Source of the DNA: Octopus bimaculoides
Lineage: Eukaryota
Length of the DNA: 37,318 nt
Direction of reading: 5' to 3'
NCBI RefSeq assembly: GCF_001194135.2
Contig: NC_068983.1
Span: 65,873,633 to 65,910,950, forward strand
Shown: positions 1 to 37,318 of the stretch, in pieces
How positions within the stretch are numbered: position 1 is the first letter of the stretch
Layout: each line of letters begins with the position of its first letter
Made by a program: the position numbers and the translations under genes
The notes under the pieces: model-generated
What the model was told of the DNA's origin: nothing
The model's input: the letters and a program-made list of their open reading frames with translations, nothing else
Databases searched by the model: none

Positions 1-220
1 CATATCCTACGTAAAATACTGTCTATGTGATCTCAAATTTTAAAGCAAACATAATTTTCTTATGGTTTCTTAAACATTCACTTGAACAAAACTGTACAAA
101 TCCAAATATATGGTACCCTAGGCATAACACCTACATGAACTTCTAACTTGTTGTCTCTTGAGGTCTCTGGGTGAGACTTGGATCCAACTTGTACAAATGC
201 AAAACAAAAGTCAAACATAA

Positions 221-268
<48 letters not shown>
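221..268. repeat. (AAT)n microsatellite
   Basis: Pure AAT run. It explains the poly-Y and poly-I ORFs at 78-328. Confidence 0.98.
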
Positions 269-301
269 TGGTAGAAAAAAACAATAAGACAAGAAATCTC
301 C

Positions 302-1131
302 GGATCTTTGTGATGTGACGGGCAACATTTTTTTATGTAGTGTTTTTGGTACCGAAACACTTTCAAACTTCGAATACTTGTATATTTTGTGTTATAGAAC
401 AGATAAAAATTTTTATATTCTAAGTTTTTTCATGTAAAAAAATTGTCGTATTTCGGTAATTTCAACCAATCACTGACGTCTATTGAGGTGAAAACAATTA
501 CGTCGGGGAATGTAAACAACGGTGCTACGGGTTTTTTTTCCCTTGAATAAAATTAGTGCCGTTGTTTGTGAACAAAAACTATCCGTTGTCAACAACAACT
601 ATCAGCGGTATATATTTCGTTTGTTACTGTTATTTATGACATCGTTCGTGCGTTTGTACTGGTTTTAGCTTTAGGGTTTTAGGGTCAGGGTTCGGGTTTT
701 AGAGTTAGGGTTAGTTTTAGGATTACGGTTAGGGTTATGATTATTTTTGCCATAACCTTAACTCTAACCCTATAACTCATAACCATGACCCTAACCCTAA
801 CCTAACCCCAACCCTAACCCTAAAACCCTAACCCTAAACCCCGAACCCTAACCCTAAAACCCTAAACCCTTACTAGGGAATAATGATATAATTAAACAGG
901 GAATAACACACTTGACACCGAACAGCACTAACTTTATTCAGCTGAATAGACGTCAGTGATTGGTTGAAATTACAGAAATACGACAACTTTAACATGAAAA
1001 AACTTGCGATGTACAATTTTTTGTTAAGAAGGTTAAGAGAAGTTGTTTTATATGACACATTCTACCGGTGTTCCAAGTTTGAAAGTGTTTCGTTAAGAAA
1101 ACAAGTGTTGCCCGTCAAATCACAAAGATCC
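302..1131. mobile_element. Non-autonomous foldback/long-TIR DNA transposon with 8-bp TSD and internal telomeric repeats
   Basis: AAATCTCC at 294-301 and 1132-1139 (TSD). Termini GGATCTTTGTGAT(G/T)TGACGGGCAACA are inverted, 26 bp with 1 mismatch. Further exact inverted blocks: 353-370 vs 1075-1092 and 456-484 vs 945-973; a 1-mismatch block at 544-559 vs 925-940. No transposase ORF. Confidence 0.9.
669..870. repeat. Interstitial telomere-like repeats: (TTAGGG) variants at 669-738 facing (CCCTAA) variants at 755-870
   Basis: TTAGGG, TTTTAGGG, TCAGGG and TTCGGG units on the left; CCCTAA, CCCTAAAA and CCCGAA units on the right. Confidence 0.92.
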
Positions 1132-1627
1132 AAATCTCCTAACGATGTATGGAGTTCATCATCCACATGCAAACACTGAACACCTATACATGCTATTTGT
1201 TCTTTTCAACTATCTAATAATTTCCTGCTTATTTTGGCCGTGTCGAGGAGGCAAAAATTGTTATTGTTTTTTGTACTAGATAACAAACAGGTTTAATTGC
1301 TTCTTTTCAAGGCCAAACGTCACTGTTAGTAGTAAACACATTTGACCTCTGCTGGCCCGAAGGATGCGCAGATTCTTTTGTCTCTATCGTTAACCTCACC
1401 ACCATCTGCCCAATCTATTTATAGACTTGTAGAATATGATTTATTCACCAGCCTGCTACCAAAATATTTCCTTCAACAACCACATATTTCTGATCATCTC
1501 AAGTACAAGACAAAAGATGAAAATAAAGGATATTTAGTAAAATCTTTTAATAATAAATGGAAATAGTAATATTGGTAATAACAATGGTAGTGGTGTTGAT
1601 GGTGATAATGATAAAAATAATAATGAT

Positions 1628-1747
1628 AATAATGATATGCGGCGGCTGCTAATGCTACAGCTACTTCTATTATGATAGCACAGGAATTTGAGGCCCAACT
1701 ATCACCCTTACCACTATCCCATCCCTGTCACTGTTGCTGTAGCTGTC

Positions 1748-1790
<43 letters not shown>
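1628..1790 (+). repeat. Left copy of direct repeat flanking the Tx1 LINE (unique ~120 bp plus (TAA)n)
   Basis: ATATGCGGCGGCTGCTAATGCTACAGC...GCTGTC(TAA)n aligns with 3501-3690; about 9 substitutions and a 6-bp indel. Confidence 0.92.
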
Positions 1791-3500
1791 TAATTCGTCT
1801 TATTGGCCACAAAGGCTAATATCAATTAAAAACATGTAAGGACAAAGACAGGACGAAGGTTACAAAAGGTTTTGTCCGAAAAGGTAGGAAACTTCGTCTA
1901 AACAGAGGAAGAAAACGGAGAAAGATATAATAAATAAATAGATAAATAAATAGGTAAATAAATAAATAGAACTCCCAAAGGGGGAGGTGCATCGAAAAAG
2001 GAAAGGTTACACGTGGAAAAACCCATAAAACCACGGGAGCCTGGTCAGAAAATATAAGAAAGGGGTATAGAGCCCTTTCTCCTTTTACATTACCTTTCTT
2101 TTTTTTTCTACAGGTGTATTCTCAGAATTGGTCCGTTTATACTGGCCATTCTTCCAACAGTCACCCATCTTTCAACGAATTTGCTATGAGACAGCACTTC
2201 CCTCTCTACTCTCATCTTCCTTTTCAAGTGGAACTTGAAAAAGTTGATGAGGCCTTGGCCAAAGAGGAAAGTGTCTGTCTTTAGTCCTTTCAAACGGGTC
2301 CACCATATCACCTCTTTCGCTACAGCCACTAGGCATAGGGAAATTGCCTTGCCCTCCCGGTTAAAGGAGGTCAGCAGGTCGATCCTCACGATGGATTCAG
2401 CTGATAGCCGGATCCGTCCTACACGTGACGGTAGCTATTCGATATAAACCCACAGATCAGCAATGCTCGAGCACTGGACGAGTGCGTGCAGAACGGTTTC
2501 CTCGTCCTGAGCGCACCTCGGGCAGGCCCGGTTGAGAGCAGTTCCGTGCCGGTAGAGTTTATCTCGAACAGGTAGCGCACCTGGGTAGCACTGCCAGGCG
2601 AGGGACCTTTGGAAATTATCCATGGACCCCGGCCCAAAAGTTCTCCTGAATAGACTGTTTAGCTGACTATCTTCGACGCCTAGAGTTTCCTCGATAACGT
2701 CGTCGCACTTTTCCGCCACTAACCCTCTATAGAACGCTANNNNNNNNNNNNNNNNNNNNNNNNNNNNNNNNNNNNNNNNNNNNNNNNNNNNNNNNNNNNN
2801 NNNNNNNNNNNNNNNNNNNNNNNNNNNNNNNNNNNNNNNNNNNNNNNNNNNNNNNNNNNNNNNNNNNNNNNNNNNNNNNNNNNNNNNNNNNNNNNNNNNN
2901 NNNNNNNNNNNNNNNNNNNNNNNNNNNNNNNNNNNNNNNNNNNNNNNNNNNNNNNNNNNNNNNNNNNNNNNNNNNNNNNNNNNNNNNNNNNNNNNNNNNN
3001 NNNNNNNNNNNNNNNNNNNNNNNNNNNNNNNNNNNNNNNNNNNNNNNNNNNNNNNNNNNNNNNNNNNNNNNNNNNNNNNNNNNNNNNNNNNNNNNNNCAG
3101 CAGATGGAGCGGCTGTTGACAGAAGATGGAGCGCCTGACCAGTGGTACCTGACCCTTCCACAAAAAGTTGAAGAGCAAGCGTACTATCTTGGTTGACTAT
3201 CTTGGCGAACCGAACGCGAGATGTTGAACGGTTCCGATAGATGGCCGTTCACCCGTATGACCGAGCAGATGCCGCTGTATAAAGCAGCTATCCACCCGTG
3301 GAAGACTGGACCGAAGCCAGCTGCATTGAGAACAGCTGCCAGGTATCGATGGTCGACCCTATCGAAAGCTTTAGACTGATCTAAATTGATCAAAGCCGCA
3401 CCCCCGCCAGCTTCGTTACCCACCCTCTCTATGATGTAGCGCATGAGATGGAGGTTGTCGTGGATAGACCTGGTTGGCACGGCGCATGTCTGCGCCTTGC
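1791..3500 (-). mobile_element. 5'-truncated, internally deleted Tx1/L1-clade LINE (ORF2 remnant plus 3' UTR, ending in an (ATT)n run)
   Basis: RT motifs QTCAVPTRSIHDNL, LINLDQSKAFDRVDH and SRSVRQ (3184-3500). Post-RT LFNFLWKG. C-terminal CCHC zinc finger CPRCAQDEETVLHALVQC (about 2460-2520). C-terminus VIWWTR...LRIHL* ends at 2108. Frameshifted, with an N gap at 2740-3097. Confidence 0.92.
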
Positions 3501-3612
3501 TAATAATATGCGGCAGCTGCTAATACTACAGCTACTACTATTATGATAGCACAGAAATTTGAGGCCTAACTATCACCCTTACCACTACTCCATCCCTGTT
3601 ACTTTTGCTGTC

Positions 3613-3690
<78 letters not shown>
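3501..3690 (+). repeat. Right copy of direct repeat flanking the Tx1 LINE
   Basis: ATATGCGGCAGCTGCTAATACTACAGC...GCTGTC(TAA)n starts immediately at the LINE 5' junction. Confidence 0.92.
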
Positions 3691-3692
<2 letters not shown>

Positions 3693-5149
3693 GAATCTAG
3701 CTATGATGAGCGAACTATTTTAAAACCGAGTGACAAAAATAGATTTACAAAACGGGTTACTTGAACCCACATGAAAAATTGCTTTCTTAGAGTCATGCAT
3801 TTCCCCGTAATCCCTCGGCCTTTTAAATTCAGAAAAATATTTCGACCTTGATCTCTTTCAGCATTTATTGCTTTTTATCCGCTTCCTACTATTTACCTTC
3901 ATTCAAACCCATGTTCTATAATATCCCTTCTTTTCACTTTCCATGTTTCTCATATCGAAGTTCTTGTCACTTAGTTTTTATACATATCTTCCATTCATTT
4001 TTCATTTTCTCTCCCTCTTGTCACTTATCTTCATGCGTAATCTACAAGCAAACTATTACAAGCATTCTTTCTTTCTATAGCTATTTTTCTGTTACTTATT
4101 TTTTAATTAATTAATCAGTTAAACAGTTATAATACACTTAAAGATATGCGTGCGCATGAATGTATACATGTATGTATGCATGCATGTATGTATGTACGTA
4201 CGTACGTTTCCGCAACAGTCATGCAATCTCCAGCAAAATTATGACTGCTGTTTCACCTTGTGCTACAACAGTAAACACTTAAAATACTCCTAAGAGATAT
4301 ATTTCAGTGAATGTAAACATAATACTCTGTGACCATTTCATCAGAAAGGGCAACTTTCGAAAGTATAATTTCATTGATCAATGAAACTGGGGAACACATG
4401 AAAGGAGTAAACCTAGAACAGTAAACCCAGTCTCAAAAATGGTAGTTCCCATGTGCCTTCTCAATGCCTTCCCGTTGAAGGAAAAGCACAATGTACTGAA
4501 CGTTTTGTCAATTGGCCAACACGAAAATCAATTCCAACTTTCTCAACCCTTCCCGGTTGTAGCTTATACTTCAATTCTTGCTTTTAAACACATGGGATAT
4601 TCTTTATGTTATTTATAATCCTTGCCTTAATTTAGCCTGCACATATTATTATTTTTTATTTTGTAATGCGGTTTTATTCTTTCCTTTTTCATAATATTCC
4701 ATAAATCAATTTCAGCTCTTCAATTATGAGATGTAATTTACAAATCTAAAATTTAATTCACAAAAGTAAACGTGTCTAAACTGAAGATCATATTAAAATG
4801 AGGTATGTGTAAGTAAAAATATTAAGTTAGAAAAGGATTTTGATAAATATTTTCTTTATATTTTCTTATATTCTGTTATGTAATTTCCCATGTAATTTTC
4901 TTGAAATCCCCCGATTCATGTATGAAAATAACATTGTTAATATTTCCTACAAACTCAACATCAATTCTGTTTTATTACATTAACCATCGATCAATATTTA
5001 TTACTCTTGGTAGAGTGCTAAACATAATCCCATTTTATTTCTCGAGTTCTACACCTTTACATTGCATTCTGCGAAAGGTACGAATGTCGCTATAATCTAT
5101 ATCCAAATGTTGCTTTTCTATTTAAATTACAAATTCTTTTGTGCCTATC

Positions 5150-7260
5150 TAACTTCATATTTTACTCGCAAGTCTGATGGTAAGTCTCCCCTCCAAGATC
5201 TTCGACACTTACCTCGTCCTCCGTCCTTTCAACTTTTCCCCCCTCTCCTGGCTTCTTATTATTTATTTATATACCATCCTTCACGACGAGTGACTCTGCA
5301 CCCTCCTTCACTTCCAGTACTTCTGTACCATTTATATTTTTGCACCTTTGTTTACCTCCGTTTATCCTAAATTGCTTTTGATCTCTGTTGTTTTTCTAGT
5401 TGATAAATCTCGCCCAAGATTTATCAACAGATCATTTGGACGCCTATTACGAAAAGAATAGACCTCCAACTTCACAATTTTGTTTGTTGATTACATTGAC
5501 ACACAAAGCTTTTCGTCGTTCCCTTGTCCGACCCCAGAACTAAACGATAAACATTCATTATATTCACGACTACATTGGTACCACTTCTCTTCCCTGTGGA
5601 AAACTAAATTTTTTTCCTCGGTGCTCTTCATCTTTCCCTGTATCAGATACTTCACTCAATTTTCTTCACATTACTGTTTCTATTGACACTTCACTCTCAC
5701 TCTTTCCAGCTATGTTTTCTCTATACTCACCAACATCCCCCCTCTACTCACACCAAACACACCATCTCTTCTCAATCTCTTCCCAATGCCGTCCTCTCTG
5801 TCATCTCTCTCCCTGCAACCATGGCTTGGAAATCAGGTTCAACCCTTATTTAAACCACGCTTTTTCGCGCCCATGCAACCTATTACATCCGGCCATTGAC
5901 TTAGCATTAACCCATCCCTAATCCACTGTCTCCTTTTTCTCTCTCCTACCACCTCTCCATCCTATCCCTCCAGCCTATAATCCTCTACTTCTTCAGCCAT
6001 ATACAATCTGTCTGCGTCAACTTCAGTTTCTTTTCACTTTCTTTTCTTTAATCATGTCTACAACATCCACAATCTCTTTGTTTAGAGATACGGCTCCTCC
6101 ACAACCCATCCGTCACCTGGAACCTTCCTACATACAGTCATTTTCATTCAACAATTCCTTCACTGCTCTACACAGAAGTATACCTTTCCCTTAAACACAC
6201 ACCTACACTCTCAAACTCACTGTCAAAACATTCTACCATTTCTCACTTTGACATTCGCAATCATCAGTCCCTGGACACATACATTTATTCTTTGACACAC
6301 ACACGTACACAATAAGACACTAATTTAATTTTTAACAAAATGCTTGATTGGCAACTTTGGATCATCCACTTCTGCTCTCCACCTTTACTTGATTGTTTGA
6401 CTGACACTGACAATATGATCAGTTACATCCACCCAGACGCTGATACATATATTCATCGGCCACTTCCTCCCTTTGCATTAGATTTCCTCTCAAAAATGCT
6501 CTTCCTTCTATAATTTGTTTTTGATTATTTTCGATCGTTCCAGTGAGCATGTATGGTCCCACTTATCAAGCTTTCAGTCATAAACATTTTGAATTTTTTT
6601 ACCATCTTGACAATGTGAGTTTTCGCTCTCTGGATTAACTTTTCCTTTCGTTATTTGTTTCCATATCCAAAACTAATCTTTTTTCTGTAATACGGATCAA
6701 GAACACAATACATTCATGTTTGTCTATCGAAACCATCTTACACTATTTTTTCGTAAGATCTTTATTCTCATACACATAAGTACACAAACTCACACACACG
6801 CGCGCGCGCGCGCGCTTAAACATAACTCAAAGAATGATTATCCAGAAGCACACCGATATCACGCCCACCTCACTACAAAGAAACGCCATCAAACTTACAT
6901 ATATACTTACACATACACGACACCAATACCATATCCCTTACATCATTAGTGCACACACACTATAATAAATAGATTTCTATACCAAACCCACCACTCTCCT
7001 CGAACATCTACCGCATAAATCTGTATTTTCCTTCGTTTTGTTTTCCAGCCGTTCACATTGCCCCTGTATCCTTGCTCTAATTTTAATTCTTTAACTTTTC
7101 AGGCACACCTTTTCTATTCCTTTATCCTTCTGTGTTTGTCCTTTTCTTTCTGAAGTACGACTAAATCCCGAAACATCAAAACTCTCCATTCCCATTTTTC
7201 GAGTACTTTCCTCTTGCGTTAATCTAATATTTTATTCATCGCATTTTGTTATTGCTCTGT
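5150..7260 (+). mobile_element. Old, heavily decayed Penelope-like element (RT remnant and pseudo-LTR)
   Basis: Broken RT motifs: KIYQQI (about 5418), FTILFVDYID (about 5470, cf. FANLFVGYIE), HYIHDYIGTTSLP (about 5555, cf. RYIDD) and SQCRPLCHLS (about 5780, cf. SQFLRLRRLCS). Hammerhead-like relic at 7147-7180. Boundaries are approximate. Confidence 0.55.
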
Positions 7261-8479
7261 TATCACTGTTTTTAGATAAATGAATTTATAAGTAGAGAGA
7301 CAGCATAATAGATATCACTTCATACATCTAGTGGAACGAGAGATGAGCTTATGAAAATTCTAGATCAGAATATGATTTCGGTTTTCGGTTCAAACCGTTG
7401 CATATGCACAAGTTATGCACGTGGGGAAGGCGATAGCTTCATGACTTTATGAAAAGCATAATGCCTTCAGATTTACCAAATGTGTGGAGCAAGATATAAT
7501 TTGTTTATTCCTGGAAAATAACAACTCTGATTTTATTCTTCCTTTAAGTAATTTCATTTCACCTACTCAGCTAATTTTCTGTGCAAAAGCAATTTAAATA
7601 GTCCCTTTTATTTCATAAACCCTTTATTTCATAAACCCTTAATCTAGTAGACAGTTTATCCTCTGTCACATGTATTTTTAAACTTTACACACCTTTGCAT
7701 TTCAGCAGCTGTTTCTGAAGTGTTAATCAGATAATAGACAATGAGGCAATTAGTCTGTAGCAGGAAAATTTACTGTAGCTCGATAACTCATTAGTACGAG
7801 CTAAAATATTTGTCAATTTTACTGTTTCTGTAACTTGCAGCTGTGAATCCCCATACCTTTCAATAAATAGAGCCATTATATAATTTGGTCATATATAAAG
7901 CAAATTCATGTTAACCTTGCAGCTGCTCCTTCAATGCGCTAAGTCCTTATATTCAAGACATATCTGATGCTAAATGACTAGTATTTCACTTATTGAAATT
8001 GTTCGACAAGCACGTTACTGTGTTTGATAATAAGGCTTGAAATAATGTTCATTGGATATTTCTGTTATAAAAATCCCAGCACAAGAGTACAATAATCACT
8101 TGCAATTTACTGCCCAAAGTGATGTAAGTGTGATAGTTGCCCCAACAAATATAATACCTATTTCAGAAAACGATACTGTCTATAGTAATGACGATTAAAT
8201 TAGTTTCGCTAGTAAAATACCATGACTGCAGTAGATTTGAACTTCAAAACCAGATAGTAATATAGATTTCCACAATTCCATTTAGCTCAATTTTGCTTAC
8301 GTTACGATATACACATACATATACATATATAGAGACGAGAGTTCTACAGAAAATAATGAAAAAGTGAGCGTAACTTTTGTATTAACTCACAAAGAGCATT
8401 GGAACGGAATAAACTGGTAGAGTAACTCGTCTATATACGGGTACTACACAAGCGATTCATTTCCGCTCCAATTGAACCC

Positions 8480-9290
8480 ACCTCTCAAATCTTCTTGGAA
8501 AATTTCGGGTGTGCATTGTTGCACGCATTTCTTGAAAGCCATTTTCATCTCGTCTCTCTCACCAAATCGTTTTGTTTCGATTGCTACCTCTCGTCTTCTT
8601 TAGGTCTAGAAGAAGTGACATTATCATACGGCGTAAGCTTTTGTTTCTTGATTATAATGATACAGTCGCATTTCACACCTTGTCACCAGAAAAGCAAAAC
8701 AAAAAGCCCATCATCATTGGCTTCGTAAATGTCCAACAGAGTAGGGCAACCTTCCACCCTTCTCTCCTCCAAAGCGGGTGTATACTGCTAAAGTACCGAC
8801 TTTACATATACTTTTGGTATCCAAACTCTTACGTCACATTTTAAAGTTCAGTGATGCTACAAGCTCACAGATTTAATTTATTTGTCACCGTGAATGAATG
8901 TGTTTGTAGATTGGTGTTTCATGTCAGTGATTGTAATTGATGGTCTCTCACTGCGTAATTTGTCTTCAATAGTGGTCCTCTCCTATAATTTTCTTCATCC
9001 ATCAAATCACATTGATCTTATCAATGATGTCACTTCTGTTAACAACATGTTGCCTTCCGTGAAATGGACAGCATTTTCCCCTCCTTCGTGAGGAGTCCAT
9101 CGACGGTGCGTTGTTCCTGCTTAGAACCTTATTTACATATGCCTGCATTAAAAACAAGATGGAAGGAGACTTACTGTAGGGTAAGTGTTACTGTATCCAA
9201 GTGTGAAAGTTGCACAACTTGTATCCTGTACGAAATTATGCCCAATTCAGCATTATGTTCAGCGCAATACGGTTATATTCACGGGTTCCG
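8480..9290 (-). mobile_element. Degenerate mariner (Tc1/mariner) transposase remnant
   Basis: Minus-strand fragments QAYVNKVLSR (cf. QAYGDEALSR), RTTIEDKLRSERPS (about 8940-8980, cf. GRTSVEDEPRSGRPS), VWIPKV (about 8812-8826, WVPHEL-type) and RLYHYNQETK (about 8640-8665, cf. WIHHYDPETK), in the expected order. Many stops and frameshifts. Confidence 0.75.
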
Positions 9291-10254
9291 TTTATCATTC
9301 ATTTCATTTGTCCATGAAACACTCCTCTTTCCTCTTTTACCCTTTCAAAAATTTATCATGATTATTTTCGTATCTAATTTCAAATTGTGCATAATTTATT
9401 TAGATAAGTTGTTTAGATTGTTTCAACAATCCAAGACTCAAAAGTCCAAAGTAGGATTCCCTTCATAGTAATTTTAAAAGTTATTTTTCAGTCACCGTTA
9501 GCATCGCAACGACTGGATCTCGAAGACTAGACTCGCTGTTAACGGTCAGAAAGTACTGATCAGTTGCTGATCCTGTGTAACCATCAGATGTTAATGTCAC
9601 TGAATTATTGTACGCATATATGGGACAATTATGTTACTATATACACAGACATGCAAAAAGAGCATCCCACGGTAGGCCATCAAACTGATTCCCTCACATG
9701 TACACAATAAAATCTCACACAAGATTCAGCGACATACCTTTAACGTGGTTGCTAATCTGTCAGTTATCCCTCAAACCTTTCCTTACTGAATTAAAAAAAG
9801 ATTGTGTTGGATAATGGAGTTCTGGGTTCCTCACACACAGGAAAAAGATGGGATACTTACGGCTGGATTTGCTTCAGCCACAAACCTAGTAAAATTTTTT
9901 CTATTTTCATACAAACAGATTTACGTCTCTAAACTAGCTTGTTAAATACTTACTCCACACAAGACAACCAATGCACTCGTACTTGTTTCTCTATCAATAC
10001 TGATTTATTACACTTTCAATGTCTAATTGCTACACAGTTCTTCATCTTCGGAAATCCCTCTGGAAATCCCTACAGAGCCAAGTCGATATGTAATTAAACA
10101 TCAAATCAAATGTATCGATGTTATCAGTCTGCCTGAAAACATTGATAATAACTCTTCCGTTGAGACTAGTTCCCCACAGGAATTGAAACTACATCTTGGA
10201 CACGACTATTTGAATTTATTGAGTGTGTATATGAAACTAAGATGTTGCTGCTGC

Positions 10255-10262
<8 letters not shown>

Positions 10263-10318
<56 letters not shown>
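10263..10318. repeat. (GTA)n microsatellite
   Basis: Pure trinucleotide run. Confidence 0.97.
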
Positions 10319-13300
10319 CACAAAAACAACTTGCGTCCCTTATCGAAACTAAACAGGGAAAAATGACAATCCAAGCGATTTACTTACTGGCTGCTATCGT
10401 TTCATGTCTATAGTTTATTAATAACTGCATGGAAAATTTTATAACTATTTTGTTTCGGTATTTTCATGTGTTTGGAATTTTTTAGCCTAGCATCGTCCAT
10501 CTTAATACTATCCACTTTGATCACTGTACTAAAGTACAAGTGACTCATGAACAATCTGAACAATCGCAGCATCGTTGCACGCATCAAGTACATGCTGCTG
10601 GTATATACAGCACAATCACATATGTTACTTCTATATTATATGCATGCGTATATGTGTGTGTGAGTATGCGTATGCATATATGTGTGTATGCGTGCATAGC
10701 CTGTCTCATTTCGCGCGTATGTATGTCTGTTAGTACTGCATTTGATTCGTATATAGTTTGTATGCGTGTATATAAAACCGTCTGTATATGATGCATCACT
10801 TTTTGTGGTCGTATGTAAGAGTGAGCATAAATCATGGTTCTTCTAGCAATTTATAGGTGTGCGTTATGCGTGTTTAATGTATACACCTCTGATCAAATGC
10901 ATTTCAAGATACGCAAAGACGTATGCGAAATGCACGCACGCGTGCGCTCACACAGTCGTTCATAAAAGCACACAGACGCACCGTCATTCACACAAACATG
11001 CACACATGTACACAGATGCGTATTTGTATATGAATGGATGCATATGAAAGTATGAATATATATCAGAGACATATTTATATAAATATAAGACATACGTATG
11101 TACGCATTTGTGTGTATGTATGTATTTATATGTTTATGTGTGTATTCCAAGTGATATCTGTTTTAGAACTTATCTCCTCTATATATTAATTTAATAAAGT
11201 ATCCACATGCTTCCATCTTCTCTGATATTCACTGACGTTTTCCATTAATATAAAACCGCCACTACTACCACCCCATTTACATCGCGACCCAGTCTTGCGT
11301 CTTTCCACTTCAAGAATTGTTCTCACTTAATTTGATAAGAACATATTCAAAGACTCAAAGAAAGACGAATATAAAAAAGAAAAAAGAAAAAATATGAAAC
11401 AAAGTGAAACAAAAGAACATAGAAATATATTCTTTTATAGAATCAAGTCAATACCCATCTTGGCCATTTATATGATTGTGGAATTGACTGGAATTTCAAC
11501 TAAAGCAGAAATGCAAGAACACTTATACAAAAGAAAAAAATATTCAACACACTGAAGCCGTGAAAGAAGAAAGGAATAATAATAGATTAACAAATATTTC
11601 ATTTAATTTGAAGGAACCCAACAAAATTGTCTGTATTTCATGCTTTTTTAAGCCTTTAATATGATTTATAAGAATCAAAAGAATCTTTATTGGTTAAGTG
11701 AAACATGGAAAATGTCTAGGGAGGGTTAAGATTTAATACAATACCTTATTTCAAAGATTTTCAATTTGCAAACACTAATATTCACAAATGCCTTCTTTGT
11801 TTGGAATTTTGTACAAAGACAGAAAAGCGGCTATGATCAATGAACTTCCTACATCTTTATAAGTAACAAAACATTAACAGCTTCACATACATACACTCAC
11901 AGACTGTTGGCTTACATACATTCACATAATACAAACACAAACATACATACACACACTCACACACACACGCACATGTACACGCGCATACACACACATGCAA
12001 ACGCACACAAACAAACAACATACACATGCACCCACATATTCACACACATACTTACGTGTGTTTATGAGCGTACGTCTGAAGTTTGTATATCTGAAAATAA
12101 TGTATACATGTGCGTGTGTATGTATATAAGTACATATGCATGAGTGTATGTGCGCCTGTAATCATATTTGAGCATATATATATATAATGTAAATATGTGT
12201 GAAAATTTATATATGTAATGTATACACATGCGTATGTGCGTGTGCACGTGTGTTGCGGATTCACTTCTTTGGTTTTGACAATAACATGCAATAGTGCGAA
12301 CGACTGAATTCCAACTCAGGAAATTTATCGGTAGTATTCCACTGAGATGTATATCCTTATCGCATTCCTCAGGCCGAATCAGTATGAAATACTACAAAAA
12401 AAATGAACCTTTGAATTACAGAGACAATCCAGAGAGAAAGAGAAAAAAATAATAAATCGAGTTCATTGCTAGTAATTTATCAATCGACTTTGAAACATTA
12501 AAAGAGTGAGATTTGAACTCACTGAACAGAGATCTAGAATAAATATCTATACATAGACACTTTGTTAATTTGCCATATTAATTGTGTAAAAGAGTGTGAA
12601 CATGTGTGTGTGTGTGTGTGCGTCTGCTGGGTGTATTTGTCAGTGTATTTGTGTCCGTGTATGTGTTAATTAAGTCGTTATAGATTATGACCGAAATATA
12701 CTAGTCCAATTATATTGCCTGATTCTTCAATTCATCAACGATTAATTTCTAAATGAATGTTCGGTTCATTACAGATATACATCTGCATGAATCTGATTCT
12801 TTGAAATAAATCTTGCCTGAAAATATATATCTGGAAATATATTTGAAAACATATCTGTCCTGGATTACATAATTCGGTCATATTTTTTACCGGCGGAAAA
12901 CTCGTTAGTTGATGTAATTAAATAACTTCAGGAGAATTCAACACCTTTGTTTTATGTGTACGCGTGTATGAGAGTGTGTGTGTGCGTGCGCGCGTTCTTG
13001 TGTAAATGTATGTATGTGCGTGTATGTGTGTATGCGTGAGTGTTTTCTGGGGTTAGTTTCCCGAATTTCTTTGCAATGGATAAAGTGACGGTAGCTCTTC
13101 ACGAACAAGATTTTTGTATTGAAATTTGGGTATCATTTACAGTACGATCTTTTAAGTGTATACATATAAGCATGCATGTACGTGCGTATGCATGTACGTG
13201 CGTATGCATGCATGCATGCATGTGTGTGTGTGTTTCTGAGCACATAATGAATGTCATTGCATATATGGATCTTATAGTATGCTGAAATATTTGAATGTTT

Positions 13301-13599
13301 TACATAGTTGGACAGTAATCTTGATAGCTTGTGATCAGGCGTATTCTTTTTTAGTTTTTGAAGCCTACGTTCTCACATTTGGTACTGAGGCATTAATCAC
13401 ATTCCCAAATGATCAGATAATTATTTGTAGGAATATAAAATGATACTCTTGAGGAGTAACAGATGACTTACGACTAATTAGACTGAAATTTGTTCAGTAA
13501 CATTTAACATTCTATTGACATCAAATGCTGAGCATAGTTTCTTTCCTCTGTATTGGATCATTATGTTTAGTCCGTTGTTTTCTTTTTATTGAAGCCTTG

Positions 13600-14690
13600 A
13601 CAAAGACATTCCATCCGTATTCATTTGAATTATGTGTTGAAATACTCACTGCAAAATGGAGCGATGGGTACCCATTCAACGGGAAATGAGCCAAAAGGAA
13701 GGAAGCTCTCCCTGAAAGAACAAGCAGAACACTAATGTTTCTCTGCCATAATTTACTATTTCACTGTCATGCCTTGCGACAGTTTTCGTTTTGTCGCATT
13801 GCGGCATTTGCTCTTCTGATTCTTTTATAAAGAACACGTTCCACTTTGTAGAACGATCCATCTGCTGCCAACTCTTCAGCAATGAAAGCACAGCAAGTCC
13901 TGGCTGTTGATCTTCAGATCATGTACTATTATGTATTCTGGCAACAGCGTCTTCACAGATTCCCTTTTCTTTTTATGAAAAATTATTCTATAGCTTGTCT
14001 ATTTCTTGAAGTCGTGGTTCAAATGTAGATTAAACTGGGCACCTTGCATCCAGCCTCTTGTCAGGTGCCCTCTGCCTTCTAACAATCATAGTTTCATATA
14101 AGCAATTTACTGAGTATTAGTGGCAGCAAAAATGACAGTTTTCTTCAGGAAGCTCCGATCAACAACTAAATTTATCCTAATTGGACAGTTCCAAAGTATA
14201 TTTGGGCTAATGACTACGCATGACTTTTAGAAATGCATTATATTATCTGACCTACCGGCTCCACCGTGTCTATAGACGCTTGGTTCTCCACCTTCGGTCA
14301 TCACATTCTGAGAACCCAACAAGTCTTTCACAAAACATACACAAATCGTCTCACATATTTTCAGCAAAGCATGGTTTTAAATATTCGGATACCGACCCAC
14401 TAACACCTCCCTATGAGAATAACTATATATATACCAGCCCTGCACACATCAATCCCTTGAAACTCGTATATATTTTCACTCATAACGCTCTTGCTGCTTT
14501 ACAACCATCTCAGATACCTTGGCGCCACGGAAAATAACTTTTGATAAATCCATCCAGAACATTCTTTGCCACAAATTCAGTTCGTTATTTTTCACAGTCA
14601 CCAAAAGAGTGACTACAATAACGGAGAGCTGACGCCATAGTGTTTCCATAGCTGCCATTTCTGAAGGACACATGGTGTTACCTAAATACA
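13600..14690 (-). mobile_element. Probable highly decayed piggyBac transposase remnant
   Basis: Colinear weak motifs on the minus strand: WVGIRIF..LC.KYVRRFVY (cf. KYGIKIF..LCD..YV.NF.IY), YFGTV (cf. GTVRKN), NYDC*KA.GT.DK (cf. YNxTKGGVDxxD) and FIAEELA. No TIR or TTAA found. Confidence 0.4.
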
Positions 14691-14851
14691 CAGTAAATAA
14701 TTATCTAATACCCATTGCGAAACTAACTGGTAAGACCAGCTGAAATTGATCTATAATACGGTATACTTGATTAATATATCCATTTTATTAACAACATACG
14801 AGCGCACATTGATTTCTGACGTATGTCTATAGCTTCTTAGACGACTATGAA

Positions 14852-14875
14852 TGTGTGTGTGTGTGTGTGTGTGTG

Positions 14876-14968
<93 letters not shown>
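14852..14968. repeat. (GT)n microsatellite, about 117 bp
   Basis: Nearly pure GT run. It explains the CV/HT ORFs at 14751-15043. Confidence 0.98.
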
Positions 14969-14970
<2 letters not shown>

Positions 14971-15862
14971 ACCCATGAAAATAACTTCGTGCGCTTTCAG
15001 AAAACTTTATGCAAAAATGTGCTGTGGGTGTAGCGAGACTTAAATGAGTTACCTAATAGGAATAGGTATGCCGCTTTAAAATGCATACCGGTTCATAAAC
15101 AACAAATACGTCATCCAGGCTGTGGGGAAATTCGACACTGTGACCATTTAGATAGATGTGCAGGGAATATGGCAACAAACTTTTAAGCTTTTTCGATTAA
15201 ATCAATGTATAGAAAATATGACAAAACAATAATCAATCAATACAGAAACACTTTTAGTGAAAAACACTAAGCAAGTTTGAATCGTTAATCAATTACTGGC
15301 ATTAATTCTTACTTCATTTATCAATATTTATAAATATATTTTCCATATAGTTAAAGCACAAAAATTTACATCCCTATTTAATTTGGGTGTTCTAACATAC
15401 ATATTATTTCCCTTTATACCGAGAAAATCTATAAGTGTTTATGTCTGTTAGAGACATTATAATGAATGGAAGATAGTAGCAAGCAATTTCACATCTACGT
15501 TGCAGTTAATATCATCTATAAGACGTGAAATCGGTTTTTATTTATCTAGTTTTCAATATTTTATTACGAATCTATATATTTGTAAGTGTATAGTGTTTAC
15601 CAATGTATTATGAAATAATCTGAACGTAAAAAGGTACTTTCGAATATGTAATCTAGAAATGATTTAATTGTTGTTATACATTTTCTATATTAAATTTTTG
15701 AATATTAATAATGTAGTTAGAAATAATTTGATAATGATAAACTGTTATTCAATGCATATGATGGTATTTTGAATGCAATAATATACTATGCAATTTAAAA
15801 GAAATACCACATTTTACATATATATGTAAGTGCATGTGTATGCATTATTGTACATGCGCCTG

Positions 15863-15893
<31 letters not shown>

Positions 15894-16095
15894 ACAACAA
15901 TGCGGATATATTAAAATACATGTATGTATACGTGTGTATCCGCATATTCATTCATATATATGTGTGTGGGTGTGTCTATCGGTGTCTGTTTGTATCTACA
16001 CACACACACATACACACACACATATATATATATTTGTGTATACAGTTATATACACATATATATTTGTACATATATATGTACATATAAATGTATGC

Positions 16096-16133
<38 letters not shown>

Positions 16134-16502
16134 GTGTGTGTGCGCGCGTGTGTGTGTGTGTATTTATATATATAATATACATACATACATACGAATATAT
16201 ATATATATATGCATTTGTTTTCCAAGATTCCTGATGTTAAATCGTGTATTGAAATGTATTGTTTTATTTGGGAATGGTAATTTCCCCCCCCCCCAAATAA
16301 CCACTCGCACTACATACTCGATCTTCACTTCAAGTTTATTGTTATTCTTATTTTTGTGCCATTTGCTGTTTTGTTTCCTCCGACATCCTGTGACCATTTC
16401 AACCACTCTCCATCTCACGTGTATCACCCAGAATACGAGGAGGCAAAAATATGACCATCCCCAACTACAACAATATATACATTTATATACACATATATAT
16501 GA

Positions 16503-16734
16503 TACTTCCCCATTACTTCTGCTCGTGATCAGAGATGCACATATTGTCAGCCACCAAGGGACATACTCAACTGGTTATGGTCAAATAACTGACAAGCAAA
16601 TCTGTGGTATTGAGCAGAATATTTACAGTAGCCCATCTGTTATACCAAGACAAAACAATGTACATAACACTTCCAATCATGTAAGATCAGAAGGGTTGAG
16701 AGCCACTGCCTGGTATTGTATCAGAGCATTTATT
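16503..16734 (+). mobile_element. Interspersed repeat, probably a SINE/LINE 3' portion
   Basis: Non-coding segment (GATCAGAGATGCACATATTGTCAGCCAC...GAGAGCCACTGCCTGG...GCATTTATT) resembling a common octopus repeat from recall only. It abuts the outer edge of the inverted duplication. Confidence 0.3.
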
Positions 16735-16762
16735 AATGACAACCTAGATACCCGTTCTCTAA

Positions 16763-18200
16763 TCTTACTATAATGGGCGTTCCCTCTTCACGGTCAAATA
16801 GTTGGACCAATGATGACGTACGAAGGAGGTAATCAGGAATGTTTTTAGCGAAAAAAAGGTGAAAAAGTATAATTAATTAGTGGATATTGAGTTTTGTACT
16901 AATAAATCACCTTTGATTTTTTTTTTTTTTGATAAAATTCCGGCGACGAGGATTAACTCTGGCTTCCCCCACCAACCACCGCCACCTCATAGTTCGTGAA
17001 TTTAGAGGGTTTAGATTTGTGATAATATCCTTTTATTTCCCATTGTAGATGGGCAGATTTGCTATCTTACCACAATGGACGTTTTGTCTGTCTGTCTGTC
17101 CGTCTCTTTGTCTGTTCGCTCTTCACAGCCAGACGACTGGAACAACGGTTACGATTTTTTTCGGGATTACAAAGACGGTCGTCAGGAAGGATTTTAGCAT
17201 TAAAATATCAGGAAGTATAATCATTTCGTGGATATCGATTTTTGAGTTGATAATCCACCTTCGCATTTTTATTAAAAATTCACCGACCACGAGTTATTGT
17301 AGGTTTTCATTGTATAGTACGTGGTCCCATCGTAGATACGAAGGGGGTCGCGAGGTCGGATAATAGCGAAAATAAAATAGAAAAGTTGTGTGCGTGATTA
17401 TTTAGTGGTTACTGAAGAGTGTCAGTCTCGAGCAGGATTCTAAACGGCTAATCGAAGTGGCTGTTGTTTACATCTCAGTTTTGTCGATCAAAATAACCCA
17501 TGGTACCAGAACATCCTGACATTATTCGCATAGAACAGTGAGAGGTAAGTCTTAGTTTGATGTTTCGCAAACTTAAAGAGTCCATTCGCGCATTCACGGC
17601 AACCAAGGCACAAGGCCAGACTTTATATCGTGTAGGTGTATTTTTACCAACTCTGATGTTTACACACGGCCAGTTATACGTTGCTATGAAAAGAACAACG
17701 GACTCTAGTAATTTGAAAATGAGTGTCGACCAAAGAGAAAATGTCGTCTACAAAGACGTTTTGTAATCATATTGTTATTATCGAAAGGAATTAGATTCAT
17801 CATTTAAATAAGAAAATTTGTGAACTTTGAATGTATAAGAGTATAAACAAGCGTAAAATATTGTAAACTAAAATAAAAGTATATCTAAATAACATTTTTT
17901 TCTTAGCACTTTTTATGTAGTCGTCGAAGGCAACTCTGGCTTGTGGTCCACATAACTATTCATGATACAGAGGCTGGAAGCCTATTTCCGTTTGGGAGTG
18001 AATCGTCATCACATGTCACTTAGTCGCAAGCACATGTCATACAGCTGCAATAGAATGTTGTATCACCAACAATAATGTGATTTCGCTAAGACAACACCCA
18101 GTAATCTATTAAATCCATTTACTCATTTCTCAATAAATACTGCTGTTATGACTTCTCTCCATCGTCTTATGTCTCCATCGTAGATGGTTAGATTTGCTAG
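16763..18200 (+). mobile_element. Non-autonomous Helitron, head-to-tail dimer (unit A 16763-17064, unit B 17065-18200)
   Basis: Inserted between A16762 and T18201. 5' TC; 3' hairpin CCATC-GTA-GATGG (18175-18187) then CTAG (18197-18200). The empty site is preserved in the inverted copy at about 20035-20075. Unit A ends in a related hairpin plus CTA (17040-17064), and unit B restarts with the related 5' end TCTTACCACAATGGACG. Confidence 0.88.
17557..17766 (+). pseudogene. Helitron RepHel PIF1-like helicase C-terminal fragment
   Basis: IRAFTATKAQGQTLYRVGVFLP..FTHGQLYVAMKR...NVVYKDVL* matches the helicase KAQGQT, HGQLYVA and NVVYKEVL motifs. Confidence 0.9.
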
Positions 18201-18659
18201 TACTATTAATTAGTGATTGACTTTCTTATGTTATTCTTAATAGTGTTTAAGATTTCCTTGCTAATTAATAACGACAGGCAGTATTAGCTGAAAAGTGTAA
18301 TTTATATATCATACATAAAGCAGATATATTCTTAAAAGCTTGCGAAACTATTGTAGTATTTATTTTAAAGAAACTATCTCTTATAAACGTATGCCATTAA
18401 AAAACGCAAGAATAAATAAGCAGCAGACAAAAATCGTCTGGCAGTGATGGTGAACTTGTGAAATCCGCATTTCTGCTTCTTTGGGGTTCGCCAGTTGCAA
18501 GTATCTATTGGTACGGCATGTTAAGTGAAAATCAATGGTGTAGTTAAGCGGGGATTGAAAAGTCACTGCTGTGATATCTAGCGTATCCACGTCTAATAAA
18601 AGATGCTTATGAGGCTGAAAATCTCTTTTCAGCTATTATTGCATGTCGTTCTTCTTCTT

Positions 18660-18660
18660 C

Positions 18661-18704
<44 letters not shown>

Positions 18705-18752
18705 GTTGTTGTTGTTGTTCGTGTTATCATCATTATCATCATCATCATCATT
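18660..18752. repeat. Compound (ATT)n/(GTT)n/(CAT)n microsatellite
   Basis: Direct reading of the sequence. Confidence 0.95.
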
Positions 18753-19575
18753 ATATGAAAACTCACAGCTTGTTTTTCTGAGTATGATGGAAAGTGTCAG
18801 TTGTCCACAGCCAGCAGACTAAGGTGACACTTGTTTACTGATCATATATAATATCATCTGTATACATGCATAAAAAGAATACATAACGTAGGAATAGTCC
18901 TACTTTATGTATACCTCACTTCTTGAAAAGTGGGTGCAGAATTTTGAAAAGGGAATTAAATGCGAGCGCTGGAAAGCTCGCATTTTGTATGGCTTTGAAG
19001 TCCCTGTATCACCGGCAAATTCCACCTCTTAGCCAGAATATGCAATATATATTTCTGCAAGTACTGTAACACACGCAAACGTTCAGTTAAATCAGTTATC
19101 AATATCATTAAATAAATTGAAGCAAGCATAATGCCCTGAGCAATCTGCATATCATGTTTAGAGCAAATCTATTTTTAAAGCTTACTAAACTGCGTTATGT
19201 GCCTCATAATCATCTTTTATTAGACGTAGATACGCTAAATATTACATCAGTGACTTTTCAATCCCCGTTTAACTATATCATTAACAGTTAATTTTCTCTT
19301 AACATGCCGTGCCAGTGGATACTTGCAACTGGCGAAGCCCAAAGAAGTAGAAATCCGTATTTCACAAGGCCACCATCGCTGCCGGACGATTTTTGTCTGC
19401 TGCTGATATATTCCTGTGTTTTTTTTAATATTACACGTTTATAAGAGATACTTTCTTAAGGCAAATACTGCAGTAGTTTCACAAGCTTTTAAAAACATAT
19501 CTGCTTTAAGTATGATATATAAATTACTCTTTTCAGCTAATATTGCCTGTCGTTGTTAATAACGAATTATTATTC

Positions 19576-19736
19576 TTTTCTACTCTAGGCACAAGGTCCG
19601 ACATTTTGGAGGAGGGGGGCAGTCGATTAGATCGTCACCAGTAAGCAACTGGTAGTTAATTTATCGACTCCGAAAGGATGAGAGGCAAAGTCGACCTCAG
19701 CGAAATTTGAACTCAGAACGTAAACACAGACGAAAT
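19576..19736 (-). mobile_element. 5'-truncated tRNA-type SINE with 18-bp TSD
   Basis: AATAACGAATTATTATTC at 19558-19575 and 19737-19754. The minus strand has a B-box-like GAGTTCAAAT followed by the SINE body GTCGACTTTGCCTCTCATCCTTTCGGAGTCGATAAAT. Confidence 0.85.
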
Positions 19737-20934
19737 AATAACGAATTATTATTCAATGAGAAAAGTAGACAGCTTTATGAAGTAGATGAAAGTTGCTCTA
19801 ACCAGCTATCGAAACAATGATATAAATCAAACATCATAAAACAATGTTCAAATGACAATAACATCAGCAGAGAAACTAAAAGTATAAATCATAAACTAAA
19901 ATTAGCTGCATATCATACATAAGCAGAATTTCCCAAACGCAAATGTAGATTAATTAATATCACTGAATCCGATACTAGATTAATTAGCAAGGAAATCTTA
20001 AACACTATTAAAAATAACATAAGAAAGTCAATCACTAATTAATAGTGTTAGAGAACGGGTATCTAAGTTGTCATTCAAAAGAGATCTTTTCTAGTATGGG
20101 CACCTATCATAATTAAGCACTAGAATCTAGCTGATTAATAGATGAAAACCTTTTTCTTTTAACTTCTCGCCATACGCTGTAGCAGCTTCTATTTTATACT
20201 TGCATTAACAATGTGCTAATCTTCATTTATAAGCTTTCATACAGAAATGAAATTTATTTCATAAAACATTCTTAATTTGAGTATAGATACACTTATAGTA
20301 ACTGAAGATAACTGTGCCTTCGGAATTACAAGCTCTTGCGCAGTAAATCAGAATTGCCCTGAAGTGATCATTAATGGTACAAATCAATACATGTGTGATA
20401 GATTATAAATTTCTACAACAGCACTTCAATCATAGTTTGTAATTCGGGCCCGAAAAAAAAGGAGGAATGGTGTAAAATGTTACAATTACATTTGATATTT
20501 GAAACAACGCAGTAGTGATACCAGCACCACGCAGAAGCCCCTTAAGAGATATACAGGTCATAAAAGAACGGCAATAAACGATGTGATTTATGCATCTTTG
20601 AAAAGATCTTCAAGTTTGACATCCTTTCTGAATAAAAAATTTCAATTTTTTTTTTAAAGATCTTTCCCTTCATAAGTATTTTCTGAGGAATAAGAATTTT
20701 TTTTACTTTACAATTTACTACATTTCAACTACACATGCCCGAAGTAGTTTTCCCTTTCATCATTCATATCTCTGAACCTTCCACTGCAAAGTTTACTCAT
20801 TAATGGTGTGTATGTATTATATATGCACATATATTATGCATGCATGCATATACGATTCTGCCTCCATAAACGTCATAACTGAACTCATTGCATAACTGGT
20901 GCATTTCTTTACTCGATTTAACTCTTTAATCTTT

Positions 20935-21330
<396 letters not shown>

Positions 21331-21733
21331 CTGGAGTCAATAAAATAAAATTCAAGTCAAGTACTTGTGCCAATGTAATTGATTTTTCCTTCCTTTACCC
21401 GAAATTGCAGGCCATGTGCCGGCTAGAAACAATAACTATGATTATTACTAGTGGAATAAATGTGGTATCACGTGATGTGGGAATAGCTCGAGACCATTGC
21501 CCTCCGCAGACTTGGCGTTCCTATGATAACATTACTCAATATTTCCCTTTTTTTTCTCTTTCAATATCGCACTATTCGAGTAATATTTGGCTGTAGAGAT
21601 TTTCCGTCGTTGTAATGTATCTTCGATATAAGTTCGACAAAGTATTTTCTAAAGTATAAAATAGCCAACTAACATACAAGCTACCATTTTCTTTATATTA
21701 TTGGTATTTTTTATACTTCATATTTCTTTTCAG

Positions 21734-22107
21734 GGAGGCCCAATGGCCCAGTGGTTAGGGCAGCGGTCATAGGATCGCGGTTTCGATTCCCAGTTGTGAG
21801 TGTTTATTCAGTGAAAACACCTAAAGCTCCCCGAGGCTCCGGCAGGGGATGGTGGTGAACCCTGCTGTACTCTTTCACCACAACTTTCTCTCACTCTCAC
21901 TTCCTGTTTCTGTTGTGCCTGTAATTCAAAAGGCCAGCCTTGTCACACTCTGTGTCACGCTGAATATTCCCGAGAACTACGTTAAGCGTACACGTGTCTG
22001 TGGAGTGCTCAGCCACTTGCACGTTAATTTCACGAACAGGCTGTTCCGTTGATCGGGTCAACTGGAACCCTCGACGTCGTAAGCGACGGAGTGTGCCAAC
22101 AACAACG
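21734..22107 (+). mobile_element. Full-length tRNA-derived SINE (second family)
   Basis: A box TGGCCCAGTGG, B box GGTTTCGATTCCC and (CAA)n tail. 12-bp TSD ATTTCTT(T/C)TCAG at 21722-21733 and 22108-22119. Confidence 0.88.
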
Positions 22108-22900
22108 ATTTCTTCTCAGAGTTATTGTTATTAATGAGGATTGAAAATCGTAGTTATAGTCTGATCGTATCACCAATGATTAAAACTACATTTAAACACA
22201 TGTATGTATGTATGCATGTACCGTTTGGTGTCAACAACGTATTGAAATGTCAGTTTTGTATTTAGTGCCAGGATCTTTAAATATAGTTATTTCATCTTTG
22301 GTAACCTTCTATGTTGGAAGTTTTATTGTCAAGGTTATTTCTATTTTTCTAATGTACTATCGTGTCCTACTTGACCCTTACTGATCTCCATTCAGTAAAC
22401 TTAGTTTCCGCATCTTTTACTTTCTTTCTTGCTTTATATTTTTGGCTTCTAGTTGTCATCGTTCAGATATTATCAGGATTAGTCATACTTATATACTTAA
22501 GTAATTATAGATGCTGCTTCATTTGTAATAAAGAAATCAGGTCGTTTGGTTTCATATATTTGGTCTATATAAATATTAATAAGGCATTTTTGACCTTTCT
22601 ATTTTTGATGACATCAGCTGCTTTCTTCTCTAATCAAATATTTCCTGCAAGAATTGCTTTCATTTCGCATAAATACCAATGTGTCGAATTTTCTAGCTAT
22701 ATTCCAACAAAAGGCAAGTATCTAGATTAGTATTATTTCTTTGTTTGCATCTTTATATTTGTACACACAGACATGCACACACACATATACACATGCACAC
22801 ACACATACAAACACATATGCGTATATAAATATACGCATATATGTACATATATATATACGTACATATATATGTATATACGTATATATACGCACATATATAC

Positions 22901-22932
<32 letters not shown>

Positions 22933-24049
22933 NNNNNNNNNNNNNNNNNNNNNNNNNNNNNNNNNNNNNNNNNNNNNNNNNNNNNNNNNNNNNNNNNNNN
23001 NNNNNNNNNNNNNNNNNNNNNNNNNNNNNNNNNNNNNNNNNNNNNNNNNNNNNNNNNNNNNNNNNNNNNNNNNNNNNNNNNNNNNNNNNNNNNNNNNNNN
23101 NNNNNNNNNNNNNNNNNNNNNNNNNNNNNNNNNNNNNNNNNNNNNNNNNNNNNNNNNNNNNNNNNNNNNNNNNNNNNNNNNNNNNNNNNNNNNNNNNNNN
23201 NNNNNNNNNNNNNNNNNNNNNNNNNNNNNNNNNNNNNNNNNNNNNNNNNNNNNNNNNNNNNNNNNNNNNNNNNNNNNNNNNNNNNNNNNNNNNNNNNNNN
23301 NNNNNNNNNNNNNNNNNNNNNNNNNNNNNNNNNNNNNNNNNNNNNNNNNNNNNNNNNNNNNNNNNNNNNNNNNNNNNNNNNNNNNNNNNNNNNNNNNNNN
23401 NNNNNNNNNNNNNNNNNNNNNNNNNNNNNNNNNNNNNNNNNNNNNNNNNNNNNNNNNNNNNNNNNNNNNNNNNNNNNNNNNNNNNNNNNNNNNNNNNNNN
23501 NNNNNNNNNNNNNNNNNNNNNNNNNNNNNNNNNNNNNNNNNNNNNNNNNNNNNNNNNNNNNNNNNNNNNNNNNNNNNNNNNNNNNNNNNNNNNNNNNNNN
23601 NNNNNNNNNNNNNNNNNNNNNNNNNNNNNNNNNNNNNNNNNNNNNNNNNNNNNNNNNNNNNNNNNNNNNNNNNNNNNNNNNNNNNNNNNNNNNNNNNNNN
23701 NNNNNNNNNNNTATATGACTTGGATACGAGACACAATTTCAAGAATGTTATCAGTTTCCGGAGTTTGTTAAATTAATATTTTTGATAAGATGAAAATTCT
23801 TTATGTACCGGTATAATAATATTTTTTTAATATTTTTTTTTTTACATGAATAAGTGATTTTGTTGGTATGGCTACTTGGAACTCTATAAGCCTTAAAATA
23901 ATATATTATGTAGTCGCTGCAATTTCTAACACGCTAAACAAGATAGTTTTGAACGAGCTTTTATTTATATATAATATGCGGCTGAAAAGGAAAATTTAGC
24001 AGAAAAGGCACAACGGCACAGAGAAAGACGGATAATTGAATGAGATGCA

Positions 24050-24674
24050 TTAATGTGATTTTGTATATGCTGGCCTCAAAAATAACTTCACAAACCCTGT
24101 GTGGCTTGTAAATAGGACCATCGTTACTCCAACAATTGAAGCAGCACAATTTGTGAATGATTTTCCAAGATCCCTGGTGAGCTAAAAATGTACAAAAGCT
24201 CAGATACAGTTGATAATGAAATTCTGTACCCAACCGAGTTCATCAACAAACTTACATTATAGAGTTTCCACCACACATTCTCAAACTGAAGAAAAAACGA
24301 TACAAAATGCTTCTGAGAAATTTAGATGTTACTAATGGACATGGCAATGACACACTAAATCATTGTCAGTTTACATAATCATGTTATTGAGGCTGAAGGT
24401 TCTTCTGGTCCTTATGCAGGATGAACTCTGCTAATCCCAAGAATACCACATGTATCTCAAGAAATGGAATTTACATTTACATTTACACGCAAACAGTTTC
24501 CTCTCAAGTCAGCTTTTGCCTTGACATGCAACAAGGCACAGGGACAGACTTTTGAACAAATTGGAATATATCTTTCGACTCAATTCGAAAGAAGGCTGAC
24601 GTAAAAATATTGGCTGAGTGAAATAGAAACAGTATAATAATTGACAATGGTGTCTACAAGGAGATACTACTTTA
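24050..24674 (+). pseudogene. Helitron RepHel helicase C-terminal half (decayed)
   Basis: WLVNRTIVTPT, IPGELKMYKSSDTV, YPTEFINKL, PPHILKLK, MLLRNLDVTNG, IEAE..SGPYAG*TLLIPRIP, FTRKQFPLKSAFALTCNKAQGQTFEQIGIYL and GVYKEILL*. This is the full colinear set of Helitron helicase motifs, with frameshifts. Confidence 0.92.
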
Positions 24675-24939
24675 AAGCAAAATATGCATTTGAGCAAGTT
24701 TCAGTAAATAGAATTAACACATAAATTATATGTAAAATAGCATATATTTGTGTTGAATTAAATTGTTTTGGCATATTTCAACACGCCGAATGAATGACAT
24801 CGTTATATTAGATCATTTTAAAAGTGGGTATATTTGAAAAAGTAAGGAAACGTAATTCCCATCTGTTCTCACAGCACCAGACTCTTGTGTGAGTGAGTGT
24901 GTGTATCCCTCCATCCCGCCATCCATCCTTCCGTTCTAA

Positions 24940-24975
<36 letters not shown>

Positions 24976-25143
24976 GCACGGATATGTAAGTTCTACCAAT
25001 TATTAATGATAAAAAATATATAACAGATTGACTAGCAATATATACTAAGCAAGAGAGCATTGTTATACAAAGAAATAATTAGACGTAAAATATCATAAAA
25101 ATTAATAGTATTGGGAATCAAATGTGGAAATAATATCGAGTGG

Positions 25144-25180
25144 CTAGCAGACAAAGCCTGGAGGGCGGTCTTTCTGCTAG
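25144..25180 (+). other. Candidate Helitron 3' terminus (hairpin ending CTAG, followed by T)
   Basis: CTAGCAGA...TCTGCTAG inverted repeat with an inner GCC-TGGAG-GGC, about 500 bp downstream of the helicase remnant. Confidence 0.5.
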
Positions 25181-25247
25181 TATATATAACATATATATAG
25201 TTACATATGGTGCATGTATATATATATATATATATATATGTATAAAT

Positions 25248-27341
25248 TCTTTTATTCTTTATTTGTTTCAGTCATTTTATTGCGACCATGTTGGAGCACC
25301 GGCTTTCGATGAACATATCGAATTATGCCTTGTAAGCCTAGTACTTGTTCTATCGGTCTCTTTAGCTGAACCACTACGTTACGGGGACGTAAACACACCA
25401 AGATGGGTTGTCAAGCAGTGGTGGGGGGTCCAAACACAGACGCACAAACACACGCACATACATACACATGCATAAATGAATATATATACATATATATATA
25501 TATANNNNNNNNNNNNNNNNNNNNNNNNNNNNNNNNNNNNNNNNNNNNNNNNNNNNNNNNNNNNNNNNNNNNNNNNNNNNNNNNNNNNNNNNNNNNNNNN
25601 NNNNNNNNNNNNNNNNNNNNNNNNNNNNNNNNNNNNNNNNNNNNNNNNNNNNNNNNNNNNNNNNNNNNNNNNNNNNNNNNNNNNNNNNNNNNNNNNNNNN
25701 NNNNNNNNNNNNNNNNNNNNNNNNNNNNNNNNNNNNNNNNNNNNNNNNNNNNNNNNNNNNNNNNNNNNNNNNNNNNNNNNNNNNNNNNNNNNNNNNNNNN
25801 NNNNNNNNNNTTTCAGCCTTGAAGATGAAGATCGAACAGGACGTCCAGTTGAGTTTGATGATAAGCTCCTTGAGGCATTACTTGAAGAAAATTCTGCATC
25901 ATCAGTTGAAGAATTGGCAATAAAGCTTAGTTCAAAACATACAACTGTTCATCGTCTTCTTCAACAACTTGGAAAGGTTTCTAAACTTGGAAAATGGGTG
26001 TCTCATGAATTGTCCGAAAGCAACCGCAAATCCTGAGTTGACATCTGCTCTTCACTCCATTCTCGCGAACTCNNNNNNNNNNGAGTTGACATCTGCTCTT
26101 CACTCCATTCTCGCGAACTCATTTCACCCTTTTTGGATAGACTTGTGACTGGTGACGATAAATGGATCTTCTATCGAAATGTGAACCGTTGTAAACATTG
26201 GCTTGGTAAAAGGGAAACAACTGAACCACAACCGAGAAGGGAATTTCACGAGAAAAGGTTCTTCTCTCTATCTGGTGGGATTGCAAATTCACTTTGAATT
26301 GTTACCACCTAATGCAACAATCAATGTTCAAGTCTACCGTCGGCAATTAGAGCGTTTGAACCAAGCTTTGAAGAGAAAAAGACCCACTTTAGTGAATCGA
26401 AAAGGAGTGATGTTTCATCAGAACTATGTGCGACTCCACACTGCAAAGATTACATCACAGAAGATCGAAGAGGTTAGTTGGGAAAAAATTCCTCATCCAC
26501 CTTATTTTGCCGACCTTACTCCTTCAGACTACCATTTGTTTCGTAGTTTACAGAATCATTTGGGAGACATAGTTTTCGCAAGTCAGGAGGATGTCGAAAC
26601 TGACATTTCAGAGTTATTCGCTTTGAAACCAAGAGAGTAGTTTTACATTGATGGGATTAAAAAGCTTGTAAATGGATGGAAGGAAGTCATAGATAATCAG
26701 GGGAAGTACATTGATGATTAAGTTTCAATTAAATATAACATTTCATGATCACTTGTTTTCTTAATTCAAAATTCAGACAGAACTTATGGGATGACCTGAT
26801 ACATATGTATATACATATATATATACATATATATATATATANNNNNNNNNNNNNNNNNNNNNNNNNNNNNNNNNNNNNNNNNNNNNNNNNNNNNNNNNNN
26901 NNNNNNNNNNNNNNNNNNNNNNNNNNNNNNNNNNNNNNNNNNNNNNNNNNNNNNNNNNNNNNNNNNNNNNNNNNNNNNNNNNNNNNNNNNNNNNNNNNNN
27001 NNNNNNNNNNNNNNNNNNNNNNNNNNNNNNNNNNNNNNNNNNNNNNNNNNNNNNNNNNNNNNNNNNNNNNNNNNNNNNNNNNNNNNNNNNNNNNNNNNNN
27101 NNNNNNNNNNNNNNNNNNNNNNNNNNNNNNNNNNNNNNNNNNNATATATATATATATATATATATATATACGACATTACGACATGCTCTTTCAGTTTCCG
27201 TCTACCAAATCCACTCACAAGGCTTTAGTCGGCCCGAGGCTATAGTAGAAGACACTTGCCCAAAGTGCCATGCAGCGGGACAGAACCTAGAAGCATGCGG
27301 TTGGTAAGCAAGCTACTTCCTACACGACCACTCCTGCACCT
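25248..27341 (-). mobile_element. tRNA-derived SINE split by a mariner insertion (3' part 25248-25504, head 27144-27341)
   Basis: The minus-strand head has A-box-like GGAGTGGTCGTGTAGG and B-box-like GGTTCTGTCCC. The two halves are colinear with the copy at 20935-21330. Confidence 0.85.
25811..26799 (+). mobile_element. Mariner (DD34D) transposon, 5' part lost in an N gap; transposase pseudogene
   Basis: EDEDRTGRP, KWVSHEL, VTGDDKW, FHQNYVRLH (catalytic HDN decayed) and HPPYFADLTPSDYHLF; ends KYIDD* at about 26721. Right TIR ...CAGAACTTATGGGATGACCTGA followed by TA at 26800-26801. In-frame stops at 26034-26036 and 26638-26640. Confidence 0.95.
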
Positions 27342-27574
27342 ATATATATGTGTGTGTCTAATAGATTTATGACCTAACGTGAATGTATACCTTTAAAGAA
27401 TTGACCTACGTTATTCAATAAACAGTTCACGTATATTCCATGCGAATTTGCGTTAGAATAAGTACAATACAGTTTACTTAAGTGTATTACTTCACTATAC
27501 TCTCTTTATCACAGATAGAGATGTTGTAACTTTAATTCAAGAAAAAACATCTAGTAACTGATATCAAAGCTTTT

Positions 27575-28095
27575 CTTTTATCATCGCCATAATATCATCA
27601 AATCATCATCATTGTTGCTATCGTCATGTAATTGCCGCTATCATAATCAACCACTTCGTTCATCGAAATTCTTTGTTCTTGAATCTTGTTCTTATCCTCA
27701 CCATCATCATCAGAAGTATCTGCATCCAGAAGCATTAGTATCTTCAGCCTAATCAATATCATTATCAGCATTATACCGATTTCCATCATCATCATCATCA
27801 TCGTAATTTTATCAATTTTGCGATTGTCATTCTCATCAACAGCAGCATCTTCAAGATCACCGACATGACGATCAGTACCACACAGATATTCATAATTATC
27901 CTGATTAATCTCATCATTTTTATCATCATTATAATCATCATCATCATCAGCAACAGCAGTAGCAGCAGCATCCTCATTATCATATTCATCATCTTTGTCT
28001 TCGTCACTACCATCATCATCACTATCATCGTCATCATCATCGTCATCATCATCATCATCATCGTCGACGTCGTCGTCGTCTTCAGTATCAGCATT
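27575..28095. repeat. Degenerate (ATC)n/(GAT)n low-complexity tract
   Basis: Imperfect trinucleotide periodicity. It explains the poly-I and poly-M ORFs. Confidence 0.9.
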
Positions 28096-28343
28096 TCACA
28101 TGTCTCAAGGAGGATGGTGAAATCTTGTTCTGAATGTGAAGTGAATGCGAAAAAAATTCTTCAAATAATGTAACAATTCTAAAGATTGCCTTCATTGAGT
28201 TGGATCCCTATTATATTTTTATCAATCACACACATACACTAACACTCACAGATTCGCTCACTCGCTCTCTCACTTGCACGCATATATAACCACGTATATA
28301 AGTGTAAATATATATATACAAATGCGTTTATTAATATATATAT

Positions 28344-28377
<34 letters not shown>

Positions 28378-28387
28378 NNNNNNNNNN

Positions 28388-28439
<52 letters not shown>

Positions 28440-28979
28440 TACACTTTATATAACACACAAACACACACATGTGTGTGTATGTGTGTATTCGCTGGGAAGT
28501 GTATCTATTTACACCCAAATGAATGTGTAAAAGATCAGATATCAGAAACGCACAGGAACACACACAAGTATATTGACATTATATTAAATATACGTTTGTG
28601 GATGTGTATGGATGTGTGTGTATGCCTGTATGTACATATGTGCGTGAATACACAGATATGCGTGCACACACATACACACAGGCACATTCTCACACATACA
28701 TACATGCATATTATATATATATGCATGTATGTATGTATGTATGTATGTATGTATGTATGTATGAATGTATGTAGGTAAGTCTGTATATATGTGTAAATGG
28801 TTGCTTTTCGCAGCTTTCTTTTTTCTGTTGTAATATATTTTTTCCTCGACACGACTTTTGAAGTGTCGTTCAACTAATCAATAATAATAATAATAATATT
28901 AGTAATAATAAAATTAGTTATATTATTATATCAAAAACACGAGATTTATCACTGTACTGAAAATAAAAATTACAAACCT

Positions 28980-28980
<1 letters not shown>

Positions 28981-29052
<72 letters not shown>
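28981..29052. repeat. (AGT)n microsatellite
   Basis: Pure run. Confidence 0.97.
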
Positions 29053-29054
<2 letters not shown>

Positions 29055-29149
29055 GGACGTAGAAATATACTGAGTTAGCGATGTAAAAGTTACCACTAAC
29101 ATGAAAGCAAGCGGATATTAATTGGGCAGAAGTGTGACAATATGGAGAG

Positions 29150-29440
29150 GAAAATGATGAGAAACAATATGATTAGAGAATGCTGGAAATAGTAATTTCA
29201 TTGAGGTCGTTGATGATGACCATGATACTGATTAAGAAAATAGTCATGATAATGACAGTGATTATGACGATACTAATGGTGAGGATCATGAATATCAATT
29301 TTATCATCAATATAGTCATCGTGGTATGATTATGATGACGATAATGAATATCATATCCACGATGGTAGTGATGACGATGGTAATGGGGATTTATATCATG
29401 ATTAGAATGATTATATTTATGATAACAACAATGTTTATGA
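29150..29440. repeat. Degenerate (GAT)n tract
   Basis: Imperfect GAT/GAC/AAT periodicity. Confidence 0.75.
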
Positions 29441-30086
29441 CAAAAGGGGTGGAAGTTGAAGAATAGAGAGAGATGCTTTTATTTTTTACCACAGAAATAT
29501 TTCCTGCAACAACAACGCGTTGAGATTAATCTTTGAAACGTAACCGGAATATCCTAACGATTTAACTTTTGTGCAATTTTCTTATTTACGTCTAACGTTA
29601 AAGCTTTTAGCCCCTTAGGTTACTTTGTAATCTTGAACTGATCACATGTGTGTGAGTGTGTGTGCGCGCGGCTGCATACATATATATGTGTGTAAATATC
29701 TATATCTATATATTTATCTATCTTTTTATCTATCTAGCTCTTTATCTATCGATTTATCCAGCTATCTATATATGCATANNNNNNNNNNNNNNNNNNNNNN
29801 NNNNNNNNNNNNNNNNNNNNNNNNNNNNNNNNNNNNNNNNNNNNNNNNNNNNNNNNNNNNNNNNNNNNNNNNNNNNNNNNNNNNNNNNNNNNNNNNNNNN
29901 NNNNNNNNNNNNNNNNNNNNNNNNNNNNNNNNNNNNNNNNNNNNNNNNNNNNNNNNNNNNNNNNNNNNNNNNNNNNNNNNNNNNNNNNNNNNNNNNNNNN
30001 NNNNNNNNNNNNNNNNNNNNNNNNNNNNNNNNNNNNNNNNNNNNNNNNNNNNNNNNNNNNNNNNNNNNNNNNNNNTATATATACAG

Positions 30087-30136
<50 letters not shown>

Positions 30137-30339
30137 CATATATAGATATAAATATGTACATATATATATGTATATATATATATATATATAGATATATGCA
30201 TATGTACACATATATACATTATATATATATGTGTGTGGGTGTGTGTGTACATATATACATATATACATAAATATATATATATATATATATACCAGAACAA
30301 ACGAAAAGATACAACAAACCAAAATCACAAACATATTAG

Positions 30340-30966
30340 ACACCCAGACATCCACACAAACCCTACCAAATACAAACCAAAACCCCCCTCCTTACACTAC
30401 CAAACCCTCCAATAAACAAACACACAAAATATGCAAAACAAACAGGACACACACAACCAACAACCTATAACACTTGGAGAGTACAAACAGAATATGAACA
30501 ACCACCAACACATAACGCTGGACATCCTAAATGGATACACACATGGAACAATAGAGAAGTAGATAAAAATCAACACATAACCTACAATAAAAATCGAGGA
30601 AATCCAAACCATACAAATATCAACCACATGCGACACCACAAATTTGCAAGATGGATAGAAAACAACTACCACTGTCAAAACAATGCAAGCACACAATATG
30701 AACCATTCAAATACCCACAAGGAAACCTGAACCCCAGGAATGAAAATTGGCCCAACAAACGCAGAAGATGGGAAGAAAACAACTACCACAGACAAAACAA
30801 CACATACAGACCATATAGACCATCCCTGCCTCTACAAGAAAACCTAAAACCTAAAAATGGAATTTGGAGACGCAACAACACAACCCCTTTTTTAGGGAAA
30901 GGATACTTCAACAATATTCCAGACCCAACACATCAAAAATTTCGAATGAACACACGAAACACATAG
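30340..30966 (+). CDS. Upstream N/Q/T/P-rich open frame of the Penelope element (ORF1-like); stop-free from 30340, first ATG at 30628
   Basis: Frame +1 is open for 208 codons by manual translation. It contains a 39-aa tandem repeat and overlaps the RT frame by -1. Confidence 0.55.
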
Positions 30967-33245
30967 ACCCCAAAATAATACACCTATCTAAAAGAGAACT
31001 TAACGAAAATGAAATGAACCTACTACGAAAAGGCCTAAAATTTACACCCACACCCACTCCAAATCTCATAGAACTTAAAACTGATATAGACAACTTTAGC
31101 CTCCGCCTCCGCCTTATGGAGGCGGAAAATAAGGAAACAGAAGATAACTCAATCATAAGNNNNNNNNNNNNNNNNNNNNNNNNNNNNNNNNNNNNNNNNN
31201 NNNNNNNNNNGAAAAAAATCCCATTTCACCCCCCACAAGGGATGTGACAAACACCTAGACGCATACATAGAGACAATCTCCAAATTCCCTCTCAACACAC
31301 ATACATGCAAACAGAACTTCTGCAGAGGAGAAAAATAAGCCTCACAAATACTAAAAAAAATGACAAATCGATCATTTTAAAAGAAGCTGACATAGGTGGA
31401 GCAATAGTAATTATGGATACAGATTACTACAAAGAAAAGATACTGGAGATACTTAACAACTAGACATACTGCAAAGAGGAAGCAGTACAATCGGAGAAAG
31501 CAGCATTAAAAAAATTTGGAACACTAATCAATGAATACCAGGACTCCTTTACAGACAAGGAGAAAGACTGTTTATGCAACTCAAGAACAAAAAGGAGCAA
31601 TATTTATGGATTACCTAAAATTCATAAAAGCTCTGAAATACAGAGATCCATAAATGAACAGAGGAACCATTATATAAGAATACAAAGACCCGCAGACCTC
31701 ACAATGAGACCAATAGTTGTAGGGCTCCAAGCACCAACACAGCAACTAAGCCACTTCATAGATGTACTCCTCAAATCTTTATGCCCAATGATACCAAGTT
31801 ACATAAGGGATGACATAGACTTCCTCATACACGTTCCAAATACGGTTCCGGAAAACACCATACTTGCAAGCTTCGATGCCACATACTTATACACGAACAT
31901 ACCACACACCCTGGATCTAGAAGCGATAAAGCCATGGGTAGAAAAATACAGGGAACTCATAGATAAACGTTTCAAAACAGACTTTATCACCAAAGCCACC
32001 CAATTGATACTTGAAGAGAACACATTCTCATTTAACAAGTCATACAGGCAGATAAGGGGCACGGCTATGGGTACGAACTTCGCACCCTCATATCCCAACC
32101 TAGTGATGGGTTTCCTTGAGAACAAACTATACGATGAAATAGGGAACGTCTTCGAACACAACTTCAGAGAAGACATCAAGAAAAAGTGGAAACGCTACCT
32201 CGATGACTGTTTCATCTTTTGGAACAGATCAGATGATCTACGAACATTCCACAACATCCTCAACACATTGCACCCATCTATTCACTTCACGATAGATACC
32301 AACTACAACGAACTTCTCTTCCTAGACATCAGCATCAAGATACACAACTCCATCGTCACGACAAATTTCTACTACAAAAAAAACGAACACACCAATATTT
32401 AAATTTCTACTCCTGCCACCCATCCCACATAAAAAGAAACATTTCATACAGTATGGCAAGACGCACATGCAGCATAGTGACCGACTCACAAACACGCCAA
32501 ATAAGACCAGATGAACTTAAAATCTTCCTACTGGAACAAAAATACCCACTCACATTAATAAAAAACGGAATCTCAAGAGCAATGGAACTGCAGATCACAC
32601 AACTCAGAACTCCAAAAAAGAAAAACAAAGAACATCATCCATTTCATGAACACATACAACCCTGGACTCACCAACATGTTTCACATCATACATTACAACT
32701 TACCAATGGTCCTACAAAGCCCCCAAAATGGGAAACCTACTAAAAAATATTGCATAAAAAACAGTAAACGCCAAGAGAAAAACCTAAAGAAACATCTAAC
32801 AAGAGCAAAATTGTCATCAGAGAATAAAACCGAATTCTTCGTAAAAGAGTGTGGAGATGGTAGATGTGGAACTTGCAGTAACCCCATCTACAAATATACA
32901 GAGGGGAACAAACAAATAAAATTTAAGAGTGGCCACACATTCAAAGTAAATGCAGACATGAATTGCAAGACGCAGAACGTAATATACTGCATAACCTGCC
33001 CCACATGCAAGGAGAATTATGTTGGTGAAACTGGAAATTCTTTATGCCAGCGAGCCAGAATTCACCGACAACATGTCCGACAGGAGGAACTACGAAAGAT
33101 TCCACTGAGTGAACACTTAGAAGCATGTGGAGAAGGAAAATTTATGATCTTTCCTTTCTATAAATGCCCAAGAAATAACACCTCCTCCAGGAAAAATATG
33201 GAAAAACACTTCACAACAAAATTCTCACCCAAACTGAATGGCTGA
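30864..33245 (+). pseudogene. Penelope RT/GIY-YIG polyprotein, disrupted
   Basis: ORF pieces 30864-31247, 31704-32402, 32453-32743 and 32646-33245 carry consecutive RT, thumb, linker and endonuclease motifs. Confidence 0.93.
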
Positions 33246-33461
33246 AAAGATGAAAATCACAACCCATCTGGAACTATTAACTTAGTCTGTAAAATAATGT
33301 CCTCACAATGTACAGGAAATTGTATGCACATCTGTTTCATTGAGCTCCTCCACAAGACACTTTCCCTTGTACATTATTGCCCATCCTAATATCTTCACTT
33401 TTGTACAGAATTGTTCCTTATCTTCATTCCTCTTAAAAATATATATATATACGTGTGTGTA

Positions 33462-33538
<77 letters not shown>

Positions 33539-33548
33539 NNNNNNNNNN

Positions 33549-33618
<70 letters not shown>

Positions 33619-34154
33619 GCTGTGACTGGTGAAATATCACTATTTCTGTGATCATGTGTACTGGATGAAGGACCAAATTTGTAAAGTAAGCTGTAATTTT
33701 TTTAATATTTCACCACAATTTTCATCCTTTCACATACTTCACTATCTTTGCATTTTCACACCTTTACATGTACTTTCTCTATTTTTGTAATTATATTTAT
33801 TTGTATTTTCATTCCATAACGGATTTGATCCTAAAAGTGAATCCAAAACTATTTTAGAACTTGTTATTTCAGTATCTAAAACAATGGCACCATTTGCCAA
33901 TTTATATTGGTAAATGACTACAGAAATGCTATTTTATATTTATTTTTGATTGATGCCTATGACAAAATGAACTTACCAATATTTAGATACCTCACTCATT
34001 GGTTCATAACAATATTTCATTATTCTTAATCTTTATTCAACTTTGGAACAACAGAGCCTAAAAAGAGCAAGAAACCCAGATAGTGGAACATTTTTGTGCC
34101 AACTAGAATTGAACCTGTTTAACTTGGTTTTCATATTTGTCTCCTTCCTTTTTT

Positions 34155-34535
34155 GAACTAACCAGCTGTATAGATGTAAACACAATTCCTTCTTCTTACT
34201 TTCTTTCTTCTATCTTTCCTTCTCTTTTCGATTTACACTCCTTTCAGATACGTTGCACACACACACACACACACGCATACCCACACACACACACAAACAA
34301 ACACACCCACACTCTCTCTCACTGGACAATGATGGCAACTTTTTGAAAAAAGAAGTTTCTTCCAAACAATGCCCCACCTTAAATAGCCACCTGGTTTTGC
34401 CATTTTTAAGGACCAAGAATCAACTTGTCATTGAAAGAACTGACCAGCTGTAAACACAATTTTCTTCTTTCTTCTTTCATCTTTCCTTCTCTTTCCCCGT
34501 TGACACTCCTTTCCGATACACAGGCACACATATAA

Positions 34536-34577
<42 letters not shown>

Positions 34578-34580
34578 TCT
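34155..34580 (+). repeat. Diverged tandem duplication, period about 282 bp
   Basis: GAACT(A/G)ACCAGCTGTA..AACACAATT..TCTTTCCTTCTCTT..ACACTCCTTTC(A/C)GATAC..(CA)n occurs at 34155 and 34437. Confidence 0.8.
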
Positions 34581-34649
34581 CACTTTTCCCCCCATTCCTC
34601 ACCCTCTTTTACTATACTATATATCTCTCTCCACCACTACACATTCAAT

Positions 34650-34979
34650 AATACTATAAAAAGAGATTGTGGATTTACTGTATTTCTCATATTTAAAAGA
34701 ATTGATATGTGCAGCGTGTCGTTGTTTAAAATTGATAGTTCATCCTATATATATATTGTTGTAGAATTGTGTAGCGTCTTGAGGACGGTGCATTTGTAAA
34801 TTACATTAGACCTTCTGCAACGGATTTGTAGAGGGGAAAATGGTTCCAGGGCGGCAATTACATAGTAGTGCATTGTGGGTATTATTCTCAGGAATGGGGG
34901 AAGTAATATTGCCTAGTGAGAGGTTAGAGATGAGGTAGATTGGTCTACGTTATCAACTTTAATATTACTATTCTTCTTC

Positions 34980-35037
<58 letters not shown>

Positions 35038-35341
35038 TACTAGTCTAAAGTATAGGGTTCGATGTTAGAGCTATGTATGTGTTGTGCTCTCGTGTATTCA
35101 GAGTTGTTTCAGTGTATATTTTGTCCATAGAAAGAAAGTTTTCGTCTATTAAAGATTGTTAATATAAACTCAAAGTTGGGTGGGGAAGAATAGGATAGCT
35201 TTAAAGTAGATCAAATAAGGATAGCGTAATATTTATATTGACGAAGGAAGTTGGTGTCTAATATATTAAAAAGGGATTTGGCTAAGTTCTTAACGTTTGA
35301 TGAGAAGGGAGGTGTATACCATAGAATAGAGCGTCCACTGC
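34650..35341 (-). mobile_element. Second-family Penelope-like element 3' fragment (linker + GIY-YIG), Naiad-like
   Basis: Minus strand: RSILWYTPPFSSNVK..LDTNF..TLKLSYSSPPN, then CNCRPGTI.PL..RCRRSNVIYKCTV, then IYIG*T.NFKQRHAAHINSFKYEKYSKST. Interrupted by (ATT)n at about 34975-35040. Confidence 0.8.
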
Positions 35342-35520
35342 TTTTTTTCATTTTCTCTTCCTCTTTCTTTCTTTCTTTCTTTCTTTATTTATTTATTTTT
35401 ATTCTCTCAATCCTTTTTATCAATACCATTTTCCTCCTAACATACTTATCTATTCTCTTTTTTCTATTTCCTTCTCCCTATCAGTATATTCTTGAAATTT
35501 CATTTTCACTACAAGACCCC

Positions 35521-35910
35521 TTTGAATAAATAGCACACGGAATTAATATCGCCACACTATCCAATTGTAATAACAAAATACAAACAACCTATTGGAATTT
35601 ACATACCATGCACAAGAGGCCTCTCTACACATTCTACACAGCACTTTGTTTGGATAATGGAACTGCAACTGTAACATCCAAAATATATTTTAATTTTTAT
35701 TTTCATATTTCCTTTTATACTTCCTATATCCTTCCCTTCCCAAAATAACTTATATTGAACTCTACTATTTCCTTCTATTTAACTCACTTATATCGTCTCT
35801 AATGATGGAATAACCTTTATAACCCTGAAACAGCTGTAAGACTACTTTTTTTCTTTATAGATGTCCTAGAAATTTCACACTGCCTTGGCTTTGTTGTCTC
35901 ATTTTATTTA
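35521..35910 (+). mobile_element. Inverted pseudo-LTR of a Penelope-like element
   Basis: Starts with LNK*HTELIS (cf. the PLE C-terminal LNKRSELIS), followed by an AT-rich UTR containing a hammerhead motif. Opposite orientation to 34650-35341. Confidence 0.6.
35795..35842 (+). ncRNA. Minimal type I hammerhead ribozyme motif (core-mutated)
   Basis: GTCT [stem I] CTAATGA [CUGANGA with G5>A] stem II region GAAA C-AGCT-G TA [GUA site, palindromic helix III] AGAC [stem I']. Confidence 0.7.
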
Positions 35911-36049
35911 ACATATACACGCTCACACACGACCTATGTTACACTCTGCACTCATACTATTATCGAACTGGGACTCTAACTACGGTCCGTCTGTAGCACT
36001 TATATACCCTTACCTGCTATTTTGGGTTTTCTGAATACCAAAACCTCTC

Positions 36050-36092
<43 letters not shown>

Positions 36093-37098
36093 NNNNNNNN
36101 NNNNNNNNNNNNNNNNNNNNNNNNNNNNNNNNNNNNNNNNNNATATACACACATTCATACATACATACATACATACATACATACATAATACACATATCTT
36201 TTTATATGTGTATGCATATATACATACATATCGTACGCACGTATGTACTACTCAAATATATGTGTGTGTGTTTGAGTGAGTATATATATATATAAATGTG
36301 TTTGTTTATACATACGTATGTATTTGTGTATGTGATTTAAGAATTTTGCGATATTACAACAAAAAAATAGAAGTACAACCTAATAAAAAGAACTCGATAC
36401 TATTTTATAATGTAGCAGAGTATTATATATTCATTTATTAAAGCTAAAAGTATTGGATAAAGATCACCACATTCACGAAAGATAGAAACTGAGGCACCCT
36501 TGTCAGCGTTCAATAATTTCAAGTTATATATGTGTGTATGTATGCATTTATGCATGTAAGTATGTATGTAAGTAAGTATGTATGTATGTATGCATGCATG
36601 TGTGGGGTTGTGTAAATATGTGTACGCGCGAATATGTATACGGTTATCGCTTCACGTTATCGACCTTATCAATTGAATAGTTTCCATTTATTTTAAATTA
36701 GATACATTTCGGTCAACATTTTAGATTGATAGACAAAATCGACATTTAATCTTCAAGGAATTGCCACACTTCAATATTCAGATTTCAAGTATGTTTGTAC
36801 TAGTGGACTGTATGTGTGTGTATGTGTGTGCATGCGGGCGCATGTGTATGTGTCCATGCTCGCACCTCTGTGTGTATGAGTGTATGTTCGTGATGATGTG
36901 ATTGTTACCAACCACACTGAAAATTTCAATAAAATTTACATTTAAGTATTAAGAAGATAAAAAATAAATATCGTCGTTTGCTTTGAAATTGCTTTATTAT
37001 ATATTTTGCGCTTTATATTTGTAGTTTTTGCTGTTACGAGTTTATAAACTCTTGATAATAATAAAGTATTTTGGGATGAAATTGTTGCTGTATGATAA

Positions 37099-37099
<1 letters not shown>

Positions 37100-37157
<58 letters not shown>
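37100..37157. repeat. (CA)n microsatellite
   Basis: Pure run. Confidence 0.97.
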
Positions 37158-37159
<2 letters not shown>

Positions 37160-37318
37160 TATATATAAATCGTTAAACGAAAAAGAAAAGTAATCTGTTA
37201 TTTTTAAATATGAAAGTTTTCCATCAAAAGGATACTTACAGGATTCATATTCTCATGAGGATCAAAAATTGATCCAAGTTATTCGATTAATGTCCACAGC
37301 TGATGTTTTTCTACTTTT

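Follow-up and report, generated by a model that had tools for sequence, protein, structure and literature searches.

The locus described here raises the question of how an endonuclease-bearing Penelope-like element (PLE) makes its enzyme when the frame encoding the reverse transcriptase (RT) together with a GIY-YIG endonuclease (EN) lies at -1 relative to a long upstream frame (ORF1). Canonical EN+ PLEs are described as single-ORF elements in the accessible part of PMC8557442. As judged from the sequences compared below, the RT-GIY-YIG frame is very probably reached by a programmed -1 ribosomal slip on U UUU UUA. The gag-pol-like frameshifting proposed in the first-pass annotation of this DNA is thereby supported at the level of sequence.

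The window, i.e. the whole 37,318-nt stretch of Octopus bimaculoides DNA that was analysed, carries at bases 30291-33504, between (TA)n tracts, a PLE of Neptune type with an endonuclease, in a copy that is dead and 5'-truncated (Table 1). The order of domains, RT followed by a C-terminal GIY-YIG endonuclease, is that of EN+ PLEs, with both Pfam scores falling just under the curated cut-offs in this decayed copy, and the presence of GIY-YIG sets the element apart from the endonuclease-free Athena/Coprina EN- PLEs. The RT-EN frame of the window copy is interrupted by several stops and frameshifts. By eye, a Cx2-5CxxC linker precedes GIY-YIG with the longer spacer of Neptune and not that of Nematis (rows of Fig. 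S2, PMC8557442), and the RT4 motif resembles two Neptune rows of Fig. S1 of the same source. A hammerhead-like core motif is repeated in the related locus L122 and present in L123 and is absent from window positions 30280-35500; an Rfam search of six loci gave no hammerhead match, the only matches being microsatellite-driven miRNA ones.

Table 1. Features of the PLE copy, numbered from the first base of the window.
Feature	Position	Strand	Remarks
Microsatellite, (TA)n/(TG)n, where the copy is truncated at its 5' end	30076..30290		Homology of sister copies begins at ~30291
ORF1, 3' part, low-complexity N/R/H/Q/T-rich tail	30291..30966	+	Open 30340-30966
TAA ending the RT (-1) frame, 12 codons ahead of the heptamer	30852..30854	+	In most sister copies TGA instead
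Slippery heptamer T TTT TTA in the ORF1 register	30888..30894	+	
GGG and weak possible hairpin 3' of the heptamer	30895..30927	+	Structure not significant
ORF1 stop TAG, 25 codons on counting from the UUU codon	30964..30966	+	
RT N-terminal motif block IIHLS...KGLKFTPT, -1 frame	30975..31052	+	IIHLS at 30975, KGLKFTPT at 31029-31052
Assembly gap (N) within the RT frame	31161..31210		
RT core piece	31464..32402	+	Pfam RVT_1, E 1.1e-6, 28.9 bits, just below the 29.6 cut-off
Cx4CxxC zinc-finger-like linker CGDGRCGTC, Neptune/Nematis type	32850..32876	+	By-eye comparison with Fig. S2 of PMC8557442
C-terminal GIY-YIG endonuclease and stop	32976..33245	+	Pfam E 3e-4, 21.5 bits, below the 22.6 cut-off
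3' untranslated part leading into (TA)n/(TG)n	33246..33504	+	Common to L031

Several other features of the window were observed. The ORF1 tail contains an in-frame 117-nt duplication (30648-30750 and 30765-30867, 73% identity) which is common to the closest copies of the element (family A, see below). Behind the 3' microsatellite, ~1.1 kb (33583-34666) recurs in inverted orientation upstream of L032 (85%) and partly downstream of L031, and might belong to the element as a long 3' end or a pLTR. Decayed transposase pieces, presumably mariner/Tc1-like, can be read from the translation of 25476-26640 (+), and decayed pieces of a non-LTR retrotransposon RT from that of 2435-3519 (-).

The two-frame layout given in the first-pass annotation was reproduced from the sequence and its translation, coordinates and register of the heptamer included. 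The ORF1-side frame is open for 208 codons from 30340 and reads P F L G K (CCT TTT TTA GGG AAA), so that the heptamer stands in the X XXY YYZ register, within the overlap of the 0 and -1 frames, as in programmed -1 signals; translation of the -1 frame, open from 30855, gives F F R E R and continues into the Penelope motif, ahead of which there is no ATG, the first one in this frame (31014) lying inside the motif block. The interval 30340-30966 is indeed an open frame; its first base, however, is not the start of ORF1, the preceding TAG being TGG in sister copies. ORF1 continues ~1 kb further upstream in fuller copies, and its conserved helical core, which the window copy lacks, lies upstream. 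The sense strand of the element (2955 nt) has no run of at least five T other than that in the heptamer, and the chance of an in-register T6A among the 37 codons of overlap, calculated from base composition, is p ~7e-4.

In a decayed copy, such an arrangement could be an artefact: the ancestor would have been a single-ORF element and the window copy would have lost a T. A DNA search of the same genome yielded at least 44 matches (40 of 77 candidates scored), and 42 copies span the heptamer site, L027 having been left out because it starts at the site. The close copies form three groups, A being ~90% identical to the window and B and C ~68-77%. A consensus with seven T, named beforehand as the outcome that would speak against frameshifting, was not seen: the seventh T is present in 3/42 copies (3/19 in family A, 0/5 in B, 0/18 in C), and all three family consensuses keep TTTTTTAG and the offset frames. 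In the three consensuses, the ORF1 frame is stop-free over ~43 codons before the heptamer, and a stop closes the -1 frame 4-12 codons before it. The exact T6A is found in 9/18 aligned A copies and 11/18 C copies, point changes within the run being frequent, as dead copies would lead one to expect. An artefact of decay would fit the breakage of the window copy elsewhere and the three close family-A copies whose seven T join both frames, but the extra T is missing in 39/42 close copies and intact relatives in other hosts show the same offset; the close-copy counts, the family consensuses and the metagenome loci described below refute it and reduce its probability to practically nothing. The loci L085 and L083 and the protein P0102 also read as fused, and fusion in these as well as in the seven-T copies is likely the result of decay or gene-model stitching. 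A tree of the family-A copies did not show whether those with seven T have a common origin. The substitution pattern singles out no frame in the 30 codons before the heptamer, which belong to the low-complexity tail, and favours the -1 frame after codon 25.

The expectation that related families would carry the heptamer was borne out throughout the RT clade of the element, with the same register and frame offset in distant octopus families and in metagenome loci. Forty distant loci with ORF1 were taken from the same genome (ORF1 core 32-48% identical), and 19 of them showed a recognisable RT N-terminus; exact TTTTTTA lies 52-75 nt upstream of the RT N-terminal match in 15 of these 19, in register in 10 and off by small indels or alignment offsets in 5, while 2/19 have one mismatch and 2/19 none or a degenerate run. 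Since the ORF1 alignment was nowhere conserved enough to serve for scanning loci, metagenome contigs were scanned with the RT alignment, which gave 79 loci, including 30 near the window clade; 21 of these span the junction, six lie on contigs that end before it and three are truncated copies. T6 is present in 21/21 junction-spanning loci, five of which are near-copies of others, leaving ~16 independent ones. It is in register with RT in 15/21, the other six having a broken RT frame in between, and the seventh base is A in 16/21 and G in 5/21, both giving Leu. In 10 of the 12 core-bearing loci the ORF1 core is contiguous with the heptamer in an open 0 frame (283-549 codons or until the contig end) and RT lies at -1; the -1 frame opens just 0-12 codons ahead of the heptamer (0 codons in L127, L128, L131 and L136). 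Two overlapping frames in the consensuses and in intact relatives depart from the single ORF of EN+ PLEs. As a control, in-register T6A/G within the first 40 codons of the RT frame was found in 0/43 other PLE loci. The conservation of the heptamer thus exceeds what coding need and chance would give, as in programmed -1 signals. A quick RT tree of 57 rows (two short rows omitted, without bootstrap or named references) placed 26 T6 rows in one clade with an SH-aLRT of 100. The GGG after the heptamer is not kept across this clade.

Two loci are worth separate mention. L156, outside the clade, has an in-register T6A/G; its upstream frame, of 559 codons, is of a different kind. In L125, the site corresponding by homology to the L122/L132 heptamer is degenerate, and 12 codons upstream there is, in register, a TTTTTTG, possibly a replacement site.

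Conservation of this kind might also arise if ORF1 merely required an FL dipeptide, encoded by T6A/G, and RT-EN were produced by reinitiation or internal initiation. In support, the first ATG of the -1 frame in the consensuses of families A-C occurs at codon 42, and the killifish Neptune is reported with two non-overlapping ORFs in the portion of PMC12602865 at hand, yet the codon-42 ATG already belongs to the first conserved RT motif, and many loci lack any ATG over 50 codons. Moreover, a required FL would permit TTC, CTN and any preceding base, whereas 21/21 covered clade loci have T TTT TTA/G, and initiation of either kind therefore seems very improbable. The programmed -1 shift is inferred because of the layout, the register, a seventh base restricted to A or G and an RT frame that is closed immediately ahead of the heptamer.

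ORF1 is a real protein-coding gene under purifying selection. Between the A and C consensuses, its core shows a dN of 0.143 and a dS of 1.65 (dN/dS ~0.09), with 22/14/63 differences at the three codon positions. The core, 123 residues long, gave 150 scored matches in the same genome, down to ~30% identity, and is also found in L031. Its AlphaFold2 model is all helical, with four helices and a pLDDT of 89.5. The model had no match in PDB at E <= 0.001, neither to Gag nor to another fold, the ORF1 pieces had no match, esterase included, in Pfam, and a search of the ESM Atlas with the core returned no usable match. A profile search revealed 965 clusters at E <= 0.001, whereas a word-based protein search gave only two relatives; the best 150 of these 965 are 100-750 residues long and none of the 150 is a full-length ORF1-RT-EN protein. 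Among the 84 homologues with a tail of at least 100 residues after the core, FL occurs within the last 40 residues in 68 and within the preceding 40 in 4, a few others having FF. Since U UUU UUA/G encodes FL in the ORF1 frame, FL at the C-terminal end is a protein-level trace of the heptamer that is independent of the DNA comparison.

One ORF1-like frame was found in a different setting. The 648-codon frame L115:3-1946 (+) ends in a homologue of the ORF1 core, has no RT match downstream and agrees in its reading with the C-terminal portion of P0006, a 750-aa annotated octopus protein, whose N-terminus carries a motif that we take to resemble PAM2. L115/P0006 is possibly a domesticated ORF1.

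The frame offset could, in principle, also be bridged in the RNA or during its copying. If RNA polymerase II or the element's own RT slipped on the run and added a T, the in-frame versions would supply the enzyme, and in vitro HIV RT does produce indels of +1 and -1 at U6A, as stated in the available part of PMC5737442. The seven-T copies of family A fit such slippage, which may explain them and may serve as a minor side route. However, it would make the codon register unnecessary, yet X XXY YYZ is found at every intact locus; no seven-T copy occurs in families B and C, and no indel at the site is seen among the RNA-read rows listed. As the main source of the enzyme, slippage thus appears as improbable as internal initiation. 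Splicing is less probable still. Here, the junction of TTTTTTAG with the following G would be a 3' splice acceptor, and a spliced RNA without the ORF1 tail would make RT-EN. The poly-T stretch with TAG is acceptor-like, AG stands at positions 7-8 in 23 of 28 representatives (themselves chosen for T6), and conserved introns are known in PLEs according to the Fig. 1 legend of PMC8557442. An acceptor, however, would not require six T in a fixed ORF1 register, and AG is lacking in 7/21 metagenome loci of the clade, in five lineages (TTTTTTG-T, TTTTTTG-C, TTTTTTA-T, TTTTTTA-C), as well as in octopus L104. In addition, no joint at the site is found among those listed for three RNA runs (depth ~5-17, ~6% of each read). 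RNA reads (raw runs with the same species label) lie on both strands at low depth and are for that reason uninformative on an element-driven transcript.

The first-pass annotation saw no strong hairpin downstream of the site, and folding agrees: the fold of 30895-30980 has an energy of -7.6 kcal/mol (z -1.27), and that of the 50 nt 3' of the window heptamer -6.3 kcal/mol (z -1.8). No shared 3' structure was detected over the 28 representatives, picked for having T6 (mean z -0.34 +/- 0.23), strong hairpins being present in L127 and L143 only; the 3' stimulatory hairpin or pseudoknot of programmed -1 signals was thus not revealed by folding. The G+C content is higher in the first 20 nt after the heptamer (0.50 vs ~0.38; 0.60 vs ~0.43). 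Frameshifting in the window family would probably act through the slipperiness of the heptamer itself and its G/C-rich 3' context.

The position of the ORF1 stop provides a further regularity. It lies exactly 12 residues from the F in 21/68 proteins and closer in 0/68; at the DNA level, stops after 3, 4 and 11 codons are found in L131, L156 and L104, respectively. Because the 12-codon spacing is concentrated in two deep sublineages (19/26 and 4/4 rows), it was inherited and then conserved and did not arise many times over. In these two sublineages, the fixed stop would suit a ribosome held up in a queue whose leading member is terminating. A bacterial study (PMC7544508) shows that ribosomes queue behind terminating ones and that frames shift at stops; in its available part, the mechanism proposed here is not shown. 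The same spacing was considered for the window family and rejected, its stop at 25 codons giving no fit; stops at 22-25 codons can be no more than a by-product of Ile codons in the RT motif.

Other heptamers were met among more distant loci. Close to where the RT frame begins, twelve have an in-register U UUA AAC and one a U UUA AAU (L151, L154, L159-L161, L164, L165, L167, L170, L176, L179, L180 and L184). A C-terminal GIY-YIG is present in 10 of these 13 loci, and their upstream frames are up to 992 codons long. Directly after the heptamer comes the ORF1 stop in 7/13; it is 12 codons on in L170, L180 and L184, while 4/13 have a GACC/GGTC stem 6-9 nt downstream. They form a separate RT clade (SH-aLRT 99), which includes two rows without a perfect heptamer. 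Another three PLE RT loci, L175, L186 and L188, have overlaps of ~200 codons between the upstream and RT frames with an in-register A AAA AAC; in L186, the only one with a complete C-terminus, no endonuclease was seen.

The heptamer overlap is a real, clade-wide feature. With programmed -1 frameshifting as the preferred reading, most ribosomes would finish ORF1, whose product, the helical core followed by a basic tail of low complexity, probably packages RNA or oligomerises. A minority would shift on tRNA-Phe/tRNA-Leu to produce ORF1-RT-EN; a high ratio of ORF1 to enzyme would result, as in gag-pol. Telomerase has its closest relatives in the reverse transcriptases of PLEs. Those PLEs that carry an endonuclease are modelled and annotated as single-ORF elements. 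If this clade makes its enzyme solely by frameshifting, consensus libraries and functional constructs miss an N-terminal protein and the control of the ratio, and ~965 clusters of unnamed proteins are retrotransposon ORF1s. The clade would also supply many natural eukaryotic -1 cassettes without an evident RNA stimulator, and with them a direct test of whether stop-codon position alone can drive frameshifting. A bolder generalisation would make -1 frameshifting a widespread, overlooked rule in EN+ PLEs, with U UUU UUA/G and U UUA AAC as the classic heptamers that at least two separate clades, each with its own, use where ORF1 meets RT, and with some sublineages swapping RNA structure for a fixed ORF1 stop 12 codons on, where the terminating ribosome would park the next one on the slippery site; this we regard as a conceivable proposal which is rather to be doubted than accepted.

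A frameshifted ORF1 is already in print for some PLEs, which we take to be the EN- Athena/Terminon elements. According to the Fig. 1 legend of PMC8557442, which leaves the clade unnamed, a frameshift with a pseudoknot can set ORF1 apart. The endonuclease-bearing clade with its conserved heptamer shares with the PLEs of the legend the succession of ORF1, frameshift and PLE RT, but the window element has its own C-terminal endonuclease and no conserved pseudoknot was seen on folding. In our literature search, with Repbase reports and most subscription journals outside its scope, no programmed frameshift was found described in a GIY-YIG PLE; the searched part of PMC5009743 does not mention Penelope, and the accessible parts of PMC6431247 and PMC3846280 hold nothing on frameshifting in PLEs.

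In its RT N-terminal motif block, DKG region, Cx2-5CxxC linker of Neptune-length spacing and C-terminal GIY-YIG, the element resembles the Neptune clade as presented in the available parts of PMC8557442 and PMC12602865, and so it does in its (TA)n flanks, 5' truncation and the hammerhead-like cores of L122 and L123. Unlike in canonical EN+ PLEs, there is an ORF1 of 400-550 codons, whose helical core belongs to no Pfam family and whose overlap with the RT frame holds a conserved heptamer. A short upstream ORF is described for the killifish Neptune (PMC12602865, in part), and esterase ORFs are mentioned for Neptune-like PLEs in the accessible part of PMC5408684, whereas none was present in the ORF1 pieces scanned here. 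The HIV-1 gag-pol site, given as AAU-UUU-UUA-GGG in the available part of PMC5737442, has the same UUU UUA GGG in the same register. It differs in that no strong stem-loop follows the heptamer of the PLE, that GGG is not conserved in the clade and that ORF1 has no Gag fold match. PLE and HIV-1 have come to use one slippery heptamer by convergence, and their resemblance does not imply homology.
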